Assembly (NCBI GenBank): GCA_964357615.1
Contig: CAYHMC010000006.1
Span: forward strand, 7,144 to 71,143
DNA: 64,000 nucleotides
Direction: 5' to 3'
Origin: an uncultured Candidatus Saccharibacteria bacterium
Lineage (GTDB): Bacteria > Patescibacteriota > Minisyncoccia > UBA6257 > JACOXY01
The notes beneath the pieces were generated by a model that was given only the letters and a program-made list of their open reading frames with translations, was not told where the DNA came from and did not search any database. How positions within the stretch are numbered: the stretch's first letter is position 1; the number at the start of each line of letters is the position of its first letter. Made by a program: the position numbers and the translations under genes. This document shows positions 1-64,000 of this stretch, one piece after another.

Positions 1-316
1 CTCCACCGAAAATGTAATCGAGGCGATCGTCTACCATTATTTCAATACGATGCTTTCGCATAAGTACAGATTTACATTTATCACCATGGTCTCCCCACTC
101 CCCACATAAAAGCCTCTTCTCGCTCCATGGAATATTATTTTTTGTGAGCAAATCTTTGGCAACATCACGAGGCATATCAGTTACAATATAAATTTCAATT
201 TCTGGAACTTTTGAAAGTGCTAGGAGCAAAAAACGAAACTCATCTGGATACTTACTAATCACTCCGCCAATATCAAAGCCTATACGCATTCTCTTATTAG
301 ATTTCTTTGGGCTCAT
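1..316 (-). CDS. HAD-like hydrolase family protein, partial (C-terminal part lies beyond window start)
   Basis: Minus-strand ORF starting at ATG 316-314 (MSPKKSNKRMRIGFDIGGVISKYPDEF...) and running off the window start. MRIGFDIGGV resembles the HAD motif I region. ATGA start/stop overlap with the upstream gene. Confidence 0.35.
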   Translation of the reverse strand, partial: MSPKKSNKRMRIGFDIGGVISKYPDEFRFLLLALSKVPEIEIYIVTDMPRDVAKDLLTKNNIPWSEKRLLCGEWGDHGDKCKSVLMRKHRIEIMVDDRLDYIFGG

Positions 317-708
317 CTAAGCAAATTCCTACCACTGCCCTTTCTCAAAACAACTCTTTTTATAACCGAAACTTTAATTTTTATACTCTTTTCCTCTGGT
401 CCTGCCTCTGCAACAGTTCTTTTACGATTACATTTTTTGCATTTATCCCGCACGCCATAGTTATTTCTTCGACAAAAATGGCAAAACCACACAGAAGTAA
501 GCTGTTCTATGGTGGTTCTGTTTTCAAAAAGCGGTGGTGGATCATATCGAATGTCTCCACTTTCATCTCTATAAGCGTCAATTGGCGAGGACCAATTACG
601 CTGTGCAGTTCCTCTAACCACAACTTTCAAGCTTTTGCCATTATCTTCGATTATTTTGCCACAAACGGGCATTTGGCTATCCCCAATATAGACAAAGACA
701 TCTTTCAT
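313..708 (-). CDS. hypothetical protein with Cys-rich zinc-ribbon-like segment and basic tail
   Basis: 131-aa ORF. CHFC...CKKC cysteine pairs. Translationally coupled (ATGA) to the downstream HAD-like gene. Confidence 0.4.
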   Translation of the reverse strand: MKDVFVYIGDSQMPVCGKIIEDNGKSLKVVVRGTAQRNWSSPIDAYRDESGDIRYDPPPLFENRTTIEQLTSVWFCHFCRRNNYGVRDKCKKCNRKRTVAEAGPEEKSIKIKVSVIKRVVLRKGSGRNLLR

Positions 709-786
709 TCCAGAATCCTTTTATAAAATTTTCTTTAACAAAGATAACACCTTCCTTATTTTTATTCAAATTTATACCATATATAA

Positions 787-2247
787 CTAGTAATAATCAT
801 TTGGAGTACTTGCGTAGCAATCATCTTCACGAGCATCAAGAACCGAAAGAGATTCTGAATTTATTAATTTAACTCCCTCAACATAAGCAGAAAAAGTAGA
901 TGTTCCTAAACTTTTTGATTTTATTGTAAATTCAATTGCGCCACTGCTATTGGTATAAAGTGCCGATGGAGTTATTGTGTCTTGTGATTTGTCAGACTTC
1001 AAATCTACTCTTTTGCCTTTTAATCCATAACCAAAATTATCAGCAACATAAACATTGGCATATGTATAACATAAACCATCATTTATGATTTCTTCATCAT
1101 CAAATTCAATCGAAGAAGTCGCGAGCGATATAGTTGGTTCGCTACCCAAAACATTCACATAAACTTTTGTGCTAGTTGATACAGAGTAATTAGATGAGAA
1201 AAGATATTTACCAGGCGGGACTGTTACACGAAAAGATTCTTGAAGATTGCTGGCTTTGGCTGAAAATGATTGCGATTTCTGACTGGTATTATTTTCCGGA
1301 GTAAGATAAAAATAAGCATAACTCATCTGACTCCCGCCTTGAACATTCCACTTAACCAAAAGGTTATCTCCACGATTTATAGTAACCGTATCAGACGGAC
1401 TGTACATTGAAATCTTAAGCGGAATATTTGGGCTCATTATTGGCTTTGGCGTCACCATTGGAACATAATAACCACCGTCAGAATTTGGCTCTTTTTGAAC
1501 TATTACATTTCCATTTTTAATCTCAACAGAAAAGAAAATATTAGGATTGCTTCCAGTCATAAATTCAAAACTATTCACATTTTCTGGAACTATAAAATAA
1601 ACTGGCTGATTCTCTGCGGTGTCGTTCAACTTAAGATTGCTTCCTCCCGTCGACGGAAATGTAAAATTTCTTATATTGGGCGTGATATAGTCCCCCTCTT
1701 CGTTTAAAACTCGACGCAAATTTAAATTAACATTATTATATTGGGAGTTTATGGTACTTGCGGCACCAGAAGATACCTTTAAGTACAAAACAACTGCATT
1801 GATTGATTCGCCAATCTTAAATTGATAACCAGGCCGAGATAAATCTACAAAATTTGAATTAGTATAAGCATTGGGACCAGTTTGTTGGGGTGGATAAATC
1901 GTAGTTGGAATGTTAACTCTGCCAACAGCAACTCTTGTTAAAGAAAATTTAATATTTTGTTCCTGCCACCAAATTGGGTATGGCGAATCAAACGATACTT
2001 CTTTAAATGATGCTGGAAATGGGGTCGGCAAAAGAGTAGGAATAATTTTTGGTGTTTGTATGAATGTAGGTATAGAACTAGTTGAATGCGGGCTCGGGGA
2101 ATATAAAATCGGCTCTGGAGTTGGAGTTCCTTGTTTTTCATCACTAGCTTTATTCAGATACACTGCGCCACCCCCAACAACAATTAAGGCGGTCGCCAAA
2201 GTGATAGCGAGTACAATGCCCACAGGTAAAAATCCTTTTTGATTCAT
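787..2247 (-). CDS. membrane-anchored secreted protein, Pro/Thr-rich linker, function unknown
   Basis: 486-aa ORF. N-terminal TM helix (VGIVLAITLATALIVVGGGAVYL) followed by a P/T/S-rich segment and a large extracytoplasmic domain. Confidence 0.5.
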   Translation of the reverse strand: MNQKGFLPVGIVLAITLATALIVVGGGAVYLNKASDEKQGTPTPEPILYSPSPHSTSSIPTFIQTPKIIPTLLPTPFPASFKEVSFDSPYPIWWQEQNIKFSLTRVAVGRVNIPTTIYPPQQTGPNAYTNSNFVDLSRPGYQFKIGESINAVVLYLKVSSGAASTINSQYNNVNLNLRRVLNEEGDYITPNIRNFTFPSTGGSNLKLNDTAENQPVYFIVPENVNSFEFMTGSNPNIFFSVEIKNGNVIVQKEPNSDGGYYVPMVTPKPIMSPNIPLKISMYSPSDTVTINRGDNLLVKWNVQGGSQMSYAYFYLTPENNTSQKSQSFSAKASNLQESFRVTVPPGKYLFSSNYSVSTSTKVYVNVLGSEPTISLATSSIEFDDEEIINDGLCYTYANVYVADNFGYGLKGKRVDLKSDKSQDTITPSALYTNSSGAIEFTIKSKSLGTSTFSAYVEGVKLINSESLSVLDAREDDCYASTPNDYY

Positions 2248-2301
2248 ATAATTATTATAACAGCATTACAAAACTACTAATTAAATGCGTTTGTGGATAA
2301 C

Positions 2302-2613
2302 TTATTTAATTTCAAAACTTTTTCTTAAAAATATTTTTTTAGACTTCATGGCAACTTTAATAATACTCAATGCCTTCGGTCCAATACCATGAAATCCACT
2401 GATTTGTTTTTCATCGTACTTATTTAAATCAGAAAGTTTTTTTATTTTATTATTCTTTAGAGCCGTTAGCGCTGGTCCGCCTAAATTTTTTGGAAAATCA
2501 CTCTGCAATTTTTTCCTGTAACCAGGCCAACATTTTGGACATACTGGACAATTGCTACTTTTATAAAATTTGTGTCCCCTGCTACAAATTATTAATTTTC
2601 TTAAATTTTTCAT
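2302..2613 (-). CDS. small zinc-ribbon / helix-hairpin-helix DNA-binding-like protein
   Basis: 103-aa ORF with a CxxC...CPxC N-terminus and a GIGPKALSII HhH-like motif. Confidence 0.4.
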   Translation of the reverse strand: MKNLRKLIICSRGHKFYKSSNCPVCPKCWPGYRKKLQSDFPKNLGGPALTALKNNKIKKLSDLNKYDEKQISGFHGIGPKALSIIKVAMKSKKIFLRKSFEIK

Positions 2614-2640
2614 CTTAAAGTAATTAAATACTAAACAATA

Positions 2641-2670
2641 AAAAATCCGCCGGAGAGGCGGATTTTTGCT
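2641..2670 (-). terminator. rho-independent terminator hairpin (AATCCGCC-loop-GGCGGATT, T-run on minus strand)
   Basis: A perfect 8-bp GC-rich stem followed by a T-run lies immediately downstream of the 2672-3637 gene on the minus strand. Confidence 0.6.
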
Positions 2671-2671
2671 T

Positions 2672-3637
2672 CTATAAACCTATACCAACTTTTAATTTAC
2701 CGTCCCCGCTTACACCAGAAGAACTATTTCCGGAATTAATCTTGGTGCTTGATTCAACTTTAATTGAAGCACCTGAGGATGTTCCATCGCCTGAGTTTGT
2801 AGTTGTTCCACCTCCGGAACCAACACCAACTCCTCCTAAATTAATATCTAGGTTAATTTTTGCTCCTCCAGTCACAAGAAGTTTTGCTTCTTGTGCGATT
2901 CGCATCGCCTCTTCAAAACTTGCAAAAGCCTTCCCATAAGAACTTGCCTCCAATTCTGCTTTTCCTCGAACTACGGCCTCTTCTGCAACCCTAATTCTCG
3001 TTTCTGCTTTAGCACTAGCATTAACATTGCTTGCAGATTTTGTTTTAGCAATAAAATCTTTAACCTCGCTTATTTTATTTTCTGTAGCTTTTAGCTTTCC
3101 TTCTGCAGCAACCTTTACATCAACTCCGACTCCCGCAGAAACCTTGGCTTCTGCATCGCTTCTACTTTTAACTGTTGTGCTTAATCTTGACCGAACTTTA
3201 ATTAATAGTGACTCAACTTCTGCGCGACCACTTTCTTTTTTATCAGCAACCCCAACCAATATCTGTTCATTCGCTTTTAGAGATGCTTCAAAATTTGAAT
3301 TTATCTCGAGAATTGCAGTTGAGCTTTCACTCGAATCAATATTTTTTAATTCCTCTTCAAATGCTTTTCCGTGTTCTTCGAACCTAGATTCAATGTTAGC
3401 TCTTGTTTCTGTAGTTAACTTTCCGTCTACAGCAAGTTTTTCTGCTTCTTCAAGTCTTCTCTCGGCGAGTCCAGCACTTAACCTTGCTTTAGCTTCGCTT
3501 CCAAAAGCAACAAAGCCTTGGACCTCTTCATTCAAATTAACTTTAACTGAATACAAAACATCTCCAGGTAAAGAATTTTGCGCGACATATGAAGTACCAC
3601 CGCCAATTAATAATGCTATGGCTAATATAATTGTCAT
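2672..3637 (-). CDS. secreted coiled-coil protein, DUF5667-like (LPGDxLYxxK N-terminal motif), Gly/Ser-rich C-terminus
   Basis: 321-aa ORF with an N-terminal TM/signal segment, a PGDVLYSVK motif, long charged helical repeats and a GS-rich tail. The DUF5667 assignment is from memory and unverified. Confidence 0.45.
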   Translation of the reverse strand: MTIILAIALLIGGGTSYVAQNSLPGDVLYSVKVNLNEEVQGFVAFGSEAKARLSAGLAERRLEEAEKLAVDGKLTTETRANIESRFEEHGKAFEEELKNIDSSESSTAILEINSNFEASLKANEQILVGVADKKESGRAEVESLLIKVRSRLSTTVKSRSDAEAKVSAGVGVDVKVAAEGKLKATENKISEVKDFIAKTKSASNVNASAKAETRIRVAEEAVVRGKAELEASSYGKAFASFEEAMRIAQEAKLLVTGGAKINLDINLGGVGVGSGGGTTTNSGDGTSSGASIKVESSTKINSGNSSSGVSGDGKLKVGIGL

Positions 3638-3761
3638 AATAAAACTTATATTAATTAATAATGGGGATTCGACCCCCTATATATAGAAGCCGTACAAGGA
3701 ACGCGCCTCTTACAAGTCGAAAGTCTTCGCGCCACCTACGAACAATTCAAATCTTACCTTC

Positions 3762-3835
3762 TGGTGGACCATGGGAGAATCGAACTCCCGTACCCCGGAT
3801 GCAAACCGGGTGCACTACCACTATGCTAATGGCCC
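3762..3835 (-). tRNA. tRNA-Ala (anticodon TGC), CCA encoded
   Basis: Reverse complement reads GGGCCATTAGCATAGTGGTAG...CCCGGTTTGCATCCGGG...GGGAGTTCGATTCTCCCATGGTCCACCA. Acceptor stem has G3:U70, anticodon loop is TTTGCAT, and the T-arm is canonical. Confidence 0.85.
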
Positions 3836-4002
3836 ATTTGATAATTATATCTATCTTTTTTTGACAAAAAACTTACTCCTAACTTTCTTTAAGCTAGTAT
3901 ACAACCCAATCCACAGCTTTTCAACACCACAAACCAAATCGCCACTGGCATCCATAAAACTAATTTGGTACAATTTAGGCATTGCGTAATTCGCACGACC
4001 AC

Positions 4003-5049
4003 ATGAACACAAAGATTGTCGTAGAAAAATTAGGAATTATATTAAAGCCAACAAAAAATAAATTTGAAAACAAGGCTGTTTTGAATCCGTCCGTGTACCA
4101 AGATGGAAAAACTTTGCACATGTTTTATCGCGCGATTGACGACAAAGGAATATCGCATATTGGATATGCAAAACTTAACGGGCCAACAGAAATTATTGAA
4201 CGACTCGACAAACCTTTTTTAACTCCAGAGTATAAATACGAAAGGAAGGGTGTAGAAGATCCACGAATCACAAAAATTGGTAAATATTATTATATGACCT
4301 ATGTTGCCCACGACGGCAAGCACGCTGTAACAGCATACGCCTATGGAACAAAAATCTTACAATTAAAAAAGAGTGGCGTAGTAACTCCGGAAATAAAATA
4401 CGACCAAGCTGCTAAATATTTTAGAGAAGGAAAACTGAAAGATAGATATTTCATGTTTGAGTCATATTATGAAGAGCAGGCTGGAAAAGATATTTATGTT
4501 TGGGATAAAGATGTAATGTTTTTTCCAAAAAAGTTTGGCAGCAATTTTGCAATGATTCACAGAATACTACCAGATATTCAATTAATTTATTTTAAAAATT
4601 TTAAAGAAATAAAAAGTGAATCTTTTTGGCGTGAGTACCTTAAAAAACTTTCAAAATATGTGCTCTTAGAAAATCGTTTTTGGTTTGAATCTAGAAATAT
4701 TGGAGGAGGAGCAGTTCCAATTGAAACTAAAGACGGTTGGCTTTTAATTTTTCATACCGTTGAAGAAGTTAATAAAGATAAAATTTATCACGCAAGCGCA
4801 GCACTGCTAGATCTTAAAAATCCGCTTAAGGTTATCGGGAGGTTAGATTATCCGCTTTTTTCTCCAACTGAGAAATATGAAAAAGGGAGGTTTCCTTTTA
4901 ATGTTGTTTTTCCAACTGGCACCGCTATTTTTGATAAAGATCTTTACATATATTACGGCGCTTCTGACAAATCAATTGCGGTTGCAAAAGTTAATCTACA
5001 AAATTTAATTGATGAATTAAAAAGAATTGGCAAAAATAAGACCAGTTAA
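4003..5049 (+). CDS. glycoside hydrolase family 130 protein (beta-mannoside phosphorylase/hydrolase family)
   Basis: MNTKIVVEKLGIILKPT...NPSVYQDGKTLHMFYRAIDDKGISHIGYA...EDPRITKIGKYYYMTYVA... is a typical GH130/DUF377 five-bladed propeller signature. The ORF track starts at 3982; the later ATG at 4003 is more likely. Confidence 0.75.
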   Translation: MNTKIVVEKLGIILKPTKNKFENKAVLNPSVYQDGKTLHMFYRAIDDKGISHIGYAKLNGPTEIIERLDKPFLTPEYKYERKGVEDPRITKIGKYYYMTYVAHDGKHAVTAYAYGTKILQLKKSGVVTPEIKYDQAAKYFREGKLKDRYFMFESYYEEQAGKDIYVWDKDVMFFPKKFGSNFAMIHRILPDIQLIYFKNFKEIKSESFWREYLKKLSKYVLLENRFWFESRNIGGGAVPIETKDGWLLIFHTVEEVNKDKIYHASAALLDLKNPLKVIGRLDYPLFSPTEKYEKGRFPFNVVFPTGTAIFDKDLYIYYGASDKSIAVAKVNLQNLIDELKRIGKNKTS

Positions 5050-5191
5050 AATAAATTTATTAAACAATGAATCCCGTTAGAGTTAGCCAAATAAAATCTA
5101 TGTTAAAATCAATATTTGTTAAAAATAAAGCGTCGGCTGTGAGTAAATTAAACGAGTTACGGTCATTTTTCATGACCTATCTCTAAACGGG

Positions 5192-7426
5192 ATGAAACTA
5201 TCCGGTTCACAAAGTGAATATATTCTATATTTAGCCTCTTTTCCTCCTAGAGAATGTGGTATTGCAACATTTACTCAAGATTTAAGCGTTGCTTTTGATA
5301 AAAAATTTAACCCAGCTATAAAGTCTCGAATAGCGGCACTAAACGACGAACGACACACCATTTATAACTATGGAAATAAGGTTGTAGATCAAATTGTAGC
5401 CACAGAACTGCATGAATATGTAAAGCTAGCTAAAAGAATTAATTCTAGAGACGATATTAAGGTTATAAATATTCAACATGAATTCGGGCTTTTTGGTGGC
5501 GAGTGGGGTGACTACATAATCCCCTTTCTACAAGCGCTCGAAAAACCAGTCGTAATAACTTTTCACTCTGTAATTTCGGAACCAGACGACCATCTAAGGA
5601 ATGTTGTGCGAGCTATTGCAGAACATTCAATGTCTTTAGTTGTGATGAACAAACTTTCAGAGAAAACATTAATTACCGATTACAAAATATCGAAACAAAA
5701 AATCATGGTTATCCCTCATGGAATTCCATCAACAGCATTTGAGCCCAGTGAAATTTCAAAAGAAAAACTTGGGCTATCTGGCAATACAGTGCTCTCAACA
5801 TTTGGAATGTTAAGCCCCAACAAGGGAATCGAATATGCTATTCGCGCGCTTCCAGAAGTTATAAAACAATTTCCAAATGTGGTCTATTTAGTGCTCGGCG
5901 AAACACATCCTCTAATTAGAAAATCAAACGGAGAAGAATATAGAAATTTTTTAATAAAAGAAGTTGGTCGTCTTGGTCTCGACAAACATGTAAAGTTTTA
6001 TAATAAATACCTAACTCTCGATGAAATAGTTTCATTTTTGAAGGCAACAGATATTTATATTGGACCATCACTAGACATGCGCCAGTCTGTTTCTGGAACT
6101 CTTTCTTATGCGCTGGGGTGTGGTAGACCAGTAATATCAACCGAGTCAGAATATGCAAAATATTTAATTGATAGCACTGTAGGTCTTTTAGTAAAACCAA
6201 AAAACGATAGAGCTCTAAGAGATGCGATACTTCAAATGCTTCAGGACCCAAAATGGATGAAAAGTCTAAGCGCACAAGCATATGAAAAATCTCGCCCTAT
6301 GACATGGCCAAATGTAGCAGCAGCACATATGAATTTATATAAGAAATTTACTGAATTTGGTGAAGAAGAAAAGAAGCTCCCCGAACTAAAACTAGATCAT
6401 CTAAAGAGACTGACTGATAAATTCGGCATTTTGCATTTTGCTAAATACAGCACTCCTGAAACTAGGTATGGTTACAATCTCGACGACAATGCTAGGGCCT
6501 TAATTGTCGCAACACAAAGTTACGCACGAAATCACACGGTTGAAATGCTAGATTATATCAAAATCTACTTAAGCTATTTTGAATTTGTAATGCGTTCTGA
6601 TGGAACTTTTGCAAATATTGTTTCTTCTAAGTTAGTAAGAGACAAAACGCGAGACGAAGATGTCCAAGGCAGAGCATTTTGGGCACTTGGATATGTGGCT
6701 GCACAAAACTCTCTTCCAAAGGAAGTTGTTGATAAAGCAACGATTCTACTTAAGAAGGGACTGCGCAATGTGAGGGGTCTTAAATCCCCTCGGGCCATAG
6801 CCTTTACAATGATTGGCCTTTATTACTTCATAAAAAGCAATCCACAAAAATCTTTAATGCAAATTTTTACTAAATTTGCAGACTCTCTCACCGCTTTATA
6901 TAAAGAAAATTCGGATGCCGATTGGCAATGGTTTGAACCGCACCTTACATACTCAAACGCCGCTCTCCCCGAAGCGCTATTTTATGCTTATGAGTTAGTT
7001 AAAGATAAAAAATATTTAAATGTCGCTGAAGAATCTATCGCTTTTCTTAAAGGAATAACTTTTCTAAAAAAGCATTACTCTCCTATCGGCCAAAAAGGAT
7101 GGTTCTTCAGAGACAAGGCTAGGGCATTTTTTGATCAACAGCCAGAAGATACCGCACACATGGTTCAAGCCAAACTCACAGCTTATAATGTAACTGGCAA
7201 GTCAGAGCACTTTGAAGATGCGTACCGTGCATTTCAATGGTTTCTTGGCAAAAACTTTTTAAATCAAGTTATTTACGATGAGGGAACGGGTGGGTGTCAC
7301 GATGGATTAGGACAAGATGGAGTCAATTTGAACCAAGGCTCAGAATCTACAATATCTTACCTCCTAGCAAGATTGGCATTTGAAAATATAAACAAACCTC
7401 AAACCGACCTAGTACAAGAAGCGTAA
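5192..7426 (+). CDS. glycosyltransferase family 4 (GT-B, group 1) fused to a C-terminal (alpha/alpha)6-barrel-like domain
   Basis: 744 aa. N-terminus YILYLASFPPRECGIATFTQDL plus a GT4-type C-terminal lobe (about aa 1-390). The following roughly 350 aa (FGILHFAKYSTPETRYGYNLDDNARALI...) look like a glycosidase/epimerase-type alpha-barrel. Confidence 0.65.
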   Translation: MKLSGSQSEYILYLASFPPRECGIATFTQDLSVAFDKKFNPAIKSRIAALNDERHTIYNYGNKVVDQIVATELHEYVKLAKRINSRDDIKVINIQHEFGLFGGEWGDYIIPFLQALEKPVVITFHSVISEPDDHLRNVVRAIAEHSMSLVVMNKLSEKTLITDYKISKQKIMVIPHGIPSTAFEPSEISKEKLGLSGNTVLSTFGMLSPNKGIEYAIRALPEVIKQFPNVVYLVLGETHPLIRKSNGEEYRNFLIKEVGRLGLDKHVKFYNKYLTLDEIVSFLKATDIYIGPSLDMRQSVSGTLSYALGCGRPVISTESEYAKYLIDSTVGLLVKPKNDRALRDAILQMLQDPKWMKSLSAQAYEKSRPMTWPNVAAAHMNLYKKFTEFGEEEKKLPELKLDHLKRLTDKFGILHFAKYSTPETRYGYNLDDNARALIVATQSYARNHTVEMLDYIKIYLSYFEFVMRSDGTFANIVSSKLVRDKTRDEDVQGRAFWALGYVAAQNSLPKEVVDKATILLKKGLRNVRGLKSPRAIAFTMIGLYYFIKSNPQKSLMQIFTKFADSLTALYKENSDADWQWFEPHLTYSNAALPEALFYAYELVKDKKYLNVAEESIAFLKGITFLKKHYSPIGQKGWFFRDKARAFFDQQPEDTAHMVQAKLTAYNVTGKSEHFEDAYRAFQWFLGKNFLNQVIYDEGTGGCHDGLGQDGVNLNQGSESTISYLLARLAFENINKPQTDLVQEA

Positions 7427-7661
7427 GGGATGCGGAGATATTTTTTAGACTCATAGGCCTTCGCAAAATGAAATCTCTCTCACTCATTGGGAGAAACTAT
7501 TTCGTAAAACATCGAACTCGACCTCGCTTCGCTTGGGACTCATACAGCGATGTTTTTCTGTTTCTGCCTCTTCGTTCTGAGATTTCTATTTTACTCCGAC
7601 AATATTCCCTAAAAAAATATCTCCTTATCTTTTGGTTGTGGTTGTTGTATAATTAATAGCA

Positions 7662-8825
7662 ATGACAAAAATAATTGATAAAGCATACGAAGAAGCTATA
7701 AAAACATTAGAACATTGCGCAAAACCAGTTGGTTTCTATGCATCAGGATTAAAAGGTGGTTACGAAGCAGTTTGGGCAAGAGATTCAATGATAACATCAC
7801 TCGGAGCTTCATTAGTTAATAAAAAATTTCAAACACCTTTTAAAAAAAGTTTAGAATCGCTTGGCAAAAATCAAGCGTGGCATGGAGCAATTCCAAATGC
7901 AGTTGGTTCTTGGAATGATGAGCGTAAGTCAGATGTAACATTTAACTCAATTGATTCTAGTTTGTGGTTTATTATTGGGCATTTCGTTTACGCAAAAGCA
8001 TATGGCGATAAATCACTACTAAAAAAATACAAAAAAAATATTGACGCCTCGTTGCTTTGGGTTAGATACCAAGATCCAAATAACGACGGCCTTCCAGTTC
8101 AGCAACCAACAATGGATTGGGAAGATATCTTTCCTCACAAATACGGCAGAGTTTTAAACACGCAGGCACTTTATTATGCTTCGCTTAAATTTCTAGGCGA
8201 GAATAAAAAAGCTGAACATTTAAAGAAAATTGTAAACGGAGAAACTCAAAAAACTATTTCACTCTATAGTAATAAGCTTGGTTACTATGTTCCTTGGGTT
8301 TGGAAATATCATGGACCATTGGGTCGAGAAGAAGAGCATTGGTTTGATACCTTGGGAAACTTACTAGCAATAGTAACTGGTCTTGCAACGCCAAATATCT
8401 CAAAAAGTATTTTAAATTACATAGAAAAAAATAAGATAAACAAACCCTACCCCTGTAAAACAATTTGGCCAACATTAAAAAAGGGTGACAAAGAATGGCA
8501 TTGGTATTTTGATTCAGCTGAATGCAAAGACCCATTTCACTATTCAAACGCCGGCATCTGGCCTTTCATTGGTGGCTTTTATATAGCAGCTCTGGTTAAA
8601 GACGGTCAATTTAAAAAAGCAGAGATTGAATTAGAAAAACTAGCTGAGGCAAATAAAAAAGTGCACCCCAAAGAAAAACGAGTTAAGGAATTCGGATTCC
8701 AAGAATGGCTCCATGGTAAAACCGGTGAAGCTAAAGGCGGTTCTTCCGCTTATCAAGCGTGGTCAGCGGGAGCATATATTTACGCTTACAAATGCGTAAA
8801 AAATAAAAAAACTCTATATTTTTAA
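7662..8825 (+). CDS. (alpha/alpha)6-barrel glycoside hydrolase-like protein (GH63/GH100/GDE-like; exact family uncertain)
   Basis: 387 aa. An AVWARDSMITSLGA motif is typical of GH15/63/100/GDE-type barrels. It sits inside the GH130 cluster. Confidence 0.5.
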   Translation: MTKIIDKAYEEAIKTLEHCAKPVGFYASGLKGGYEAVWARDSMITSLGASLVNKKFQTPFKKSLESLGKNQAWHGAIPNAVGSWNDERKSDVTFNSIDSSLWFIIGHFVYAKAYGDKSLLKKYKKNIDASLLWVRYQDPNNDGLPVQQPTMDWEDIFPHKYGRVLNTQALYYASLKFLGENKKAEHLKKIVNGETQKTISLYSNKLGYYVPWVWKYHGPLGREEEHWFDTLGNLLAIVTGLATPNISKSILNYIEKNKINKPYPCKTIWPTLKKGDKEWHWYFDSAECKDPFHYSNAGIWPFIGGFYIAALVKDGQFKKAEIELEKLAEANKKVHPKEKRVKEFGFQEWLHGKTGEAKGGSSAYQAWSAGAYIYAYKCVKNKKTLYF

Positions 8826-8832
8826 CATAAAC

Positions 8833-9876
8833 ATGTTTGCTCGCTCAAATAGTAATCCGATTTTAAAACCTAATACAAAAAATGAGTGGGAAAGTTTTAA
8901 AGTCTATAACCCAGGTGCATTCTACGAAGATGGCGTTTACCATCTTTTTTATCGTGCCATGGGCAAAAATTGGATATCATCTATTGGACATGCCGTATCT
9001 GGTGATGGTGAAAATTTTGAACGCTCTAAGAGTCCGCTTCTCGCTTCTCCTCATAATTCCTACAGCATAGAAGATCCACGGGTAACAAAAATAAAGGATA
9101 AATATTTTTTAACGTTTACTCGCTACGATAAACTAAATGTTACCTTAAATCTTGCAACATCTACAGATTTAAAAAATTGGAATGTACATGGCGAAATGAT
9201 TCCAAGTTGGGATTTTAAAAAAGCCAGTGGGTTTTTGGTTGACTGGGATCCAGCCCAAGTTGAAGCAGAAAAAAATCTGGAAGCTAGTCACAAATGGTGC
9301 AAGGCCGGTGGAATTTTTGGAGAAATAATTGGTGACAAATATTGGATGCTCTTCGGAGATAGGCATATTTGGTTAGCAAATTCTGATGATGGAATAACTT
9401 GGAATCCAATATGGGAACCATTTATCAAGGCGCGAGGCAAAAACTATTTTGACGAAGAACATATAGAAATGGGTCCACCACCTATAAAAACTTCAAAGGG
9501 GTGGCTAGTTTTATATCATGGAGTAAATGATAAAATTGTTTACCGTCTTGGATTTATGCTTTTGGATTTAAATGATCCAACAAAAATACTTTATCGATCT
9601 AAGGATGCAATCTTTGAACCTCAAGAGTCATACGAGCTAAAAGGAATTGTGGATATTTTACCAGGTGGCTCTAAAGCAATGGAGAAAATGAATACGGAAG
9701 AGCTTGCAGAGTTTATTCAAAGATACGAAGAGAAAGACAAAATGCCTCGAGTAGCTTTTGTAAATGGTGCAGTTTTGGTTGGAGACACTTTGCGTATTTA
9801 TTACGGAGCAAGCGATTCGGTAATTTGCACTGCAACGGCAAATATAAGTGCTATTTTAAATCTTACACAAAGTTAA
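8833..9876 (+). CDS. glycoside hydrolase family 130 protein (second copy)
   Basis: NPILKPNTKNEWESFKVYNPGAFYEDGVYHLFYRAMG...IEDPRVTKIKDKYFLTFTRYD is a GH130 signature. It is a paralog of the 4003-5049 gene. Confidence 0.75.
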   Translation: MFARSNSNPILKPNTKNEWESFKVYNPGAFYEDGVYHLFYRAMGKNWISSIGHAVSGDGENFERSKSPLLASPHNSYSIEDPRVTKIKDKYFLTFTRYDKLNVTLNLATSTDLKNWNVHGEMIPSWDFKKASGFLVDWDPAQVEAEKNLEASHKWCKAGGIFGEIIGDKYWMLFGDRHIWLANSDDGITWNPIWEPFIKARGKNYFDEEHIEMGPPPIKTSKGWLVLYHGVNDKIVYRLGFMLLDLNDPTKILYRSKDAIFEPQESYELKGIVDILPGGSKAMEKMNTEELAEFIQRYEEKDKMPRVAFVNGAVLVGDTLRIYYGASDSVICTATANISAILNLTQS

Positions 9877-9889
9877 AACAAAAAAGACC

Positions 9890-10834
9890 CTATTTTTCTA
9901 AAAGTTTTAATTTAATCTTATAAGCATTGCCGTGATGCAACATTCCCAAGTAAGAATTAGCTGCTTGAATATTTTCATTTCCTTTCATTCTTTTAAACAT
10001 TCTTCTTTTAGTAGCCGTGCGCAATACGCGATGACTAGGAAAGTGCACCCAACCTAAAAAATCAAGACCAGAAGCAAGAGTTTTCATATAAAGTTTTTGG
10101 GGATGTAATTCTAAGCCCAATCTATAATATAAAAAGTTTTTTATTGGTTCTATTTGATTTTCTAACCATTCCCTATTTTCCGACAAAATCACGAAGTCAT
10201 CTGCATAACGAATATAATAATTAGCTTTAAGCCTGTGCTTAACAAATTGGTCAAATTCATTCATATAGATATTCACAAAAAGCTGAGATGTTAAGTTGCC
10301 AAGCGGCAGACCAACTCCCGATCTAGTGAAAAAACTATCAATTATATTTTGAAGAAGCCTAAGTAAATCTTTGTCCTCAATTCTTGCGCACAAAATATCC
10401 ATCAAAACTTGGTGGTGAATATTAGCAAAGAATTTTTTTATATCACATTTTAGAATGAAGCAGGTTCGAGTATTGTTTTTACTAACTTTGTAGCCAAAAC
10501 TCTTAAACCTATCTAATGCTTTATGAGTTCCCTTATTTATTCTGCATGAATAAGAATCTGAAATAAAGGTTTTATCAAAAAATGGATATAGTTTTCTATA
10601 AATTGCGTGATGCAAAAGTCTGTCCCTAACAGAGGCTTTGTGTATATTTCTTGGTTTTGGATCAGAGATATTAAAAGCTTTATAATTTCCGTGACTGTAG
10701 GTTTTATTTAAAAGCTCCTCATACAGCAATAGAATATTGTCCATGAATTTTAAAGAAAATTCTTGAACATCTTTTCTATTATGCTTACCCTTTACAAATT
10801 CTCTCCAAGCTTCTAATATATTTTCCACTCCCAA
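9890..10834 (-). CDS. diversity-generating retroelement (DGR) reverse transcriptase
   Basis: 314 aa with RT motifs and YADD (IRYADDFVIL). Motif 4 reads LPLGNLTSQLFVNIY, the DGR-specific [I/L]GxxxSQ form. The compact size is typical of DGR RTs, and it lies next to a TR/VR pair. Confidence 0.85.
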   Translation of the reverse strand: MGVENILEAWREFVKGKHNRKDVQEFSLKFMDNILLLYEELLNKTYSHGNYKAFNISDPKPRNIHKASVRDRLLHHAIYRKLYPFFDKTFISDSYSCRINKGTHKALDRFKSFGYKVSKNNTRTCFILKCDIKKFFANIHHQVLMDILCARIEDKDLLRLLQNIIDSFFTRSGVGLPLGNLTSQLFVNIYMNEFDQFVKHRLKANYYIRYADDFVILSENREWLENQIEPIKNFLYYRLGLELHPQKLYMKTLASGLDFLGWVHFPSHRVLRTATKRRMFKRMKGNENIQAANSYLGMLHHGNAYKIKLKLLEK

Positions 10835-10873
10835 AACTTCTTCGAAATTTTAAGTAAACATAATTTTCATTAT

Positions 10874-10902
10874 AAAAAAAAAACTTTTAATCCCCCCCCC
10901 CC
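10874..10902. repeat. homopolymeric A10 and C11 tracts in the divergent RT/Avd intergenic region
   Basis: aaaaaaaaaa (10874-10883) and ccccccccccc (10892-10902), located between the RT start (10834, minus) and the Avd start (10931, plus). Confidence 0.9.
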
Positions 10903-10930
10903 ACGGAATAATATTTCAATTATTCAACAC

Positions 10931-11251
10931 TTGATACGTGCATATAAACTTTGGCACGGATTCTTGCCTCATATCCCAAAAGACGCACGCTACACTGTTG
11001 GCGCCAAAGTAGATTCTGCTTTTATTGAAACAGTTGAAGCGGTGTTCCGTGCAAGTATCACAGCTAAAGATAAAAAAATTGCCTACATCGAAGAAGCTTC
11101 GATAAAATTGGATATAGTTAAATTTTTCCTACAGATTATCTGGGAAATCAAAGCATTGGATACTAAAAAATATGCTCTTATCTCTGCAGAACTAAATGAG
11201 ATAGGCAGAATGATTGGCGGCTGGCTAAGACAAGCTATGAGCCGAAACTAA
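10931..11251 (+). CDS. Avd-like accessory variability determinant (four-helix-bundle protein, TIGR02436-like), TTG start
   Basis: 106 aa. The pattern ...IPKDARYTVGAKVDSAFIETVEAV...KIAYIEEASIKLDIVKFFLQIIWEIKAL...ISAELNEIGRMIGGWL matches the four-helix-bundle / Avd family. It is adjacent to the RT and TR. Confidence 0.65.
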   Translation: MIRAYKLWHGFLPHIPKDARYTVGAKVDSAFIETVEAVFRASITAKDKKIAYIEEASIKLDIVKFFLQIIWEIKALDTKKYALISAELNEIGRMIGGWLRQAMSRN

Positions 11252-11298
11252 CCACCAAACATTTTCTCCCTACTATTTTATAAAACATTTATTGCCAG

Positions 11299-11427
11299 TT
11301 GCCGGAAACTGCCACTCGACCGTTCGAGTTCTGATCATTGTCGAGCCAGTTCCAGTTGAGATACCAACGCTTGCCATCCTGATTGAGGTACGGGACGTTC
11401 CGGTTGCCGTTCTCGTTCACCACGATT
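11299..11427 (-). repeat. DGR template repeat (TR), about 129 bp, coding orientation on minus strand
   Basis: About 87% identical to 11768-11896. All 17 mismatches are T on the plus strand here (A on the minus strand). The minus-strand translation is Asn-rich (VVNENGNRNVPYLNQDGKRWYLNWNWLDNDQNSNGRVAVSG) with AAC codons. Confidence 0.85.
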
Positions 11428-11683
11428 GTACGAAAAATCACCCACGTCACCACCCCTTGAATTATCTTGAGGTTGTATATTATTCGGAATCTATAATTCT
11501 CTGATTTCTCGCACCAAGTAGCAAAAATGTGTAGCGTATAGATACAACTCTCTGGCAGAAAAATTTTCCGCTGCCATTCTCGTTTGTATTATCGCAGAGT
11601 TCAACCGCGTACAACCTTAGCCGTACGCGCAACGTCTACTATCTATATTTAAAATATCATAAGTTTAATAAATAAAAAAATTA

Positions 11684-11701
11684 CCCTTACTTTCGTAAGG
11701 G
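11684..11701 (-). terminator. rho-independent terminator downstream of DGR target gene (CCCTTAC-TTTC-GTAAGGG plus T-run on minus strand)
   Basis: A 7-bp perfect stem with a 4-nt loop is followed on the minus strand by TTTTTTT (A-run 11674-11680 on plus). It lies about 60 bp after the target stop. Confidence 0.6.
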
Positions 11702-11763
11702 ATTTCGGTCCAAGGGACCAAGGGACAAGAAGTCCCCAGGTCCCAAGGATCCGAATGCCAATG

Positions 11764-12378
11764 CTACTTGCCGGAAACTGCCACCCGACCGTCCGAGCGC
11801 TGACCATGGCCGAGCCAGTCCCAGTGGAGATACCAACGCTTGCCACCCTGATCGAGGTACGGGACGTCCCGGTCGCCGTTCTCGCGCACCACGACCAAGC
11901 CCGGAAAATCGATGTAGACTTTTCCGAGAAGAGCCATGAACTCGGGGAACTCGTCTTGATGGTCGACCAGCCAGACTGCTTGCTGATAACCGAGAGTTGG
12001 CAAAGAGATGATTCTTCGCTCGTATTCGACGCCACCGACCGAACCTTCGTCAGGCCGGAGAACCGTTCCGAGGGATAGCGTTACGGCTTCCGTCGGCGAG
12101 TTGTCGCGCTCGATGGATTTGATCCACGAGAACTTCGCTTGAATCTCTGCGATAGTCGGACGTGGAAGTGCGGGAATCTGAATCGCGACGTCCTCCATTT
12201 TCCGGAAGAAGCCTGCTGCAGCGATGAGCTTCGCGACGAACTCGTCGGTGAGCAACTTCAACGTATCCTCCGAAAGGTCGAGAACTGCTTCTTCTGATCG
12301 ACTGACCTTCAGTCCGCCGATGATGCGCGTTGTGATGGTCGTGAGAAACCCGAATGCCGAACCGATTTGTGACTTCAT
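11764..12378 (-). CDS. DGR target (variable) protein, 204 aa, GC-rich, VR-encoded C-terminus
   Basis: The minus-strand ORF ends 4 nt beyond the VR. Its GC content (mid-50s percent) is far above the flanking genes (about 33%). The C-terminal WYL.W.WL ligand-binding-like segment is diversified. Confidence 0.75.
   Translation of the reverse strand: MKSQIGSAFGFLTTITTRIIGGLKVSRSEEAVLDLSEDTLKLLTDEFVAKLIAAAGFFRKMEDVAIQIPALPRPTIAEIQAKFSWIKSIERDNSPTEAVTLSLGTVLRPDEGSVGGVEYERRIISLPTLGYQQAVWLVDHQDEFPEFMALLGKVYIDFPGLVVVRENGDRDVPYLDQGGKRWYLHWDWLGHGQRSDGRVAVSGK
11768..11896 (-). repeat. DGR variable repeat (VR) at 3' end of target gene
   Basis: Partner of the TR. It encodes VVRENGDRDVPYLDQGGKRWYLHWDWLGHGQRSDGRVAVSG at the target protein's C-terminus. 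The substitutions are AAC/AAT/GAT to CGC/GAC/GGT/CAC/CAT/GGC. Confidence 0.85.
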
Positions 12379-12651
12379 TGTACTACTCCTTTTTCCATGG
12401 TTTACCCCTCATTCTCGCACCATGCGAAAACCCCAGGCTCACCATTGTACTGCTTCTATTATACCATATTTAACCTATCTTTGCAATACCACACAAAACC
12501 TATAATTTATAACGCTTATATCTAAGCAGAATGTCGCGAAGGTCAAAAAGCTTGGTATCCGAAGGATTTTTTGACCGAGCGTCAAATTCCAACTTTTCGC
12601 AGGAAAAAGTTGGAATGTTTCTGCGTGATATAAGTGATATAAATTATCCCC

Positions 12652-13809
12652 CTACCTCAACTTATACCTTTCCTTTATAAGCTTAGTAATTTGTTTTGCA
12701 ATAGTATGATATTCAAATTTTGCTAGGGCATGCTCCGCTCCAGCTTTACCCATTTTTTCGCGCAAATCTTTATCTGTTAGGAGTTTAAGCAACGATTCTG
12801 CAAGAGAATTAACATCAGCACGATATGCAAATGTTTTTGGTTTATCAAAAATAATTTTATGGTCCTCTTCATAACCCATATCTTTATAAACCCATTCTTC
12901 ATCCAACTCTACAGTATCAGCCACAGGCGCTAAAAAACCAGTGACATCTTTAATGATTGTCTCCTTAGGCCCCATATGGTCAATTGAAATAACTGGTTTA
13001 CCACATGCTTGAGCTTCTACCTGAATCATTCCAAAACCCTCAAGACGAGATGGAGCTGCGTATATATCACAAGTGTTTAATAAAACATTCATAAACTCGT
13101 ATGACATTGGGCCTTCTGCAAATACAACGCGATCTTTATCCTCTCCTAATTCTTCAAGCAATGCTTGTTCGTCATCATAGTGTGAGTCCGCACTCTCCCC
13201 TCCCCAAAGTTTACAAATATATTTCCAAGAAATACCTTTCGTTCTTAACTCATCTTGTATTAACTTAAGAGCTTTAAAAACTTCTTGAGCTCCTTTTGAA
13301 GTAACATCTCCTCCGGCAGTTAAGATAACTACATCGCTATCTTCTATGCCAAGCATTGCCTTCATTGTCTTAATTTGCGGATCAGATTTTTTTAGTGGAT
13401 GACGACAAGCAGGATCGAAGCCAATATGTGCCACTTCAAAATTTTTAACATTTGTTCCGTCTCGCTTATAAGTTTCTTTCACCCACTCACTTGTAACTAA
13501 GACAAGTGGAAGTTCCCCTAAATCTTTTTGATAGTTTGCAACCCAGCCGTCAGCCACAAGCCAAGGCACAGAATTAATGCCAAATTGCTTTGCATGATGA
13601 ACAATGTCCGGTGTATTATTCCAAAACCCCACACCAACTGCAATATCTGGTTTAAAATATTTATAAGTCCATTCTTTTTGAAACTCAGCTCCTATACTAC
13701 ATGGCATAACATCTTCTCCGTTTTCTTTCATACCAGTATACAAAAAATGACCTTGCATCGAAAGACCATCGGGTTCAGGAGGATACGCATATAAAATTAC
13801 AGACTTCAT
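12652..13809 (-). CDS. glycosyltransferase family 4 (group 1) protein
   Basis: 385 aa with EGFGMIQVEAQACGKPVISID and a GT-B fold signature. Confidence 0.75.
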   Translation of the reverse strand: MKSVILYAYPPEPDGLSMQGHFLYTGMKENGEDVMPCSIGAEFQKEWTYKYFKPDIAVGVGFWNNTPDIVHHAKQFGINSVPWLVADGWVANYQKDLGELPLVLVTSEWVKETYKRDGTNVKNFEVAHIGFDPACRHPLKKSDPQIKTMKAMLGIEDSDVVILTAGGDVTSKGAQEVFKALKLIQDELRTKGISWKYICKLWGGESADSHYDDEQALLEELGEDKDRVVFAEGPMSYEFMNVLLNTCDIYAAPSRLEGFGMIQVEAQACGKPVISIDHMGPKETIIKDVTGFLAPVADTVELDEEWVYKDMGYEEDHKIIFDKPKTFAYRADVNSLAESLLKLLTDKDLREKMGKAGAEHALAKFEYHTIAKQITKLIKERYKLR

Positions 13810-14087
13810 CCCATACGAAATAGGAAGCGCTTTAAACGATATTTTATATATCGTTTGCCTTTCCCACTTTTTAAATATAATTCTCTCGACCTGGCATCAT
13901 CTTTATTCATACAAGCTTCGTAATAAATTACATTAAATGGTCCTCTGCCTTTGGTATAGGTTGATTTTCCAGCATTATGTTCTTTAAAGCGCTTCCGTAA
14001 ATCGTTAGTAAGACCAGTATATAATTTATTGTCCTTCTTGCTCTGTAAAATATAAGTATAGTACATAGGGATTTCGTACGGGATCAT
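13806..14087 (-). CDS. GIY-YIG nuclease domain protein
   Basis: 93 aa. YYTYILQSKKDNKLYTGLTNDLRKRFKEHN is the GIY-YIG/URI motif. ATGA overlap with the downstream GT4 gene. Confidence 0.7.
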   Translation of the reverse strand: MIPYEIPMYYTYILQSKKDNKLYTGLTNDLRKRFKEHNAGKSTYTKGRGPFNVIYYEACMNKDDARSRELYLKSGKGKRYIKYRLKRFLFRMG

Positions 14088-14088
14088 T

Positions 14089-14766
14089 TTATAATTTATT
14101 AAATTTTTCTACTCGCGCACAACTCTTGCTTTCAAATGAATTGAGCTCAAAGCCATAGAAATCATTAACAATTTTAATCTTCTTTTTGTAAACGTTTTTA
14201 CTTAGCTTTACCAAAAAATCAGATTTTTCTTTGGGTTGTGCATATTTATCGCTACTGTGCATTTTGTAAGCAAAGCAATAGCGACTATGAGCAGAAATAT
14301 TTTTATTTTTTAGAAGCTTAGAAACGGCTTGATTTACGCCCTTATGTCTTTGATTTCCATATTCGCCGTCTTTAGCATGAGTAAAGATATAATCGAAAGT
14401 TTTACTTTTAAGACCTTTTATAATAAGTTTTTCAGCCATTTGGCTAAGACTCTTTATGCTTAGACGATCATCATCATCTTCCAAGTCAGTCATTATGCCT
14501 TTGGCATTAAATAGTTTAGCAACTTGGTTAAACCTTGGACTGCGGTCAGGGTCATTTTTTTTGCATAACGCAAAGATTATCCAATTCACTTTTGGGTTAG
14601 CGATAATTGTGCCTCCCATCCAAATTGTTTCATCATCGGGATGAGCAACAACTACAAGCGCTCGCCCACTTTTAAGATTTAACTCCACAAGATTTATTAT
14701 AGCTCTCTTCTCTCTGCCTTGCAACTCACGCCTCGCGACAGACGCGCGAGAAAAAAGGCAAAACAA
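14089..14766 (-). CDS. PIG-L/LmbE family N-acetylglucosaminyl deacetylase
   Basis: VVVAHPDDETIWMGGTI motif. Confidence 0.7.
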   Translation of the reverse strand: MFCLFSRASVARRELQGREKRAIINLVELNLKSGRALVVVAHPDDETIWMGGTIIANPKVNWIIFALCKKNDPDRSPRFNQVAKLFNAKGIMTDLEDDDDRLSIKSLSQMAEKLIIKGLKSKTFDYIFTHAKDGEYGNQRHKGVNQAVSKLLKNKNISAHSRYCFAYKMHSSDKYAQPKEKSDFLVKLSKNVYKKKIKIVNDFYGFELNSFESKSCARVEKFNKL

Positions 14767-14767
14767 C

Positions 14768-15724
14768 TCAAGATAATATTATTACTTCTTCTTCTAAATC
14801 AATTCCGAATTTTTCTTTAACTTTATTTTTTGCAAGCCAAATTAAACTCTGCACATCTGTTGCGCTTGCGCCCTGAACATTAACAATAAAGTTGGGGTGT
14901 TTCGGGGAAATCATAGCTCCACCATAGGACACTCCTTTAAGTCCAGACTCTGAAACTAAATAAGCAGCCGGAACAACAGGAAATGGATCTGTTTTAATAA
15001 CATCTTTAAGCTTAGAAGCTACTGATTTTTGAATTAAATCAACTGGAACATTTTTAAATATACTACCAATACTTGGATACTCCATCGGATGGCGATTATT
15101 GCGATAGTCAATTTTTTCTTGAATTGCTTTTTTAATTTTTGTTTTTTCTCCTTTTTTTAGCAACAGCTCTGCTTCCAAAATTATATAGTCACTATTTTTT
15201 TTAAATAAACTATCGCGATAACCAAACCCACATTCTTTATTGGAGAAATTTTCCACAGCCATTGCTTTGTTATCTATTTTTAAAAATCGATTTAGAGAAT
15301 ATTTCAAAGCTGAAACAGATTTAACAATATCTTTAATTTCACCACCAAAACAACCTGCATTACCACGAATTGCGCCACCCAATGTTCCAGGAAGTCCACC
15401 AGCCCACTCAAGGCCAGATAGTTCATGGTTGATTGTATAACTTAAAAGTTCAGAGACTGGCGTTCCTGCACCAATTTTTAATTTTGTATTACTGATTTTC
15501 TTAATATAGGAAAGTGCTGGTTTAATCACTAGTCCATCAAAACCAGAATCACTGAATAAAATATTTGTTCCACCACCTAGCAAAAAAATATTTTGCTTAT
15601 CTTTAAGCGCACTAAGAAGCGACTCCTTTAAATCAGGGATTGTTTTGGCTTCGTAAAAAAATTTGGCGGTACCACCAATCAGATAATTGCTATGAGATGA
15701 GAGGCTAACATTTTTTCTAAACAT
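14768..15724 (-). CDS. murB: UDP-N-acetylenolpyruvoylglucosamine reductase
   Basis: 318 aa. FAD-binding PCMH-type N-terminus (GGGTNILFSD) and a MurB C-terminal domain. Confidence 0.8.
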   Translation of the reverse strand: MFRKNVSLSSHSNYLIGGTAKFFYEAKTIPDLKESLLSALKDKQNIFLLGGGTNILFSDSGFDGLVIKPALSYIKKISNTKLKIGAGTPVSELLSYTINHELSGLEWAGGLPGTLGGAIRGNAGCFGGEIKDIVKSVSALKYSLNRFLKIDNKAMAVENFSNKECGFGYRDSLFKKNSDYIILEAELLLKKGEKTKIKKAIQEKIDYRNNRHPMEYPSIGSIFKNVPVDLIQKSVASKLKDVIKTDPFPVVPAAYLVSESGLKGVSYGGAMISPKHPNFIVNVQGASATDVQSLIWLAKNKVKEKFGIDLEEEVIILS

Positions 15725-15751
15725 ACTTAGATAATATTTCTGTATTAAAAA

Positions 15752-16165
15752 GACTTCCGAAGCAGCTCGAGTTCATCTAAAAGATATCTCCGTTCGCGAT
15801 ATTAGCCAATTTCTTAAAGACCAAGAAGCGACGACAAAGATGTACTTACTGCTACATCAAGAAGGAGTCGACGACGGTATTTAAGAAATTGGCTTTATCC
15901 CTTTGGGTTTTGGCAGTTTTGCAAAGATACAGCGTTACTTCTCGGAGATGTAGCTCAAGCTACTAACCTCCTCGTCGCGTCTCGTATCTTTACAAAACTG
16001 CACTCAACGCGAACTGGATATATTTTTTAGATGAACTCTTGATCACCCTTTATGACCGCAGGGGTTGACCCCAATTCACAATGTTGTAAGAGGGTGCGCG
16101 GCCCACGGTCATAAAGAATGACCATAGAGCGCATCTAACCTTCTTAAGCTGCTTCGGAAGTCTGC
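15752..16165. other. about 415-bp highly structured non-coding region closed by a 17-bp perfect terminal inverted repeat (candidate large ncRNA or DNA element)
   Basis: AGACTTCCGAAGCAGCT (15752-15768) pairs with AGCTGCTTCGGAAGTCT (16149-16165). Inside are a nested 20-bp stem (15769-15788 with 16021-16043), a roughly 230-bp imperfect palindrome (15790-16020) and a second branch with an 11-bp stem (CTTTATGACCG / CGGTCATAAAG). Confidence 0.5.
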
Positions 16166-16254
16166 TTATATAATAACATATTTGATCAATTATTTGAAAA
16201 TATTGAATCTGATTCAATATTCTAATGTAATGTTGGTTAAAATAAAAACACAAA

Positions 16255-16277
16255 ACCCCCGTTTGACGGGGGGCTAA
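16255..16277 (-). terminator. rho-independent terminator (CCCCCG-TTTGA-CGGGGGG, T-run on minus strand)
   Basis: A GC stem is followed on the minus strand by TTTTGTGTTTTTATTTT. Confidence 0.6.
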
Positions 16278-16473
16278 GTGCTTGTGAATTGGAGTAATTC
16301 CTTTACCCGAAGGCAAAGGCATTCGCCCACTTACTTAATCATTATACACCAACATAGCATATTTTGTCAAGTGAGAATGCGGAAAACTGTCAATTATATA
16401 TGACAAATATAATAAAACCCCGAACTTAAGTCGGAGTTTTGATAGTTTTTACAAATATAATCTAGTAATTTAC

Positions 16474-17589
16474 TCAAGTCTTTTTCAACACATGTTCATC
16501 AGAAACAGCTCCAAGAATTTTTTCGATTTTCATAGAAGCTCCAACACCAATTAAACTGCCGAATACGCTACCAGAGACATACGCTGGCGCATAAGATGGT
16601 TGCATATCTGCTTGTGTAATATGTCTAAAAACCAAATACCATATTCCGTTTGAAAAAATTGATGCAATGGCATGATAGGCTATATTGTTTCTATTTCGAG
16701 ATCTACTAACCAAAGAAAAACTTATGCTTTGTGCAGAAGCAAAAGCAAACATTAAAGAAGGTCCTGCGAAATTTCCAAACCAGAAAGTTAATGCTACGCC
16801 CAAAAATAAAATTGTAATGACCGGAACAAAAATTGAGGGATGCTCATCTTCAAGATGACCATCTGCAGTTGCACCAATATAAGACTCTATCCACATTGAA
16901 ACTTTTTGACCAGACATTCCGCCAATAATATTACCAAGCATATACGGTGGCAAAAGTTCATAAGAGAGATTTCCCAAAACAAGTTCACGGAACACCAGAT
17001 ACCACAAAAATCCATCAATGGATGCGGATATTGCGTGATACCATGGCTTGCTGGTATTGCGTGACCTGCGCACCAAAGAAAAACTCATATTCTTTAAAGA
17101 CGCCAAACAAATTAATAAAATTTGTGTTTTTGTATCACCACCACCAAGAATAACGGCAAATATTATTAGTATAAAAAATAATAATAAGAACTTTCGGCTT
17201 GTCCTCTGAGTTATATCCCCCTTCTCTCTGGGACGAGTCGTTATATTAAATCTCTTTTCAATTTTAGATGAAAGCTGTGACCCAGTAACACTTCCTAAAA
17301 CAGTTGCCACAACATAAGGTCCAAAAAACCAAAGTGACATTTCTTGGCTAAGCAATAATCGCATCGTAGTATAAAATGCCACACCCGAAATCAAACTACC
17401 TAACGCATAATAGAGATAACTATTTCTTGTGCCACCTCGACTCTCTATGGAGTAAGAGGAGTTCTGGACATATGCCACTACAGCAATTAGAATGGCAAGC
17501 TGAGGATTTTTAATAAATGCGGCAATAACTATCAAAGAAATAAATATCAAAAACCAGCGAAATGTCTTTAGTTCACTCCAGTCAACCAT
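16474..17589 (-). CDS. polytopic membrane protein with internal tandem duplication
   Basis: 371 aa with about 10 predicted TM segments. Two repeats each contain SLV(R/S)RSRN...YHAI(S/A)...WYLVFR. Confidence 0.5.
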   Translation of the reverse strand: MVDWSELKTFRWFLIFISLIVIAAFIKNPQLAILIAVVAYVQNSSYSIESRGGTRNSYLYYALGSLISGVAFYTTMRLLLSQEMSLWFFGPYVVATVLGSVTGSQLSSKIEKRFNITTRPREKGDITQRTSRKFLLLFFILIIFAVILGGGDTKTQILLICLASLKNMSFSLVRRSRNTSKPWYHAISASIDGFLWYLVFRELVLGNLSYELLPPYMLGNIIGGMSGQKVSMWIESYIGATADGHLEDEHPSIFVPVITILFLGVALTFWFGNFAGPSLMFAFASAQSISFSLVSRSRNRNNIAYHAIASIFSNGIWYLVFRHITQADMQPSYAPAYVSGSVFGSLIGVGASMKIEKILGAVSDEHVLKKT

Positions 17590-17688
17590 TTTTATTCCTC
17601 ATTAAAAAACTAGCTTCATGATACATTCTGCACTTTAATTGTCAAAAAAAAGCCCCGCAAGATACGGGGCTAAAAATATATTTAAAAC

Positions 17689-20463
17689 TTATGCAGGATT
17701 AGGAAGGAATTGATTCCAATTAAACGGTTTTGGATTCTTAAACCAATCACGCAAAAAGTCAAAACGGAGCATTCGGAAAAGTACAGGACCCGAATCTGGT
17801 CCATCTACCGGTAAGCCGACAAACCCAACGCCGGTATTATTGGGTGGAAATCCACGATGACCATAAAGATCAGTATGGGTATGTGCCGCACACATAAAGT
17901 AAATAGAGTAAGGCGTTTCTACTCCGGCAAAAAAGTGTTTATCGCCATAGAGACGCAAAGCAACGCGACCCTTAAGATGTCCAAAGGGGTCACCACGTTG
18001 ACGATCATTATTTACAACAGCTCCGAGCGGATCAGCCCAGCTAGAAAGTCTAGCCGGTGAACTCGTGAAGTTTAATGCCCATTCATAACCACCAGGCATT
18101 TTGACTGTACCTTCAGCGAAATATGCATTACCTTCTAGTGGAGCTTTAACATGTCTCTCAACAAAGTCAGAGTGCTTTTGCCAAAACGGCAATTGCCCCA
18201 ACATAGCTTTTAGATAGTAGGCATAGAAAACACCTTCTGTTAATGTTCGGTCCACCGAGCTCTCAAAGTGATTGCCCGATCCAAAAGTGATAGCACCAAC
18301 GTCACGAGCATCAAACGGAACTCCAGTAATCTGGCTAAGTCCACGAAAGACTAGCTTGGATCTCATAGTGTGGTCAAGCAGAGCACCGTAATAATCAATG
18401 TTTGGACCAATCAGACGAGTAAAGACTTCAAGCATTTGTGGCTGAACCCAATCCAAACCACGAACCAAAATCTGTCCTAAATTAAAAGTTCCAAGGCTCA
18501 TCATAAGTTGCAAGGCCCCAGTAGTATCGCCCTTCTTAACAAGGCGCTCCATATCTTCTTGAGATTTTGACCAATGACGCTCAAGATCAACATACGACAT
18601 TTCTCTTGGATCTGGTTGCTTATGAGTTTCAAAGTGATTACCCTGTGTGGGATCATCGGGAACTGCAAAAATATGAATAGGCATATTTGAGCCTTTGAAC
18701 AAGCCTTCACGACGCATCATTTCCATAGACGCTTCGGCCATACCAAGATATCGTTTATTCTTTGAGTCCCAAATATGTTCACGAGCACGACTACCAAAGT
18801 GCAAATCAGTAGCTTCGTGTACCCAAATGTACTTAGTCTCAGGATATGGATAACAGCCATTAATTTTCTTTTTCCTAGTATTATCAAGCTTAGCGATAGG
18901 AAACGCATCAGCTGAAACATTTTCACTCACACAATTCAAAACCAAAACACCCGGTTTAAATTGTTCGCTCTTTAACACCTTAGAAATCGGATGCACAGAC
19001 TTAGTAGAATCCTTAAGTTGATGACGCAAGAAAACTTCATCCACACATATTGGTGCAACATACACTACGCTTGAATCTCGCTGCCCTGCCGTATAATCAT
19101 CACGACCAACAAATCGACGATTTAAGGCGTATGGATGACAAATTACAACTGTTCTAGGCATTTGATCACGAAAGACCTTGGCACCATATTCATTCGCATA
19201 TGAAGAAAGCACACCATCAGAAACTCTGACATTACCAGGAATATGAATTTCCGTAGTTTTACTCTTACCAATTTTCACATAAGCAGTTCCCTGACTGATA
19301 ACCTTACAGTTAGGAATCATCTCCTCTAATTTTCTTGCAAGAAGAGCGCGAATACGACGACGACGCCGTTCTAAATCTTCATCGCTTACATTTGTAATAA
19401 TGGTCATAGCGCGCTGTTGGCGAAGAGCCTCTAATTCGCTCTCGCATTTTGCAACAGCCTCATCATCTGCATCTTCTTCTGCTTCAGCAAGCTGACGCTT
19501 AGTAAAACCAATCCTAGCATTCAACTGTTGTTGTTTAAGAATGGTAATATAGCGAACCTCAGAATAGGCCGCGGAATTAATCAACTCTTCTTCGTTGTAA
19601 CCCAAGACATACAGAACCCTGCCAGAAAACTCTGGTAATCCATTTGGTCTGTGCGTTATCTTAAACCAAGCATCAAGGTAGCCCAGGAATTTTGATTCCA
19701 TAGGCATGTATATAACTTCATCGAGGGGTTTCTCTTTTTGAATTCGTCTAGCCTCACCGCGATAAGAAATTGGTAAGTGCTCAATTTTTACATGCAAGCC
19801 AGAAACTTGAGCTCTATAAACTTTAACTGGACCAGCTGCTTTCTTTTGATCAATTGAAAGTCCATTAGTTAGAATAACTGCTACGTCACCTCTTCTCTCA
19901 GCATCAGAAAGCGCACGACGAACAGGGTTGTCTTTAATAACACGATTATGTTTAAGACCAATATTAGCACCATTAATTACTGCGAGCGTCCAATCATCTG
20001 GAGCTTCAATCACATACGGATGACTGTAACTTGTCTTGGGAAATTCAAAGAGCTCTGCATCCTCAGAAAGCGTCTCCGTAGACAATCTTCCCATTCCAGC
20101 AATAAAATCTGCACTAGCCCTAGAGTCAGTTACACCAGTTAAAAATTTTACCTTCCTCTTGAATAAATCAAGCGGAATATAAGAGCAGTATCTCTCGCGA
20201 TAACTATCGAGAGGAATACCATGCTTAATTGCCTTTCTTAGTTCATCAAGAACATCTCTAGTCCAAACAAGCTTAGAAAGTGTGGACTTTAAACTCTTAA
20301 GTGTAAGAGTTGATCCCTTAGGTAAACTAGTCGAAAATTCTTTATTTACAATTTCACATATTCTTTCAGGATGACCCTTAAGGAGCATGCCATCTCTAAT
20401 AAGTCGTTGAACTCTACTAGTAAGACCAGGAACTTTCCAGATATCTTTATTCGTTTTTTCCAC
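17689..20463 (-). CDS. large hypothetical protein (924 aa) with possible C-terminal metallophosphoesterase-like motifs; GTG start
   Basis: Long ORF with GC content well above its surroundings. DLHFG, GNHFE (twice) and AAHTHTD motifs resemble calcineurin-like phosphoesterase motifs. An AAGGTG ribosome-binding site lies 8 nt upstream of GTG. Confidence 0.55.
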   Translation of the reverse strand: MEKTNKDIWKVPGLTSRVQRLIRDGMLLKGHPERICEIVNKEFSTSLPKGSTLTLKSLKSTLSKLVWTRDVLDELRKAIKHGIPLDSYRERYCSYIPLDLFKRKVKFLTGVTDSRASADFIAGMGRLSTETLSEDAELFEFPKTSYSHPYVIEAPDDWTLAVINGANIGLKHNRVIKDNPVRRALSDAERRGDVAVILTNGLSIDQKKAAGPVKVYRAQVSGLHVKIEHLPISYRGEARRIQKEKPLDEVIYMPMESKFLGYLDAWFKITHRPNGLPEFSGRVLYVLGYNEEELINSAAYSEVRYITILKQQQLNARIGFTKRQLAEAEEDADDEAVAKCESELEALRQQRAMTIITNVSDEDLERRRRRIRALLARKLEEMIPNCKVISQGTAYVKIGKSKTTEIHIPGNVRVSDGVLSSYANEYGAKVFRDQMPRTVVICHPYALNRRFVGRDDYTAGQRDSSVVYVAPICVDEVFLRHQLKDSTKSVHPISKVLKSEQFKPGVLVLNCVSENVSADAFPIAKLDNTRKKKINGCYPYPETKYIWVHEATDLHFGSRAREHIWDSKNKRYLGMAEASMEMMRREGLFKGSNMPIHIFAVPDDPTQGNHFETHKQPDPREMSYVDLERHWSKSQEDMERLVKKGDTTGALQLMMSLGTFNLGQILVRGLDWVQPQMLEVFTRLIGPNIDYYGALLDHTMRSKLVFRGLSQITGVPFDARDVGAITFGSGNHFESSVDRTLTEGVFYAYYLKAMLGQLPFWQKHSDFVERHVKAPLEGNAYFAEGTVKMPGGYEWALNFTSSPARLSSWADPLGAVVNNDRQRGDPFGHLKGRVALRLYGDKHFFAGVETPYSIYFMCAAHTHTDLYGHRGFPPNNTGVGFVGLPVDGPDSGPVLFRMLRFDFLRDWFKNPKPFNWNQFLPNPA

Positions 20464-20682
20464 TTCTTTTCACCTTTTTAAAATGACAAAATTCTGACTT
20501 TAGTATCACAGATGTTAAAAGCTCGCGCAAGTTCTTGCAATTAAAATAATATGTGGCGAAATAATCCCGTACGAAGCAAATCGCGATACCTATCCAAAGC
20601 TACAATTATTTTATTGGTATTTTGAGTACAGGGAATATTTTTATATATGCGACGCGTTTGCGGCTCCGTACGGGATAAAAAA

Positions 20683-20700
20683 AGCGTAAAATTTTACGCT
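20683..20700. terminator. perfect 18-bp palindrome AGCGTAAAATTTTACGCT overlapping IMPDH stop, flanked by T/A runs (bidirectional terminator)
   Basis: A perfect hairpin with TTTTTT on the plus side and AAAAAAA on the other side. It separates the IMPDH gene from the 924-aa gene. Confidence 0.55.
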
Positions 20701-22211
20701 CTATTTTTTGTGCCTTCGATAAGTCCAGCACGAGACTGTAATCTATCACCAAAACGACCATTCTCCCTTAAGTCATCGAGTGTTTTGTGTCCGCAATAAG
20801 TCATCGCAGATGAAAGAGTTTTAAAAAGTCCCTGAATTTTGGGAGTTACATTTCCAGTAAGTGGTACATATTCCCAATCACCTTCTGGTTCGCGCAAATC
20901 ATCCAATGTCCCTTCTACAATTCGTTTCTTCTGTGCCTCTAAAGATGCTGAGCCTTCATACTTTTTGACTAAAAATTCTTTACCATCATACTGGCGTGGA
21001 GCAACTTCAGCCGGAGATTCGTGCGTACCAGCAAGCATAGATCCAGTCATAACAAAATCGGCTCTGGCAATAAATGCTTTAGCAATATCTCCTGGGCTTT
21101 TCATTCCACCATCAGCCATAATTTTGCCACCATATTTTTTAGCCATAACAGAGCATTCTGCAATTGCAGTAATTTGTGGCTGTCCAATACCAGTCTGAAG
21201 AGAAGTAAGACACTGACTTCCTCTTCCTTGGTTAACTTTTACAATATGTGTCCCCCATTCAAAAAGTGCTTTAGCACCCTCTGCGGTTGATACATTACCG
21301 GCAACAATTAAAACTCCGGGAAATTCTTTTCTTAAAAACACAACAATTTCTCTGAGATTAATTGCGTAAGCCCTTGCGGTATCCACCAAAATAATCTTGG
21401 CACCAATCTTAACCTGTTCTTCGATTTCTTTTCTTGTGTCGGACGTTAAAGCTTTGCCAACGCGAACACTTCCAAAAATTGGAAACTGTCCAAAAGAATT
21501 TCTTGTTGCCATAGGATGCCTCATTTCATAGAAAGCACCATGGGCAGTGTATAATCCAACAACCACACCAGCCTCATTAACCACGGGAAGCTTTTCGATT
21601 TTTTCTCTTTTCATAATCTTTTTTGCAGACTGAATATCGTCCATAGTTTTACAAGTCTTAACGGGATGACTCATTAATGCCGATATCGGGATGTCATCAT
21701 TAGTTTCATATCTCCAATCTCGACTAGAAAGCATTCCCATTGGTTTGTTTTCGGAATTAACTACCACTAAGCTCCATATTCCATATCTACTCATTTTTTT
21801 CTTTGCTTCTCCAAGCTTTGTGTAAACATCGACAATAAGCGGATCTTCAATGTAAGCGCAATCTGCTCGTCTTATACTTTCGAGCATTTTAAGCCTGTCT
21901 TCCAAATCAAGCATTTGTGGCAAGAAATATCCTCCACCGGACCTAATCATTGAAAGTGCCATATCAAGACCAGTTACAGACATCATATTGGCGCTGAAAA
22001 TAGGATAATTTAGAGAAATATCACTTGTAAGAATTGTACGAAAACTTAATTCTGGACTTCCCCAAACCTCAGAACGGCTTCTTGACTCACTATATCCTTC
22101 TGGAATCCAAACATCGCTAAATGTTACCGATGTTTCTGTTGGTAAATTTTTACTTAAAAGAAATTCATTTATATCTCTTCTGTCTTCTTGTGTAAGTTCT
22201 ATGCCAAGCAT
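20694..22211 (-). CDS. guaB: IMP dehydrogenase family protein with CBS pair
   Basis: 505 aa. A TIM-barrel IMPDH/GMPR signature (GRGSQCLTSLQTGIGQPQITAI) and an internal CBS domain region. Confidence 0.75.
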   Translation of the reverse strand: MLGIELTQEDRRDINEFLLSKNLPTETSVTFSDVWIPEGYSESRSRSEVWGSPELSFRTILTSDISLNYPIFSANMMSVTGLDMALSMIRSGGGYFLPQMLDLEDRLKMLESIRRADCAYIEDPLIVDVYTKLGEAKKKMSRYGIWSLVVVNSENKPMGMLSSRDWRYETNDDIPISALMSHPVKTCKTMDDIQSAKKIMKREKIEKLPVVNEAGVVVGLYTAHGAFYEMRHPMATRNSFGQFPIFGSVRVGKALTSDTRKEIEEQVKIGAKIILVDTARAYAINLREIVVFLRKEFPGVLIVAGNVSTAEGAKALFEWGTHIVKVNQGRGSQCLTSLQTGIGQPQITAIAECSVMAKKYGGKIMADGGMKSPGDIAKAFIARADFVMTGSMLAGTHESPAEVAPRQYDGKEFLVKKYEGSASLEAQKKRIVEGTLDDLREPEGDWEYVPLTGNVTPKIQGLFKTLSSAMTYCGHKTLDDLRENGRFGDRLQSRAGLIEGTKNRA

Positions 22212-22426
22212 TCTCTCGAACTTTCTAAAATTTCAAAAATCTAAAAAAAGTATATCCTTTTCCAAATTCAAATGCAATGAAAGTGCTATTTATATAGCTA
22301 AAATTAATTACCTTACATAATTTTAACCTATGATTAAATATAAATTAGGGAGTAAAACAAGAATCAAAAAAACCGCTCCGCCAGTTGGCGAATACGGTTT
22401 TTTTAATAAGTTAAACTTCTAAAAGC

Positions 22427-22903
22427 TTACCTTGTTACTTCAATAGTGCTTGTTGCAGGTGCTTCAAACAAAGGTGCAGCAACCGTTATTCTTTTGGTTG
22501 TAGCATCTTGTTTAACTGTATAACCAGTATCATAATTTGAAGTACAATCAGTTACAGCAGCTCCTTTGGTAGGATCTACTGGAAGAGATGAAACATATGT
22601 AGGCATAAGTAAGGCACAGATATTTAAATCTGCTTTGCTTAATGTCTTAGCTGTTGCATCAATACCTGCTGGTACTGTTCCTTTGTTATCAGCTATATAT
22701 TGGCCGATAGCATTCAAAATAGAGTTAACATTACTGGTTCTTTGAGTGTTATTTGCCTGAGCAAACTGTCTTGAAGGGTTAATTGCAACCAATACGATTC
22801 CCGCAAGGATTGCGATAATTCCAATAACCACCAAAATTTCTATAAGTGTAAAACCACTTGTTTTTGACTTTGAAACGCTTAATTTATTTGTTATTTTATT
22901 CAT
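22427..22903 (-). CDS. type IV pilin-like protein (prepilin-type N-terminal cleavage/methylation domain)
   Basis: GFTLIEILVVIGIIAILAGIVLVAI class III signal peptide. The likely start is MNKITNK. A terminator hairpin lies at about 22365-22400. Confidence 0.7.
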   Translation of the reverse strand: MNKITNKLSVSKSKTSGFTLIEILVVIGIIAILAGIVLVAINPSRQFAQANNTQRTSNVNSILNAIGQYIADNKGTVPAGIDATAKTLSKADLNICALLMPTYVSSLPVDPTKGAAVTDCTSNYDTGYTVKQDATTKRITVAAPLFEAPATSTIEVTR

Positions 22904-23057
22904 TTTTAATAAATACTTAATTTTTAAACAATTTATTCGTTTCGACCTTTTACAACCTAACAAGGCTACATTATACTACAGAACCATAAATAATTCAAGT
23001 CATAAAAAATCACCCCGAAAAGGGGCGACTTTAAAGCTTGCGGACATTCTTTATAAA

Positions 23058-25373
23058 TTATGCCTCAGTTGGAGTTATGTTATTTGATTCCATCTCAGCT
23101 TTTACTGGCATTACTACTCCTGGTAACTCAATTTCACAAACACCAGAGACGCAAGCGAGTTCTTTAGAGCCCTGTGTTTCATCATCTTTCTCATAAGCAA
23201 CAATATGAGAGAAATCTACCTGTGGAAGTTTTGAGACAAGCTCCTTATATCTCTCTTCTGTAATTTCTTCGTAGGGTGCAAGTTGATAAACATGGTCTTC
23301 TCTTGGCAAAAACGAAAGTCCGCCAAGAATGTCCCAATTTTTATAAAGCCAGTTTGAAGTTTCAATCCACTCGTCATTTCCAACAGAAATTGTAACTGAC
23401 GGATTATGTTCTGTATAATTTTCTTTAACCTTTTTCCAATACTCAAGTTGTTCCATGGCAGTGAGGTCATCTTTAAAGATTGAACCACCTGGTGCCTTTA
23501 CTGGAAACTCTAATACAAAAGTAGAAGCAAAATCAGCGCTCTGTCCCACCTCTGGTTGATATGGAAATTTCTGTTCTTTTAACATCTGGAAAAGCGAGTC
23601 TGATGCGGCAATGCGAACTCTTCTAATATAAAACTTTGAATGTCTTGGGTGCATACCAGAAGATGCGTCTACTAACTGCGAAACGGTTCCGGATGGTTTA
23701 ACACAAGTTATTGATACAGAGCGATTGATGCCAAAACGCTTAGCATAATCTTTGTTGACCTCAATTGCATACTCCTTTAGTTTAGATAGTGTTTTTGACT
23801 CTCTTGAAGCTGGAGAATCCCACTGACCTGTAATTGAAACTCCTAAAAGTCTCTCTTCATCGCAATTTTCTTTCCACTCTTTGGAAAGATACGGAAAATT
23901 AGTAAGAGAAGACTGGTAAGTCCCTAAAATAGTAGCTAATTCCATTTTCCTTAAAAGCGTTTTTTCCGTATCTTCTGCTCGAGCCACTATTTCAGTCAAA
24001 TTACAGAAGCTTTTTGAAGGTAGGATAATCTCTCCGCAAGGATTACAACCCGTTGTCGGTAAGCGCTTTTTTAACTTTTTATACCGTCGTTCCGGCATTT
24101 GAGCTTTGAGACCACCCCTATTAAAGATTCCACGCTCACCCGAACCACTTTCTGCCAAAGCTAGCCATTCACGCAAAAATTCAGTGGTAGAAGGCTTAGA
24201 ATTATAGGTAGCAGAATTATTTGCCATAGCCCTTTGAGGCTCTGTAAGATAAAATTTGCCAGCTTTTGCATCTCTCATTTTATCGTCGTCTAAATCTGAT
24301 AGCGATATAAGCGCTGTTCGTCTTACTCCACCCATAACCACAACTTCTCCTATTTTGCAGATGACATCGTGAACATCTACCGTTCCTAGTCTTTTACCTT
24401 GTCGCTCAAGTATTTTAGAGCGAGCAAAATCCAAAAGTGACCTAAGTGGCTCTGGGCCAGAACTCCTGCCACCCATCGTCATTAAACGAGCGCCTGCTGG
24501 ACGTAATTTTGAATAATCAAATTTAACATCATGTCCCGCATACCAAGTTTTTAGTCCATGAGTTAATGCGTTACCCCAACCCTCTTTACTGTCTTCAACA
24601 ACAAAAGTTTGAAGCACTTTTCCAGTTTGTCTTTTAATTATTGGAAGAAGACCAACTGTCTGACTTTCAACAGAAAAACCAACTCCTGCTCCACACATAG
24701 AAAGATACATAATCTCTGCAAAATCTTCGAGCTTTGAAGGCGCAACAAAAGAACAATTGTAGGCAGTAACATTTGTTTTTTTGGCAGCGTGCCCTGCTGA
24801 CCACATAAGCCTCATCGATGGCATTACTTCTTGTTTTAAAATTGCTTCGCGAATATCCTCGTATTCTTTTTCGCTTAATTTATTTCCCAAATTCTCCTTC
24901 ATGAAATTCATATAACGACCAACTGTTTCAATCCAAGTTTCGCGACGGCCCTCTTCATCCATCCATCTAGAATATGACCTATAGTAAATAAACTCTGACA
25001 ATGGGTTTCTAAAATATTTTTTGCTATCTTCTGCAAGCTTTCTTACATGTTCTGGAACATCTTGAGTTTTTTCACGCACTTGAGAGCGTTCACTTCTGTA
25101 CAAAATATAAGATTTAGCGACTTTAGGAAAATCAGAGAGAATCAAAACCTCTTCAACCATATCCTGAATTTCTTCTATGTGTGGTATATGGTCATTTGGA
25201 AAGTTTTTTTCTAAAGACTTCATGACTTTGTCGGTAACAGTTCCTGGGTCTCTCGAAAGTTCTCCTTCGCCAGTCGCCTGCATCGCTCGGTAGACTGCGT
25301 TGTAAATTTTCTGACGATCAAATGAAACTGTTCGACCATCTCTCTTTCTCACTGAATCAAATTTTGTTTTCAT
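23058..25373 (-). CDS. nrdJ: ribonucleoside-diphosphate/triphosphate reductase, class II (adenosylcobalamin-dependent) with N-terminal ATP-cone
   Basis: 771 aa. ATP-cone (KRDGRTVSFDRQKIYNAVYRA) followed by a class II RNR catalytic barrel. Confidence 0.75.
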   Translation of the reverse strand: MKTKFDSVRKRDGRTVSFDRQKIYNAVYRAMQATGEGELSRDPGTVTDKVMKSLEKNFPNDHIPHIEEIQDMVEEVLILSDFPKVAKSYILYRSERSQVREKTQDVPEHVRKLAEDSKKYFRNPLSEFIYYRSYSRWMDEEGRRETWIETVGRYMNFMKENLGNKLSEKEYEDIREAILKQEVMPSMRLMWSAGHAAKKTNVTAYNCSFVAPSKLEDFAEIMYLSMCGAGVGFSVESQTVGLLPIIKRQTGKVLQTFVVEDSKEGWGNALTHGLKTWYAGHDVKFDYSKLRPAGARLMTMGGRSSGPEPLRSLLDFARSKILERQGKRLGTVDVHDVICKIGEVVVMGGVRRTALISLSDLDDDKMRDAKAGKFYLTEPQRAMANNSATYNSKPSTTEFLREWLALAESGSGERGIFNRGGLKAQMPERRYKKLKKRLPTTGCNPCGEIILPSKSFCNLTEIVARAEDTEKTLLRKMELATILGTYQSSLTNFPYLSKEWKENCDEERLLGVSITGQWDSPASRESKTLSKLKEYAIEVNKDYAKRFGINRSVSITCVKPSGTVSQLVDASSGMHPRHSKFYIRRVRIAASDSLFQMLKEQKFPYQPEVGQSADFASTFVLEFPVKAPGGSIFKDDLTAMEQLEYWKKVKENYTEHNPSVTISVGNDEWIETSNWLYKNWDILGGLSFLPREDHVYQLAPYEEITEERYKELVSKLPQVDFSHIVAYEKDDETQGSKELACVSGVCEIELPGVVMPVKAEMESNNITPTEA

Positions 25374-25583
25374 AATTTTTTTTGAAAATTATAACCCGCG
25401 TTCGGGTTTTTAATTGGTTAATAATTTTTAACAATGACATTCATGTGTATATATTAGCACAAATAAACACCCCGCAAGGGGTGTTTATCCACAAAAAATA
25501 TTAACTTTTTATGACAATTAAACGGAATAGATAATGCTTAGAGAATATGTATATTTTGAAGTAAATCTTAAACTTTAAATATA

Positions 25584-26780
25584 CTATTTTCTCTTTTTTC
25601 TTCTTATAAAGGCTGGCACTTCCCAAACATCTCCTTCTTCTGTAGCTGGTTCTTCAAAAGTTTCTGTTTTTCCTAATTTAAAATCTAATTTTTCTACTGT
25701 ATCGCGCTCAATTTCAGCTCTCTTTAAATTATCTGTTCTAAAATCGGCTTGAAGCATCGACGCGACAGTTGATGGTTGTTTTTCTTTTTCATAAATACCA
25801 CTAAAAAGAGAATTGACTGGCTTTGTTCCGTTAAAACCAGTTGCGATAAGTGTTACTTTTATGTTTCCGGCACGAAGTCTTTTGTCGTGATATGCACCAA
25901 AAATTATTCGAGCCCCTGGGTCTACTGCTTCAGCCACCTGCCTAGCAATATCATTAATTTCAGTCATTCTAAGATCGCGTCCACCTGCAATTCCAAGCAA
26001 CACGCCTTTTGCGCCATCAATTGTAACTTCGAGTAACGGTGAATTAACTGCCTGTGTAACAGCGTTCTGCGCTCTATCTTTGCCAGAGGCGAGCCCAACG
26101 CCCACAATGGCTGCGCCAGCTTCTTCCATAATTACTCTTACATCGGCGAAATCTAAATTTATAATTCCAGGACTTGTAATAAGCTCAACGATTCCCGAAA
26201 CCGCATTTTTTAAAATCATATCGATTGCTTCAAATGCTTTTATGATTGAAGTATCTTGATTGATAATAGAAAATATTCTGTCATTTGGAATTACAATAAG
26301 TGCATCAACTTTATCTTTCAATTTTAAAATTCCTTCTTGTGCAATTCGACTTCTCTGTGAACCTTCGAAAGCAAATGGCTTTGTAACAACTGCGATTGTT
26401 AGCGCACCCGCTTGCTTGGCAACTTCGGCAATTATTGGTGCACCACCAGTTCCGGTTCCACCGCCCATACCTGCTGTAATAAAAACAAGGTCGCTTCCCG
26501 AAAGTGCCTCTGCGATTTCAGATCTATTCTCTTCTGCTGCTTGTCTTCCTAATTCTGGATTCATTCCAGTTCCAAGTCCCTTGGTTAGATTTCTACCAAT
26601 ATAAATTTTCTTTTTTACATGACAATAGTCCAAATCTTGAACATCTGTGTTTACTGCCAAAAATTCAACACCCCTAACAAAATCGTGACTCATTCTACTT
26701 ACTGCATTACCTCCTCCACCACCAACACCAACCACCTTAACAACGGCATTCCCTCCTTTTTGTAAAATTTTTTTTGCCAT
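25584..26780 (-). CDS. ftsZ: cell division GTPase FtsZ
   Basis: Tubulin signature GGGTGTGGAP and overall FtsZ architecture. Confidence 0.9.
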   Translation of the reverse strand: MAKKILQKGGNAVVKVVGVGGGGGNAVSRMSHDFVRGVEFLAVNTDVQDLDYCHVKKKIYIGRNLTKGLGTGMNPELGRQAAEENRSEIAEALSGSDLVFITAGMGGGTGTGGAPIIAEVAKQAGALTIAVVTKPFAFEGSQRSRIAQEGILKLKDKVDALIVIPNDRIFSIINQDTSIIKAFEAIDMILKNAVSGIVELITSPGIINLDFADVRVIMEEAGAAIVGVGLASGKDRAQNAVTQAVNSPLLEVTIDGAKGVLLGIAGGRDLRMTEINDIARQVAEAVDPGARIIFGAYHDKRLRAGNIKVTLIATGFNGTKPVNSLFSGIYEKEKQPSTVASMLQADFRTDNLKRAEIERDTVEKLDFKLGKTETFEEPATEEGDVWEVPAFIRRKKRK

Positions 26781-26982
26781 CTCTTAAATATTTTTTAATT
26801 AAAAACTAAATTGACTAATTGAATAGTCAATTTTTCAATAATAATTGCTCCTCCCTTCAAAACCAGAAAAATTAGTAAATATGAGGTACAGCTTTAATCG
26901 CTTAAATCCTACTACAAAAGGTTAGTATATTGCAACTCACAAAAATGCCACAATAAATGGCATTATTTCTAACGAAATTAAA

Positions 26983-28218
26983 CTATGGGAGCAAATTTTT
27001 CAAAAAAGACTTTACAAAACTTATCCATGAATCCCCCATGGCCATAGGCGAAAATGTACCAATATCTTGCAATGGAGCACCGAAAAGCATAAGACCAGCC
27101 GCACACACAAACTCTGGACTCTCAAGCTCTGCCTCATACGAAGCATCAGCAATTTCAAACCCTTGAAGCGGTATACCGATTTGTGTCGAGATGCGAAGTT
27201 CTTGTCGAGCTAAGTCTGCGATTCCAGGAAGCTTTGCTCCGCCACCAACCAAAACTAATCCTGCTGGCAATTCTCCGTTTTTTCCAAGCTCTTTAAGTCT
27301 GGTGTTCACGAATTCAAATATTTCAGCGAGACGCGATTGAACAATTTCTGCTAAAAACTTTTTGGAAATTGGATTTTTAAGAACGCTGGCCATAATTGCC
27401 TGAGGTTCTACCATTTCCTTTTGGGCGACATGACGAGAAAGTGCATAGCCAAAATTTAATTTCAATCCTTCAGCATCATCAACCGGGATTTTGAAACCAA
27501 CTGCCAAATCACTTGATATGTGTGCAGCGCCAACCGGAAGTACAGATACATGCATAAGTCTACTTTCTTCATAAACAGCAAGCGAAGAAGTTTGTGCTCC
27601 GATATCAAGAAGTGCCACTCCTAATTCTTTTTGTTTTTTTGTTAACGCCGAACGACCACCAGCTATTGAATTTAAAATAAATCCACCAACTCTTCCACCT
27701 CCAACTTCTATAACACGACTTAAATTTTTAAGATAAGTAGCAAATACATCAATAACAATACTTTCCACTTCTAATCTTGACCCAACAAGCCCAATTGGAT
27801 CTTGAATATCTTTAATTCCGTCTACAATATATTCTCGCGTGATTGTATGAATTATTCTTCTGTTTGGTGAAATATTTACAGCTTGAGATGCTTTAAGTAC
27901 TCTATCTAAGTCATCTTGATAAATTTCATTATCAGCTCGAGACACAGCAATTATTCCTTTTGAAATAGTGGATGTAACCTGTGGACCGTTCACTCCTACA
28001 TAAATATTCTTACTTGCTTGACGATGGTCTTTTCGCAGTATGTGCAAAATTTCACCAACAGCACCAGCCGCATCATCTAAATCATTAATGGTTCCTCTCC
28101 TCATTCCATTTGAGGGTGCTTTTAATATTCGCAAAAGTCTGATGGTTCCATTTTTTTGGAGTTCACCCACAAGTGCTTTTATATTTTGAGATCCGATGTC
28201 TATGGCGGCAATCTGCAT
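26983..28218 (-). CDS. ftsA: cell division protein FtsA
   Basis: 411 aa actin-like ATPase starting MQIAAIDIGSQNIKALVGE. It lies immediately upstream of ftsZ. Confidence 0.85.
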   Translation of the reverse strand: MQIAAIDIGSQNIKALVGELQKNGTIRLLRILKAPSNGMRRGTINDLDDAAGAVGEILHILRKDHRQASKNIYVGVNGPQVTSTISKGIIAVSRADNEIYQDDLDRVLKASQAVNISPNRRIIHTITREYIVDGIKDIQDPIGLVGSRLEVESIVIDVFATYLKNLSRVIEVGGGRVGGFILNSIAGGRSALTKKQKELGVALLDIGAQTSSLAVYEESRLMHVSVLPVGAAHISSDLAVGFKIPVDDAEGLKLNFGYALSRHVAQKEMVEPQAIMASVLKNPISKKFLAEIVQSRLAEIFEFVNTRLKELGKNGELPAGLVLVGGGAKLPGIADLARQELRISTQIGIPLQGFEIADASYEAELESPEFVCAAGLMLFGAPLQDIGTFSPMAMGDSWISFVKSFLKNLLP

Positions 28219-28289
28219 TTATATAATTTGAACAGAAATCAACAACTAAGAATTATCCTGTGTGCTTTTGCTTAATCTTAGTTTAGTTT

Positions 28290-28712
28290 TTAGTCCAATT
28301 TCATTAATTCTCTTAGAAGCTTTTGCTCTTTACTTTGCATAGTTATAGTATCACTTTTTTTATTATGATTAAACCCCAAAAGATGTAGATATCCGTGGAT
28401 AAGTAGAAAATTTATGTCTTCCTTTTTTGTTTTTATGTAATCAGGTGCAATATACATTTCTCCTAAATCTTTATAAGTTTTTGATGGTAAAACAAAACCT
28501 TTTGGTGGCACAAAGCTTAAAACATTAGTTGCCCTGTCTTTTCCTCTATGTTTACGATTTAACTTACGCATATTTAAATTATCCACCAGATATAGCGCAA
28601 CGAAATAATCATCCTTTTTAGTAAGCTTTATAAGCTTTTTTAGGTTATTCTCCAGATGGCGTTCTAATTCACCATATTTTTTACCAATACTTGCTACAGA
28701 AACTTTATTCAT
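28290..28712 (-). CDS. ybeY: rRNA maturation endoribonuclease YbeY
   Basis: HGYLHLLGFNH metal-binding motif. Confidence 0.8.
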   Translation of the reverse strand: MNKVSVASIGKKYGELERHLENNLKKLIKLTKKDDYFVALYLVDNLNMRKLNRKHRGKDRATNVLSFVPPKGFVLPSKTYKDLGEMYIAPDYIKTKKEDINFLLIHGYLHLLGFNHNKKSDTITMQSKEQKLLRELMKLD

Positions 28713-28768
28713 TTAGATACATTATCATAAAAAAGGCCGGAGACAAATGTTCCGGCAAAGCATGAAGC

Positions 28769-29074
28769 TTATTGAATAGCTTTGATTAAGAGAGAAAACA
28801 TTCCTACCAAGTACAGAATGCCCAAAATGGCTGTACCCCCGACACCAATATAGTAACCGAATTTAATGACATTCATAACATAAGGATTAGGGGTATTCGA
28901 TAGCACTGCTTTATCGCTACCATAAACCCATCCGCTTTCTCCACAATTTCTGCAAAACCAGAAAGTTCCGCCTCTTATTTGGTTATAACCTCTAATATTT
29001 ACTTTATTATGACAGACATTACATAATTGTTTCTCGTCAAAAGGAGAATTACTTAGCGACATTTTTATCTCCAA
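28769..29074 (-). CDS. zinc-ribbon protein with C-terminal TM helix, unknown function
   Basis: CNVCH...CRNC followed by a hydrophobic C-terminus. A terminator hairpin lies at 28733-28760. Confidence 0.4.
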   Translation of the reverse strand: MEIKMSLSNSPFDEKQLCNVCHNKVNIRGYNQIRGGTFWFCRNCGESGWVYGSDKAVLSNTPNPYVMNVIKFGYYIGVGGTAILGILYLVGMFSLLIKAIQ

Positions 29075-29184
29075 TAAAGCACTCTAAGATGAATATATAT
29101 AAAAAATTAAATAAATGCAATTTTAAAAATAAGTAAAAAATAAAAATACCGCACGAAATATTCGGCGGTCTAAATTTAATACTA

Positions 29185-29595
29185 CTAATCCTCTGGCATA
29201 CCAATCCAATCACAAAACTTTTCTTCTCCACCACGAACAGACCAATCTGAGTCAATTGTAATTCTAGAACTAAGTCCACCACGCGGCAAAAATTCCATTA
29301 CTAGACGCAATCTAACTGGCTTATAAGCAGACATTAGGTCGTCATAAATAACATTAATCAACCTTTCGTAAGAAATTATTTTATTTCTAAATTGATAAAA
29401 ATATAACTTAAGAGACTTAAGCTCTATCACTAAATCACTTGGATACATTGTAATAAAAATTGTTGCAAAATCAGGCTGATTAGATGCTCCAAGAAAAGTA
29501 ATTTCAGGATTTTTTATTTTAACCTCAAAACCTTTTCCGGTAGGATTTTTAATTGCTTTTAAAATGAGTGGATTGCTCCAGACCATTTCACTCAT
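29185..29595 (-). CDS. queF: NADPH-dependent 7-cyano-7-deazaguanine reductase
   Basis: 136 aa single-domain QueF (E.KSLKLYF..FR motif, T-fold). Confidence 0.7.
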   Translation of the reverse strand: MSEMVWSNPLILKAIKNPTGKGFEVKIKNPEITFLGASNQPDFATIFITMYPSDLVIELKSLKLYFYQFRNKIISYERLINVIYDDLMSAYKPVRLRLVMEFLPRGGLSSRITIDSDWSVRGGEEKFCDWIGMPED

Positions 29596-29666
29596 TGTTT
29601 AATCTCCAAAAACAATTTACTACAAGCAAAATAACAACATTTAAAAAACTAAGCAAGCTCAATGAA

Positions 29667-30308
29667 CTATTTCGTGAATTTAAGAGTAGTAAACATCTGC
29701 TCTACAAAGGATTCGTAACTTGGAGAATTGTACCAGTTAATATTCCACCAAATAGTAGATTTTCCATCTTTGCGGATTGTTACAATCCTACCAAACTCAC
29801 CATTTCCAAACACCAATTTATAAGCTAGTGGGTTGTCAGAAATTTTTATCTTTTCTTTTAGTAAATAAGTTTTGCCAGTTCTTATGTCCATATAATCATT
29901 AACTTGGTCAATAAATTCTAGCGGTGTACCGGCAATTTGTTGTTCTGCTACATCAAAACTAATTGATTCTTCTGCGTTCTGATTCTTATCAAACTTAGTG
30001 CCATCTTTCACAAAAACTAAGTTTAAAATTGATTCATATCTCCCAACTAATTCTTGATGAAGCGAAAAATTCAACGGATATTTAAATTCAATACCAACTT
30101 TTTCATTTCTATATGTTTTCCAGTCATTAGTAGCTGTTCCCAAAACAGACTCTTCTGCTGGTGTTGGAGTTGGAATTATTTTAGGAAGTGCGTCTTGCTT
30201 TTTCATCAACAAAAAATATCCGAGAATTCCAAATAAAATTACTATCGCTGACAATGAAATTATATTTACGGTACCAAGAGTATTTTGAAAGGTATTTTTT
30301 TTATTCAT
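29667..30308 (-). CDS. membrane-anchored secreted protein, unknown function
   Basis: Likely true start MNKKNTFQ with a TM segment. The longer ORF in the track overlaps htpX in another frame. Confidence 0.45.
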   Translation of the reverse strand: MNKKNTFQNTLGTVNIISLSAIVILFGILGYFLLMKKQDALPKIIPTPTPAEESVLGTATNDWKTYRNEKVGIEFKYPLNFSLHQELVGRYESILNLVFVKDGTKFDKNQNAEESISFDVAEQQIAGTPLEFIDQVNDYMDIRTGKTYLLKEKIKISDNPLAYKLVFGNGEFGRIVTIRKDGKSTIWWNINWYNSPSYESFVEQMFTTLKFTK

Positions 30309-30327
30309 ATTTTTGATTTGTATAATT

Positions 30328-31245
30328 TTAATTAGTATCTCGAGATCCCAAAAGTGCCTTAACTCTATCCTGGATTGGTGGGTGAGTTGAAAAAATGCGC
30401 ACAATCCAAGGAGATTCTTTTTTTTCTCTGTGGTCAGCACCAAATGGATTTCCAATAAATAAGTGCGCTGTGGCATTTGATGCAGTTTGCATCGGTTGAC
30501 TATAAGCTCCAATTTTTTGAAGCGCTGATGCAAGGCCTTCTGGATATCTTGTGAGAATTACGCCAGATGCATCAGCTAAATATTCTCGTTTTCTAGATAT
30601 CGCAAGCTGAATTAAAGTTGCAACAATTGGAGCCAAAATTGATAATACAAGTCCAATAACCATAACTAGGCCATTACTATTTCTATTTCTATCTCCCCCG
30701 AAAGATCTAAACATCATATTTCGTGTAAACATATTGGATAGTATGGAAATAAAACCAACGAGCACTACTACAGCGCTAGAAACTAACATATCGCGATTCC
30801 CAATATGAGATAATTCGTGAGCCAAAACCCCTTCGAGCTCAGTCCTATCTAATTTTTCGAGCAAACCAGAAGTAACGCAAACTATGGCGTGTTTCGCATT
30901 TCTACCAGTTGCAAAAGCATTCGGTGCTGGATCATTGATAAGAAAAAATCTTGGCATTGGAAGTCCTGCAGTAATAGACAAATTTTCCAAAACTCTATAA
31001 AGCTCGGGGTTAGATTTTAACTCAACTGGCACGGCTTTGTGCATAGCAAGTACAATTTTATCTGAATACCAATAGCTTGCTATATTCATAACAAAACTAA
31101 AACCAACAGCAAAATATAAAATAACGGGACTATTATAAACTTGCGCGAAAACAAAACCCACAGCCATAACCACACCAAAAAAAATAATCATCAAAAACCA
31201 TGTTTTTCTTATGTTGGAATCTTTGTGTGAATAAATTGATGCCAT
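30328..31245 (-). CDS. htpX: zinc metalloprotease HtpX
   Basis: HELSHI HExxH motif, four TM segments, peptidase M48 layout. Confidence 0.8.
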   Translation of the reverse strand: MASIYSHKDSNIRKTWFLMIIFFGVVMAVGFVFAQVYNSPVILYFAVGFSFVMNIASYWYSDKIVLAMHKAVPVELKSNPELYRVLENLSITAGLPMPRFFLINDPAPNAFATGRNAKHAIVCVTSGLLEKLDRTELEGVLAHELSHIGNRDMLVSSAVVVLVGFISILSNMFTRNMMFRSFGGDRNRNSNGLVMVIGLVLSILAPIVATLIQLAISRKREYLADASGVILTRYPEGLASALQKIGAYSQPMQTASNATAHLFIGNPFGADHREKKESPWIVRIFSTHPPIQDRVKALLGSRDTN

Positions 31246-31325
31246 AAACTTTTTAATAATTTTTATAAAATTTTCGGGTTATTTTAAAAACCTTATCTTA
31301 TATAATTTAATTTTTAAACTAACTA

Positions 31326-31883
31326 CTAAAAAGATACTTCAACTGGCTCTCTTTCTTCGTCACTCGTAACTTCAAAAAACTTTTCCTCGTGAAAGTTAAA
31401 AGCGCCAGCAACAATATTATTTGGAAAACTTTGAATGCTTGTGTTTAGATCTTGAACTGTGGAATTATAAAATCTTCGCGATGCCATTATTTTATTTTCA
31501 GTATCTGAAAGTTCGCGCTGTAATTCCAAAAAATTAGTATTGGCTTTTAAGTCTGGATAATTTTCCGAAACAGCAAAAAGTGTTTTAAGCGTGCCTGAGA
31601 GCATATTTTCTTGTTTAGCTTTCTCAAGTGGATTACCAGTTGTATCCATTGCACTTGTGCGAGCTTTTGTCACATTTTCAAGAACATCCTTTTCGTGCGA
31701 CATATAACCCTTAACGGTTTCTACTAAATTAGGTATGAGGTCATACCGTCTCTTTGTTTGAACATCAATATCAGAAAGTGCCTCTTTTGCACGATTGCGC
31801 ATTAGTATCAATCTATTATAAATTGCAATTAACCAAAGCGCAGATGCTACTATAACTAATGCAAAAATATATAATGGGGTCAT
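31326..31883 (-). CDS. lemA: LemA family protein
   Basis: N-terminal TM segment plus the conserved LemA core (RRYDLIPNLVETVKGY). Confidence 0.8.
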   Translation of the reverse strand: MTPLYIFALVIVASALWLIAIYNRLILMRNRAKEALSDIDVQTKRRYDLIPNLVETVKGYMSHEKDVLENVTKARTSAMDTTGNPLEKAKQENMLSGTLKTLFAVSENYPDLKANTNFLELQRELSDTENKIMASRRFYNSTVQDLNTSIQSFPNNIVAGAFNFHEEKFFEVTSDEEREPVEVSF

Positions 31884-32221
31884 ATTAGATAATATTTTTT
31901 AATTAATGCTAATTCTTCGATTATAGCACATTTTTCAAAACAATCCCAGCACCAAATTCCGAACAAAATTTATGCTAGTGCTAAGATTTACTCACGGAAA
32001 CCGCCTCAACTCCAAGCAATGAACTGAATAAGTTTCGGCTTTGTTCAGCGTAAAACTTTTAATTATTTATAGAATTGGTGCGGGATTCTATTGTTTGCAA
32101 CTCTATTTTGTCGTTTGACTCCAAGGCTGAGGTCGAGCAATTTACCCTCCTAAGTTTTGTAAAAACAAAATTTGGGGAGGGTAAAAAAGCCCTGCAAACG
32201 CAGGGCGAAATATCAATTTAC

Positions 32222-33850
32222 TTATCCAATTAAACCTAAAGCAGCTAACTTACTTTGATTCACTCGCTCAGCAGCAAGTCTAGCAAGTTCTGGGTCTTCT
32301 CCCATATTTACAAATTTCATTGCTGAACCCAAACGCGGGTGAACCTTACATAGGACATTATGCATTTCTTGAACAATCTTTCTGTATCCAGGATGTCCCT
32401 GTGGACCAGTACGAAGCTCGTGAATATGAAAGGCCTCTCTGGCATTTTCAATGAAAGTGTAAGGCAATTTATGTCCAAGCAAAGTTACATATTGAGCTTC
32501 TTCAGCAAGGCCAAGCGCCAAAAATTTATTAAATAATGATTCTGAAATTTCAAAACACTTTCTAAACTGTGATTCCAATCCTGCCTCAACGATAAGCTCT
32601 GGCACCTCATATCCATACATCGTAGTAAGGTTAGGCCACTCAAAAGCACTAACAAGTCTATGGCGTTGTAAATCTCTAAAAGTTCCGTAATCTCCAATTA
32701 TCTCCCATTCATAAGTAGCGGCCTCAAGCGCGCGTCCTGGCTTATGGCGTCTATTTAAGCGATTACCAATATAGGTGTGGAAAATTTGCTCTTTGAAATC
32801 TCTGGGCCAAATATTTGATTGTCTTTCTAGCTCTCTTAAAGTAATCGGAGCAACTGTTCTGCCGATTCCCTCAAAAAACATTCTTGGGGCAAGACTAAGT
32901 TCATCTTCTGGTCCATATTTAAGCAAGGTAACAGCAGGATAACTTACATCGCTAAATCCATCGCCTATAATATACAAACCAGCAATTTCTTTTAAGGCTC
33001 CCATGGTTTCAGTTCTATATAGAACCTTTGCCAATCCTCTATCTGGCATATCAGCTCGCTTTAAAAATGAACCGACAACTTTTCTAGATTCTAACAAAAC
33101 TTTTTTTCCGGTATCCTGACATTCATTAAGTGGCTCGGAAAGCAAAAACAAAATCATCTCTTCGATTGATTGAGCACTACCAACAATACCAACGGTAGAT
33201 TTAGTTGCGACAGGTAAAACTGGACGAACAGCATCACAAGCCTGTGCCTTTGTAGCAGCAAGCCAAGCAGAACGTTCAATTTTATTCTCTGGCTCTTTTA
33301 TCTTCTTTCTAAGATAATCTGTGAGATTACGAACCATATGAGAATAGAGATTGAAGATTGCATCAATATCCTTGCGATATTCCAAAAGTAAAGATTCTGG
33401 AAGATTGGGCACATAATAAGGATAATTTCCATTTGCGTCTCGCTTATCAAAGAAAATATATCTAGTTGATTGCTCTAGATAATTTCTAAGGCGTCCACGC
33501 TCTAATTTTTTAGTTAAAAGATTTGAAGCTCCCTCAACGACCAATGCGACATTAATTAACTGAGAAACTGAGTCATCTCCATACCCGACGACAACTCTAT
33601 CAATTAGAGCATCTGCACTTTCTGTGCCACTTATGGCAAACTCATCAAGATAAATCTCACGGAGGTCACTTCCTCTACGCGAAAGTCTTGCCATTGCCGC
33701 TGCAGCAAGAAGCGGATTTGCTTCACTTTTAAACGCATAAACATTGCTTTCTGTATTTGTAATAACCGAATCCAAAAATATCTTTCCATCTTCTGTAATG
33801 ACGATTTGATCTCCATCTCTTCTAATATATGGGTTTTCTGCTTTTGCCAT
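32222..33850 (-). CDS. ThyX-like flavin-dependent thymidylate synthase, tandem-domain form
   Basis: 542 aa. The C-terminal half has the RHR...S ThyX signature (DLQRHRLVSAFEWPN). The N-terminal half looks like a degenerate second ThyX-like domain. Confidence 0.45.
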   Translation of the reverse strand: MAKAENPYIRRDGDQIVITEDGKIFLDSVITNTESNVYAFKSEANPLLAAAAMARLSRRGSDLREIYLDEFAISGTESADALIDRVVVGYGDDSVSQLINVALVVEGASNLLTKKLERGRLRNYLEQSTRYIFFDKRDANGNYPYYVPNLPESLLLEYRKDIDAIFNLYSHMVRNLTDYLRKKIKEPENKIERSAWLAATKAQACDAVRPVLPVATKSTVGIVGSAQSIEEMILFLLSEPLNECQDTGKKVLLESRKVVGSFLKRADMPDRGLAKVLYRTETMGALKEIAGLYIIGDGFSDVSYPAVTLLKYGPEDELSLAPRMFFEGIGRTVAPITLRELERQSNIWPRDFKEQIFHTYIGNRLNRRHKPGRALEAATYEWEIIGDYGTFRDLQRHRLVSAFEWPNLTTMYGYEVPELIVEAGLESQFRKCFEISESLFNKFLALGLAEEAQYVTLLGHKLPYTFIENAREAFHIHELRTGPQGHPGYRKIVQEMHNVLCKVHPRLGSAMKFVNMGEDPELARLAAERVNQSKLAALGLIG

Positions 33851-33978
33851 TCACTATTCTCCTCTTTATTTGGAACTGCGTAAATAATAAACAAAAAGAA
33901 ATTTTAAGTAAAGGATAAAAGTTTGACTTCAGAATTAAAGTTGATATTATCTGATAAGCATATTCTGGAGAGGACACA

Positions 33979-34458
33979 ATGAGCAAAAGCTTGAAACGAC
34001 GCCTTATTGAATGCATAGAAAATTCTGTTCCGATTAAAATCAGAGCCGACAACAAATCTTCATTAAGAAACTTAATCAATAGACAAGGGTTTGATGAAAT
34101 AGATCCATTTTTTCTAAATTTGAAACATAAATTAGAATCATCGAAAAGATCAAAAATCTATCTACTTCCCACCACTCCATTGGGTCATAACTATGATACC
34201 GTAAGTACGAACATTGATTCCTTACGAGAAGAATTTCCAAAAATTCGTGGAGCAGATTTACGAGAGACGATTACTCTTCTTGCATCAACCAACCTAAATC
34301 TTAGATTTCCCATAGTTGCTGTTGGTTCATTCGATAACTTAAGTCCAGACCCACAATTTCCCATGATTGGTGAAAGTCATAAAATAGGCACCTATTTAAA
34401 GCTTATTCATGGAACTGGTTTTGTGGGTTGTCACATTGCTCTTTCAATTCCGTATTAA
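33979..34458 (+). CDS. hypothetical protein
   Basis: 159-aa ORF followed immediately by a palindromic terminator. Confidence 0.4.
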   Translation: MSKSLKRRLIECIENSVPIKIRADNKSSLRNLINRQGFDEIDPFFLNLKHKLESSKRSKIYLLPTTPLGHNYDTVSTNIDSLREEFPKIRGADLRETITLLASTNLNLRFPIVAVGSFDNLSPDPQFPMIGESHKIGTYLKLIHGTGFVGCHIALSIPY

Positions 34459-34490
34459 AAAAATCTACTATTTAAAGTAGATTTTTTATT
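34457..34490. terminator. palindromic bidirectional terminator AAAAAAATCTACTATTTAAAGTAGATTTTTTATT (copy 1 of 2)
   Basis: An 11-bp A/T-flanked stem. A nearly identical copy lies at 35337-35369. Confidence 0.6.
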
Positions 34491-34518
34491 AGAATTTCAG
34501 TCATCGAAAGTTCAGTTG

Positions 34519-35262
34519 TTAAAAATCGCAAACTGAAATCATAAAACCATAACTACTTAAACCCTTCGAATAAGATAGCTTACTCGCATAAAAGGCCCCA
34601 GAAGCTTCTCCGGGTTTGTCGTCCGAGATAGTTAAACCATACCAATTGTTAATTAATTTAGTTTCAACAGAATCTCCATTGATTCCGGTTTTATTACCTG
34701 CAGCAAAATACCATGCTTCATTACTACTTTGCTGACGATAAATTATTGGATATTCACGAAATGAGTCAATGCCTCCTAATTGTGTAGTTGAAAATCTTAC
34801 CACTTTTATTGTACAACCAGACATATCACTGCATATATTTTGCCCATCATTACTTTTAATTAAAGAAATATCTCCATAACCATTTCCTCCACCGCCAGTG
34901 CCGATAACAACATTACTACACGCCGCTTGTTCTGGAGTTAAAGTACCGGCCGGCCACAATTGCGAACGACAATCATTGTTAATACAAAATGAACTGGCTT
35001 TAATTTGTCCTACAAAACTCAAATTTTCTATATTAGAACTATCTTTGTAATATGTAAGGTTCGTTAATCCACCTAAAGTGGTTGACCCCGTCCAAAAAGC
35101 TGCCTGTCCAGATACGCCACCACCATAAATAGGCTTGTTTTGACCACCAGTACTAATTAGAGTGAGAAAATTTACCGGATTTCCAAAATATAAAGCCATC
35201 AAACCAACAAGAGCCACTCCCACAATTGCTATTATGATTGTTAAGTTTTTAGTATGGGCCAT
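34519..35262 (-). CDS. secreted/membrane-anchored protein, unknown function
   Basis: 247 aa with an N-terminal TM segment, Gly-rich. Confidence 0.45.
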   Translation of the reverse strand: MAHTKNLTIIIAIVGVALVGLMALYFGNPVNFLTLISTGGQNKPIYGGGVSGQAAFWTGSTTLGGLTNLTYYKDSSNIENLSFVGQIKASSFCINNDCRSQLWPAGTLTPEQAACSNVVIGTGGGGNGYGDISLIKSNDGQNICSDMSGCTIKVVRFSTTQLGGIDSFREYPIIYRQQSSNEAWYFAAGNKTGINGDSVETKLINNWYGLTISDDKPGEASGAFYASKLSYSKGLSSYGFMISVCDF

Positions 35263-35336
35263 TTATTAAATAAAATTTAATATTAATAATTTAATAATAG
35301 CATATAAATCTCTCTCTATTGTGGATAACTTATATC

Positions 35337-35369
35337 AAAAAATCTACTATTTAAAGTAGATTTTTTATT
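35337..35369. terminator. palindromic bidirectional terminator (copy 2 of 2), downstream of groEL
   Basis: Same 33-bp sequence as 34457-34490. Confidence 0.6.
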
Positions 35370-35559
35370 TGTAAAATTATTAGGAGAAAATTTTACATCA
35401 TACCGCCTCCCTTACCTTTTGCTTTTATAATTTTTTTAACAATTAATTTTGTGCGCGAAACGCCTTCGGCTTTATTTTGTGGCTTTCTACGTCAGTGCAG
35501 CAAAAAATTAGGGACTTCGTTCGTCCACCAATTGGTGGCCACACTGCGCATTACAACAA

Positions 35560-37233
35560 TCACATCAAGCCACCTCCCAATCCCCCCAAACCACCCGGCA
35601 AACCACCACCCCCTGGCTCATCTTTCTTTGGAATTTCAGTTACCGCTACACCAATTGTTAGATAATTAGATGCAACGGAAACAGAGTTTACTAATGCAGT
35701 TTTTACAACCTTTAGCGGATCAATGATTCCTGCTTCTTTAAGGTCTCCGGTTTTATTTGTTCTAGCATTAAATCCTATCCACTCGGCTTTCTTTTTATCT
35801 TTGACTTCGCTCTTTTCCTTTTTGATTTTTTCGATTACAGATTCTGGCCTCTCGCCACTATTTTCTATTATTGACATTAAAGGCACTATCATTGCTTTTG
35901 ATAAAATAATTTGTGCAGCTTTTAAAACATCCACATCGCCCTCATCAGATATCGTAGAGGTACTTATTGCATTGAATAAAGCAATTCCTCCACCTGGAAC
36001 TATTCCCTCTTCCATAGCTGCACGAGTTGCCGCAACTGCATCCTCCACTCTTTGCTTTAACTCTTTTTGAGTAGACTCGGTTGGAGCGCCAACTTTAATA
36101 ACTGCAACTCCCCCTGCAAGCTTACCTAATCGCTCTTGAAGTTTTTCTTTATCAAATTCAGAATCGGATTTTTGAATTTGAGATTTAATTTGTTTGATAC
36201 GATTATCTATTTCCGCCCTATTTCCTTTTCCACCAACGAGAGTTGTATTGTCTTTATTTGAAACAACTCTACCAACATGACCGAGGTCAGCAATATCTGC
36301 TGAAGTAAGCTTTCTACCAAGGTCGCTTGAAATCACTTTCGCTCCAGTTACGATTGCTAAGTCTTCCAACATTTCTTTTTTGCGATCACCAAACCCAGGG
36401 GCTTTAACAGCTAAAATGTTAAACACGCCACGCAATTTATTTACAATCAAAGTAGCAAGTGCTTCTCCGTCTATTTCATCAGCAATTATTACCATTTCCT
36501 TTTTACCACCTTGGACAACTTTTTCAAGCAAAGGAAGTAATTCTTGAATTGAAGATATTTTCTGGTCTGTAACCAAAACATAAGGATCCTCTAGAGAAGC
36601 TTCCATTCTCTCCTGATTTGTAATCATATATGGAGAAATGTACCCTCTATCAAACTGCATACCTTCGACTATCTCAAATGTATTAGAAATGGTATTAGAA
36701 TCTTCAATTGTAACCACTCCATCAGCACCAACTTTATCCATAACATCGGCTATTAATTTGCCAATTTCTTTGTCTTTTGCAGAAAGCGTGGCAACTTCTT
36801 CGATTCTTTTATTATCATTAATAGGCTCACTTTGTTTTTCAAGAGCCTTTATAACTTCTTTGATTTGATTTTTTAACTCTTCAGCAAGCTGAATAACATT
36901 AAAACCCTTGCTTGAAATAGCCTTTTCACCTTCTTCTATAATAGCGTGAGTTAAAACAACTGATGTAGTTGTACCATCTCCTACATTATCATTGGTTTTA
37001 TCTGCCGCTTGTTTAATTAATTCGGCTCCAAGGTTTTCAAATTTATCCTCGAGTTCAATTTCTTTTGCAACCGTAACACCATCAAAAGTTACTTGTGGTG
37101 CACCATATCCTTTTTCTATAACAGCGGCGCGTCCTCTTGGACCCAAAGTCATTCTTACTGCTCCCGCCAATTTATCTATTCCCTTTTTTAAAGCTTGTCT
37201 AGCTTCTTCATTAAATAATATTTGTTTTGCCAT
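35560..37233 (-). CDS. groL: chaperonin GroEL
   Basis: 557 aa with a GroEL signature and a GGM-like Gly-rich C-terminus. Confidence 0.9.
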   Translation of the reverse strand: MAKQILFNEEARQALKKGIDKLAGAVRMTLGPRGRAAVIEKGYGAPQVTFDGVTVAKEIELEDKFENLGAELIKQAADKTNDNVGDGTTTSVVLTHAIIEEGEKAISSKGFNVIQLAEELKNQIKEVIKALEKQSEPINDNKRIEEVATLSAKDKEIGKLIADVMDKVGADGVVTIEDSNTISNTFEIVEGMQFDRGYISPYMITNQERMEASLEDPYVLVTDQKISSIQELLPLLEKVVQGGKKEMVIIADEIDGEALATLIVNKLRGVFNILAVKAPGFGDRKKEMLEDLAIVTGAKVISSDLGRKLTSADIADLGHVGRVVSNKDNTTLVGGKGNRAEIDNRIKQIKSQIQKSDSEFDKEKLQERLGKLAGGVAVIKVGAPTESTQKELKQRVEDAVAATRAAMEEGIVPGGGIALFNAISTSTISDEGDVDVLKAAQIILSKAMIVPLMSIIENSGERPESVIEKIKKEKSEVKDKKKAEWIGFNARTNKTGDLKEAGIIDPLKVVKTALVNSVSVASNYLTIGVAVTEIPKKDEPGGGGLPGGLGGLGGGLM

Positions 37234-37245
37234 AGTGTTTATTTT

Positions 37246-37536
37246 TTATTCTATAATAGCTAATATGTCGTCCTCGTCTCCGACTAAGTATTTCTTTCCA
37301 TCTACTTCTATTTCATCAGGACCATATTTTTTAAATAATACTTTGTCGCCGACCTTGACTGACATTGCTACTCTCTCTCCTTTTTCATTTAACTTTCCAG
37401 GGCCTACTGCTGTAACTTTCCCTTGCTGTGGCTTTTCTTTATCTGCTGTGTCAGGAATTATTATTCCCGACTTAGTTGTTTTATCTTCAACAACTGCTTC
37501 TATGAATAAATGGTTTGATAATGGTTTAAAATTCAT
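37246..37536 (-). CDS. groS: co-chaperonin GroES
   Basis: 96 aa Cpn10. Confidence 0.9.
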   Translation of the reverse strand: MNFKPLSNHLFIEAVVEDKTTKSGIIIPDTADKEKPQQGKVTAVGPGKLNEKGERVAMSVKVGDKVLFKKYGPDEIEVDGKKYLVGDEDDILAIIE

Positions 37537-37597
37537 TATTTTTTATAATTATTTATATTTTAATTTTTGGCACTCCCGACGTGACCCTTAAATTATT

Positions 37598-37624
37598 TTG
37601 GCACTGTAGGGTCTAGAGTGCTAA
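37598..37624. promoter_or_regulatory. CIRCE operator (HrcA binding site) TTGGCACTG-N9-GAGTGCTAA upstream of groES-groEL
   Basis: Matches the CIRCE consensus TTAGCACTC-N9-GAGTGCTAA. An extra half-site TTGGCACTC lies at 37568-37576. Confidence 0.8.
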
Positions 37625-37728
37625 TAGGCATAAGTTTAGTGTAGTAATCAACTTGAGTCAAGTACAATAAAAAAGAGGGTTTTGCCCTCAGTTATAAATT
37701 CATAATATCAATATGATTAAATAACTAT

Positions 37729-38067
37729 TTAGTCTGAATCACCCATTTCCCCTATTGAATCAAGCTTTATTTCTGGAGTACCTTTTGCCGGAATTGCAGA
37801 GCCATTTTCCGCCAGAAGATAATAAGTGCCATCATCAAATTTAATAGCGTAGCGGTCTTGAACCCTACCATTAGAACCCATTGGACCAATTCTATTAGTG
37901 CCAAGCTCCGCATCAGCACGAGTAAGATAATATGCGTAGTCAATCGGACTACCAAAATTCCAACTATTAAGATCGGTATTGCTTACAGCAGCATAAATCT
38001 TTACAACTCTAGCATTCCCATATTTCCCGATTGGAATGTCAGCTTCAGCGCTCATTCTAAACTCCAT
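37729..38067 (-). CDS. hypothetical protein
   Basis: 112-aa ORF with a terminator hairpin (GAGGG-TTTTG-CCCTC) downstream at 37677-37692. Confidence 0.4.
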   Translation of the reverse strand: MEFRMSAEADIPIGKYGNARVVKIYAAVSNTDLNSWNFGSPIDYAYYLTRADAELGTNRIGPMGSNGRVQDRYAIKFDDGTYYLLAENGSAIPAKGTPEIKLDSIGEMGDSD

Positions 38068-38187
38068 TTCAAAACTGCGCTAAATATAACTTATTTTATT
38101 TTTTTAATCAAATAAAAATCTCGATGCGTTACACGCACATCGAGATACAAAAAATAACTACTCTCTGTCTAAAATGGAAATTGAAAC

Positions 38188-38622
38188 CTATTCACGAATA
38201 CCAGCAAAGGCACTGTCTTTGCCCCAAAGTCCACGAGCATGACCAAGACTGATAATCCTCCTGGGATGATGAATTCCGCCATAGAGAACCAACACAAGAT
38301 CTTCATCATCAACTTGAACTGGCTCATGAAGAAATGGCAAACGAAGCCTTAATTGTTCGTCTGGATACTCAGCGCCAAAAGTAAGTGCATCCTCATAAGT
38401 AGGACGGACGAGTTTGCGATGAGCAAACTCAGCGAGCACTTCCTTAGAGTTGGGATCATGATCAAATTCAACGAATTCAATAATTCGAGAGAATGGTGCA
38501 TGCTCTTCAATCGGAAAAAGATCATCATTAATGGGCACGCCACTATAGTCGTATTCTCCGCGCCTCAAAAGCTCGGAAGTCTTAATTCCCAAGCAAACCA
38601 TATTGAAAATTCTCGCTTCCAT
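38188..38622 (-). CDS. hypothetical protein (GC-rich relative to flanks)
   Basis: 144-aa ORF with atypical composition. Confidence 0.4.
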   Translation of the reverse strand: MEARIFNMVCLGIKTSELLRRGEYDYSGVPINDDLFPIEEHAPFSRIIEFVEFDHDPNSKEVLAEFAHRKLVRPTYEDALTFGAEYPDEQLRLRLPFLHEPVQVDDEDLVLVLYGGIHHPRRIISLGHARGLWGKDSAFAGIRE

Positions 38623-38682
38623 CCGTATCCCGCCCTTCTTTTTTGCGCCTCAAGGTAATCTAAATGCAGTTCAAATCATAAA

Positions 38683-40086
38683 CTACTTTAACTTTTTTGT
38701 CAAATAATTTTCTAGTTCTTTTATTTCAATCCTTTCTTGAGCCATAGTGTCTCTATCTCTCACCGTTACTGCATTATCTTTAAGCGAATCAAAATCAACC
38801 GTTACACAATATGGGGTTCCAATTTCGTCTTGTCGTCGATAACGCTTACCAATGCTTTGCGTTTCGTCGTATTGGCACATCCAGTTTTTATTTAATGTTC
38901 GTAAAATTTCTTCCGCAGGCTTTGTTAGTTCTTCTTTTTTAGAAAGTGGCAAAATTGCAACTTTAATTGGCGCAATTGCTTTGGGCAGTCTTAAAGTTAC
39001 TTCTTTTTCATGTACTGCATCTTCTTTGCCAGACCTTGCATCGGATTCCGAATAACATGAGAGTAATACCGCAAGCACTGTTCTATCCACACCCAAAGAT
39101 GGCTCAATTACATGTGGTAAAAATTTTTCATTTGAAATTGGGTCCTTATATTCCAAATTTTCTCCAGAAAATTTCTGATGTTGACCCAGATCGTAGTCCC
39201 CTCTATATGCAAGACCATATAATTCTTTTTGTCCAAAGGGGTATTCAAATTCAAAGTCGATTGTACGCTTAGAATAAAACGCTCTATCTTCTTCTCCTAT
39301 TTCATTTTCTTTTACACGACTTTCATCGATACCCACAGCCTTAATCCATCTCTTCATTTCTCCTAACCAATGTTCAAATTGCTTTTTCCAGTCTTCTGGT
39401 TTAATGAAATATTCAATTTCCATCTGCTCAAATTCGCGAGTACGAAAAATAAAATTTCCAGGAGTAATTTCATTCCTAAAGGCTTTACCGATTTGAGCAA
39501 CGCCAAATGGAATTCTCTGTCGCGAAGTCTCTAGAATTTGTTTAAAATCTACAAAAATTGCTTGAGCTGTTTCTGGTCGGAAATATACCTCATTTGCTTT
39601 TTCTTCTGCAGGACCAAGAAAAGTTTTTAGCATTAAGTTAAATTGTTTAGGCTTTGTAAAATGCTCTTCAATTTTAAAGCTCCCCACAGCAATTTTAGGA
39701 TGATGCTTAAGCCAATGTGCCCCCGTTTCTCTTGTTGCTTCTGGTGAATAGGGATCATCGCAACGAAATCTTTCATGGCATTCTTCACACTCAACCAATG
39801 GATCTGAAAAATTTCCAAGATGCCCCGATGCCTCCCACACCTTTGGATTCATTATTAAAGCCGCATCTAGCCCAACCATATCAGCGCGTTCTTGAACAAA
39901 CATTTTCCACCAAAGCTTTTTTATATTATTTTTCAGCTCAACTCCCAAAGGACCGTAATCCCAGGAATTTTGTAATCCTCCATAAATTTCTGAGCCAGGA
40001 AAAATAAAACCTCTCCTTTTTGCCAAAGAAATTACTTTATCCATTAGGTCGCTTTCATTTTCAATTTTTTGATTTTTTTTAGCCAT
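38683..40086 (-). CDS. glyQS: glycine--tRNA ligase (dimeric class II type)
   Basis: 467 aa with a GlyRS N-terminal signature (FIFPGSEIYGGLQNSWDYGPLG) and an anticodon-binding C-terminus. Confidence 0.85.
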   Translation of the reverse strand: MAKKNQKIENESDLMDKVISLAKRRGFIFPGSEIYGGLQNSWDYGPLGVELKNNIKKLWWKMFVQERADMVGLDAALIMNPKVWEASGHLGNFSDPLVECEECHERFRCDDPYSPEATRETGAHWLKHHPKIAVGSFKIEEHFTKPKQFNLMLKTFLGPAEEKANEVYFRPETAQAIFVDFKQILETSRQRIPFGVAQIGKAFRNEITPGNFIFRTREFEQMEIEYFIKPEDWKKQFEHWLGEMKRWIKAVGIDESRVKENEIGEEDRAFYSKRTIDFEFEYPFGQKELYGLAYRGDYDLGQHQKFSGENLEYKDPISNEKFLPHVIEPSLGVDRTVLAVLLSCYSESDARSGKEDAVHEKEVTLRLPKAIAPIKVAILPLSKKEELTKPAEEILRTLNKNWMCQYDETQSIGKRYRRQDEIGTPYCVTVDFDSLKDNAVTVRDRDTMAQERIEIKELENYLTKKLK

Positions 40087-40087
40087 T

Positions 40088-42022
40088 TTATGGTCTTACT
40101 CTTACATCTGCAAATTTTAGCGTTGGATCATTATTATTTAAAGTTGTATCAAAATTTGGCGCGCTACTATTTAATTGAACATTAGTAAACAAATCAAGGG
40201 CTGTTATAGAAGTCTCGCCAATTAACGGCATAATTGTATCTGCTTGATTTACGGCTGGAAGAGCTTCAATTTGAAATATTCCTTCAATTGGCTCACCTAA
40301 GACTCCACGCGCAGCTTGAATCTTAGAAATATTCCATACTATTTCTTGAGTTCTATCATTATAAATTGGCGTAGTTTCTATATTACTTTTTACAATTCCA
40401 GTTCCCCTAACTCCAGGTTTTAAAAATGCTCGTATTTCGATATTTGAAACATCGGTTGCGTAATTGGTTATCACCCAATGAACAGTATAATTTGTTGCTG
40501 TATTAACCTTAGGTGGCATTGGTCCGCGATTTACAATGCCAGAAGCCGCATCTCTAAACAACCCAAGTGACTTTATTTTAATTTTACCAGCAACTTTTGT
40601 AGTTAATGAATCAATGCTTATAGTTCTCTCTGAATCAACAAAAGACGGCACTGTTGGAGAATCAATCTGCGCATCAACTTTGAGAGTATAATTCTTATCA
40701 CTTAAGAGCGCAATTGGAAAATCATCCAAAATATTAACCTTAAAATTAATAGAGCCGGATGCCCCTGGAGCAAGAAGACCAAGCGACTCTAATCTAGATT
40801 TATTCCAAGTAAGTTCATGAGTTACAGAATTAAAATCAACACTTGTATCAATTGACTCAAAATCAAACATCACGCCGATTAATTTGGCTTTAAGAACAAC
40901 ATCTTGAAATCCTATATCAGTATTATTTTTAAATTGAAGAGTATAGTTAATGCTCCCGCCCGGCTTTATAACATTTTCAATATTTGTGTCCGCTAATACC
41001 GTGATTGAAAGTGGTGGTGGTGAAACAGAAATTGATACAGATTTTTCGGTAACAACATATTCGCTAGATAAATTTTTAGATATTAATTTAATTTTAATTT
41101 CAAAGAATGAATCGGCTTGCGCAATAACGCTACCCTGAACTGTTATTATGTTTGACGAACCTGGCCTTAAATCTCCTAGTCTCCAAATGTTATCCCCAAG
41201 GTCTGGCTTTGTTGATGCATTTTGAAAAGTATAATTTTGTGGATATTCAATCCTAAGCTCAAGATTTTTTAGAGATTCCTGTGAAATATTTTTGTAGTCA
41301 ATTTTTAAATCGAAAGTTTCATTGCTATAAACTTGGTTCGGATTAAATATATTTAAGGCCACTGCCGAACCACCTATACAAACACTTCTGGTTACACTCT
41401 TATCAAAACTAGATGCAACACCTGTCGAATTATATTTAATATTTGTAGTAATGTCTGCGCAAGTTCCTTCACCTCTCATGGCAGTAAGCTTTATAACCTG
41501 CTGTCCTGTATTGCCTGGACCAACTGTTCCAATGTCTTCTGTTTTTATTCTGCTAGAATTATTTTCACCAACAAATGTAAACTCTGGGGGAAGTGTTAGT
41601 GATAATTTTGCATTACTTAAAACAGAAGGAGAATTATTGCCATATTTTATAGTTACATCAAACGGAACTCCTGCTAAAACTGGTTCGTCCAGTGATACTT
41701 GAAGCGAAACTCCACTATATGTAAAAGCTTGATAAACAAAATAACCAGCAACCAAGACTACTCCCGTAGCTATCCAAACTATTCCCCAAAAAATAATTTT
41801 CTTAACAGGAAATCTATCTATTCCAAGCACATCACTAAAATCAGTTCTCCCGCCAGGCTTAGTTCCTCCCCACACAGATGGAATAAAATTTTGATCCTTT
41901 GCTTTCTTATCTTTGTCTTCCTTATTCTTTAAGCTTAATTTTTCCTCCTCTTCATCCCCATCAGCTGGATCAACTTTCTTATCAACCATATAAAGTTTTT
42001 TTTCTAGTTCTTCAAAAGCCAT
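40088..42022 (-). CDS. large membrane-anchored extracytoplasmic protein with repeated beta-rich domains, unknown function
   Basis: 644 aa. A charged N-terminus, one TM segment, then a long Asn/Ser/Thr-rich ectodomain. Confidence 0.5.
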   Translation of the reverse strand: MAFEELEKKLYMVDKKVDPADGDEEEEKLSLKNKEDKDKKAKDQNFIPSVWGGTKPGGRTDFSDVLGIDRFPVKKIIFWGIVWIATGVVLVAGYFVYQAFTYSGVSLQVSLDEPVLAGVPFDVTIKYGNNSPSVLSNAKLSLTLPPEFTFVGENNSSRIKTEDIGTVGPGNTGQQVIKLTAMRGEGTCADITTNIKYNSTGVASSFDKSVTRSVCIGGSAVALNIFNPNQVYSNETFDLKIDYKNISQESLKNLELRIEYPQNYTFQNASTKPDLGDNIWRLGDLRPGSSNIITVQGSVIAQADSFFEIKIKLISKNLSSEYVVTEKSVSISVSPPPLSITVLADTNIENVIKPGGSINYTLQFKNNTDIGFQDVVLKAKLIGVMFDFESIDTSVDFNSVTHELTWNKSRLESLGLLAPGASGSINFKVNILDDFPIALLSDKNYTLKVDAQIDSPTVPSFVDSERTISIDSLTTKVAGKIKIKSLGLFRDAASGIVNRGPMPPKVNTATNYTVHWVITNYATDVSNIEIRAFLKPGVRGTGIVKSNIETTPIYNDRTQEIVWNISKIQAARGVLGEPIEGIFQIEALPAVNQADTIMPLIGETSITALDLFTNVQLNSSAPNFDTTLNNNDPTLKFADVRVRP

Positions 42023-42028
42023 AATCTA

Positions 42029-42556
42029 CTATTTTAAATATGTAACTAATTTTTTAGGAATACTAAAACTGCAATTTTCGCACATAAATTCTTGATCTGG
42101 ATGATAAAGCGTTACGGCCGGCGAGTTACAATTTACACAAGACTGCTCGCCACCAAACCCACACAAAGTTAATATTGCTTTTTTATCCGTATTTCCAGTT
42201 AACAAAAAATTCCAAAGTGTTTGATCAGCTTGAGACAAAAGCATCATCTGAGATACCATTTCTAAAAAGGTGTGGTCGATAAATATACGATGATCCAAAA
42301 GGGCATCTACAACTTGAAAATGTGACCTATTCCCCAAAGTTCCTTTTTTTGCCACCAATCTTATTTGAGAAAGAAGTCCAGGCTCAAGATGCGCCGAAAG
42401 TCTTGATGTAATTTTTCTAACACTTGTGGCTCTAGCGGTAACCTTGCCCACATCTTTAGTAAAAAAAGTATAGGTAGCATTAAAATCGCCCAGTGGTTCT
42501 TTTTTAAGAATAATAGCCTCGGTTACAAAATCTAACATACATAAATTATAGCACAA
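42029..42556 (-). CDS. recO: DNA repair protein RecO-like
   Basis: 175 aa. An N-terminal OB-fold-like region (EAIILKKEPLGDFNATYTFFT) and a C-terminal CxxC...CxxC zinc finger. Confidence 0.5.
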   Translation of the reverse strand: MCYNLCMLDFVTEAIILKKEPLGDFNATYTFFTKDVGKVTARATSVRKITSRLSAHLEPGLLSQIRLVAKKGTLGNRSHFQVVDALLDHRIFIDHTFLEMVSQMMLLSQADQTLWNFLLTGNTDKKAILTLCGFGGEQSCVNCNSPAVTLYHPDQEFMCENCSFSIPKKLVTYLK

Positions 42557-42606
42557 TCAAAAAAACCGAAGATATTAATATAAAAATAAACTGATATAAT
42601 AAAAAT

Positions 42607-43077
42607 ATGATAGAAATCTATGCTCATGAACATCCGAAAAGTGAAAATGAATTAAGTATTTTTCTAGCTGGTCCAAGCCCGAGAGGAAAAGAAGATTACA
42701 ACTGGAGAATTAAAGCACTAGAATACTTAAACAATAAAAAGTTTAAAGGAATGGTCTATATTCCCCTACCAAAAGACAATAATTGGTTAGAAAATTATGA
42801 CGCACAAATTGATTGGGAGCTTATGTACTTAAACAAAGCGAATGCTATAGCCTTCTGGATTCCTCGTGACCTTGTTCATCTTCCAGGATTTACGACCAAT
42901 GTTGAATTTGGAATGTTTTTAAAATCGGACAAAATTGTTTTAGGATACCCAAAAAATGCAAGAAAAATGCGCTATCTTCACTACCTAGCAAATCTCAATA
43001 ATGTTCCTGTTTTTGATACCCTAGAAGAAACATTGGATAGTTCAATTTTTTTAGCAAATAAAAAATCCGCCATTTAA
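42607..43077 (+). CDS. nucleoside 2-deoxyribosyltransferase-like (Rossmann-like) protein
   Basis: An IFLAGPSP N-terminal motif and TNVEFGMF are characteristic of the PF05014-like fold. Confidence 0.5.
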   Translation: MIEIYAHEHPKSENELSIFLAGPSPRGKEDYNWRIKALEYLNNKKFKGMVYIPLPKDNNWLENYDAQIDWELMYLNKANAIAFWIPRDLVHLPGFTTNVEFGMFLKSDKIVLGYPKNARKMRYLHYLANLNNVPVFDTLEETLDSSIFLANKKSAI

Positions 43078-43115
43078 AATAGCGGATTAACTTTGTTGTT
43101 AGGAAACCATCATTA

Positions 43116-43457
43116 TTACCATCTAGAAAAACTTACTTCAAAATCAGGAAATGCCAGCTTAATCATTCGAACAGTTTGTTCTCTATCGGGCTCTACTCCA
43201 TATTCACCACTCAAATCATATACACGAATTACTTTATTGCTTGAATTCATATTAATTCTACCACCACCAAGACACACAACGCCTACAGCAATTCCATTTA
43301 ATTCTCGTTTCAATAAAGAAAATATATCTTTGTGGTACTTACACCACACATCACCTCTTACAACTATCTTCTTGTTGTCGCCACCAATTACTTCGGCAAC
43401 TATATATTTTTGATCACAATCAGCATCTATAACTACTTCCTTTATGCCTTCGAGCAT
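43116..43457 (-). CDS. conserved hypothetical protein, 113 aa (intact paralog of the poly-G interrupted gene at 46393-46732)
   Basis: MLEGIKEVVIDADCDQKYIVAEV...VCLGGGRINMNSSNKVIRVYDLSGEYGVEPDREQT... It aligns with the 46526-46732 ORF and its frameshifted continuation. Confidence 0.55.
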   Translation of the reverse strand: MLEGIKEVVIDADCDQKYIVAEVIGGDNKKIVVRGDVWCKYHKDIFSLLKRELNGIAVGVVCLGGGRINMNSSNKVIRVYDLSGEYGVEPDREQTVRMIKLAFPDFEVSFSRW

Positions 43458-43579
43458 TACTAACTGCCCTTCTTGGAGTTAATTTTCTATTACTTTAATT
43501 TTTTTAACATAACAATTACATTTTTGTCAAATTAAATTATCGAATAAAAAACCGTTCAAAAATTGAACGGGAATCGTAA

Positions 43580-43879
43580 CTATCTATCCGCAGAAGAAAA
43601 ACTTAAACAAAGTGTTTCTGATAGAGTGTCATTGCCTCTTGTGCACCTAACCCCAATTGATCTCATGTTTTTAATATCATCACAATCTTTGGGCTCAAAG
43701 ATTACAGTGCTTGCAAAGACACATTCAGTGCATTGGCAAAAACATCTTGGCTCTTTTTTGTATTGCTTAATTTCAATTTCAAAACTTAATCTATCACCCA
43801 AAAGATGAACGCGATGACGCCCAGTTGCTCTTAATTGATTATCTATAACAGCTAATTCCTTAGTTATTAGTGTGCGCAT
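43580..43879 (-). CDS. hypothetical Cys-rich protein
   Basis: 99-aa ORF with a CFCQCTEC cluster. The competing plus-strand 81-aa ORF is judged less likely. Weak call. Confidence 0.3.
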   Translation of the reverse strand: MRTLITKELAVIDNQLRATGRHRVHLLGDRLSFEIEIKQYKKEPRCFCQCTECVFASTVIFEPKDCDDIKNMRSIGVRCTRGNDTLSETLCLSFSSADR

Positions 43880-44019
43880 TTCAAGTCCTTATTTAAAACA
43901 CAAATATCTGAATCAAAGATATCATATAGTTATTAAATTTACAAAATGAAAAATAAAAAACCCGCAAAAGGTTTTAGGATATAGCGGGTCGGCAATAATT
44001 TTGCCTATATATTTTTAAA

Positions 44020-44550
44020 CTAAATAGAAAGAGCATCGCGAAATGAGCAAAGCCCATCCCTTGAAAGCTGATGGGCCGTAACGATATCTTCGATACGCGC
44101 CTTAAGCCCAACTCTAATGTCTTCCTCGTCTCTTATTCCACACGAGAGCATAACGGCAATTTTCAATCGATTGCCACCAACAAGAATTGGCGCCAATGCC
44201 GTAATGAAAAAGGGCATGCCACTAACTTCCTTTGACATACGCTCGAAAAATGTAAGCGTCTCACCAACTATTAGCTCGCTGAAGTTTTCGCCTGCCTCTG
44301 TGTAGAGACAGGCAAGCTCGACGACTGGTCGCATTTCCAGAGCAGTTCCCTCGAAAATCGCGGTGTCGAGACAAGAAAGTACCTGCGTCTGCACCTTGAT
44401 TCGAGTTTCACTCATCTCTACAACCTTTCCACCAAAGCCAAGCTCAACCCTTGCAAGGTGAAGCATTGCTTCGTGTGAGTCGTCGAATGTTCTGGGGTTT
44501 TGTTCGAAATGCTCCCCATCCCTATCTCGATACTGCGTTACCGTAATCAT
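44020..44550 (-). CDS. hypothetical protein (GC-rich island gene)
   Basis: 176-aa ORF with GC content well above the genome background. Confidence 0.45.
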   Translation of the reverse strand: MITVTQYRDRDGEHFEQNPRTFDDSHEAMLHLARVELGFGGKVVEMSETRIKVQTQVLSCLDTAIFEGTALEMRPVVELACLYTEAGENFSELIVGETLTFFERMSKEVSGMPFFITALAPILVGGNRLKIAVMLSCGIRDEEDIRVGLKARIEDIVTAHQLSRDGLCSFRDALSI

Positions 44551-44580
44551 CGCACCCTCCTTTCTGAATCCACTCTTAAG

Positions 44581-44949
44581 TCATGACAGTTTGGTAAAAT
44601 GACCATCTTCTGATGTAACTCCCTCTGGTCCAATCTGCAATATCCAGTCATTGATTTCAATAAAAACGCTGGGTGAATTAGCCTGTTTTGTAAGCTCGTG
44701 AAATTTAAACCACAAATCAATAATCCCGTAGTGTGGAGAAGCTTGAGCAACACTCTCATAAGTATAAGGATTATCCCTGCTCCCATCACCTTCTATTGAA
44801 TAACTTTCGCTATATCGACGATTTTCATAAAGATGGTCGATACTACTTGGAGCAAGAATAGTTACTCCACCACTACTCGACTTACTTAGTGGAATAAAAA
44901 CATGGATACTCGGTACAGCTCTTCGAATCTGCGCGAAACTTGCAGTCAT
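44581..44949 (-). CDS. hypothetical protein (GC-rich island gene)
   Basis: 122-aa ORF. The upstream promoter-like TTGACAAAAATG motif is shared with the 43457 gene. Confidence 0.4.
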   Translation of the reverse strand: MTASFAQIRRAVPSIHVFIPLSKSSSGGVTILAPSSIDHLYENRRYSESYSIEGDGSRDNPYTYESVAQASPHYGIIDLWFKFHELTKQANSPSVFIEINDWILQIGPEGVTSEDGHFTKLS

Positions 44950-45158
44950 CGCTTGATTCTTTCTTGACTAAGCTTAGATATAATTTATGCTTTAAATAAA
45001 TTATCATAAAAATGCATTTTTGTCAAATTTAATATATAAATACTGCTTAAACTACTTCGCATCACAAAAAACCACTGAAATTAATAACGATAAATATATA
45101 TTGACAAACGATAAACAATAAATTAAGATAAAAGTATTATAATTTATAAAAACCAATA

Positions 45159-45641
45159 ATGAAAAAAAGTTCAATAATATTTCTTCAGCTAGTCATTGTG
45201 CTCATTGGCGTCGGAGCTGGTGCCCTCCTGCTTTGGGAACCTCAGCTCGAAGGCGTAAACGCAAACGCCACTACGCTCTATCAGATATATTTCGACGATC
45301 CTTTTTTGGCGCTTGTATACATCGGTTCGATTCCTTTTTTCTTAGCGCTCTACCAAGCATTCAAGGTATTGGGATACATTGGACAAAATAAAATATTCAC
45401 ACTAAATTCCGTTAAAGCTATGCGAACTATAAAATATTGTGCGATAGCCATCATTAGTTTTGTTGTAATAGAGGAAATTTTCATAATGTTAAACCACGGT
45501 GATGATGATGCTGCTGGTGCGATTGCTATAGGAATCCTCATAACCTTTAGTTCAATTGTAATTGCAACTGCCACAGCCATATTCGAAAAACTTTTACAAA
45601 ATGCTGTTGATTTAAAATCCGAAAATGACCTAACTGTTTAA
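45159..45641 (+). CDS. DUF2975-like membrane protein
   Basis: 160 aa with four TM segments, followed by a small XRE HTH gene (a conserved gene pair). Confidence 0.6.
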   Translation: MKKSSIIFLQLVIVLIGVGAGALLLWEPQLEGVNANATTLYQIYFDDPFLALVYIGSIPFFLALYQAFKVLGYIGQNKIFTLNSVKAMRTIKYCAIAIISFVVIEEIFIMLNHGDDDAAGAIAIGILITFSSIVIATATAIFEKLLQNAVDLKSENDLTV

Positions 45642-45645
45642 ACAT

Positions 45646-45849
45646 ATGGCAATTATCATAAACATCGACATTATGTTAGCTAAGCGAAAAATGAGCGTCA
45701 CCGAACTCGCCCTTAAAGTCGGAATTACAATGGCTAATATTTCTGTATTAAAAAACGGAAAAGCGAAGGCTATCCGATTATCAACATTAGAGGCGATTTG
45801 CAAAGCGTTAGAGTGCCAGCCCGGAGATATTTTAGAATATAAAAAATAA
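45646..45849 (+). CDS. XRE-family helix-turn-helix transcriptional regulator
   Basis: 67 aa with an LAKRKMSVTELALKVGITMANISVLKNGK HTH. Confidence 0.75.
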   Translation: MAIIINIDIMLAKRKMSVTELALKVGITMANISVLKNGKAKAIRLSTLEAICKALECQPGDILEYKK

Positions 45850-45909
45850 AAAGTATTACCTTTAAATCTCCATCGATATCAAAAAGATATTTTTATTTCA
45901 TACGCTAGC

Positions 45910-46026
45910 GGAGGAGGAAGGATTGAACGCACTCACCTTGTTCGCTTCACAAAACCCACGGTTTCGTGAACTTCCTACACGGGAAAACTAGAGTTTTCCC
46001 GACCCCTTTCCTGTTCGAATCCTTCC
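45910..46026 (-). ncRNA. tRNA-linked structured element, copy 1 (candidate novel ncRNA or mini mobile element), immediately 3' of tRNA-Ser
   Basis: Bounded by an inverted copy (46013-46026) and a direct copy (45910-45928) of the tRNA-Ser T-arm/acceptor 3' end. Internal conserved hairpins at 45950-45968 and 45981-46000. Paralogous to 46991-47135. Confidence 0.5.
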
Positions 46027-46060
46027 ATTAAAAAATAGCATAAAGCCATTTTTTAATTTG

Positions 46061-46147
46061 CGGAGGAGGAAGGATTCGAACCTTCGATACCATTTCTGGC
46101 ATACCTGATTTCGAGTCAGGCCCATTCGGCCACTCTGGCACTCCTCC
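46061..46147 (-). tRNA. tRNA-Ser (anticodon CGA), type II with long variable arm
   Basis: Reverse complement reads GGAGGAGTGCCAGAGTGGCCGAATGGGCCTGACTCGAAATCAGG...GAAGGTTCGAATCCTTCCTCCTCCG. Anticodon loop is CTCGAAA. Confidence 0.85.
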
Positions 46148-46255
46148 AAAGATTAGTTTTAGTTTATATCAAATAAAATAATAAAAAAAGCGCCAGAAAA
46201 AGCACAGCGCGTACTTAGTAATAAAAGTTCTAAATCTCAATAAAATTAAACAAAA

Positions 46256-46277
46256 GTCCGACCCTTTCGAATCGGAC
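46256..46277 (-). terminator. terminator hairpin GTCCGA-N10-TCGGAC downstream of the 46393-46732 gene
   Basis: A 6-bp GC-rich stem followed by a T-rich run on the minus strand. Confidence 0.45.
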
Positions 46278-46392
46278 GAGGTTCTGCTCCCTCTAGGCTC
46301 TCCATTCATTTTACAGATGAACGGGGACAACTAACTGATTTCCCTTGTTATTTGGGAAACTAAGAAAAGGCAGCGCTATTCATCCGCGACTG

Positions 46393-46732
46393 CTACCACC
46401 CAACCTGGAACTCGGGAAACGCCACTTGAAGCATCTTGGCAGTCTGCTCTCGGTCCGGCTCCATTCGGTAATCAGTGCTCCTATCCCAAATGCGGATTGC
46501 CTTCACCGCGGGATTAATCGCGATTCTACCCCCCCCCAATACATCGAGCTCTCAGACCTTTCGGCTGAACCTCTTCACAAAGTTTCTCGAGAATATCTCG
46601 GTGATATTCGCAATCCTTATTGGCACGGATCACTACCTTTGATGCGCCGATTCCGTCGGTGACTTCGGCGACGATGAACTTATAGCCACCAGTGGAATCG
46701 ATAACTACTTCCTGTAGGGTTTCAAGATTCAT
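46393..46732 (-). pseudogene. poly-G interrupted (candidate phase-variable) paralog of the 43116-43457 gene; currently truncated after CIGGG by a G9 tract
   Basis: The 46526-46732 ORF ends ...CIGGG-stop at a nine-G run (C9 on plus, 46539-46547). With 8 or 11 G the frame continues as RIAINPAVKAIRIWDRSTDYRMEPDREQTAKMLQVAFPEFQVGW-stop (to 46393), which aligns with the intact paralog. Confidence 0.65.
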
Positions 46733-46990
46733 CAGCCTTCTCCTTTGTTGTGGTGTTAAGTGCTAGACATAAAGCTTCTATCATTAATTATAACAAATTA
46801 TTATCTATATGTCAAGAGTAATAAAAATAACCTTATTTCAGGCCAATTTTGTATAGCTCTTATAATTAAAACTTTTGCACCCCAATTGCAATCATCAATA
46901 AGTTTTTGCTTCCAGAAATTCAATTCGAAATAACCACCAAACGAAACGAAACGAGACTAGGTTAATTAAAGCTCTTTGATTTTTCCTACG

Positions 46991-47135
46991 TGGTGCCCTC
47001 GAGAGGAATCTCACGCGCTCTTCGCCTCCGCCAGTCGGCGGATGGCGAATCGCTTTACGAAACCCACGGTTTCGTAAACTTCCTACACGGAGGGGAACTA
47101 TCCCCTCCGACCCTCCCCTAGTTCTATTCCTCTCG
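46991..47135 (-). ncRNA. tRNA-linked structured element, copy 2, immediately 3' of tRNA-Arg; 3' end mimics tRNA-Arg acceptor with encoded CCA
   Basis: Inverted copy (47121-47135) and direct copy (46991-47010, ...GATTCCTCTCGAGGGCACCA) of the tRNA-Arg 3' end. Hairpins at 47057-47075 and 47089-47108, plus an extra GC hairpin at 47023-47047. Confidence 0.5.
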
Positions 47136-47164
47136 ATGACAAAAAATATTCAACTGAAGCCATG

Positions 47165-47236
47165 TGCCCTCGAGAGGAATCGAACCTCTATTTTATCCTT
47201 AGGACGGATCTATTCTATCCATTGAATTACGAGGGC
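47165..47236 (-). tRNA. tRNA-Arg (anticodon CCT)
   Basis: Reverse complement reads GCCCTCGTAATTCAATGGATAGAAT...GATCCGTCCTAAGGATA...AGAGGTTCGATTCCTCTCGAGGGCA. Anticodon loop GTCCTAA, discriminator A. Confidence 0.8.
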
Positions 47237-47329
47237 AATGAATTCAGCTTACAATTTTATTATCAATTTATCAAATCAATTTTTGCCTAAATGTTTGCAC
47301 ATGGTTGAGTGCTGGAGTACAATGAATAA

Positions 47330-48007
47330 ATGATTGGGAATAATTTTAAAGAAAAAGCTCTGGTCTTAAGAAGTAGGGGCTATACATTTAGAGAGATCGA
47401 AAGAAAATTAAATACTTCAATCCCAAAGGGAACTCTCTCTTACTGGTGTAAAAATGTAGCATTACCAAAATTCTATAAAGAAAAAATTAATAAACTCAAT
47501 AAAGAAAATCTTACAAAAGGAAGAGGTATTGCTCACAAAAACAGACAAACTGAACAGAATGAATACCATGAGGAACTTCTTACTAAAAATAAGCACTTGC
47601 TGAAGATACTCAACAAAGATACAAAAAAGTTAATTTTAGCCATGCTTTATTTAGGAGAGGGTGCCAAATGGAAGGGCCACAGAGGACTTATGTTGGGAAG
47701 TTCAGATCCTTTGATTATTCAATTATATATAAAATTACTAGAACAGGTATATGACATCAAAAAAGAATTTATGAGGGCAAGAATTTCATATAGAGCTGAT
47801 CAAAATATAGTTAAATTAACTTATTTTTGGTCAAAAATAACGGGACTACCAAAAAAACATTTTTATAAAACTATTCCTGATCCCAGGAGTATTGGAAAAA
47901 TAACAAAGAATTCTAGCTATAAAGGGGTATGCGTTATAACTTGTGCTGGCACAAAAATTCAATTAGAATTAGAATCGATTGCAGAATTAATTTCAAGGGG
48001 CCTATAA
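47330..48007 (+). CDS. LAGLIDADG-like homing endonuclease candidate with N-terminal HTH
   Basis: 225 aa. LILAMLYLGEGAKWKG resembles the LAGLIDADG motif, preceded by an HTH-like N-terminal segment. It is free-standing between tRNA genes, and its stop overlaps the first 10 nt of tRNA-Ala(GGC). Confidence 0.4.
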   Translation: MIGNNFKEKALVLRSRGYTFREIERKLNTSIPKGTLSYWCKNVALPKFYKEKINKLNKENLTKGRGIAHKNRQTEQNEYHEELLTKNKHLLKILNKDTKKLILAMLYLGEGAKWKGHRGLMLGSSDPLIIQLYIKLLEQVYDIKKEFMRARISYRADQNIVKLTYFWSKITGLPKKHFYKTIPDPRSIGKITKNSSYKGVCVITCAGTKIQLELESIAELISRGL

Positions 48008-48071
48008 TTCAGTGGTAGAATATCTGCATGGCATGCAGAAGGCGCGAGTTCGATTCTCGCTAGGTCCACCA
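47998..48071 (+). tRNA. tRNA-Ala (anticodon GGC), CCA encoded
   Basis: GGGCCTATAATTCAGTGGTAGAATATCTGCATGGCATGCAGAAGGCGCGAGTTCGATTCTCGCTAGGTCCACCA. Acceptor stem has G3:U70. Confidence 0.85.
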
Positions 48072-48081
48072 TTTCAGATTT

Positions 48082-48663
48082 ATGTCAAAACAAAAAAATG
48101 TTCTCATAATACATGGCTGTCCCTCAAAAACAGAAAGGGCTATGAGTCCAGAAACCAGAACTTATGATAAGCATTGGATACCTTGGTTAAAAAAAGAACT
48201 TATCGCACTAGGCATAAAAACCGAAACGCCAATCATGCCAACTCCTTGGGAACCTAATTATGAAAAATTTAAAAAAGAATTTGAAAAATATTTGGTTGAA
48301 GAAAGTACAATTTTGATTGGTCATAGTTGTGGATGCTCTTTTTTAGTTCGGTGGCTTGGGGAATCTAAGAAAAAAATTGCAAAACTAATTCTTGTTGCTC
48401 CGTGGAAGATTCCTGATAAAAATGACGAATTTAGACAGGCATTTTACGATTTTAAAGTTGATGGTAGTATTAAATCAAGAGTAGATAAAATCTTAATGTT
48501 TACCTCGTATAACGAAGCAAGCGCTGGAAAAGAAAGCTTGAAAATTTTCCATAAAGCGCTGGGTGGAGAAATTATTGAATTGGAAAAACATGGTCATTTC
48601 ACATGCAAAGACATGGGAACAGAAAAATTTCCTGAATTATTAAATATTGTAGCATCCAAATAA
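48082..48663 (+). CDS. alpha/beta hydrolase (YdeN/RBBP9-like serine hydrolase)
   Basis: 193 aa with a GHSCG nucleophile elbow. Confidence 0.6.
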   Translation: MSKQKNVLIIHGCPSKTERAMSPETRTYDKHWIPWLKKELIALGIKTETPIMPTPWEPNYEKFKKEFEKYLVEESTILIGHSCGCSFLVRWLGESKKKIAKLILVAPWKIPDKNDEFRQAFYDFKVDGSIKSRVDKILMFTSYNEASAGKESLKIFHKALGGEIIELEKHGHFTCKDMGTEKFPELLNIVASK

Positions 48664-48664
48664 T

Positions 48665-48991
48665 ATGAACTATTTAAAATTTATTAAACTTGGTTTTCTA
48701 AGCGCCGCTGGTGTTTTTATTTATGTATCGGTAATAGCTTTGTTTATGTTTAATGCAGAAGATATTTTTGGAGAAGAAGACACATTTATTATTCCAGTTT
48801 TTATGTTGCTTCTTTTTGTAGTATCTGCATCTATTACTGGTCTTTTAGTTTTAGGAAAGCCAGTTCTCCTATATCTAGACGGTCATAAAAAAGATGCGCT
48901 TATGTTGTTCTTTGCAACATTGTCGTGGCTTATTTCATTTCTAATCGTAATTGTAGCGACTCTACTTTTTAATCTTTACCTCAGCGAATAA
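48665..48991 (+). CDS. small membrane protein (3 TM)
   Basis: 108-aa hydrophobic ORF. Confidence 0.4.
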   Translation: MNYLKFIKLGFLSAAGVFIYVSVIALFMFNAEDIFGEEDTFIIPVFMLLLFVVSASITGLLVLGKPVLLYLDGHKKDALMLFFATLSWLISFLIVIVATLLFNLYLSE

Positions 48992-49020
48992 ATTACTCGT
49001 TACTAATTTACTCTAGAAAA

Positions 49021-49725
49021 TTACAAAATAAATTTTGTAATTCCTATGTCGTAGATAATAGAAGCACCTATTAAAATACTTAATATTCCCGCCATCGCCC
49101 TTCCCCAATAATCAATAATTGGTAATTGTTTAGAAAAAATAAACGGCAAACTAATCAATGAACTAATAAGTAACATACCAATAGTAGATCCAATTCCAAA
49201 AATAATTACGAACAACAATCCCTCCAAAATTGATGAAGTCGTGGCAAAGACTAAAAGCATTAGCGCCCCACTCCCCGCTAAACCATGCAACATACCAACA
49301 AGAAAAGATAAGTGCTTATGATTATGAATCTTTGCATCCTTATGTGAATGAAGATGCATATGCTTATCGCCACCATGTTCGTGGCTATGAATATGAATTT
49401 TTTCTCTTCTTATTTTAAGCAAAACATTAACACCTAAAAAAACTAGTAATACACCCACCAATAACTCAAATGATACTGCCATTTTATCTGGAATTCTTAA
49501 CTTAAAAACAAGTACCAATAAACCAAAAATAAATAAAGTTGTGGTATGCCCTGCGCCCCAAAAAAATCCCAGAGTCGAAGATTTCTTAATGCTCTTTGTT
49601 TGGCCTACAAGTGTTGAAACTGCCGAAATATGATCAGCGTCAAGTGCGTGTTTTAAACCCAAAGCTAATCCAAGCCCAAATAATAAAATTAGGTTCTGTG
49701 ATGATGAAAATAAAATATTTTCCAT
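49021..49725 (-). CDS. nickel/cobalt transporter, NicO/RcnA-like with His-rich loop
   Basis: The LGLKHALDADHISAV signature motif and an HSHEHGGDKHMHLHSHKDAKIHNHKH loop. Confidence 0.7.
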   Translation of the reverse strand: MENILFSSSQNLILLFGLGLALGLKHALDADHISAVSTLVGQTKSIKKSSTLGFFWGAGHTTTLFIFGLLVLVFKLRIPDKMAVSFELLVGVLLVFLGVNVLLKIRREKIHIHSHEHGGDKHMHLHSHKDAKIHNHKHLSFLVGMLHGLAGSGALMLLVFATTSSILEGLLFVIIFGIGSTIGMLLISSLISLPFIFSKQLPIIDYWGRAMAGILSILIGASIIYDIGITKFIL

Positions 49726-49782
49726 TCTAATTTAGGTAGTATTATTCTGTAAGTTCGAAACCATCTAACAAAAAGTGTTAAA

Positions 49783-50316
49783 TCATCTATCAAATGCCTT
49801 AAGTGGTTTTGACTTGATTATTTCTTCGACTTCTTCAAATCCTGTCGGAAAAGAATAATTATATCTTGCGGGAAGTGCAAAAACATATTTTTTATTTCGC
49901 CCTAACTCACTTGGGTTGATTGGAGCGGCTCCAATATGAAAAATATCCTTTTGTAATGCATCCCACTCCTCTAAAGTAAAAATCATTATCGGAATATCTT
50001 GATATGTATTTTCACTCACCGAGCTTGGGTGATGAATTTGGAGTAATGGACCCTCAAAGGTCTCTCTATTCATTTCCCCGTCACTAGTTTTATCACCACT
50101 CCATTTTTTATGCTCTACCATATATCCATTCCAACTATTGGGCAGATGAAAACTAAAACCATAATTCATGTTTTTATATTCAATACCCATTGTGGTTTGT
50201 GTTGATGATGGCTGTAAAACAAATTCTGGTTTTTGAATTATAAATTTATACCCAGCAACTACTGCCATGAAAATCACTATAAATCCAACAATCTTTGTAA
50301 ATGTTTTATTTTTCAT
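49783..50316 (-). CDS. membrane-anchored hypothetical protein
   Basis: 177 aa with an N-terminal TM segment. Confidence 0.4.
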   Translation of the reverse strand: MKNKTFTKIVGFIVIFMAVVAGYKFIIQKPEFVLQPSSTQTTMGIEYKNMNYGFSFHLPNSWNGYMVEHKKWSGDKTSDGEMNRETFEGPLLQIHHPSSVSENTYQDIPIMIFTLEEWDALQKDIFHIGAAPINPSELGRNKKYVFALPARYNYSFPTGFEEVEEIIKSKPLKAFDR

Positions 50317-51229
50317 ACTTAAGATAAAAACTATATGTGCTTTTTATAAATTCCACAATTTTGGGAGCAAGAAGGTCGCTTGAGCCACCAAACCTAACAA
50401 CCATAGCCTCGTGAATATATTCTGGCGCCACAAAGTATTCAACGGATTTACCAAGCTCTACAAGTTTATTTTTAGCCATTAGGGCCTGATTTTTTAAATA
50501 TGGATAATCTTTACCACCCACGGCAATAAAGATTGGTTTATGAATATTATCTAAGAAGCGACTTGGGGAATATTTTTCTTGCTCCGAAGCTTTTATTCCA
50601 AAAATTGGTTGGACTGTATTTTTATTGAAAGAATTACTTGTATTTTTAGCCATATCAGGAATATCCCAAACAGCAGAAAGTGCGATATATCCTTTAATAT
50701 TTTCCATATTTATTGCTTTTAATTTATTATTTTCTAAAGAAGCAATTAAAGCGATAATATTACCCCCTGCTGAATGACCTGCGAGAAATATCGCGCCACC
50801 TCCTCCATATTCTTTGATATTTTTTTCTGTCCATATAACACCATCGCGCACATCTGCAATTTCTTCATCAATGCCAACTTCTGGATACAATCTATAATTT
50901 TGAATAACAACTCCAATACCTTGCTTTGCTAGTGAGATTCCTATATTTGCATATAATCCGGTTAGCCACTCATAATAATTTTTATTCCCGCTATTCCAGT
51001 TTCCCCCATGAATAAAATGAGCGGTAGGAAAATTTTTTGTATCTTTTGGCAAATAGATATCGAGTGTATGTCTGTAATTTTGACTATCATCTTTATAAAC
51101 AATATTTTTTACAATCTTTACATCTCCCCTATTTTTATAATAATAAAAAAACGCCGTTCGCACATTTAATAAATACATTGCAATAACTATTAAAATAAAC
51201 AAAAGTAAACTTATTAAAAATAATTTCAT
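50306..51229 (-). CDS. alpha/beta hydrolase, esterase/lipase family
   Basis: HGGNW oxyanion-hole-like motif and a GHSAGG nucleophile elbow. Confidence 0.65.
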   Translation of the reverse strand: MKLFLISLLLFILIVIAMYLLNVRTAFFYYYKNRGDVKIVKNIVYKDDSQNYRHTLDIYLPKDTKNFPTAHFIHGGNWNSGNKNYYEWLTGLYANIGISLAKQGIGVVIQNYRLYPEVGIDEEIADVRDGVIWTEKNIKEYGGGGAIFLAGHSAGGNIIALIASLENNKLKAINMENIKGYIALSAVWDIPDMAKNTSNSFNKNTVQPIFGIKASEQEKYSPSRFLDNIHKPIFIAVGGKDYPYLKNQALMAKNKLVELGKSVEYFVAPEYIHEAMVVRFGGSSDLLAPKIVEFIKSTYSFYLKYEK

Positions 51230-51254
51230 ATGATAAAAACTTTTTACTTAATAT

Positions 51255-52322
51255 TTATCCAAATGTAAACGCATAAAATCTGACACCACTACCCTCAACT
51301 TTTAATTCAAGGGTATGTTCACCATGCGTTTTGTTATTAATTAATTTATATAATCTACTTTTTTGAATTACAACACTTCCTTTTGCGTCCACATCAACAC
51401 CAGCGGAATCAAAAACCAATTTGCCGTCTTGAAAAACTTTAACAACTGAAGACACATCAGACTCAGCTACAATATACACCTCTTTTGCATTATAGCGGTA
51501 TATTATTTTTGATTCAGAAACTGTCTCAGCAAATTCATTTTTAATATTCCACGCTCCATCAAGATACAAAGCGTTCTTAGTATAAGATGTAGGCACGATA
51601 AAACTCTGTTCTCCTGATTTACCACTAACACCATTTTTTAAATATTCATTCCTTTCTGAACCAAAATAAGTTTCTGGGCTTCTAGGGTTATTAGCGCCAT
51701 TGGATTTAGAATCTACTACTAATAAATTATCTCTATTTTCCAGTGTAGTACCCAATAACTTTGCGCGCTCTTCAAGTAATTCACGAATTTTCATCTCTGT
51801 TTCTTCATACGCGCCCTCACCAATATGGTCATAAACAATATTACCGTTTATATCAATAAGGTATTTTCTAGGCCAATAATTATTATTGTAAGCTCCCCAG
51901 GTTGCGTAATTATTATCTAAAACAATTGGATGCATTATTCCATATCCTTTCATCGCCTCTCGTACATTATTAATATCTTTCTCAAATGCAAATTCTGGCG
52001 TATGAATACCAATAATTTCCAATCCTTGGTCTTTATATTTAGCATACCAAGCATTCAAATACGGAAATGTTCTCTGACAATTTATGCAACTATAAGTAAG
52101 AAAATCTACTAAAATTACTTTCTTACCAATAAGCTCTTTAATTGTAATTCCATCGGTATTTACAAAACCAGATGGATTTACTATTTCCACATAAGGTTTC
52201 CCATTAGACTTTACTCCTAATTGAGAAAATTCTTTATCTATAACGGGAAACAAAAATAAAAAAGCGAGTCCAAGACCAACAAGAAAGAAAATTATAAATG
52301 CGATTATGTATTCTATTTTCAT
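51255..52322 (-). CDS. TlpA/ResA-like thiol-disulfide oxidoreductase with N-terminal TM and C-terminal extra domain
   Basis: A thioredoxin-fold CINC (CxxC) motif. The probable start is MKIEYIIAFIIFF. Confidence 0.55.
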   Translation of the reverse strand: MKIEYIIAFIIFFLVGLGLAFLFLFPVIDKEFSQLGVKSNGKPYVEIVNPSGFVNTDGITIKELIGKKVILVDFLTYSCINCQRTFPYLNAWYAKYKDQGLEIIGIHTPEFAFEKDINNVREAMKGYGIMHPIVLDNNYATWGAYNNNYWPRKYLIDINGNIVYDHIGEGAYEETEMKIRELLEERAKLLGTTLENRDNLLVVDSKSNGANNPRSPETYFGSERNEYLKNGVSGKSGEQSFIVPTSYTKNALYLDGAWNIKNEFAETVSESKIIYRYNAKEVYIVAESDVSSVVKVFQDGKLVFDSAGVDVDAKGSVVIQKSRLYKLINNKTHGEHTLELKVEGSGVRFYAFTFG

Positions 52323-52323
52323 A

Positions 52324-53049
52324 TTATTCAGCTTTTTGCAGTAGCAACTGCTCAATTTTTGTAATGTCAAAATATCCACTATCTAAAATTGCGATTTCTA
52401 ATTTCTTTTCATACCCAGTAGCGATTGCTAAACCAAGAATAACAAAAAGTAAACCAATACCCCGCTTAAAATATCCTTGTGAGTCTGATAGAGCGTCTAG
52501 TTTATTCGTAAACCTTTGACCCAAAAGTGCAATTAAAATAAGCACAAGGGAAAGTCCTAATGTATATGAAAAAAGATATAGGGTGCCAAGAAAAAAACTT
52601 GCAGGCAACACAGATGCCAAAATTACAAAATAAGTTGGAGAACAAGTTGAAAAAACTGGACCAAGCGCCGCTCCAATAATTACATCTCCCCAAAAACTTT
52701 TTTTCTGATATCCTGAACCAACAAGTTTATTTGAACTTCCAGCAATTTTTGCAATACCTGGAATTTTTTCCCACAAAACTGGAAAGAGGAGTGTGAGCCC
52801 AAAAAATAATAAAATCCCCCCAGATAAATAAGTCCAAACGGAAGGTGGAATCATTATAAAAGCAGTCGATGCTTTTAATGCATATGTGAAAACTATAATT
52901 GATAAAGCAAGCGATATAACAACCACATAAGGAGTTGCACGACTTCGCCCAGATGCAGAAGCGCCAATAACAACAGGAAGTAGCGGCAAAATACAGGGTG
53001 CAAGCACAGTTAAGGTGCCGGCGATAAATGAAACAATAAGAAAAGTCAT
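52324..53049 (-). CDS. ccdA: cytochrome c-type biogenesis protein CcdA (DsbD-like transmembrane electron transfer protein)
   Basis: 241 aa polytopic protein with a TLTVLAPCILPLLP cysteine motif. Confidence 0.7.
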   Translation of the reverse strand: MTFLIVSFIAGTLTVLAPCILPLLPVVIGASASGRSRATPYVVVISLALSIIVFTYALKASTAFIMIPPSVWTYLSGGILLFFGLTLLFPVLWEKIPGIAKIAGSSNKLVGSGYQKKSFWGDVIIGAALGPVFSTCSPTYFVILASVLPASFFLGTLYLFSYTLGLSLVLILIALLGQRFTNKLDALSDSQGYFKRGIGLLFVILGLAIATGYEKKLEIAILDSGYFDITKIEQLLLQKAE

Positions 53050-53050
53050 A

Positions 53051-53551
53051 TTATTTTATTTCAGAAACTAAGGCTGAAAGAGTTGGACTCCCCTGCCATT
53101 TTTTAATCATATTTCCCTGTGCATCAACCTGCACAAATGTATGTTGATAAGTTACACCATATTTCTGTTTAAGTGCAGTTCCACTATCATAGTCAACATC
53201 TAGTATTGTGAGACTAGAAGGAATTTTTGTTAAATTAGCTTTTATATCAGCATCTACTGCTCTACAGGTTGGACACCACGGAGCCCTAAAAAACAAAACA
53301 ACATTGTGACTAGCAGATGCTAGAGCAACCTTTTCTGGTGCATATGCTTCATATGTTCCTGCTTTCTTTATTGCATCACTTTCCTTCGTCATGGGTTTTT
53401 CTTCCGTCACCTCTTGCTCTTCTATAGTTTTCATTTCCATTTCTTCATTAATTACCATTTCACCACTATTGCCATCCAGCAATATAAAGGCCCCTCCCAA
53501 TATAACGACAAGCACAATAGCACCAATAATAATATTTATATTTTTATTCAT
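53051..53551 (-). CDS. membrane-anchored thioredoxin-like protein
   Basis: An N-terminal TM segment and a WCPTC active site. Confidence 0.65.
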   Translation of the reverse strand: MNKNINIIIGAIVLVVILGGAFILLDGNSGEMVINEEMEMKTIEEQEVTEEKPMTKESDAIKKAGTYEAYAPEKVALASASHNVVLFFRAPWCPTCRAVDADIKANLTKIPSSLTILDVDYDSGTALKQKYGVTYQHTFVQVDAQGNMIKKWQGSPTLSALVSEIK

Positions 53552-53571
53552 AAAATATATTAAATTAATAA

Positions 53572-53895
53572 TTAGTTTCTTTTTTCGATTTCATATTCAT
53601 TCCCAATAACCTCGGAAATAGCTTCGAGTATTTTTTCATCATCTCTCTTGCCATATTCTTTTATAAACGCAATTTCGATTCTCGAACCACGATTGCTTAC
53701 ATCCCATTCATTGCCCAATATTTCACGCAAAGAAATACAAATTCGCTCTGGTATATTCTTTTTATAACCATCAAAGTCATCTAAATTTAACATATATTCA
53801 CCAGAATGCCCTGGGCCACCAAAAGTAAGTCTGGCTCTTTTCTTTTCCACTAACTCGTTTACATCTTTTTCGTTTTCCATTTTTTTATAAAACAA
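53572..53895 (-). CDS. hypothetical protein
   Basis: 107-aa ORF. Confidence 0.35.
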   Translation of the reverse strand: MFYKKMENEKDVNELVEKKRARLTFGGPGHSGEYMLNLDDFDGYKKNIPERICISLREILGNEWDVSNRGSRIEIAFIKEYGKRDDEKILEAISEVIGNEYEIEKRN

Positions 53896-53965
53896 TAAAC
53901 ATTAATATTGCGCGTCTAATAACTAAATTATATGATACATAAAGATAAAAGATAGGGGGGTTCAT

Positions 53966-54211
53966 GTGAAGCTGAAAGAATTAGAATCGCTCATTAAAAA
54001 TAAAAAGGGTCCTGACAATGAAGTTTATAAGGCAATCAAAGAATTAATAGCCGACAAATTTGATAGAAGTGGGAAAATTATTCCTCCAGGCGAAAAAGTA
54101 ATATTATTAGGAAAATTGACACGCAAATTAAGACCCAAAGTTATGGAGCGATTACGCAAAGATATAATGAGACAACACAAAAAATGTTGTGGACATGGAC
54201 CCGGGACATAA
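53966..54211 (+). CDS. hypothetical small basic protein, GTG start
   Basis: 81-aa ORF with an AGGGGGG Shine-Dalgarno 5 nt upstream. Confidence 0.35.
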   Translation: MKLKELESLIKNKKGPDNEVYKAIKELIADKFDRSGKIIPPGEKVILLGKLTRKLRPKVMERLRKDIMRQHKKCCGHGPGT

Positions 54212-54233
54212 CCGCACTATACGCGGTTTTTTA

Positions 54234-55004
54234 TTATAAATACAAAAATATAAGTAACACAGCAAAAACAACTCGATAAACTCCAAACCAAACAAAGTTA
54301 TTTCTTTTAATAAATGCGAGTAAAAACCTAATTGAGATTAGAGCAACAAAAAAAGAAACTAGAAATCCTGAAAGTAGCACACCAAATTGATCCGAGGAAA
54401 AACTATATCCATTCTTTAATAAATCGTAGCCAGTTGCCGAGAGCATTGTTGGTACTGCGAGTAAAAAAGAAAACTCTACAATTATTTTTCTTTTGAGACC
54501 GAGAAACAATCCCCCCAAAATTGTGGCAGCCGCACGAGATACACCGGGCACAATTGCAACAGCCTGAAAAACACCAATTAAAAAACATTTAGCATAAGAA
54601 ATTTTTTCTATATTATCTATTGCTTCAGGTTTTTCTTTATGCCAAAGCTCAAAAATAATTAAAAATATACCACCCAAAAGCATTGTCCAAATTATGGTTT
54701 CTGTGCTTTCTAGTAAAAAACTTTTAACAATTTTATAAAAAGCAAAACCTAAAACTGCAGTAGGTATAAAAGCAGAGATTATTTTCTTACCAATTTCTTT
54801 ATTTAAAAAAATCTCTTTGTGGTAATACCAAACTACTGCCAAAATTGCGCCAAGCTGAATGGCAATCTCAAAACTTTTCACAAATTCTGTTTGTGGAATG
54901 TCTAAAAATTTTGCCGTCAAAACCAAGTGAGCAGTAGAAGAGATTGGCAAAAACTCTGTAAAACCTTCTACAACCCCCATTATTAGGCTCTGTAGATAAT
55001 TCAT
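54234..55004 (-). CDS. uppP: undecaprenyl-diphosphatase
   Basis: The N-terminal EGFTEFLPISSTAHL motif and eight TM segments. Confidence 0.8.
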   Translation of the reverse strand: MNYLQSLIMGVVEGFTEFLPISSTAHLVLTAKFLDIPQTEFVKSFEIAIQLGAILAVVWYYHKEIFLNKEIGKKIISAFIPTAVLGFAFYKIVKSFLLESTETIIWTMLLGGIFLIIFELWHKEKPEAIDNIEKISYAKCFLIGVFQAVAIVPGVSRAAATILGGLFLGLKRKIIVEFSFLLAVPTMLSATGYDLLKNGYSFSSDQFGVLLSGFLVSFFVALISIRFLLAFIKRNNFVWFGVYRVVFAVLLIFLYL

Positions 55005-55007
55005 ATT

Positions 55008-55433
55008 TTATTTTGTAGTACTCACGAGACCAGGAGACTTAGACGCTCTAATTAAAACCTTCTTAAATTCTGGCAAATTTATATCATTAATCTTTTTAAA
55101 TCTTATACAACTTTTACCAACGCTAACCTTACCAAGCTCACTTTTGTATTTTTCGGCAATGTATTTTCCATTTTCCAAAGCACAAACATATACTGATATA
55201 TAGTTTTTTTGATTTGCTAAACCAATTACTGGCCAATCAATTTTTTCTTTTTTGTAATTTAAATATTTAAAAGAACCGTATCCTAACATATTATAAGCGA
55301 AATGTGATTTAAGTTTTGGCACAGCTTTCATAATAAAATTATGCAAAAAAACCATATCTTCTTTTTGAGCTTTAGGCACAGCATCTAAATACTCTTTAAC
55401 GGTATTCGCCTTTACTGATTTAAACATGTTCAT
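55008..55433 (-). CDS. DUF1801 (YdhG-like) domain protein
   Basis: 141 aa with a typical DUF1801 layout. Confidence 0.5.
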   Translation of the reverse strand: MNMFKSVKANTVKEYLDAVPKAQKEDMVFLHNFIMKAVPKLKSHFAYNMLGYGSFKYLNYKKEKIDWPVIGLANQKNYISVYVCALENGKYIAEKYKSELGKVSVGKSCIRFKKINDINLPEFKKVLIRASKSPGLVSTTK

Positions 55434-55487
55434 GTATAAAGTAATAATAACATAAAATAAAAAAGTGCCTCTAATGGCGCTTTTGCT

Positions 55488-55796
55488 TTACTGTATTTTT
55501 AAAATAATCATCCATCTTTCCATACCAGCAATATGCTCGGGAGTTAAAGTAATCTCTCTATTCAAAAATCTTAGTCCGCATCCAGCGCAAATATCGCCAT
55601 CGTCAGCCCAAATAGTCTTAGGCAAGTGACATATTACACAAGCAAGCATTTCTCCGTTGCATATAGGATTATTGCAACTGCATTGATATACTTTTCTACC
55701 ACTATCTAAGGTTTTCGTGTGTACTATATCTCCGCCACACTTACATACAAAATATAAATCCCTGCCGTCATCCGATGTTGGCGCCATATCTATCAC
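55488..55796 (-). CDS. Cys-rich zinc-finger protein, unknown function
   Basis: Multiple CxxC pairs. Confidence 0.4.
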   Translation of the reverse strand: MIDMAPTSDDGRDLYFVCKCGGDIVHTKTLDSGRKVYQCSCNNPICNGEMLACVICHLPKTIWADDGDICAGCGLRFLNREITLTPEHIAGMERWMIILKIQ

Positions 55797-55886
55797 CTCA
55801 GCTAAAAAGCTAGCGATATATTATTACGATTTTTCAAAAAAGTCCAGAGGCCTACAAAACAATAACTTGTCTCAAAATCTATCTAA

Positions 55887-56630
55887 TTATTTCACATTCT
55901 TCTGTTTCATCTTCATATAAAATTCCTTTTGTTTATTATCAAGTTTCTCTATTGAATAACGAAGCGTGGTACGAGGCATTGTTGAGGCGTAAGTATTCAA
56001 AAAATCCAAAAGAGCTTTTTTATTTTTAGTTCCGGAAGAGCGAAGCATCCAACCAGTCGCTTTGTGAATTAAATCTTCGCTATCGTGCAAAAGAATTTTA
56101 GCAATGGCAAATGCATCTTTTGTGTCTCCACTTTTACTAAACGCCCAAGTGCTAACTATCGCAGTTCGGCGTTCCCACATATTTTTTGACTTTGCGAGCT
56201 TATAAAGTATTGCTCTAGACTTATCAGAAAGATATCGTCCAACCACATTATATGCTGATAAATCAACCAAATCCCAGTTATTTATATGTTTATGATTGCG
56301 TATATAAATCTCATAAAATGCCTTAAGTTTCTCTGGTGTTAATTTATTTTTTGGTGTCGCTTTGCCCATAATGCTAAGTGCCCCCACACGCGCTTCGTGA
56401 ATACTACTTTTAAGTAGTATTTCAATTTCTGGCAACGACATATCAACATATTCTTTTGCAAGCGCAAATACATTGCCCATTCGCACACCAATAAATTTAT
56501 CTCCCTCGGCATACTGACCTTTCCCCGTCTTAAAATACCGCTTAGTTTTTTCTAGCTCAATTTTAGAACTTAACGCCTTGAGTCGTTTCTCAAATGATTT
56601 TGCTGTGAGTATTTTTTTTATTTTAGTCAT
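55887..56630 (-). CDS. DNA alkylation repair enzyme (AlkD/AlkC-like HEAT-repeat glycosylase)
   Basis: 247 aa. The N-terminal segment and helical repeats match the DNA alkylation repair family. Confidence 0.65.
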   Translation of the reverse strand: MTKIKKILTAKSFEKRLKALSSKIELEKTKRYFKTGKGQYAEGDKFIGVRMGNVFALAKEYVDMSLPEIEILLKSSIHEARVGALSIMGKATPKNKLTPEKLKAFYEIYIRNHKHINNWDLVDLSAYNVVGRYLSDKSRAILYKLAKSKNMWERRTAIVSTWAFSKSGDTKDAFAIAKILLHDSEDLIHKATGWMLRSSGTKNKKALLDFLNTYASTMPRTTLRYSIEKLDNKQKEFYMKMKQKNVK

Positions 56631-56636
56631 TTAAAT

Positions 56637-57437
56637 TCAATCCAGCTTAATATCAACTTCGACAGGACAATGGTCAGACCCTAAAACATCTTTATAAATC
56701 GTCGCTTTAGTAATTTTTGATTTTAATATTTCGCTTGCAAAAATATAATCTATTCTCCACCCAACATTACGCGCCCTAGCATTTGCAAAGTGACTCCACC
56801 ATGTATAATGGCCATTACCCTTTGTAAACATACGGAAAGTATCAACAAATTTGTTTTTAACAATGTTATCAATTCCTTCGCGCTCCTCGGCTGTAAATCC
56901 TTTATTATGAATATTTTCTTTTGGCCTCGCTAAATCATCTTCGGTATGTGCAACATTTAAGTCTCCACAAAATATAACTGGCTTCTTTTTTTCTAACTGC
57001 AACATGTATTTTAAAAACGCTGGGTCCCACTTTTTCTGCCTAAGCGGAATGCGCGAAAGGTCGTCTTTGGAGTTTGGTGTGTAAACCGTAGTTATATAAA
57101 ACTTTGGATACTCAAGCGTTGTAACTCGCCCCTCTGTATTCGGGTCACCATAGCCGTCACTATCCATTTTATATGGTGCAGTGATTTCTTCTGGAATACC
57201 TAAAAAAACTCCTAGTGGTTTTGTTTTGGTAAAAATAGCAGTTCCGCTGTAACCTGGTCTTGTAGCAGAATTCCAATACTCTTCATAATCTGGTAAATCA
57301 ACTTCGCTTTGATTCTGCTGGGCCTTAGTCTCCTGCAAGCATAAAATATCTGGTTTATATTTTTCTATAAATGGCAAAAATAATCCTTTTCTGTGCACCG
57401 CTCTAATACCATTAACATTCCAAGAAATTATTTTCAT
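56637..57437 (-). CDS. xth: exodeoxyribonuclease III
   Basis: MKIISWNVNGIRA and a complete EEP nuclease motif set. Confidence 0.85.
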   Translation of the reverse strand: MKIISWNVNGIRAVHRKGLFLPFIEKYKPDILCLQETKAQQNQSEVDLPDYEEYWNSATRPGYSGTAIFTKTKPLGVFLGIPEEITAPYKMDSDGYGDPNTEGRVTTLEYPKFYITTVYTPNSKDDLSRIPLRQKKWDPAFLKYMLQLEKKKPVIFCGDLNVAHTEDDLARPKENIHNKGFTAEEREGIDNIVKNKFVDTFRMFTKGNGHYTWWSHFANARARNVGWRIDYIFASEILKSKITKATIYKDVLGSDHCPVEVDIKLD

Positions 57438-57446
57438 AAATATAAA

Positions 57447-58040
57447 TTATACAAATATATAATGCAGAATACTATCAGCATGAGTGGCAAAATACGCAAG
57501 CGTCACATCAAACACAATATTGCCAAGCACAAGAGGAATCATAACTCTCCAAACAGGATATCTTGCAAGTCCGGCGGGGATAGTTAAGAAATCATTTGAC
57601 GCAGGGATAATACTACTATACAAAAAGCAGACCAGCATAAATAATTTTGGATTTTCTCTGGCAAGATGATTGATTCTATCAAACCACTTACCCATTTTTT
57701 CTGGCAAAATCATCCGCCCCTGATAACCGACAAAATATGAGGTTGAATCCCCAATCGAAACCCCAGTAGCCGCCAAAAATCCGAGTATAAATGGATTGAG
57801 TCCTCCGACAGCAAGCGTTACAAGGAGTACATGATAAGGAATAATATTAAATGTAGTAAACCCACCAAAAATTGCGGTTATAAATAGAAGTAGGTAAGCG
57901 TTTTGCACACCCACTAGTTCCACTATATAATCTGGATCCGAATGATTTAATAAAAATAGTGATACTCCTACCAAAAATAAAAACGGTGCTATACCAAGCA
58001 CATATTTTAATAGTTTCTTATTTTTTATTAAGGTCACCAT
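57447..58040 (-). CDS. DedA/VTT-domain membrane protein
   Basis: 197 aa polytopic protein with a DedA-like core. Confidence 0.6.
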   Translation of the reverse strand: MVTLIKNKKLLKYVLGIAPFLFLVGVSLFLLNHSDPDYIVELVGVQNAYLLLFITAIFGGFTTFNIIPYHVLLVTLAVGGLNPFILGFLAATGVSIGDSTSYFVGYQGRMILPEKMGKWFDRINHLARENPKLFMLVCFLYSSIIPASNDFLTIPAGLARYPVWRVMIPLVLGNIVFDVTLAYFATHADSILHYIFV

Positions 58041-58456
58041 TGTCGTGATTTATTAGGAGGAAATATTCTAATAATTCTTGCTTCGATTTGATTTTTGGAA
58101 TTGATGGAGCCGACAACAAGTACATAATCACTAAGTTTCAAGAAATCTATCGCAACAATCTGTCTGCCTTGAAAAATTTTAGTTTCGTTATTTAGAATTA
58201 TATTTCTAACATTACTGCCCCGGTCTGCAATATTAAATCCATTATCACGAATCTCTGTTATTACTCCAAAGTATTGTTCTTCGGCCCATTGGTGAAATAA
58301 AAATGTTTTAAATCCACCAGTAAATAAAAACAAATTGCTTATTACAACCAAAACTAAAATACCAACAGAAGTTAAAATAATATTTTTAAAATAACGATGG
58401 TCTCTTAACTCTTTTTTGCCTTCTGGTATTGGTTTTAATTCAATCTTGTTATCCAT
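58034..58456 (-). CDS. membrane-anchored hypothetical protein
   Basis: 140 aa with one TM segment. Confidence 0.4.
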   Translation of the reverse strand: MDNKIELKPIPEGKKELRDHRYFKNIILTSVGILVLVVISNLFLFTGGFKTFLFHQWAEEQYFGVITEIRDNGFNIADRGSNVRNIILNNETKIFQGRQIVAIDFLKLSDYVLVVGSINSKNQIEARIIRIFPPNKSRQW

Positions 58457-58598
58457 AATAATTTTTATATTGAAGCAGAAAATCTATGCTTATTAACCCT
58501 AACGGCTCTGAATTTTAATGTAAAATTCTTTGGCATTTTTACAATTACTAACTGGTATTGATGCGTGCGCGATCATGGTTTTTATAAATTATTAAATA

Positions 58599-59804
58599 CT
58601 ATATTTTTTTAAATATTTCCGGATTTTCCGCTCCGGAAACTTCTAAGACTGCCCAAGCTCCTTTATTCATTCTTGCTAAAGCGTGATCTACTAAAAGATA
58701 TTTTCCTGGAACATCCAATGTAAACTCAACAATGCTCGCTCCTCCCGGCAAGACAATCGCGGTTTGAGTATTACGCTCCAAAGCTCCACCTATACTGGCA
58801 TTCGGATAAACAATATTAAAAATTTCACCAATAACATGGAAAGAGGAAATGAGATTTACTCCTCCATTGCCTACATAAATACGAATTTTATCACCAACTT
58901 TTGCTTGCATCCTAGGTGTACCTTCAACACGACCATTAAATGTTACATAGTTAGGTATTCCGGAAAGTAATGCATCTGCATCAAAAACTGTAAGGCCCCG
59001 CTTGCCAAGCTGACCTTTTGTATAAAGTTCACCTTGCACAATATAAAATTCTTTATCAACTTTCGACAAACCTCCTTTTGGCTCGACAAGTATTAGACCG
59101 TATTGACCGTGAGCATTATGAGTTGAAACATTCGCAGTTGCACAGTGATAAACATAGAGACCGGGGTTTAATGCTTTCCACCTGAAAGTTTTTGTTTCTC
59201 CCGGTGCTACATTAGTAAGAGTTGCGCCACCGCCAGGACCGGTAACCGCGTGAAGATCTATATTGTGATTATGTAAACTTGTAGGATCATTGGTTAAAGA
59301 AAGCTCAACAGTATCTCCTTCTTTTATTCGAAGCATCGGCCCCGGCGCTTTTCCATTAAATGTCCAGTAATTAAAATAAATATCCGGTGCAACCTCACCA
59401 ATAACTTCTTTTGCTGTAATATTAAATCTTACTATTCCATCCGAATCAGGATTCATTGGTTTTTCTGGAACTTCATTTGGATCCGTTCCAATATCCGAAA
59501 CTATTTCAAAATTGTTAGAGTTTTTAAAAAAATCCCATATTTTATTAAAAGGCAAAGAAGGTGCCATGCCACCCATTGCTTCCGAATGCATAAACGGGGG
59601 CATCGCAAAATTTGGAGGATATGTTCTATTTGAAATTAAACCGGAAAAAAATACTATGACCAAAATTATTGCCGGTATATAAAATAACTTGTTTAACAAA
59701 AACTTTCTTATTTCTTTTTGTCTAAAAGCGAAAATTAAAATTGAAACTAAAGAAATTGCTCCAATGACCGCAGAAATTGCTTCCCAAAAAAGATAGTTAT
59801 ACAT
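58599..59804 (-). CDS. nirK: copper-containing nitrite reductase-like two-domain cupredoxin protein
   Basis: HNHNIDLHAVTG and YVYHCA...H copper-ligand motifs, with an N-terminal TM/signal segment. Confidence 0.6.
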   Translation of the reverse strand: MYNYLFWEAISAVIGAISLVSILIFAFRQKEIRKFLLNKLFYIPAIILVIVFFSGLISNRTYPPNFAMPPFMHSEAMGGMAPSLPFNKIWDFFKNSNNFEIVSDIGTDPNEVPEKPMNPDSDGIVRFNITAKEVIGEVAPDIYFNYWTFNGKAPGPMLRIKEGDTVELSLTNDPTSLHNHNIDLHAVTGPGGGATLTNVAPGETKTFRWKALNPGLYVYHCATANVSTHNAHGQYGLILVEPKGGLSKVDKEFYIVQGELYTKGQLGKRGLTVFDADALLSGIPNYVTFNGRVEGTPRMQAKVGDKIRIYVGNGGVNLISSFHVIGEIFNIVYPNASIGGALERNTQTAIVLPGGASIVEFTLDVPGKYLLVDHALARMNKGAWAVLEVSGAENPEIFKKI

Positions 59805-59859
59805 TTGCCTCTATTTTACCAAACTTACAGTAAGAAACAAAATTTTAAAGTCGGATAAA

Positions 59860-60555
59860 CTATTGAATTTTATCTGACTTCTGGAGATTGTGTTTCATGC
59901 AAAGCAACCTTACATTTTTTGCAGATAAACTAGTGCCTCCCCGAGAAAATGGAAGATCATGATCAAAGTGAAGATTTTTTGTTTCTCCACATGTAACACA
60001 TTTACCCTGATCTCTTTTCCAAACTTCCCTTTTAACTTCTGAGGGAATTAATCGTGTATGTTCTACTGATAATAATTTAGCGTTATTTTCTTTTCTATCC
60101 GAAAGCTTCAAAATAAACCGATATACATTTCGTCTTCCATCGTATACCTGATTATAGTCAATGAGATCAAAATATCCCTTAAGAGACCACACTCCGGGGA
60201 ATATTTTTTCATAAACTTTAACTAGCTCTGATGCATTTTTATTTTCTTTATATTCTTTTACCGCATCAATAAAACGACCATTTTGGGTAGATCTACCAGT
60301 TGGTAATTTTTCAGGTTGATCATCGTTTTTTGGATTATGATTATGCCCCCTCCTTGAAACATCATGACCTTCATATTCAATAGTTATTCCATCTTCGTGA
60401 ATTCTATCCTGATACGGAGCATTAGTTCTCTGAGACATTAGAATGACAGAATATGAATGATTCATTCTAAAATTCATACCACGCTGGAGGGTTTGTACAT
60501 TCTCAGCATCACACATTTCCCTGTAACTTAAGATGTCGTCTTGAATTTTAGTCAT
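59860..60555 (-). CDS. HNH endonuclease with N-terminal recognition-like domain (possible type IV restriction-like enzyme)
   Basis: The C-terminal CVTCGETKNLHFDHDLPFSRGG...HN HNH motif. About 170 aa of N-terminal domain of unknown specificity. Confidence 0.6.
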   Translation of the reverse strand: MTKIQDDILSYREMCDAENVQTLQRGMNFRMNHSYSVILMSQRTNAPYQDRIHEDGITIEYEGHDVSRRGHNHNPKNDDQPEKLPTGRSTQNGRFIDAVKEYKENKNASELVKVYEKIFPGVWSLKGYFDLIDYNQVYDGRRNVYRFILKLSDRKENNAKLLSVEHTRLIPSEVKREVWKRDQGKCVTCGETKNLHFDHDLPFSRGGTSLSAKNVRLLCMKHNLQKSDKIQ

Positions 60556-60564
60556 GTTGTTTAC

Positions 60565-60870
60565 TTACTTAAACTTCGTTACTTTAACCACTTTGCCTTT
60601 GCTATTATAAGTAGTCCAATCACCAGTTTGCTTACCATTTTTAAAATATCCCGAGCGCATTTTGGAACCTTTCTCTCCTCCTCGGCTGGCGGGCTTTCTA
60701 AACCATACCCAAAGGCCTTCCATTTTGCCATCGATCAAAGTTCCCCTTGCCCATAAAGATCCGTCATTATGGTATTTTACATATTTTTCTTTTTTAAGTT
60801 TTTTTATAGGCATAGATTTATTGTACCAAATTTTTATTACTCTCTTCCCAATAATAAGCCTCTCTTTCAA
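60565..60870 (-). CDS. MORN-repeat protein
   Basis: Repeated G.W..Y..G (MORN variant) motifs. Confidence 0.5.
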   Translation of the reverse strand: MKERLIIGKRVIKIWYNKSMPIKKLKKEKYVKYHNDGSLWARGTLIDGKMEGLWVWFRKPASRGGEKGSKMRSGYFKNGKQTGDWTTYNSKGKVVKVTKFK

Positions 60871-61378
60871 TTTGATCTAAAAAAGAAGATTTTGCATATC
60901 TATATGCCAGATAGTCGTTAGGATATTTTTTAAAATTAGTTTCTTTTAAATCAGAATATTGTTTAGCTTTTTCCGGAAAAGCTCTGAAAAAATCTCTCAT
61001 CACTAAAAACTGCCTAGTTTTAGGAGCATCTCTTTCGCAAACATGAATATGCTCTAGCCTTTCACCATCCTTGCCAAGCCTAAAGAATATTACTGTGTTC
61101 GGTGCAATATAGTTATCACCCCAATCATATCCAGCTTTTAACATTTCTTCTTTTTCTTTGGTGAAATCTTCAATTTTTTCTATAACAACTAAAACATCAA
61201 TAATCGGTTTTGCTTTCATGCCAAAAATTGCAGTGCTCCCTACATGCTCAATTCGAATCGCTTTATCACCAAAAACTCCTAACAAAAGTTGTCTAATAGA
61301 ATTAAACTGATTAACCCAATTTGAATCGTAATTAGAAAGGGAATATTTTCTTTGTATGTTTCTATCGAGTTCCTTCAT
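60818..61378 (-). CDS. GrpB/UPF0157 family nucleotidyltransferase-fold protein
   Basis: IRIEHVGSTAIFGMKAKPIIDVLVV motif. Confidence 0.6.
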   Translation of the reverse strand: MKELDRNIQRKYSLSNYDSNWVNQFNSIRQLLLGVFGDKAIRIEHVGSTAIFGMKAKPIIDVLVVIEKIEDFTKEKEEMLKAGYDWGDNYIAPNTVIFFRLGKDGERLEHIHVCERDAPKTRQFLVMRDFFRAFPEKAKQYSDLKETNFKKYPNDYLAYRYAKSSFLDQIEREAYYWEESNKNLVQ

Positions 61379-61401
61379 TGCAATCTTAGAGTTTATACCT
61401 T

Positions 61402-61791
61402 TTAACTTTTTGCCTGAAGTAAGCTCACACGATTACCTTCGGTGTCATCAAAAGAAACATATTTACCTATACCAGGAATTTCAATTGGTATACCAAGAAC
61501 CCTACCTCCGCTAGCTGTGACTTTTTTTATTGCTTCTTCAATATCAGTAACTGAAATTACTACAGAAGGATGTTGCGCTGAATCAGTTTTTTTAGGAAAG
61601 AAACCACCATTAATTGCGCCTGGGGTTTTTACCATTCTATTTTCGTCTGTTTCTGCAGTAGTGGCAGTAACATAACCGCCCATCTCCTCTCCAAACTTAG
61701 TCATATCCCAACCAAAAGCTTCTTCGTAAAATTTTGCTAATCTATCTTTATCTTCATAAGGCATTTCAAAATGTACTACTGAATTCTTCAT
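61402..61791 (-). CDS. VOC family (glyoxalase/bleomycin resistance) protein
   Basis: 129-aa paired beta-alpha-beta-beta-beta fold signature. Confidence 0.6.
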   Translation of the reverse strand: MKNSVVHFEMPYEDKDRLAKFYEEAFGWDMTKFGEEMGGYVTATTAETDENRMVKTPGAINGGFFPKKTDSAQHPSVVISVTDIEEAIKKVTASGGRVLGIPIEIPGIGKYVSFDDTEGNRVSLLQAKS

Positions 61792-62224
61792 ATTGTTTTA
61801 TTAATAATATTTGTTCTTATCTTAAACGATATTTATACGGTTGTGAAGATGTCCTTCTAGAACGGCTTTTTGTGATTTTCATTTAATACTTCATCATGAA
61901 ATAAAAAAGGCTCAACAAATATGTTAAAAGCCTCTCTAAGTTTTAATCAATCATTCATAATCAGTTAAATCATCGTCTATATCTTCTACTAGCAAACCAG
62001 TTTTCTTGTCTACGCATAATATTCTTCCTTCGTCATCAACGATAGCGAAGACCAGAACACCCTGTGGTGTTCTAAACGATCCGTCATCTGCTAGTCCTGG
62101 CGGTTTTTGCCCGATTGAATATCCCTCCATTAATTTTCCTTTCTTTTATCAACCTGCAAAATATACTTCTGAAACTATAGCTTTAAAAAACGTAAGAGTC
62201 AATAATTTAGGTTGATATTTTTAT

Positions 62225-62521
62225 TTATAGCAGTTCAATGCTTTTTGCGAGAGTTTTGAATCGCTCCCCATTTGGTTGAACTACCGTTATCGTAAGAATG
62301 CCAGTCTTGCTCGTTTTAATGTCTCTTACAATACCGGATTTTCCTGCGTGAGTGCCGGCCATTACCTTACATTTTGCGCCATCTTTAAGATTTTTATTTG
62401 AAGTAGGTTTTACACTTTTATTTTCACCATGCTTAAAACAAAAATCACTCCCCTCTTTTGCGGGAACAACACATTTCTTTCCTTTTGTATTCATTGCTCT
62501 ACAAATTTTTTTAGATGGCAT
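62225..62521 (-). CDS. zinc-ribbon plus KOW-like domain protein
   Basis: An N-terminal C..C...C..H segment, then a Gly/Lys-rich KOW-like segment. Confidence 0.35.
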   Translation of the reverse strand: MPSKKICRAMNTKGKKCVVPAKEGSDFCFKHGENKSVKPTSNKNLKDGAKCKVMAGTHAGKSGIVRDIKTSKTGILTITVVQPNGERFKTLAKSIELL

Positions 62522-62535
62522 AATTTTACTTTGAT

Positions 62536-62916
62536 TTAAGACGAAACAACAGCCTCAAAACCGCCATAAGCCATTTTACTTACTTCAAACGGCATTGGCA
62601 TATCTTTTTGGTCTGCATATTTCATACCCATATATTCCATTACTTTTTTATTTACCATATCGCGATGTGCTTTACTTTTGAATACTATAAAAGAAAACCA
62701 AACGGTATCATTTTTGCTTGCCTTAGCCATTTCTCTAAACGATCTTGGCTTCATACCACCAGTCGATTTTGTTACTAGATCATTTCCCTTGCACTCGTAG
62801 TATTCAAGTGCGCCAAACTTTTTCCAAACCTTACCTCCCTCTTTAGCCATTTTTATATATGCGGACAAATTCTTCTTTGAAACTGGAAACACAAATCCAT
62901 CTACGTATTTAGCCAT
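62536..62916 (-). CDS. DUF1428 family protein
   Basis: The MAKYVDGFVFPV N-terminus is typical of DUF1428. Confidence 0.55.
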   Translation of the reverse strand: MAKYVDGFVFPVSKKNLSAYIKMAKEGGKVWKKFGALEYYECKGNDLVTKSTGGMKPRSFREMAKASKNDTVWFSFIVFKSKAHRDMVNKKVMEYMGMKYADQKDMPMPFEVSKMAYGGFEAVVSS

Positions 62917-62960
62917 AGTTTTATAAATTGATTATTAATATATTTTAATCTTAATTTATC

Positions 62961-63185
62961 TTATCGATGTGGACAACCCACCCAGCAACAAGGCCTGCGC
63001 ATTCCGCCCTTCATCTTTGAAAGTGCTTTCTCTATACGAATGTTTCTTGTCTCCAATTTTTTACCAGATATAACCCAGCAAATCCACTCATTCTTAGCAA
63101 GCGGCGTAATATCATTCCATAATGCTTTTACTTTAGGGAGAGAAACAATTGCCTTTTTAAAATCAGCTGGAAGTTGGTGTGCCAT
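62961..63185 (-). CDS. YdeI/OmpD-associated family small protein
   Basis: LP.DF..A......A...W.....L....W...........ETR..RI.K pattern. Confidence 0.5.
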   Translation of the reverse strand: MAHQLPADFKKAIVSLPKVKALWNDITPLAKNEWICWVISGKKLETRNIRIEKALSKMKGGMRRPCCWVGCPHR

Positions 63186-63208
63186 ATAGGTGGAGATTCC
63201 TTTTTTGT

Positions 63209-63616
63209 TTATAAGATTATTTTATCAGATCTTTTATTCTGCGAACGAATGCCTTTGAAAAGCGGGTAGCCAAAGAGCATCATAAGCGCAATGTCCACTC
63301 CGACATTAATAAAAACTCCGTAGTAGATTGAGAACGCGGCTTCAACGATAAGCCAAGAAAACACACCATATAATAACGCCTTCATTAATTCCGTATCATT
63401 TTTGCGAAATGCATATCGCCCTACAAAGAAAAGCACTACGCTAAAGCCAATAAAAGCTGACCCATAAAGTCCGTTGCTCCAATCATTGTATACGTCGCTA
63501 GGGACAAATTTTTTATATACAGGAAGACCTTCTAGTCCGAATAGAGCATAGAATATGCCAAAAAGCACACCTATTGTTCCCACCACACTAAACCAATTTA
63601 TAAATTTCTGATTCAT
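63209..63616 (-). CDS. small membrane protein
   Basis: 135 aa with 4 TM segments. Confidence 0.4.
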   Translation of the reverse strand: MNQKFINWFSVVGTIGVLFGIFYALFGLEGLPVYKKFVPSDVYNDWSNGLYGSAFIGFSVVLFFVGRYAFRKNDTELMKALLYGVFSWLIVEAAFSIYYGVFINVGVDIALMMLFGYPLFKGIRSQNKRSDKIIL

Positions 63617-63625
63617 ACTACTATT

Positions 63626-63982
63626 CTACCAAGCTCCGATTATAGCGCCCATTGCAAGACAAGATACGAGCGATGAACAAGCTTCAAACAACCATAATTT
63701 ATATGATCTGCCCATCCAAATAACTTCTATTGAACTTGTTGTGAAAATAAATCCAAGCCAAACCCAAAAGGCAACAATCATTCCGTTTAGCGCACCACTG
63801 CCACCCATAAGCGGTGAGGTGGAAGCAAACAAATATACCATAGCCAAAACATAGGCAAAGAGAACATTCCCTAAATAATTCTTGAGCATCTGTGGCCACA
63901 TGTTAGATAGCTTTTCATTTCCTGTTGGATGAATATTGGAAAGCTCCATCCATACTTTCCCAAATAATTGCCCGTGAAACAA
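63626..63982 (-). CDS. small membrane protein
   Basis: 118 aa hydrophobic protein. Confidence 0.4.
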   Translation of the reverse strand: MFHGQLFGKVWMELSNIHPTGNEKLSNMWPQMLKNYLGNVLFAYVLAMVYLFASTSPLMGGSGALNGMIVAFWVWLGFIFTTSSIEVIWMGRSYKLWLFEACSSLVSCLAMGAIIGAW

Positions 63983-64000
63983 AAATCCAATTATAAAGTT

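Follow-up and report, generated by a model that had tools for sequence, protein, structure and literature searches.

A Patescibacterial DGR with a conserved structured RNA domain upstream of its template repeat and a GC-rich target gene

To our knowledge, the sole mechanistic model of how DGR cDNA locates its target and enters it comes from one phage element. In the Bordetella phage BPP-1 DGR (mtd-avd-TR-Sp-brt), avd is co-directional and lies upstream of the template repeat (TR), while the primer strand and the RT/Avd-binding RNA are found in a 140-nt spacer 3' of TR. Pairing between the primer and IMH has been proposed to set the direction of homing (Naorem et al. 2017). Within the spacer, Sp47-56 matches IMH at 9/10 positions and IMH* at 6/10, and a duplex, the cPRT Stop, lies beside the 5' edge of TR.

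CPR-type (B3) DGRs make up a large share of known DGRs and are the most abundant class. In Wu et al. 2018 (NAR 46:11; PMC5758913), architecture B3 is given as TR-(avd)-RT and covers 90% of their CPR DGRs. Structured RNAs beside bacterial RT genes are also represented in Rfam by the motifs RT-1 to RT-19 (Weinberg et al. 2017), among which RT-10 is the BPP-1 spacer RNA.

We analyzed a 64,000-nt stretch of DNA from an uncultured Candidatus Saccharibacteria bacterium (the window), in which a first-pass annotation had described a DGR. The target gene with its variable repeat (VR), the TR and the RT all lie on the minus strand, and only avd, located between TR and RT, is on the plus strand; every element was where that annotation had put it.

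9890-10834, minus strand: DGR reverse transcriptase (RT), 314 aa from a TTG; RVT_1 E=1.3e-22, YADD motif
10931-11251, plus strand: avd (accessory variability determinant), 106 aa from a TTG; frame open upstream, true start uncertain
11292-11301, minus strand: IMH* CAACTGGCAA, at the 3' end of TR, with two fixed positions unlike IMH
11293-11427, minus strand: TR, with 37 adenines and a GC of 0.549 between AT-rich flanks
11684-11749, minus strand: region 3' of VR, with a GC-rich hairpin at 11733-11749, TCCCTTGG repeats and a terminator-like hairpin
11762-11770, minus strand: IMH core CAAGTAGCA, which covers the stop codon TAG and to which 9 nt of the RNA loop are exactly reverse-complementary
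11762-11896, minus strand: VR, at the 3' end of the target ORF and closing at its stop codon
11764-12378, minus strand: DGR target gene, 204 aa; GC 0.567, GC3 0.673
12458-12486, minus strand: promoter-like site of the target gene, TTGCAA-17-TATAAT with TG before it, 10/12 consensus matches

The 135-nt alignment of TR and VR contained 19 differences. Two were the fixed ones between IMH and IMH* at the 3' end; the remaining 17 fell at TR adenines (hypergeometric P=1.2e-9), 15 of them at codon position 1 or 2. The same two fixed differences between IMH (CAAGTAGCA) and IMH* (CAACTGGCA) recurred in most related cassettes with this target family. A hairpin resembling an intrinsic terminator, with a T-run, follows VR at 11684-11701 on the minus strand, and the promoter-like site of the target, a match to consensus only, was the best in a 3-kb scan. 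With an RT beside the repeats, adenine-specific TR/VR differences, a VR within a coding target, IMH/IMH* asymmetry and a GC-rich inverted repeat, the locus is a chromosomal DGR of the Patescibacteria (CPR) type.

The target protein had no match in Pfam or NCBIfam, and small targets without a Pfam domain are likewise seen in CPR B3 DGRs. Its core is conserved, its N-terminus variable and its C-terminus hypervariable, and proteins of its family are about 200 aa long. Their named matches were from Patescibacteria only, the best database match of our target was 65% identical, and a search of IMG/VR viral contigs for the family found none; the family is not evidently phage-borne.

The first-pass annotation had called this architecture unusual, a judgement that does not survive comparison with the lineage. 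With avd on the reverse strand within the core order TR-(avd)-RT, the locus falls into B3, and gene order, strands and host clade are identical to those of described CPR B3 DGRs (Wu et al. 2018; Paul et al. 2017), with no difference in layout. The same order and spacing were found in 21/21 non-redundant related cassettes, with a gap of 31-55 nt between TR and the avd stop. Loci anchored on the RT but carrying other target families had the same order in three of four cases, including the complete genome CP066687.1, and the fourth (L136) had no avd gene called. The RT family itself counts more than 8000 relatives in the database, 65-72% identical. Relatives of this RT come from patescibacterial cassettes laid out in the same way. 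That the avd ORF might be spurious had also been considered; its product matched Pfam bAvd (PF22296) with 55.1 bits (E=1.2e-14), above the gathering score of 40, which places it among the bAvd-like four-helix bundles; the ORF is real. It also matched NCBIfam DivGenRetAVD (NF033474) with 68.6 bits (E=4.9e-19), under the model cut-off of 80.

Comparison among cassettes pointed to four further features around TR.

11210-11262, minus strand: conserved hairpin 3' of TR, enclosing the avd stop codon; 87% of cells paired vs 32-48% in slid controls
11424-11643, minus strand: conserved structured RNA domain, 220 nt, directly 5' of TR; 8 helices, 55 pairs
11514-11524, minus strand: unpaired, nearly invariant 11-mer TTGCTACTTGG, the candidate primer/guide strand in the RNA domain
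11651-11659, minus strand: putative extended -10-like box TGATATTTT, about 7 nt ahead of the RNA domain start, proposed from the comparison

RNAalifold gave 55 pairs in the RNA domain, 37 of them with compensatory changes, and 97.1% of cells were paired vs 37-55% in slid controls; none of 500 shuffles (0/500) reached any of the measures. A covariance model scored 225.8 bits here and matched 43 of 78 CPR loci, many of them outside the seed, with every match on the strand of the target, after its stop and before TR. The domain is kept in cassettes with unrelated targets and, in every intact cassette, comes within 4-5 nt of TR; the TGnTAnnnT pattern of the -10-like box is kept across most cassettes. 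In a comparison with one relative, L079, the non-coding stretch was 92% identical, the proteins just 68-83%.

Like the Rfam RT motifs, this domain is a structured RNA beside an RT gene, but a search of positions 9000-13500 against Rfam 15 (families including RT-10, E<=1) returned no match. A 15-mer, TTGCTACTTGGTGCG, is shared between the domain and 51 viral contigs; the covariance model had 0 matches on these contigs, and since none fits the model we attribute the sharing to chance. Full-text literature searches found no description of a domain 5' of TR for CPR DGRs, although Paul et al. 2017 may already describe it; within the parts of the literature on B3 CPR DGRs that these searches covered, a split in composition between target and RT/avd was likewise not described.

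The 11-mer is the reverse complement of the 3' end of VR, and here it matches IMH at 9/10 positions vs 8/10 for IMH*, so that the RNA strand pairs better with IMH, as it does in BPP-1. Over 34 loci the loop matched IMH at 10/10 positions in 17 and at >=9/10 in 22, and all but two of the others matched at >=8/10. Loop and IMH covary across cassettes (AAGCTACTTG/CAAGTAGCTT and GAGCTACTTG/CAAGTAGCTC, with further variants CTGCTACTTA/TAAGTAGCAG and ACAGGAATTG/CAATTCCT), a covariation that fits loop:IMH and loop:IMH* pairing alike, IMH and IMH* being homologous. The IMH complement lay upstream of TR at a near-constant distance of 90-115 nt (about 100 nt), with a mean of 9.4/10. The equal-length stretch downstream of TR (235 nt) held no such complement, its best matches being at the chance level of 6.7/10. 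An RNA strand that covaries with IMH over dozens of distant cassettes lends support from natural variation to RNA-guided target recognition.

Downstream of TR we found a single conserved hairpin. Its 5' arm (ATGTTTGGTGG) is in the spacer and its 3' arm (CCGCCAATCAT) is antisense to the Avd codons M-I-G-G; covariation within it was weak. By inspection, no U-run follows the hairpin on the avd strand in most cassettes, which rules it out there as an intrinsic terminator of avd.

This DGR and BPP-1 share an RT and Avd, adenine-specific transfer from TR to VR, and the IMH/IMH* asymmetry, and the duplex beside the 5' edge of TR that is the cPRT Stop in BPP-1 would here be helix 6. They differ in that avd is antisense and 3' of TR here, and in that the IMH-complementary strand and the large structured domain are 5' of TR. 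A primer and structured spacer 3' of TR, as in Bordetella-type DGR RNA, were not found: the complements in the 235 nt were at chance level and there was no Rfam match. In topology alone the arrangement resembles retron ncRNA (msr-msd), with a putative priming strand 5' of the template in one RNA and the RT copying toward it. Unlike retrons, the system has an RT of the DGR clade, a TR/VR pair and Avd, and it lacks msr/msd inverted repeats and an effector gene; NCBIfam retron models matched far below their cut-offs.

From these sequence comparisons we infer that the DGR RNA is permuted, retron-like and made apart from the RT mRNA, and, by analogy with the Bordetella phage, that the 11-mer primes cDNA synthesis. 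The functional DGR RNA would have a transcript to itself, at least about 430 nt long, from ~11645 to at least 11210, with the elements for RT/Avd handling and for priming 5' of the template, unlike the 3' spacer of the Bordetella phage. The 11-mer would fold back on IMH* and prime cDNA synthesis by RT-Avd, which would run 3' to 5' through TR, misincorporating opposite adenines, and halt at the 12-bp helix whose end is 4-5 nt short of TR. The cDNA, linked to the RNA, would then be guided to VR through perfect pairing of the 11-mer with IMH. Since the bulky RNA elements would lie upstream of TR, a short hairpin would suffice after it, which would allow avd to sit antisense 41 nt downstream of TR. 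The 11-mer could instead act solely in target recognition, or pair with the target mRNA.

We regard two statements with different confidence. It is probable that the locus is a B3 DGR with a separate 5'-domain DGR RNA and with a GC-rich target and TR that are conserved and not recently imported; this is our best explanation. That CPR B3 DGRs in general use a circularly permuted, retron-like RNA, whose 5' 220-nt domain primes on IMH* and guides the cDNA to IMH, we put forward tentatively, as a possibility that the evidence leaves close to balance. If the permuted-RNA reading is true, the loop:IMH covariation would be the first comparative evidence that RNA:DNA pairing sets the choice of target site in DGRs, and the presence of an antisense avd straight after TR would be accounted for. 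The RNA domain, absent from Rfam, seems to carry both the primer and the address label for copying, and the RNA organisation of CPR DGRs appears unlike the textbook one. Scans for DGR RNA restricted to the region 3' of TR would miss such a 5' domain, and its organisation is relevant to the engineering of compact DGRs.

The first-pass annotation had left two options, a TR-RT co-transcript antisense to avd or a TR RNA made separately from the RT mRNA. A -10-like box and a 220-nt structured leader directly upstream of TR favour the second. In the alternative, which we think doubtful, TR and RT would be transcribed together as a long minus-strand RNA; its antisense overlap with avd would regulate Avd dosage, and the 5' domain would serve as an operon leader. 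We found no terminator-like site on the minus strand between TR and RT, and the promoter-like box upstream of the RNA domain fits co-transcription, as do the conserved hairpin over the 3' end of avd and the conserved tight spacing of TR and avd. However, immediately upstream of RT there is a weak -10-like site (10876-10847), and the Bordetella RT works on a discrete DGR RNA. The Avd product is required in stoichiometric amounts, and convergent transcription through avd would hamper its expression. Co-transcription and our best explanation are not mutually exclusive.

A further question was whether this copy is active. Both RT and avd have anomalous starts, and homopolymers lie between them.

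10874-10902, plus strand: A10 and C11 homopolymers, in the gap between avd and RT / 5' region of avd

Relatives use an ATG-initiated RT frame, which is present here (ATG at 10868-10870) but closed by a TAA at codon 7 (10850-10852). The TTG-start avd ORF leaves the N-terminal ~15 profile positions uncovered, and no canonical in-frame start was found upstream of this TTG. A C7-C12 tract is present in 14/21 cassettes; it is C11 here (10892-10902) vs C12 in L079, where avd is in frame. The cut in the RT ORF and the anomaly at the avd start therefore make present-day activity uncertain. These features, together with decayed relatives of the cassette among the loci, are what a cassette in decay or switched off would look like, its layout without present function. 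We consider this unlikely on balance, since TTG starts are usable in both genes, the catalytic motifs of the RT are intact, and the Avd domain is whole from profile position 15. The TR, RNA domain and IMH are also intact, VR differs from TR at adenines besides the fixed IMH/IMH* positions, and the length of the homopolymer may stem from an error of assembly or from a reversible switch.

In four loci (L001, L002, L003 and L016) the target and the RNA domain persist without TR, avd or RT. Given these decayed loci, the RNA domain might have a function linked to the target gene. An explanation that takes the 220-nt element out of reverse transcription altogether would have it act in cis on the regulation or stability of the target mRNA, or as an sRNA that pairs with the stop-codon region of this mRNA, in keeping with the four loci and with the complementarity of the 11-mer to the sense strand and hence to the target mRNA around its stop codon. 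This is improbable: the element lies within 4-5 nt of TR in all intact cassettes, its conservation extends to cassettes whose targets are unrelated, the target gene is separated from it by a terminator-like hairpin and a promoter-like box, and the experimentally studied Bordetella DGR RNA has the same primer-to-IMH relation.

The second part of our best explanation concerns base composition. GC was 0.567 in the target, 0.654 in VR and 0.549 in TR, vs 0.313 in RT, 0.386 in avd and 0.362 in the whole window. The target GC3 of 0.673 (0.64 outside VR) was ~15 sd over that of 30 host ORFs (0.253 +/- 0.027, maximum 0.306). Re-encoding the target protein with host codon usage predicted a GC of 0.41 vs the observed 0.567, which rules out amino-acid content as the cause. 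The GC and codon-usage scan thus bore out the contrast that the first-pass annotation had described, though not the GC-richer donor with partial amelioration that it had offered as the origin.

Over 35 loci, target GC3 was ~0.70 at host GC3 values of 0.27-0.67, exceeding the host in 33/35 and showing no dependence on it (slope 0.26, p=0.23), while in the same comparison RT GC3 followed host GC3 (r=0.89). The pattern was repeated in four cassettes with other target families. The divergences of RT, Avd and target were correlated (Mantel r=0.60, p=2e-4), the target was as diverged from its relatives as the RT, and L079 was the nearest relative of all three; the correlation also rules out a swap of a target+TR module. 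TR is a GC island, AT-rich on both flanks, and the target-TR spacer has a GC of 0.36. The GC-rich target and TR are a conserved, clade-wide property of these cassettes and not the mark of a recent import.

Wu et al. 2018 take a deviant GC to indicate that a DGR was transferred horizontally, and by that measure the ~15 sd excess would favour recent arrival of the target gene and repeats, or of the whole cassette, from a GC-richer donor with only RT and avd ameliorated; we judge this very improbable, given the host-independent excess in 33/35 loci beside an RT that follows its host, the same pattern with four other targets, the matched divergence and shared nearest relative, a best target match of only 65% identity, an AT-rich spacer that leaves no contiguous GC-rich import block, and the constraint on the target that differential amelioration inside 2.5 kb would itself require. 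The constancy of target GC-richness at any host composition is a caution against inferring horizontal transfer from GC deviation in DGRs.

Over the non-VR part of the target, GC3 fell mildly from 0.72 to 0.61 away from the homing site, with no steep gradient, which neither supports nor excludes a repair-linked bias. Avoidance of adenine does not explain the GC-rich target, as both A and T are scarce at third codon positions (0.14 and 0.18).

Our ORF calls, profile searches and repeat alignment agreed with the first-pass annotation on the basic facts of the diversity-generating retroelement (DGR): the target gene with its variable repeat (VR), the template repeat (TR) and the reverse transcriptase (RT) are on the minus strand, and the gene for the accessory protein Avd is on the plus strand between TR and RT. 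The features of the cassette are as follows.

9890-10834, minus: RT ORF, 314 aa (RVT_1 match, E=1.3e-22)
10931-11251, plus: avd ORF, 106 aa, between the target and RT ORFs (Pfam bAvd and NCBIfam DivGenRetAVD matches)
11252-11262 and 11210-11220: arms of a conserved inverted repeat, the 5' arm in a short spacer, the 3' arm antisense to Avd codons
11293-11427, minus: TR (alignment to VR)
11424-11643, minus: structured RNA domain (covariance-model score 225.8 bits)
11762-11896, minus: VR (alignment to TR)
11764-12378, minus: target ORF, 204 aa (ORF call)

The Avd gene is real, since the plus-strand ORF clears the Pfam bAvd gathering score (55.1 bits versus 40); its DivGenRetAVD match has an E value of 4.9e-19, yet stays under that model's own cut-off. 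The TR-VR alignment spans 135 nt and contains 19 differences. TR adenines account for 17 of them (P=1.2e-9), of which 15 affect the first or second codon position; the remaining two differences are fixed and sit at the extreme 3' end. The adenine substitutions comprise 13 A-to-G, 4 A-to-C and no A-to-T changes (window 11293-11896, minus). An AlphaFold model of the target protein had pLDDT values above 90 across residues 61-200; a structural search with it returned no significant neighbour, and the weak matches included several C-type lectins.

The layout had been called unusual, which it is not. Wu et al. 2018 (PMC5758913) defined this order, TR-(avd)-RT with a reverse-strand avd, as architecture B3. 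The target belongs to a family of proteins of about 200 aa whose organism-named matches are all patescibacterial, and by scanning the family alignment against genome and metagenome collections we collected 78 loci; the order target(+), TR(+), avd(-), RT(+) held at every one with a detected avd. In 21 non-redundant cassettes, 31-55 nt separated TR from the avd stop, and the avd-RT gap was mostly 62-98 nt, with about 200 nt in three. Four loci reached through RT homologues, one of them the complete genome CP066687.1, kept this order with different target families; in one of the four, L136, no avd gene was called. Because B3 is known and the order is common to relatives, the layout is unusual only relative to Bordetella-type elements, and the window element is an ordinary B3-class DGR of the CPR. 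Five loci (L010, L038, L043, L056 and L058) have another target-family gene after the RT (e.g. L010 8546-8989), giving two targets per cassette. In locus L014 (JAUYPG010000046.1) the patescibacterial target family lies in a bin labelled Nanoarchaeota, which could reflect either misbinning or an occurrence across domains.

The start regions of RT and avd differ from those of relatives. In close relatives the RT begins at an ATG (MKIKFTKNFEE...); in L139, whose RT clusters with that of the window at at least 90% identity, this ATG is 12 codons further upstream (115-160), and the RT of cassette L079 starts at the corresponding ATG. The window has TAA at codon 7 of this segment (10850-10870, minus), and as this TAA (10850-10852) closes the upstream frame after the ATG, the window RT can start only at TTG 10834, with about 12 fewer N-terminal residues. 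The avd 5' region, in the avd-RT gap, contains conserved homopolymer tracts, A10 and then C11 (10874-10902, plus). The avd frame is open upstream across the C11 tract, with no ATG, GTG or TTG before 10931. In L079 (6440-6500) a C12 tract keeps an ATG in frame to give a 126-aa Avd; the window has C11 instead, and ATT in place of the ATG. Of 21 cassettes, 14 carry such a C tract (C7-C12), and several of these also have no canonical in-frame avd start. A phase switch, a need for frameshifting, a non-canonical start codon or an assembly error could account for the anomaly.

The GC contrast that had been reported between the target and its surroundings was confirmed. Target GC3 (GC at third codon positions) was 0.673, and 0.64 without the VR, versus a mean of 0.253 ± 0.027 for host ORFs (n=30); RT (0.273) and avd (0.336) were host-like. 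Amino-acid content does not explain this, as the target's GC was 0.567 against the 0.41 predicted for the same protein under host codon usage. Adenine avoidance was ruled out, since T is depleted along with A at target third positions. Acquisition from a GC-richer donor, as the first-pass annotation proposed, was not supported either. In 35 non-redundant loci target GC3 averaged 0.695, was higher than that of the host in 33, and was independent of host GC3 (slope 0.26, p=0.23); RT GC3 tracked the host (slope 0.67, r=0.89, p=7e-4). From the VR toward the 5' end target GC3 fell only mildly, from 0.72 to 0.61. The same pattern recurred in L079, the nearest cassette for RT, Avd and target alike, and in four cassettes with other target families, the divergences of RT, Avd and target core correlated (Mantel r=0.60, p=2e-4), and the TR was itself a GC island with AT-rich flanks on either side. 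Recent import from a GC-rich donor therefore explains these data poorly.

The window and L079 share 92% identity in the non-coding stretch from the target terminator to the TR but just 68-83% in their proteins, and this stretch aligns well across 19-20 cassettes. RNAalifold predicted 55 pairs in 8 helices, with compensatory changes at 37 of the pairs; 97.1% of cells were paired on this structure versus 37-55% with partners slid, and none of 500 shuffles attained any of five measures. Frequent G-U pairs fix the strand of the domain as that of target and TR. A covariance model matched 43 of the 78 patescibacterial loci, non-seed and RT-anchored loci included, always on the target strand between target stop and TR, and gave no match in 51 viral contigs sharing a 15-mer. 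Rfam 15 held no match for the domain (9000-13500 searched at E<=1). Just upstream, most cassettes share a conserved TGnTAnnnT box, which comes after the terminator-like hairpin of the target and its T-run and gives comparative support to an independent promoter. Handa et al., surveying DGR RNA elements, looked no further than 40 nt before and 100 nt after the TR, and a structured domain at this position has apparently been undescribed until now.

Within the domain, an unpaired, nearly invariant segment, TTGCTACTTGG (11514-11524), has as its reverse complement the 3' end of the VR (IMH), CAAGTAGCA(A), a stretch that includes the stop codon of the target. Across 34 non-redundant loci the 10-mer matched the VR end at 10/10 in 17 and at least 9/10 in 22, the rest reaching at least 8/10 bar two; it matched the TR end (IMH*) at 8/10 at most because of the two fixed differences. 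Variants covaried, as in AAGCTACTTG/CAAGTAGCTT, GAGCTACTTG/CAAGTAGCTC, CTGCTACTTA/TAAGTAGCAG and ACAGGAATTG/CAATTCCT. The complement lies about 100 nt upstream of the TR (range 90-115 nt) with a mean match of 9.4/10; an equal-length stretch downstream of the TR gave only the chance level, 6.7/10. Bordetella phage BPP-1 shows a similar relationship: its primer strand, Sp47-56, matches IMH at 9/10 and IMH* at 6/10. Naorem et al. 2017 noted this in BPP-1 and put forward that homing takes its direction from the pairing of primer and IMH, so the pairing principle was already known; our literature search found no description of an IMH-complementary strand that lies within a large structured domain on the 5' side of the template. 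Judging from this strand, the DGR RNA may be permuted and retron-like, which would answer how the TR RNA is made; we infer this mechanism from the comparative evidence and the phage analogy.

On the other side of the TR, the 3' arm of the inverted repeat is the antisense of Avd codons M-(L/I)-G-G, and the repeat encloses the avd stop codon. Its arms paired in 87% of cells versus 32-48% in slid controls, and covariation was weak because one arm is coding. Handa et al. predicted that a stem-loop right after the TR binds Avd in many DGRs, and the inverted repeat may be its counterpart.

Some cassettes are decayed: the target gene is still present, as is the RNA domain (scoring up to 217 bits), whereas TR, avd and RT are missing and housekeeping genes follow in their place.

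L001, 6596-6838
L016, 6627-6853
L002, 1731-1961
L003, 5461-5678
L018, 6619-6943

L018 retains a 60-nt TR remnant with A-to-N differences only. Between VR and terminator, TCCCTTGG is repeated in tandem, twice in the window (11710-11725, minus) and four times in L079 (about 5630-5670), so this GC-rich repeat downstream of the IMH varies in copy number.

Follow-up and report, generated by a model that had tools for sequence, protein, structure and literature searches.

A conserved slippage-prone repeat between avd and RT might place the DGRs of Patescibacteria under stochastic control

In the DGR cassettes of a clade of Patescibacteria, the short region between the divergent starts of avd and RT carries a simple-sequence repeat at one and the same site in 131 of 143 loci (~92%), mostly as an uninterrupted run of G on the RT strand. 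A lack of the tract in homologous loci, which the original prediction of a switch in a single genome had named as evidence against itself, was thus not found. On balance, and with slightly better than even confidence in the chain of argument as a whole, the C11 tract of the DNA analysed here is read as a slippage-prone simple-sequence repeat that is kept by selection between the avd and RT starts and that would confer stochastic control on the DGR. Extended to the whole CPR/Patescibacteria DGR clade, the claim that a built-in hypermutable avd-RT repeat gates the retroelement stochastically seems evenly poised between holding and failing.

The DGR cassette and its homopolymer tracts

The window, i.e. 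the whole stretch of 64,000 nucleotides that was analysed, contains the following features in and around the cassette, with the minus strand being the RT-sense strand.

9890 to 10834, minus strand: RT ORF as called (match to RVT_1, E 1e-22)
10826 to 10891, no strand: haplotype-variable segment (comparison with contigs L001 and L186, ENA ERZ1292624)
10850 to 10852, minus strand: in-frame TAA, RT codon 7 (homologue N-termini, L186 DNA)
10868 to 10870, minus strand: ancestral RT start ATG, MKIMFT... (homologue N-termini, P0161, L186 DNA)
10874 to 10883, minus strand: A10/T10 tract (sequence; relatives have T5-6)
10884 to 10889, minus strand: TAAAAG, putative RT -10 box (clade-wide consensus TA[G/A]AA[T/G])
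10892 to 10902, minus strand: simple-sequence repeat C11/G11 (sequence, rarity, clade-wide occupancy of the same site)
10931 to 11251, plus strand: avd (match to bAvd PF22296, E 1e-14)
11296 to 11425, minus strand: template repeat TR (repeat pair with VR, adenine mismatches)
11764 to 12378, minus strand: DGR target gene, 204 aa (contains VR; no Pfam match)
11765 to 11894, minus strand: variable repeat VR (encodes the C-terminus of the target protein)

With respect to gene content, an RT, an Avd and an adenine-biased TR/VR pair at the 3′ end of a target gene are all found in the window, and by these features the cassette is a real DGR. The RVT_1 and bAvd matches also bear out the divergent RT and avd genes, with the tracts in between, that had been described beforehand. 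On the RT-sense strand the order is target/VR, TR, inverted avd, G/C tract and RT, avd being inverted relative to the other three elements of the cassette, i.e. target, TR and RT. Thousands of Patescibacteria RTs share 65-72% identity with the RT of the window, whose product in the public record (P0001) starts at GTG 10828 and has 312 aa. For avd the called start is TTG 10931, with an alternative in-frame ATT at 10913, and no canonical start was found further upstream through the C tract in the avd reading frame of the window. TR (11425-11296) and VR (11894-11765) form a 130-nt direct repeat with 87% identity, in which TR/VR mismatches fall at TR adenines in 18/22 cases (minus strand), and VR makes up the 3′ end of the target ORF, for whose product no Pfam match was obtained. 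Some 900 nt separate the G/C tract from the VR.

Between the two genes, A10 at 10874-10883 of the plus strand (T10 on the RT-sense strand) is followed, after the 8 nt CTTTTAAT, by C11 at 10892-10902 of the plus, avd-sense strand (G11 on the minus, RT-sense strand), exactly as originally predicted. These are the two longest homopolymers within the 64 kb of the window, the next-longest G/C run being C9 at 46529-46537 and all other G/C runs having at most 6 nt. From base composition alone (independent, identically distributed positions), the expected number per 64-kb window is 0.0014 for C runs of at least 11 nt versus 0.45 for A runs of at least 10 nt. Therefore, C11 is far beyond chance, in agreement with what had been claimed for it, while A10 by itself is unremarkable. 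The G + C content, previously put at about 33%, is 36.2% when computed over the window.

The second G/C tract that had been reported from a coding region is likewise real: the C9 run at 46529-46537 lies where two overlapping minus-strand ORFs in different frames meet, and it splits the coding region. The hexamer TAGAAT following it (G9 on that strand) was considered as another instance of the -10-like motif described below and was rejected, as it constitutes the stop codon context of the ORF.

RT N-terminus and Hainich haplotypes

Homologous RTs begin with MKI(K/Q)(F/L)xHKFE..., and these homologues, together with P0161 (MKIKFTKNFEEIVGVEN) and the DNA of L186, place the ancestral RT start at the ATG at 10870-10868. 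Consequently, the start-to-start gap between avd and RT amounts to ~60 nt, and the 96 bp given in the original prediction apply solely to the mechanically called starts. From this ATG, the RT of the window reads MKIMFT*NFEE..., with an in-frame TAA at 10852-10850 in place of codon 7; the near-identical L186 has Lys (AAA) here, and most relatives have His. Starting from GTG 10828 or TTG 10834, 312-314 aa can still be read as an ORF. Because of this in-frame TAA, the RT of the window is predicted to be either inactive or N-terminally truncated, in which case translation would restart at one of these two codons.

For comparison of haplotypes, contigs L001 and L186 from the Hainich groundwater sample ERZ1292624 (ENA) were used. 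The window is 100% identical to L001 over 10892-12028 and 100% identical to L186 over 6890-10825, such that the difference is confined to the 66 nt of 10826-10891, a segment whose left edge is the G/C tract itself. Six substitutions fall within this segment, and an unrelated insert of at least 167 nt replaces part of it in the other haplotype. In this L186 haplotype the RT N-terminus is intact, and tract and RT are separated by the unrelated sequence, in which another ORF ends; the window has a family-typical RT leader, but carries K4M, K7stop, I12V and V13L. The VR is identical in both available assemblies of the window species. Because of the stop at RT codon 7, the cassette of the window may be off or decaying whatever the length of its tract.

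The A10 tract falls into this sole segment that differs between the two Hainich haplotypes. On the RT-sense strand, T10 ends 3 nt upstream of the ancestral RT ATG and hence within the RT leader; relatives have T5-6 at this site, and the other haplotype from the same aquifer has no A10. The A10/T10 tract thus lacks conservation and gives the impression of a T-rich RT leader that has expanded locally, and the predicted switch is not supported for it.

Conservation of the repeat across Patescibacteria

Scanning an RT alignment over contigs of one genome per species and over metagenome contigs yielded 160 loci, 143 of which, including the window, have upstream DNA and underlie the architecture counts. 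In 143/143 loci avd is divergent from RT, and the common layout is target/VR, TR, inverted avd and RT. In 112/143 loci the RT strand of the avd-RT gap has an uninterrupted poly-G tract of 7 nt or more, its length being 7 nt in 9 loci, 8 in 16, 9 in 28, 10 in 34 (the mode), 11 in 21, 12 in two, and 13 and 14 in one each. In a further 19/143 loci another simple repeat occupies the identical site, namely (GA)n in 14, (GT)n in two, and (CT)n, (TGGC)6 and (TTCG)9 in one each. No repeat is found in 12/143 loci, several of which have degenerate G-rich remnants and one of which is a scaffold gap.

Outside the gap, the 830,573 nt of the same loci contain just 8 G/C runs of 7 nt or more, the density of such runs being ~900-fold higher in the gap than in its flanks. 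The repeat is also strongly oriented, as the G run lies on the RT strand in 112 loci versus 0 with the opposite orientation, and the ratio of (GA)n to (CT)n is 14:1. The loci are deeply diverged, with at most 80% nucleotide identity in the RT gene (the closest pair among the 160 loci has 80%, and no pair reaches 85%), and their non-coding flanks are unalignable around a pure tract. Since the tract is pure while its flanks have diverged beyond alignment, its maintenance requires either selection or constant homogenisation by slippage.

The TR is located beside the 3′ end of avd in 101/104 loci, and in 99/104 loci at least 75% of the TR/VR mismatches are at TR adenines. Because mismatches concentrate at these adenines, the cassettes of the clade look active.

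As a control, the same RT alignment was run against IMG/VR viral contigs; in 60 distant RT loci (23-34% identity), no G/C run of at least 7 nt was found within 200 nt upstream of RT. A sister clade with 45-50% RT identity has the same divergent avd-RT layout, with the start codons of avd and RT 10-30 nt apart, and carries no repeat. Since the layout thus occurs without the repeat, the latter is by this comparison a lineage-specific insertion between head-to-head genes and not a side effect of their arrangement.

Expression signals and reading frames

On the RT-sense strand of the window the tract is continued as G11-AT-TAAAAG, a motif in common with the nearest relatives, e.g. L135. Across loci, TAnnnT directly abuts the repeat on its RT side in 25% of cases versus a background of ~3% per position, and a TA is found 0-3 nt from the repeat in 97/129 loci versus 34-63 in other 4-nt windows. 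The TAAAAG at 10884-10889 is therefore listed above as a putative -10 box of RT. The distance between repeat and RT ATG ranges from 9 to 22 nt and is 21 nt in the window when measured to the ancestral ATG; at the commonest value, 13 nt, 7 nt separate the hexamer from the ATG, as in an mRNA whose leader is absent or very short. On the other side, the avd start is 4-30 nt from the repeat (10-28 nt in the window). The conserved N-terminus of Avd is (I/L)LPVLQK, its first Leu often being a TTG codon without a Shine-Dalgarno sequence, and in many loci this TTG start is located 4-9 nt from the repeat.

Scanning 10700-11100 for sigma-70 promoters returned weak AT-rich matches, with no convincing avd promoter in the gap and no recognisable -35 element, and the same interval contains no terminator or terminator-like hairpin. 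Both strands of 9800-12500 gave no Rfam match at E ≤ 1. Tract length is also not offset by flank length (r = -0.14, p = 0.2), and the summed spacing ranges widely. Because tract length does not compensate flank length, a single optimal spacing conserved across species was rejected.

A role of the tract at the level of translation was considered as well. Translation of poly-G in a conserved frame was rejected, the tract length modulo 3 being uniform (33/31/23). In poly-G loci, in-frame translation through the repeat from far-side starts is possible in ~1 in 3, as by chance, and the RT ATG lies downstream of the repeat in 84/129 loci. An intragenic translational switch was rejected for the window, where avd has no start upstream of the tract and, in the frame of RT, a stop codon separates the tract from the conserved N-terminus. 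In the (GA)n sub-clade, the repeat may lie within both reading frames on opposite strands and may switch both proteins by frameshift.

Length variation and assembly breakage

Comparing the members of RT clusters at 90% identity revealed variation in tract length between close relatives. The best-documented case is the P0027/P0121 lineage, for which 16 contigs from different samples share an identical sequence over 400 nt upstream and the same RT protein, and have G7 (four contigs), G8 (eleven) or G9 (one); besides the tract, they differ by one SNP in one contig. ORFs running through the tract in this lineage read CGGGN, CGGGGN, AGGGN and AGGN in front of one and the same RT, implying G8, G11, G9 and G6, respectively. 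A second lineage has G7 in DNA and an implied G10 (RGGGI versus RGGI), and in a third lineage WGGGL versus WGGGGF implies a length difference. The avd gene of the P0027/P0121 lineage is frameshifted at a T7 run, and because of this frameshift selection in the lineage may be relaxed.

Contigs with exactly the same RT showed constant tract length, i.e. G10 in six contigs for P0043, G8 in three for P0082 and G9 in two for P0138. The corresponding same-RT comparison for P0027 was discarded as circular, as the called ORF runs through the tract. The comparison of tract lengths in related genomes, which had been suggested beforehand, thus shows variation in G7, G8 and G9 between identical flanks, but none for the window species itself, for which both of the two assemblies have a length of 11.

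In addition, at least 10 contigs have their first nucleotide in the repeat or no more than 25 nt away from it, runs of N adjoin it in three scaffolds, and one assembly has C27 instead of G11. The repeat thus breaks assemblies, and it distorts gene calls by extending RT ORFs as poly-Gly and avd ORFs as poly-Pro, so that these cassettes will systematically be lost or mis-annotated in DGR surveys of CPR genomes.

A probable contingency switch and its alternatives

Several features by which contingency loci are recognised are found together at this site: a slippable repeat length and a placement near start sites, over-representation, and polymorphism in related lineages. Furthermore, the type of repeat has been replaced several times, including by tetranucleotide repeats without an obvious structural property. 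A repeat selected for its proneness to slippage is therefore suggested by the combination of clade-wide occurrence, purity, replacement of the repeat type, lengths within the slipping range, and polymorphism with fixed flanks. The intragenic G9 tract that splits a coding region of the same genome was counted as context for a switch. Counted against it was the purine strand bias, which a pure slippage model does not require; this bias can be explained by common descent.

Slipped-strand mispairing during replication would add or remove repeat units and so change the geometry of the shared control region. Since the repeat adjoins the -10-like box and the avd start, with RT starting 13-21 nt past it and thus having little or no leader, such changes in length should alter both the spacing of the RT promoter and the 5′ leader of avd. 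The cDNA-synthesising complex consists of Avd and RT, and switching either of them would gate retrohoming. The outcome might be heritable, reversible and stochastic ON/OFF or graded control of mutagenic retrohoming in subpopulations, and because Avd and RT jointly make the mutagenic cDNA, stochastic and heritable control of the DGR is its likely function. Stochastic ON/OFF switching of DGR activity via the repeat, as originally proposed, is thus probably what the tract brings about. If so, a minority of cells would rewrite the target protein while the majority would keep a fixed variant, and the arrangement would represent a second-order evolvability device, i.e. a contingency switch over a targeted hypermutator.

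The main rival of this switch reading, possible but considerably less probable, is a fixed cis-element for which slippage would be a tolerated by-product. The repeat might serve as a rigid or non-B spacer of homopurine/homopyrimidine sequence, forming triplex or slipped structures and insulating the back-to-back promoters, or it might provide a G-poor, C/A-rich and unstructured 5′ leader for Shine-Dalgarno-independent translation of avd from a weak TTG. Either variant would be consistent with the strict strand orientation (G on the RT strand in 112/112 loci, (GA)n:(CT)n 14:1), and the variants seen on the avd-sense strand are indeed nearly all C/A-rich and G-poor, i.e. C(n), (TC)n, (AC)n, (GCCA)n and (CGAA)n, with the avd start commonly a TTG without Shine-Dalgarno sequence a few nucleotides past the tract. 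The missing spacing compensation and the constant consensus length in four populations (G10 in six, G8 in three, G9 in two and C11 in two contigs) point in the same direction. However, neither composition nor structure needs perfect repetition, yet the tracts are uninterrupted amid diverged flanks, and (TGGC)6 and (TTCG)9 form neither triplexes nor Z-DNA; in addition, all tract lengths lie within the known slipping range, and the sister clade works without such an element. A role at the RNA level is improbable. It would comprise a G run that stands in for the Shine-Dalgarno sequence of RT on a TR-RT read-through transcript, pairing between the 5′ ends of the avd and RT mRNAs, or transcription starting within the homopolymer, with reiterative transcription sensing nucleotide pools. 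The tract does lie 9-22 nt upstream of the RT ATG, but the modal 13 nt is long for a Shine-Dalgarno sequence, and not all of (GA)n, (GT)n and the tetranucleotide repeats can resemble GGAGG. The TR is located upstream on the RT-sense strand, such that a read-through transcript would hold antisense avd, the G run and RT, and the -10-like motif on one side could set the start site of the opposite gene inside the run; against this, no Rfam family or stable structure was detected in 9800-12500, nor was a terminator-like hairpin found.

A still slightly less probable explanation views the repeat as a recombination junction, at which an RT module and an avd-TR-target module would be swapped between strains or cassettes, the repeat being retained merely through these swaps. 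The window and L001/L186 are 100% identical on both sides of a 66-nt segment edged by the tract, as expected for such a boundary, but an 11-nt homopolymer offers poor homology, and 101/104 loci keep the order of the cassette unchanged. The correlation between pairwise RT and Avd identities is weak (r = 0.19), which would fit the exchange of modules but largely reflects saturation, as the RT identities span just 0.55-0.70. Moreover, a junction explains neither the replacement of repeat types nor length polymorphism between identical flanks. Finally, that the run arose by chance or from faulty sequencing or assembly, e.g. as poly-G from two-colour chemistry, is hardly credible. Assemblers do mis-handle the site, with contigs ending there, N runs adjoining and a C27 in one assembly, but an expected number of 0.0014 speaks against chance, and more than 110 independent assemblies, produced over many years, on many platforms and in many studies, have the tract at the same position and on the same strand. 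Among them are RIFCSP scaffolds and the complete genome CP066687.1, and the tract is internal to contigs with coherent DGR genes on both sides.

Relation to known systems and significance

A very large share of the known cellular DGRs belongs to CPR bacteria, in which transcription factors are few. For the control of these elements, a conserved repeat prone to slippage in the sole control region shared by avd and RT provides a concrete hypothesis, and one open to testing with metagenomic data at hand, by way of the relation between tract length and VR diversity on single long reads. The regulatory mechanisms of mutagenic retrohoming have been described as awaiting discovery, and in Bacteroides DGR activity differs between strains at the transcript level (bioRxiv 10.1101/2024.11.15.621889). 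Compared with the known organisation of DGRs, as in Bordetella phage BPP-1 (mtd-avd-TR-brt) and in Bacteroides (bioRxiv 10.1101/2024.11.15.621889; PMC5758913), the cassettes share the RT, Avd, the adenine-specific TR/VR differences and a VR at the C-terminus of the target, but differ in that avd is inverted and has a control region in common with RT. In the literature searched, with the main survey of CPR DGRs (Paul et al. 2017, PMC5436926) lying outside its scope, no paper connects DGRs with phase variation, homopolymers or simple repeats, and two large DGR surveys, one of them in NAR 2018 (PMC5758913), make no mention of any of the three. Likewise, no phasome or phase-variation paper for Patescibacteria was found in the literature searched.

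One of the closest analogues is a fimbrial switch, in which, as here, a simple repeat lies in a short region common to two divergent, cooperating genes, and gain or loss of units is expected to change the promoter geometry of both genes at once. This switch is the hifA/hifB region of Haemophilus influenzae, for which van Ham et al. in 1993 reportedly described (TA)n in overlapping divergent promoters, with the repeat said to lie between -35 and -10 of both promoters and expression said to have been measured for each length. In contrast, the DGR repeat is mostly poly-G, just a -10-like box on the RT side is seen here, and the genes encode a mutagenesis machine instead of a surface structure.

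Homopolymers in promoters act as switches in the fim genes of Bordetella pertussis (poly-C) and in porA (poly-G), opc and fetA (both poly-C) of Neisseria meningitidis. Like the DGR repeat, for which placement in a promoter is putative, these are G/C homopolymers of ~7-15 nt in a promoter, with lengths that are polymorphic between close relatives and in organisms with small regulatory repertoires. They are, however, single-gene host-interaction loci whose ON/OFF phenotypes have been demonstrated in cultured pathogens (see PMC1891110 for a review of homopolymer phase variation in B. pertussis), whereas the DGR repeat resides in a retroelement cassette and is conserved throughout a phylum-level radiation of groundwater bacteria that are uncultured.

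Small genomes with G/C tracts as hypermutable switches, both intergenic and intragenic, as with the G9 tract splitting an ORF of the window, are a further likeness, which extends to Campylobacter, Helicobacter and Mycoplasma. In the latter, promoters carry simple repeats, e.g. the (GAA)n of vlhA. Poly-G contingency loci have been described in Campylobacter and Helicobacter (PMC8355987, PMC6321876). In these three genera the switches are scattered over surface genes, whereas the one proposed here is tied to one mobile-like cassette. Contingency repeats themselves are known; one that is built into a retroelement cassette would be new.

Two haplotypes of the cassette and the RT N-terminus

In the Hainich aquifer two haplotypes of the DGR cassette coexist, which are 100% identical over 1.1 kb and 3.9 kb on either side of a 66-nt segment; this segment is their sole difference, and its left edge is the G/C tract between avd and the RT gene. 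Its position in the window and in the two Hainich contigs, L001 and L186, is as follows.

Window 10826-10891; L001 1-57; L186 1-114: segment differing between the haplotypes

In the other haplotype the RT gene is intact, and immediately upstream of it lies a stretch of unrelated DNA that is 167 nt long or more. This stretch includes the 3' end of an ORF (ending in ...AYKDKGLKYQKTFQ and a stop codon), and an 11-nt perfect inverted repeat is also found within it.

In the window, codon 7 of the homologous RT N-terminus (ATG 10870; 10850-10870, minus strand) is an in-frame stop, TAA; the corresponding codon is AAA (Lys) in the haplotype represented by RT protein P0161 and contig L186, which is otherwise identical across the RT gene. 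As the public record starts the RT at GTG 10828, giving 312 aa, the RT of the window may therefore be truncated or inactive.

Reading frames at the repeat and at other homopolymers

In a sub-clade of 14 loci (L005, L009, L021, L068, L071, L076, L081, L097, L112, L128, L129, L144, L153, L158) the repeat is (GA)n, and both the RT and the avd frames are open across it; translated, one strand would give (Glu-Arg)n and its complement (Ser-Leu)n. In most of these loci neither gene has a canonical start codon on its own side of the repeat, and in 7 of the 14 an in-frame ATG for the RT sits within the opposite-strand avd.

Two further homopolymers lie at reading-frame junctions.

46529-46537 (within 46393-46732), minus strand: G9 run (C9 on the plus strand)
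About 250 nt upstream of the RT, L168-L177 and L187-L192: T7 run splitting avd

At the G9 run an ORF of 68 aa meets and overlaps one of 48 aa in a different frame, and if the run were one base shorter or two bases longer, the two would form a single protein of about 113 aa. The arrangement resembles a frameshift at an intragenic homopolymer, be it a switch, a pseudogene or an error. At the T7 run avd is frameshifted in all 16 contigs of the lineage of RT proteins P0027 and P0121, and T8 in its place would restore the frame (...LKFFFQIVWEIKAL...); avd is here either a pseudogene or subject to a second homopolymer-dependent step.

Assembly and annotation at the repeat

Contigs often terminate within or next to the repeat, have N runs at the site or show artefacts, such as G17 at one contig end and C27 in a Logan contig (affected loci: L024, L053, L061, L101, L102, L108, L111, L123, L124, L136, L210; L041, L047, L075; L179). 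In addition, gene callers lengthen the RT across poly-G, read as poly-Gly. Surveys of DGRs in CPR will therefore miss or mis-annotate cassettes with the repeat.

Cassette layout and the sister clade

Amongst 104 testable loci (L002-L161; coordinates differ by locus) the cassette order is nearly invariant: target/VR, a spacer of about 400-500 nt, TR, opposite-strand avd, repeat and RT. A TR transcript would therefore enter avd in antisense, and antisense avd fills the TR-RT interval, the usual place of the spacer RNA region. In a sister DGR clade from IMG/VR contigs (RT 45-50% identical), the gap between avd and RT is without the repeat (L204, L206-L209, L211-L214, L218). There, too, the two genes are divergent, and since their start codons are just about 10-30 nt apart, each promoter must be located inside the opposite gene.

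Follow-up and report, generated by a model that had tools for sequence, protein, structure and literature searches.

A structured region upstream of murB in a CPR genome as a probable composite of a 5' leader and an inserted palindromic element

The intervening sequences (IVS) of 23S rRNA known from Salmonella, Leptospira and Coxiella lie inside the 23S gene, in helix 25 or helix 45, and lead to fragmentation of the rRNA. Among the structured repeats of bacterial genomes some, such as the Correia elements, are cut by RNase III and change the fate of the mRNAs carrying them. The CPR/Patescibacteria account for a large share of bacterial diversity, and to our knowledge their non-coding RNA biology is almost unexplored. 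Their rRNA genes are rich in insertions that lack ORFs and are situated at the tops or bases of stem-loops, and these are presumed to be intervening sequences which RNase III cuts (PMC11270868).

Here we describe a region of about 415 nt upstream of murB in a CPR genome, at positions 15752–16165 of a 64-kb window (by which we mean the whole stretch of 64,000 nucleotides that was analysed). We propose, at a probability of about 60%, that this region is a composite on the minus strand, which is the strand of murB, and that it consists of a murB 5' leader together with a separate inserted structured repeat element. The proposal is built on the anatomy of the region, its conservation and covariation, the insertion polymorphism of the element and the adjacency of some of its copies to rRNA. 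The comparison set is the window and seven related Parcubacteria (CPR/Patescibacteria) murB loci, giving eight leaders from about four lineages, and for the inserted element five full copies from four genomes. From these sequences we infer transcription, a regulatory outcome, processing by RNase III and a mechanism of spread. The preliminary description had read the region on the plus strand; in our reading, what remains apart from the insert belongs to murB as its 5' leader, on the minus strand.

Fold and coding content of the region

Folded as the plus strand, the sequence from 15746 to 16168 has a minimum free energy of -179 kcal/mol (z = -13.1), and as the minus strand one of -195 kcal/mol (z = -15.0); none of 100 shuffled versions was as stable as the native sequence. 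The perfect 17-bp outer stem of the preliminary description is present (15751–15767 with 16147–16163, 17 of 17 bp) and extends to 22 nt at 91% complementarity (15746–15767 with 16147–16168); its 17-mer has just two sites in the whole window, both of them the arms of the stem, where 0.09 would be expected by chance. The near-perfect inner stem is likewise there, with 23 nt at 91% (15769–15791 with 16016–16038), and the long imperfect palindrome is real, its internal hairpins at 15804–15822/15876–15894 (19 nt, 95%) and 15913–15930/15984–16001 (18 nt, 94%) being inverted copies of each other. A second arm with a stem and hairpin is found, as described, at 16040–16124, where the stem 16040–16058/16106–16124 (19 nt, 84%) includes GGGGTTGACCCC. 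We also agree that the region holds no convincing ORF. The sole ORF of at least 40 amino acids that touches it (16050–16322, minus strand, 90 aa) has no family match and crosses the promoter-terminator unit described below, and the conserved block beneath it carries a 1-nt indel in homologues (ACATTGTG versus ACATGTG). Spurious gene calls are seen on these structures in related loci: L002 has a 130-aa call, and in both L002 and L013 murB is extended at its N-terminus.

Both the murB leader with its small RNA and the 270-nt element lie outside all Rfam 15 families, and neither was found described in our literature searches. A cmscan of 14500–17500 at E<=1 returned no match to any family, so the known Rfam family that the preliminary description had allowed for did not appear. 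Its view that this is not a standard RNase P RNA is borne out, as the whole window has no match to RF00010 or RF00011 at the gathering threshold. The homologous loci L002, L003, L009 and L013 gave no match to OLE, ROOL, GOLLD, raiA or HEARO in Rfam 15 at E<=1. RNase P, OLE, ROOL, GOLLD, raiA, ribozymes, introns, T-box, SRP, tmRNA and 6S RNA were all considered and set aside, no part of the region having an Rfam match to any of them.

Searches of sequence collections were similarly sparse in matches. Phage and plasmid records gave none by blastn; among viral contigs the outer-stem 17-mer found one single-arm chance match (L001), and a motif from the inserted element found none. Genome contigs, in a collection without the window's own genome, contained the 19-mer of the loop of the second arm in the L003 genome and in one chance match. 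Two of five metagenome matches (L008 and L012) were dismissed as chance, since they fall inside the rplW coding sequence of high-GC actinobacteria. We also set aside a link to a retron or DGR RNA through a nearby reverse transcriptase, which is part of a DGR that has a template/variable repeat pair of its own at a distance of 4 kb, and a weak similarity to the inserted element at 10349–10389 (E = 0.02), which is within coding sequence.

Arm A as a separate element

The inner arm of the region, which we will refer to as arm A (15769..16038, minus strand), is one copy of a nested-palindromic three-way-junction element of 270–274 nt. Its closing stem P1 (15769–15791/16016–16038) encloses hairpin H1 (15913–16001), a mini-hairpin CCC-UUU-GGG (15899–15907) and hairpin H2 (15804–15894), which has the conserved loop GAUGUAGCAGUAAGUACAUCUUUGUCGUCGCU. 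The family build is a closing stem of about 28 bp, a CGCG junction, two hairpins of about 100 nt and the central CCC/GGG mini-hairpin, and its length is constant. In an alignment of the five full copies (A1, four genomes) the 98 pairs of this fold are 86.6% paired and show double changes in 37 cases, a score that none of 500 shuffles reached, while slid registers were 35–42% paired. The closing stem is 96% paired across copies, with 15 of its 28 pairs changed on both sides and only the terminal GA...TC invariant, and covariance model R1 scores the copies at 243–296 bits. Invariant loops stand beside these covarying stems. The branched fold is better backed by covariation than a rod-like fold, which is the minimum-energy fold for L009 and L011 but has few compensatory pairs, and whose apparent 2:1 G-U/A-C ratio is biased by the way in which that structure was derived.

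The distribution of arm A among relatives is variable. The leader of L003, whose murB is 62% identical to that of the window, is without arm A but retains arm B (the second arm, see below) and the closing helix, as well as the promoter, the small RNA and its terminator. L006 has arm A on the opposite side of arm B from its place in the window, and also a second, inverted copy in the spacer, so that two copies lie within 800 nt, and in L002 it is reduced to the closing stem at the L006 position. On further CPR contigs one copy is situated 4 nt from 23S position 1 (L011) and another 4 nt after the last 23S position (L009/L010); these copies sit 4 nt outside positions 1 and 2925 of the LSU_rRNA_bacteria model, not inside the 23S gene. 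Four of the five full copies are sense to the host transcript, and in all five the sense strand folds slightly better. The 64-kb window has one copy, and model R1 found no others in 148 kb of sequence, a search in which it also did not recognise the stem-only remnant of L002 or a structure at 7427–7632. Because it is absent in L003, moved in L006, stem-only in L002 and beside 23S elsewhere, arm A is a separate element that lies outside the leader core.

This insertion polymorphism disfavours the view that the whole of the approximately 415 nt forms a single large, structured and free-standing non-coding RNA, in the size class of RNase P and OLE- or ROOL-like, with its own ends pairing. Such an RNA would account for the closing helix and several branches (z -13 to -15), for covariation in every helix examined and for a closed multi-branch domain kept in eight genomes. 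However, arm A, which makes up 270 of the 415 nt, is missing, relocated or shortened at orthologous loci and has independent copies beside 23S; the domain is always directly before murB in the same orientation, whichever gene lies upstream, with its 3' strand reaching the start region; and there is neither a terminator after the domain nor an Rfam match. A single RNA of this kind is very improbable in our estimation. The preliminary description was right that the region is non-coding, multi-branched and closed by a terminal helix, and the part of it that fails is the single free-standing RNA of RNase P size, arm A being separate. The case also serves as a warning that an 'ornate' multi-branch fold in a CPR genome can consist of a host RNA plus nested palindromic inserts.

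Within the composite arm A is, in our reading, a mobile structured insert resembling an intervening sequence, its function being putative. Members of the family are gained, lost and relocated between related genomes, and the copies occupy non-coding RNA that is transcribed, next to long-range helices or at a hairpin's apex. Because the ends form a long perfect duplex and the fold of the host RNA is left intact, it is likely that the insert is tolerated and is probably excised or processed by RNase III. If this is true, the idea of the intervening sequence widens from the interior of rRNA to rRNA termini and mRNA leaders, and an RNase III-processed insert of this type would help to account for the unusual insertion load of CPR rRNA operons.

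The same distribution could be produced by a purely DNA-level selfish element, either a foldback MITE or a single-stranded DNA hairpin element (IS200/IS605-PATE-like or REP-like), whose stems would be retained for recognition by a transposase or in replication. Presence and absence at orthologous sites, the occurrence of two orientations and the truncated derivative are consistent with this. Arm A is moreover palindromic at two levels, so that both strands fold and both match the family profile, and neither strand has an excess of G-U over A-C pairs, these counts giving no strand preference. The folding and model match of both strands, the one inverted copy and the lack of G-U/A-C asymmetry also fit a DNA-level palindrome. 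On the other side, no direct repeat that could be a target-site duplication flanks the five full copies, no terminal sequence is conserved and the ends covary freely; none of the loci examined has a transposase or any other function that would mobilise the element, and there is a single copy in 64 kb. Furthermore, internal loops hold the longest conserved blocks (the window and L006 share 38 identical nt), and every copy lies in transcribed non-coding RNA by a long-range helix or hairpin apex, four of the five in sense orientation. We regard a DNA-level element as unlikely. The transposon remnant bounded by terminal inverted repeats that the preliminary description offered as an alternative survives in part, and for the inner arm alone: that arm has presence/absence, both orientations and a truncated copy, but its lack of a target-site duplication and its covarying termini are unlike a classical MITE; the 17-bp ends of the outer stem, where such a duplication had been thought possible, have flanks without a direct repeat.

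Constant length, invariant loops and covarying stems are also what a functional RNA module would display, and arm A may be a portable signal for processing or maturation, or a platform that binds proteins, which CPR bacteria use at 23S termini and which the murB leader has recruited. It lies in sense orientation at 4 nt from one or other end (5' or 3') of mature 23S, which is in keeping with this, as are the SD-like (GAGGAGG) and anti-SD-like (CUCCUCC) motifs that H1 and H2 bear. Yet the element is dispensable in the L003 leader and degenerate in L002, one copy runs antisense to the transcript that hosts it, the window and L006 place the element differently with respect to arm B, and just two rRNA contexts were seen. 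A dedicated function of this sort seems to us quite unlikely, and we retain the reading of arm A as a mobile, intervening-sequence-like insert.

The murB leader and the upstream small RNA

The murB gene (UDP-N-acetylmuramate dehydrogenase) occupies 14768..15724 on the minus strand (TIGR00179 match, 2.8e-64), and N-terminal alignment with homologues confirms its ATG at 15724. The leader core upstream of it comprises a closing helix and arm B, both read on the minus strand. The 5' strand of the closing helix (16147..16168) is one half of the inverted repeat and holds an anti-SD-like CUUCC, and the 3' strand (15746..15767) holds an SD-like GGAAG and ends 22–26 nt before the murB ATG. The helix has nearly the same sequence in L002, L003 and L006 as in the window, and is present with a different sequence in L007, L013, L015 and L016. 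From the helix or its predicted extension to the murB start is approximately 0–45 nt in seven of the eight genomes and approximately 105 nt in L007; in most of the eight it is predicted to abut the start codon, with non-canonical spacing in the window. There GGAAG is 29 nt from the ATG, a canonical SD being nearer, and as this is too far for a canonical SD, any 'RBS sequestration' would depend on the predicted extension of the helix.

Arm B (16040..16124) is a conserved hairpin whose stem covaries and whose apical region (GCGCACCCUCUUACAACAUUGUGAAUUGGGGUCAAC) is nearly invariant. Comparison among relatives bears out the structured architecture anticipated in the preliminary description, as the closed multi-branch form is kept upstream of murB in eight genomes and 16 of the 27 pairs of arm B show compensatory double changes (alignment A4). 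A 24-nt block of arm B is identical between the window and L003, notwithstanding only 62% identity of the murB proteins. The outer helix and arm B precede murB in its own orientation in all eight genomes despite differing upstream genes, so that a covarying structure in a fixed place before one gene family, as expected of a cis-regulatory leader, is found at each of the eight Parcubacteria murB loci. The domain also picks up lineage-specific perfect hairpins (L002, L016). An upstream ORF was considered for the SD-like loop and rejected, there being no conserved start or frame across genomes.

Further upstream is a unit (16243..16370, minus strand) with a predicted transcript of about 90 nt that includes a hairpin. 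Its promoter (16370–16341, TTGACA-18-TATAAT) has 12 of 12 consensus matches, and its intrinsic terminator (16272–16256) is followed by a U tract. The unit is also present in L002 and L003 and recognisable in L006, L007, L013, L015 and L016; going by consensus matches only, the promoter was found again in L002 and L003 and the terminator was flagged in L003. Compensatory changes are seen in the hairpin (CCUUU/AAAGG versus CCUCU/AGAGG). Two segments of this putative small RNA, S1 on the 5' side of its hairpin and S2 on the 3' side, are complementary to the two halves of the arm B loop. Segment S2 (16295–16282, ACUCCAAUUCACAA) is the complement of site B2 (16068..16081, UUGUGAAUUGGGGU), the two forming an inverted repeat.

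The S2:B2 pairing comprises 12 pairs that across six distinct lineages are 86% paired, with double changes in five of the 12, in an alignment anchored by hand, which favours pairing; none of 500 shuffles matched the observed covariation, and slid registers were 26–40% paired. Uninterrupted runs are 9–15 nt per genome, with p<=0.001 in five of the eight. The S1:B1 pairing has uninterrupted 10-nt runs (p approximately 0.01–0.02) in five of eight genomes, its register moves by 2–3 nt between lineages, and interruptions break it in L003, L006 and the window. The sites are ordered S1 with B1 and S2 with B2, which differs from what a simple inverted duplication would give. RNAduplex applied to the whole small RNA against arm B was uninformative (z -0.1 to -1.5), pairing of the G-rich terminator being dominant, and was replaced by anchored pair counts and run tests. 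MAFFT/RNAalifold misaligned the hairpin of the small RNA across lineages and recovered the terminator alone.

A plausible mechanism follows from this arrangement. The long closing helix pairs the 5' end of the leader (CUUCC) with the stretch before the murB start (GGAAG), enclosing arm B, and S1 and S2 may dock on the two halves of the invariant arm B loop. Docking would place the hairpin of the small RNA beside the stem of arm B in a four-way junction of the CopA-CopT type, which may alter the stability of the closing helix and thereby ribosome access to murB. Such a complex might arise in trans, with the terminated small RNA as partner, or in cis on read-through transcripts. If real, the pairing would be a testable handle on the control of peptidoglycan precursor synthesis in bacteria with tiny genomes and few transcription factors.

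The approximately 90-nt unit may instead be a riboswitch-like transcription attenuator that senses a metabolite or protein, with murB expressed only by read-through and the pairing of S1 and S2 with arm B intramolecular. In favour of this, a promoter, a conserved hairpin with conserved flanks and an intrinsic terminator are found directly upstream of murB in all eight genomes. The case is strengthened by the nature of the candidate second promoter that would serve the leader itself (16170..16198, minus strand, TTCAAA-17-TATTAT with an upstream TG, predicted to start at the first base of the closing helix), as it went unflagged in L002 and L003 when these were scanned for the consensus and the match is only -10-like, which makes it a weak candidate. 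Nevertheless, a -10-like hexamer, read by eye from the sequences, is situated 5–7 nt before the closing helix in seven of the eight genomes; the segment from promoter to terminator is short, and we identified no alternative antiterminator pairing and no Rfam riboswitch match. Attenuation is in our view a rather doubtful explanation.

A more far-reaching proposal, which we advance tentatively and think improbable as a whole, is that the region combines a new mobile class of three-way-junction 'intervening' RNA in CPR with a lineage-wide RNA-RNA switch of murB, both absent from Rfam 15 and the literature searched. The element would insert beside long-range helices and supply RNase III sites that free the 23S termini, and would have been co-opted in an mRNA leader; the tandemly encoded small RNA would dock on the leader hairpin loop through two sites to give the four-way junction. 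A murB switch at the RNA level, if true, would be a form of control found in neither Rfam 15 nor the literature searched.

Comparison with known systems

Arm A resembles the IVS and the CPR rRNA insertions (PMC11270868) in being an ORF-less sequence in the 100–300 nt class whose ends form a long near-perfect duplex. It also shares with IVS a place at a helix top or base within a structural RNA that is highly transcribed, a sporadic occurrence among relatives and the preservation of the host fold. Unlike IVS, it lies just outside mature 23S (4 nt from either end) and in an mRNA leader rather than in helices 25 or 45, and its interior is a conserved three-way junction whose loops are invariant; its excision by RNase III is a prediction. 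With ERIC, BOX, RUP, Correia/NEMIS, REP/BIME and the Rickettsia palindromic elements it has in common an imperfect palindrome at transcribed intergenic or leader sites, variable presence, both orientations and truncated derivatives. It differs from these repeats in having no target-site duplication and terminal repeats that covary without conserved sequence, in an apparently low copy number (one in 64 kb), and in its unusually constant length, nested-palindrome interior and strongly conserved loops.

The region as a whole recalls RNase P RNA, OLE, ROOL, GOLLD, raiA and HEARO in its size, terminal closing helix and several branches, but differs in that it has no match to them at E<=1, in its modular make-up, where the major arm is dispensable, and in its link to a single downstream gene. 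The murB leader is similar to RBS-sequestering leaders and riboswitch platforms, with a long-range helix that pairs an anti-SD-like sequence with the region before the start and an intrinsic terminator upstream, whereas it has no identified aptamer or ligand and carries lineage-specific perfect hairpins (L002, L016). The small RNA differs from antisense RNA-target loop complexes with four-way junctions, such as CopA-CopT of plasmid R1, and from the C-rich, SD-targeting small RNAs of Gram-positive bacteria in being encoded in tandem on the strand of its target rather than antisense to it, with an interaction that is predicted, and in that its target loop is not the murB RBS but lies 60–400 nt upstream, inside the closed domain. 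What it has in common with these systems is a small terminated RNA with two hairpin-flanking segments complementary to the two halves of a target loop, and an anti-SD-like seed (CUCC) opposite GGAGG or GGGG.

The murB intergenic region and its relatives

The gap between murB (14768–15724, - strand; TIGR00179, 2.8e-64) and a 371-aa ORF (16474–17589, - strand; no Pfam family match and a marginal NCBIfam match only, E = 5e-4) spans 15725–16473. The flanking genes are all on the - strand, as are the transcription signals of the gap: a terminator of the upstream gene found by signal scan (16440–16414), a sigma-70 promoter of perfect consensus (TTGACA-18-TATAAT; 16370–16341), an intrinsic terminator (16272–16256) and a weaker extended -10 promoter (16198–16170), whose predicted start is the base at which the outer stem begins. 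Because of the gene content (ftsZ, ftsA, IMPDH, ribonucleotide reductase and a DGR reverse transcriptase; G+C 36%) together with the nearest murB proteins, which are at most 64% identical and come from MAGs labelled Candidatus Liptonbacteria, Candidatus Harrisonbacteria or Patescibacteria group, we assign the window to a Parcubacteria-type CPR genome that lacks close sequenced relatives.

The nested stems reported in the preliminary description are real, each being recovered by a repeat finder: the outer stem (15746–15767 / 16147–16168; core 17/17 bp, the 17-mer occurring nowhere else in the window), the inner stem (15769–15791 / 16016–16038) with two 18–19-bp hairpins inside it (15804–15894 and 15913–16001), and the second arm, arm B (16040–16058 / 16106–16124). 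Both strands fold far beyond shuffled sequence (z = -13.1 and -15.0 for + and - respectively).

Retrieval of the DNA around murB homologues, and its comparison with the window, provides further insight into this ~415-bp region. The related locus L003 (GCA_030680955.1) is syntenic (IMPDH, a 923-aa gene, murB, PIG-L, GT4) and has, in murB orientation, the consensus promoter seen in the window, a terminator preceded by a predicted hairpin RNA of ~90 nt, and then the same outer stem (AGATTTCCGAAGCAGCTCGA / TCGAGCTGCTTCGGAAGTCT), which stops 7 nt short of the ATG. Here the stem encloses arm B only, with a 24-nt loop block identical to that of the window and a stem that differs through compensatory changes; the inner element, arm A (15769–16038 in the window), is missing. 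The same leader occurs in L006 (murB 61% identical), where arm A is placed 5' of arm B rather than 3' as in the window, and a second, inverted arm A copy forms the apex of another hairpin in the spacer. L002 (murB 64% identical) retains the arm A closing stem alone, at the L006 position; the interior has been lost, and the join runs through the same ATATATCCAGT...GAACGGAGATAT ends. Because arm A can thus be absent, elsewhere or reduced to its stem, we conclude from these alignments that the region is a composite of a conserved murB leader and a separable 270-nt insert; the single large structured RNA first proposed is not supported.

Searches for known families were empty. Rfam 15 matched no family in 14500–17500 at E<=1 and four tRNAs, with nothing else, in the whole window; the homologous loci matched rRNA only, and blastn against phage and plasmid collections gave no matches. 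Within reach of covariance models this excludes RNase P, OLE, ROOL, GOLLD, raiA, HEARO, introns, ribozymes and riboswitches.

Elsewhere at the locus, two ORFs look like lineage-specific insertions since the otherwise syntenic L003 lacks both: a 93-aa GIY-YIG (group I intron endonuclease-like) ORF at 13806–14087 between the PIG-L and GT4 genes, and the 371-aa ORF, which sits between a 924-aa gene and the small RNA. The window also holds a complete diversity-generating retroelement (9890–12378), with its reverse transcriptase at 9890–10834 on the - strand (RVT_1, 1.3e-22) and a 133-nt template repeat (11293–11425) that is 87% identical to the variable repeat (11762–11894) at the 3' end of a 204-aa ORF (11764–12378).

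The murB leader and its putative small RNA

The leader organisation is common to eight genomes (the window, L002, L003, L006, L007, L013, L015 and L016): a strong promoter, a predicted ~90-nt RNA with terminal terminator, a -10-like box, a long closing helix of lineage-specific sequence, arm B, and the 3' strand of the helix adjoining the murB start. As the upstream gene is different in each of the eight, the structure travels with murB. The search for covariation in related genomes, as the preliminary description had advised, found it in arm A and in the arm B stem, the latter with double changes in 16 of 27 pairs. The apical region of arm B is almost invariant and includes GAAUUGG(A/G)GGUC, with an SD-like GGAGG in four lineages.

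A small-RNA segment, S2 (ACUCCAAUUCACAA, 16295–16282), is complementary to the arm B loop (UUGUGAAUUGGGGU, 16081–16068). Over six distinct sequences, aligned by hand anchoring, the 12 pairs are 86% paired and five show double changes, such as GUG/CAC in the window lineage to CAG/CUG in L013 and L016; none of 500 shuffles reaches the observed covariation, and slid controls are 26–40% paired. Uninterrupted runs extend for 13–15 nt (p<=0.001 in five genomes). A further segment, S1, located 5' of the small-RNA hairpin, pairs with the other half of the loop over runs of 10 nt in five genomes (p ~0.01–0.02); in the window, L003 and L006 this pairing has interruptions. S1 pairs with the 5' half of the loop and S2 with the 3' half, whereas an inverted duplication would give another order. 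Pairing at both sites would set the small-RNA hairpin against the arm B stem in a predicted four-way junction of the kind formed by the CopA-CopT complex.

L003 (3571–3840) and L006 (2341–2560) have a further hairpin, absent from the window, in the spacer from the small-RNA terminator to the closing helix, which covaries between them (AAUCCCGCAUCAAU / AUUUGGUGCGGGAU versus AACCCAGCACCAAU / AUUUGGUGCUGGGUU). Extra perfect hairpins lie in the leaders of L002 (324–608; 13/13 and 16/16 bp) and L016 (2147–2490; several), and the closed domain seems, from these cases, to be a hot spot of hairpin gain. Leaders also attract spurious ORF calls: L002 has a 130-aa ORF called on the strand opposite, and in both L002 and L013 murB was extended at its N terminus. 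A 20-nt exact direct repeat, TAATATTTCTGTATTAAAAA (blastn E = 2.7e-4), has one copy in the stretch that separates the closing helix from the murB start (15732–15751) and one within a small helix-turn-helix regulator gene (45735–45754).

The arm A element

A metagenome scan with a motif of the conserved arm A loop yielded three CPR contigs. In L009 (= L010) the element begins 4 nt past the last 23S rRNA position, with the 5S rRNA gene 204 nt further on, and in L011 it ends 4 nt short of 23S position 1, both copies being in rRNA sense orientation. The five full copies (270–274 nt) share a branched fold with a ~28-bp closing stem, CGCG junction, hairpin H1, CCC/GGG mini-hairpin and hairpin H2, in which 98 pairs are 86.6% paired with changes on both sides in 37; 0/500 shuffles reach this value and slid controls are 35–42% paired. 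Since H1 is similar to H2 in reverse complement, a rod-like fold is also possible, and in L009 and L011 this has the lowest energy; its extra helices, however, fall on invariant columns with few compensatory pairs, and covariation favours the branched fold. Both strands match the profile and covariance model, as the element is palindromic at two levels. Counts of G-U versus A-C in arm A single out no strand; the sense strand is more stable by just 2–11 kcal/mol, yet in all five copies.

The mobile-element alternative raised in the preliminary description holds in part, for these inner 270 nt only, and not as a classical MITE: no target-site duplication was found at the arm A copies, and the terminal repeats covary and are not conserved in sequence. 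The covariance model found no further copies in 148 kb.

A second intergenic structure (7427–7632; fold z = -2.8) has a closing stem of ~18–25 bp, GATGCGGAGATATTTTTT / AAAAAATATCTCCTTATC, similar in sequence to the inner portion of the closing stem in arm A; it is not recognised by the covariance model and, on this resemblance, may be a degenerate or distant relative. The loop motif TAAGTACAYCTTYGTCGTCGCT in L008 (2222–2243) and L012 (260–281) was judged a chance match arising from the search itself, the site being the GKYTFVVA codons at the start of ribosomal protein L23 (rplW) of high-GC actinobacteria. In L010 the final 441 positions of the 23S rRNA model, at its 3' end, cover 1328 nt (12169–13496), so that the gene has ~890 nt of inserted sequence in domain V/VI, a common situation in CPR.

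Proposed working and known counterparts

From this small, wholly computational set of five arm A copies and eight leaders, we propose that murB mRNA would start at or upstream of the closing helix. In this helix GGAAG is paired with a CUUCC close to the 5' end, and predicted folds carry the helix across the start region; it would thereby hold back translation and shield the 5' end. Docking of the upstream RNA on the arm B loop would change the stability of the enclosing helix, and could occur in trans, as a terminated small RNA, or in cis, with the RNA forming the 5' portion of a read-through transcript. The small RNA and murB could be transcribed separately or as a single attenuated transcript; the second promoter, flagged in the window and not in L002 or L003, is a weak one. 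Arm A would be a passenger: its ends would form a long perfect duplex beside the host helix, which would leave the host fold intact, and the insert may be cut or removed by RNase III.

Neither the leader with its small RNA nor arm A is in Rfam 15 or in the literature searched. Both are of recognised kinds, the leader being kin to cis-regulatory leaders with a small-RNA partner and arm A to structured palindromic inserts. The closest described phenomenon to arm A is in CPR rRNA genes: a study of these reports numerous insertions without ORFs, placed at the top or base of stem-loops, and proposes that RNase III cleaves them as intervening sequences (PMC11270868).
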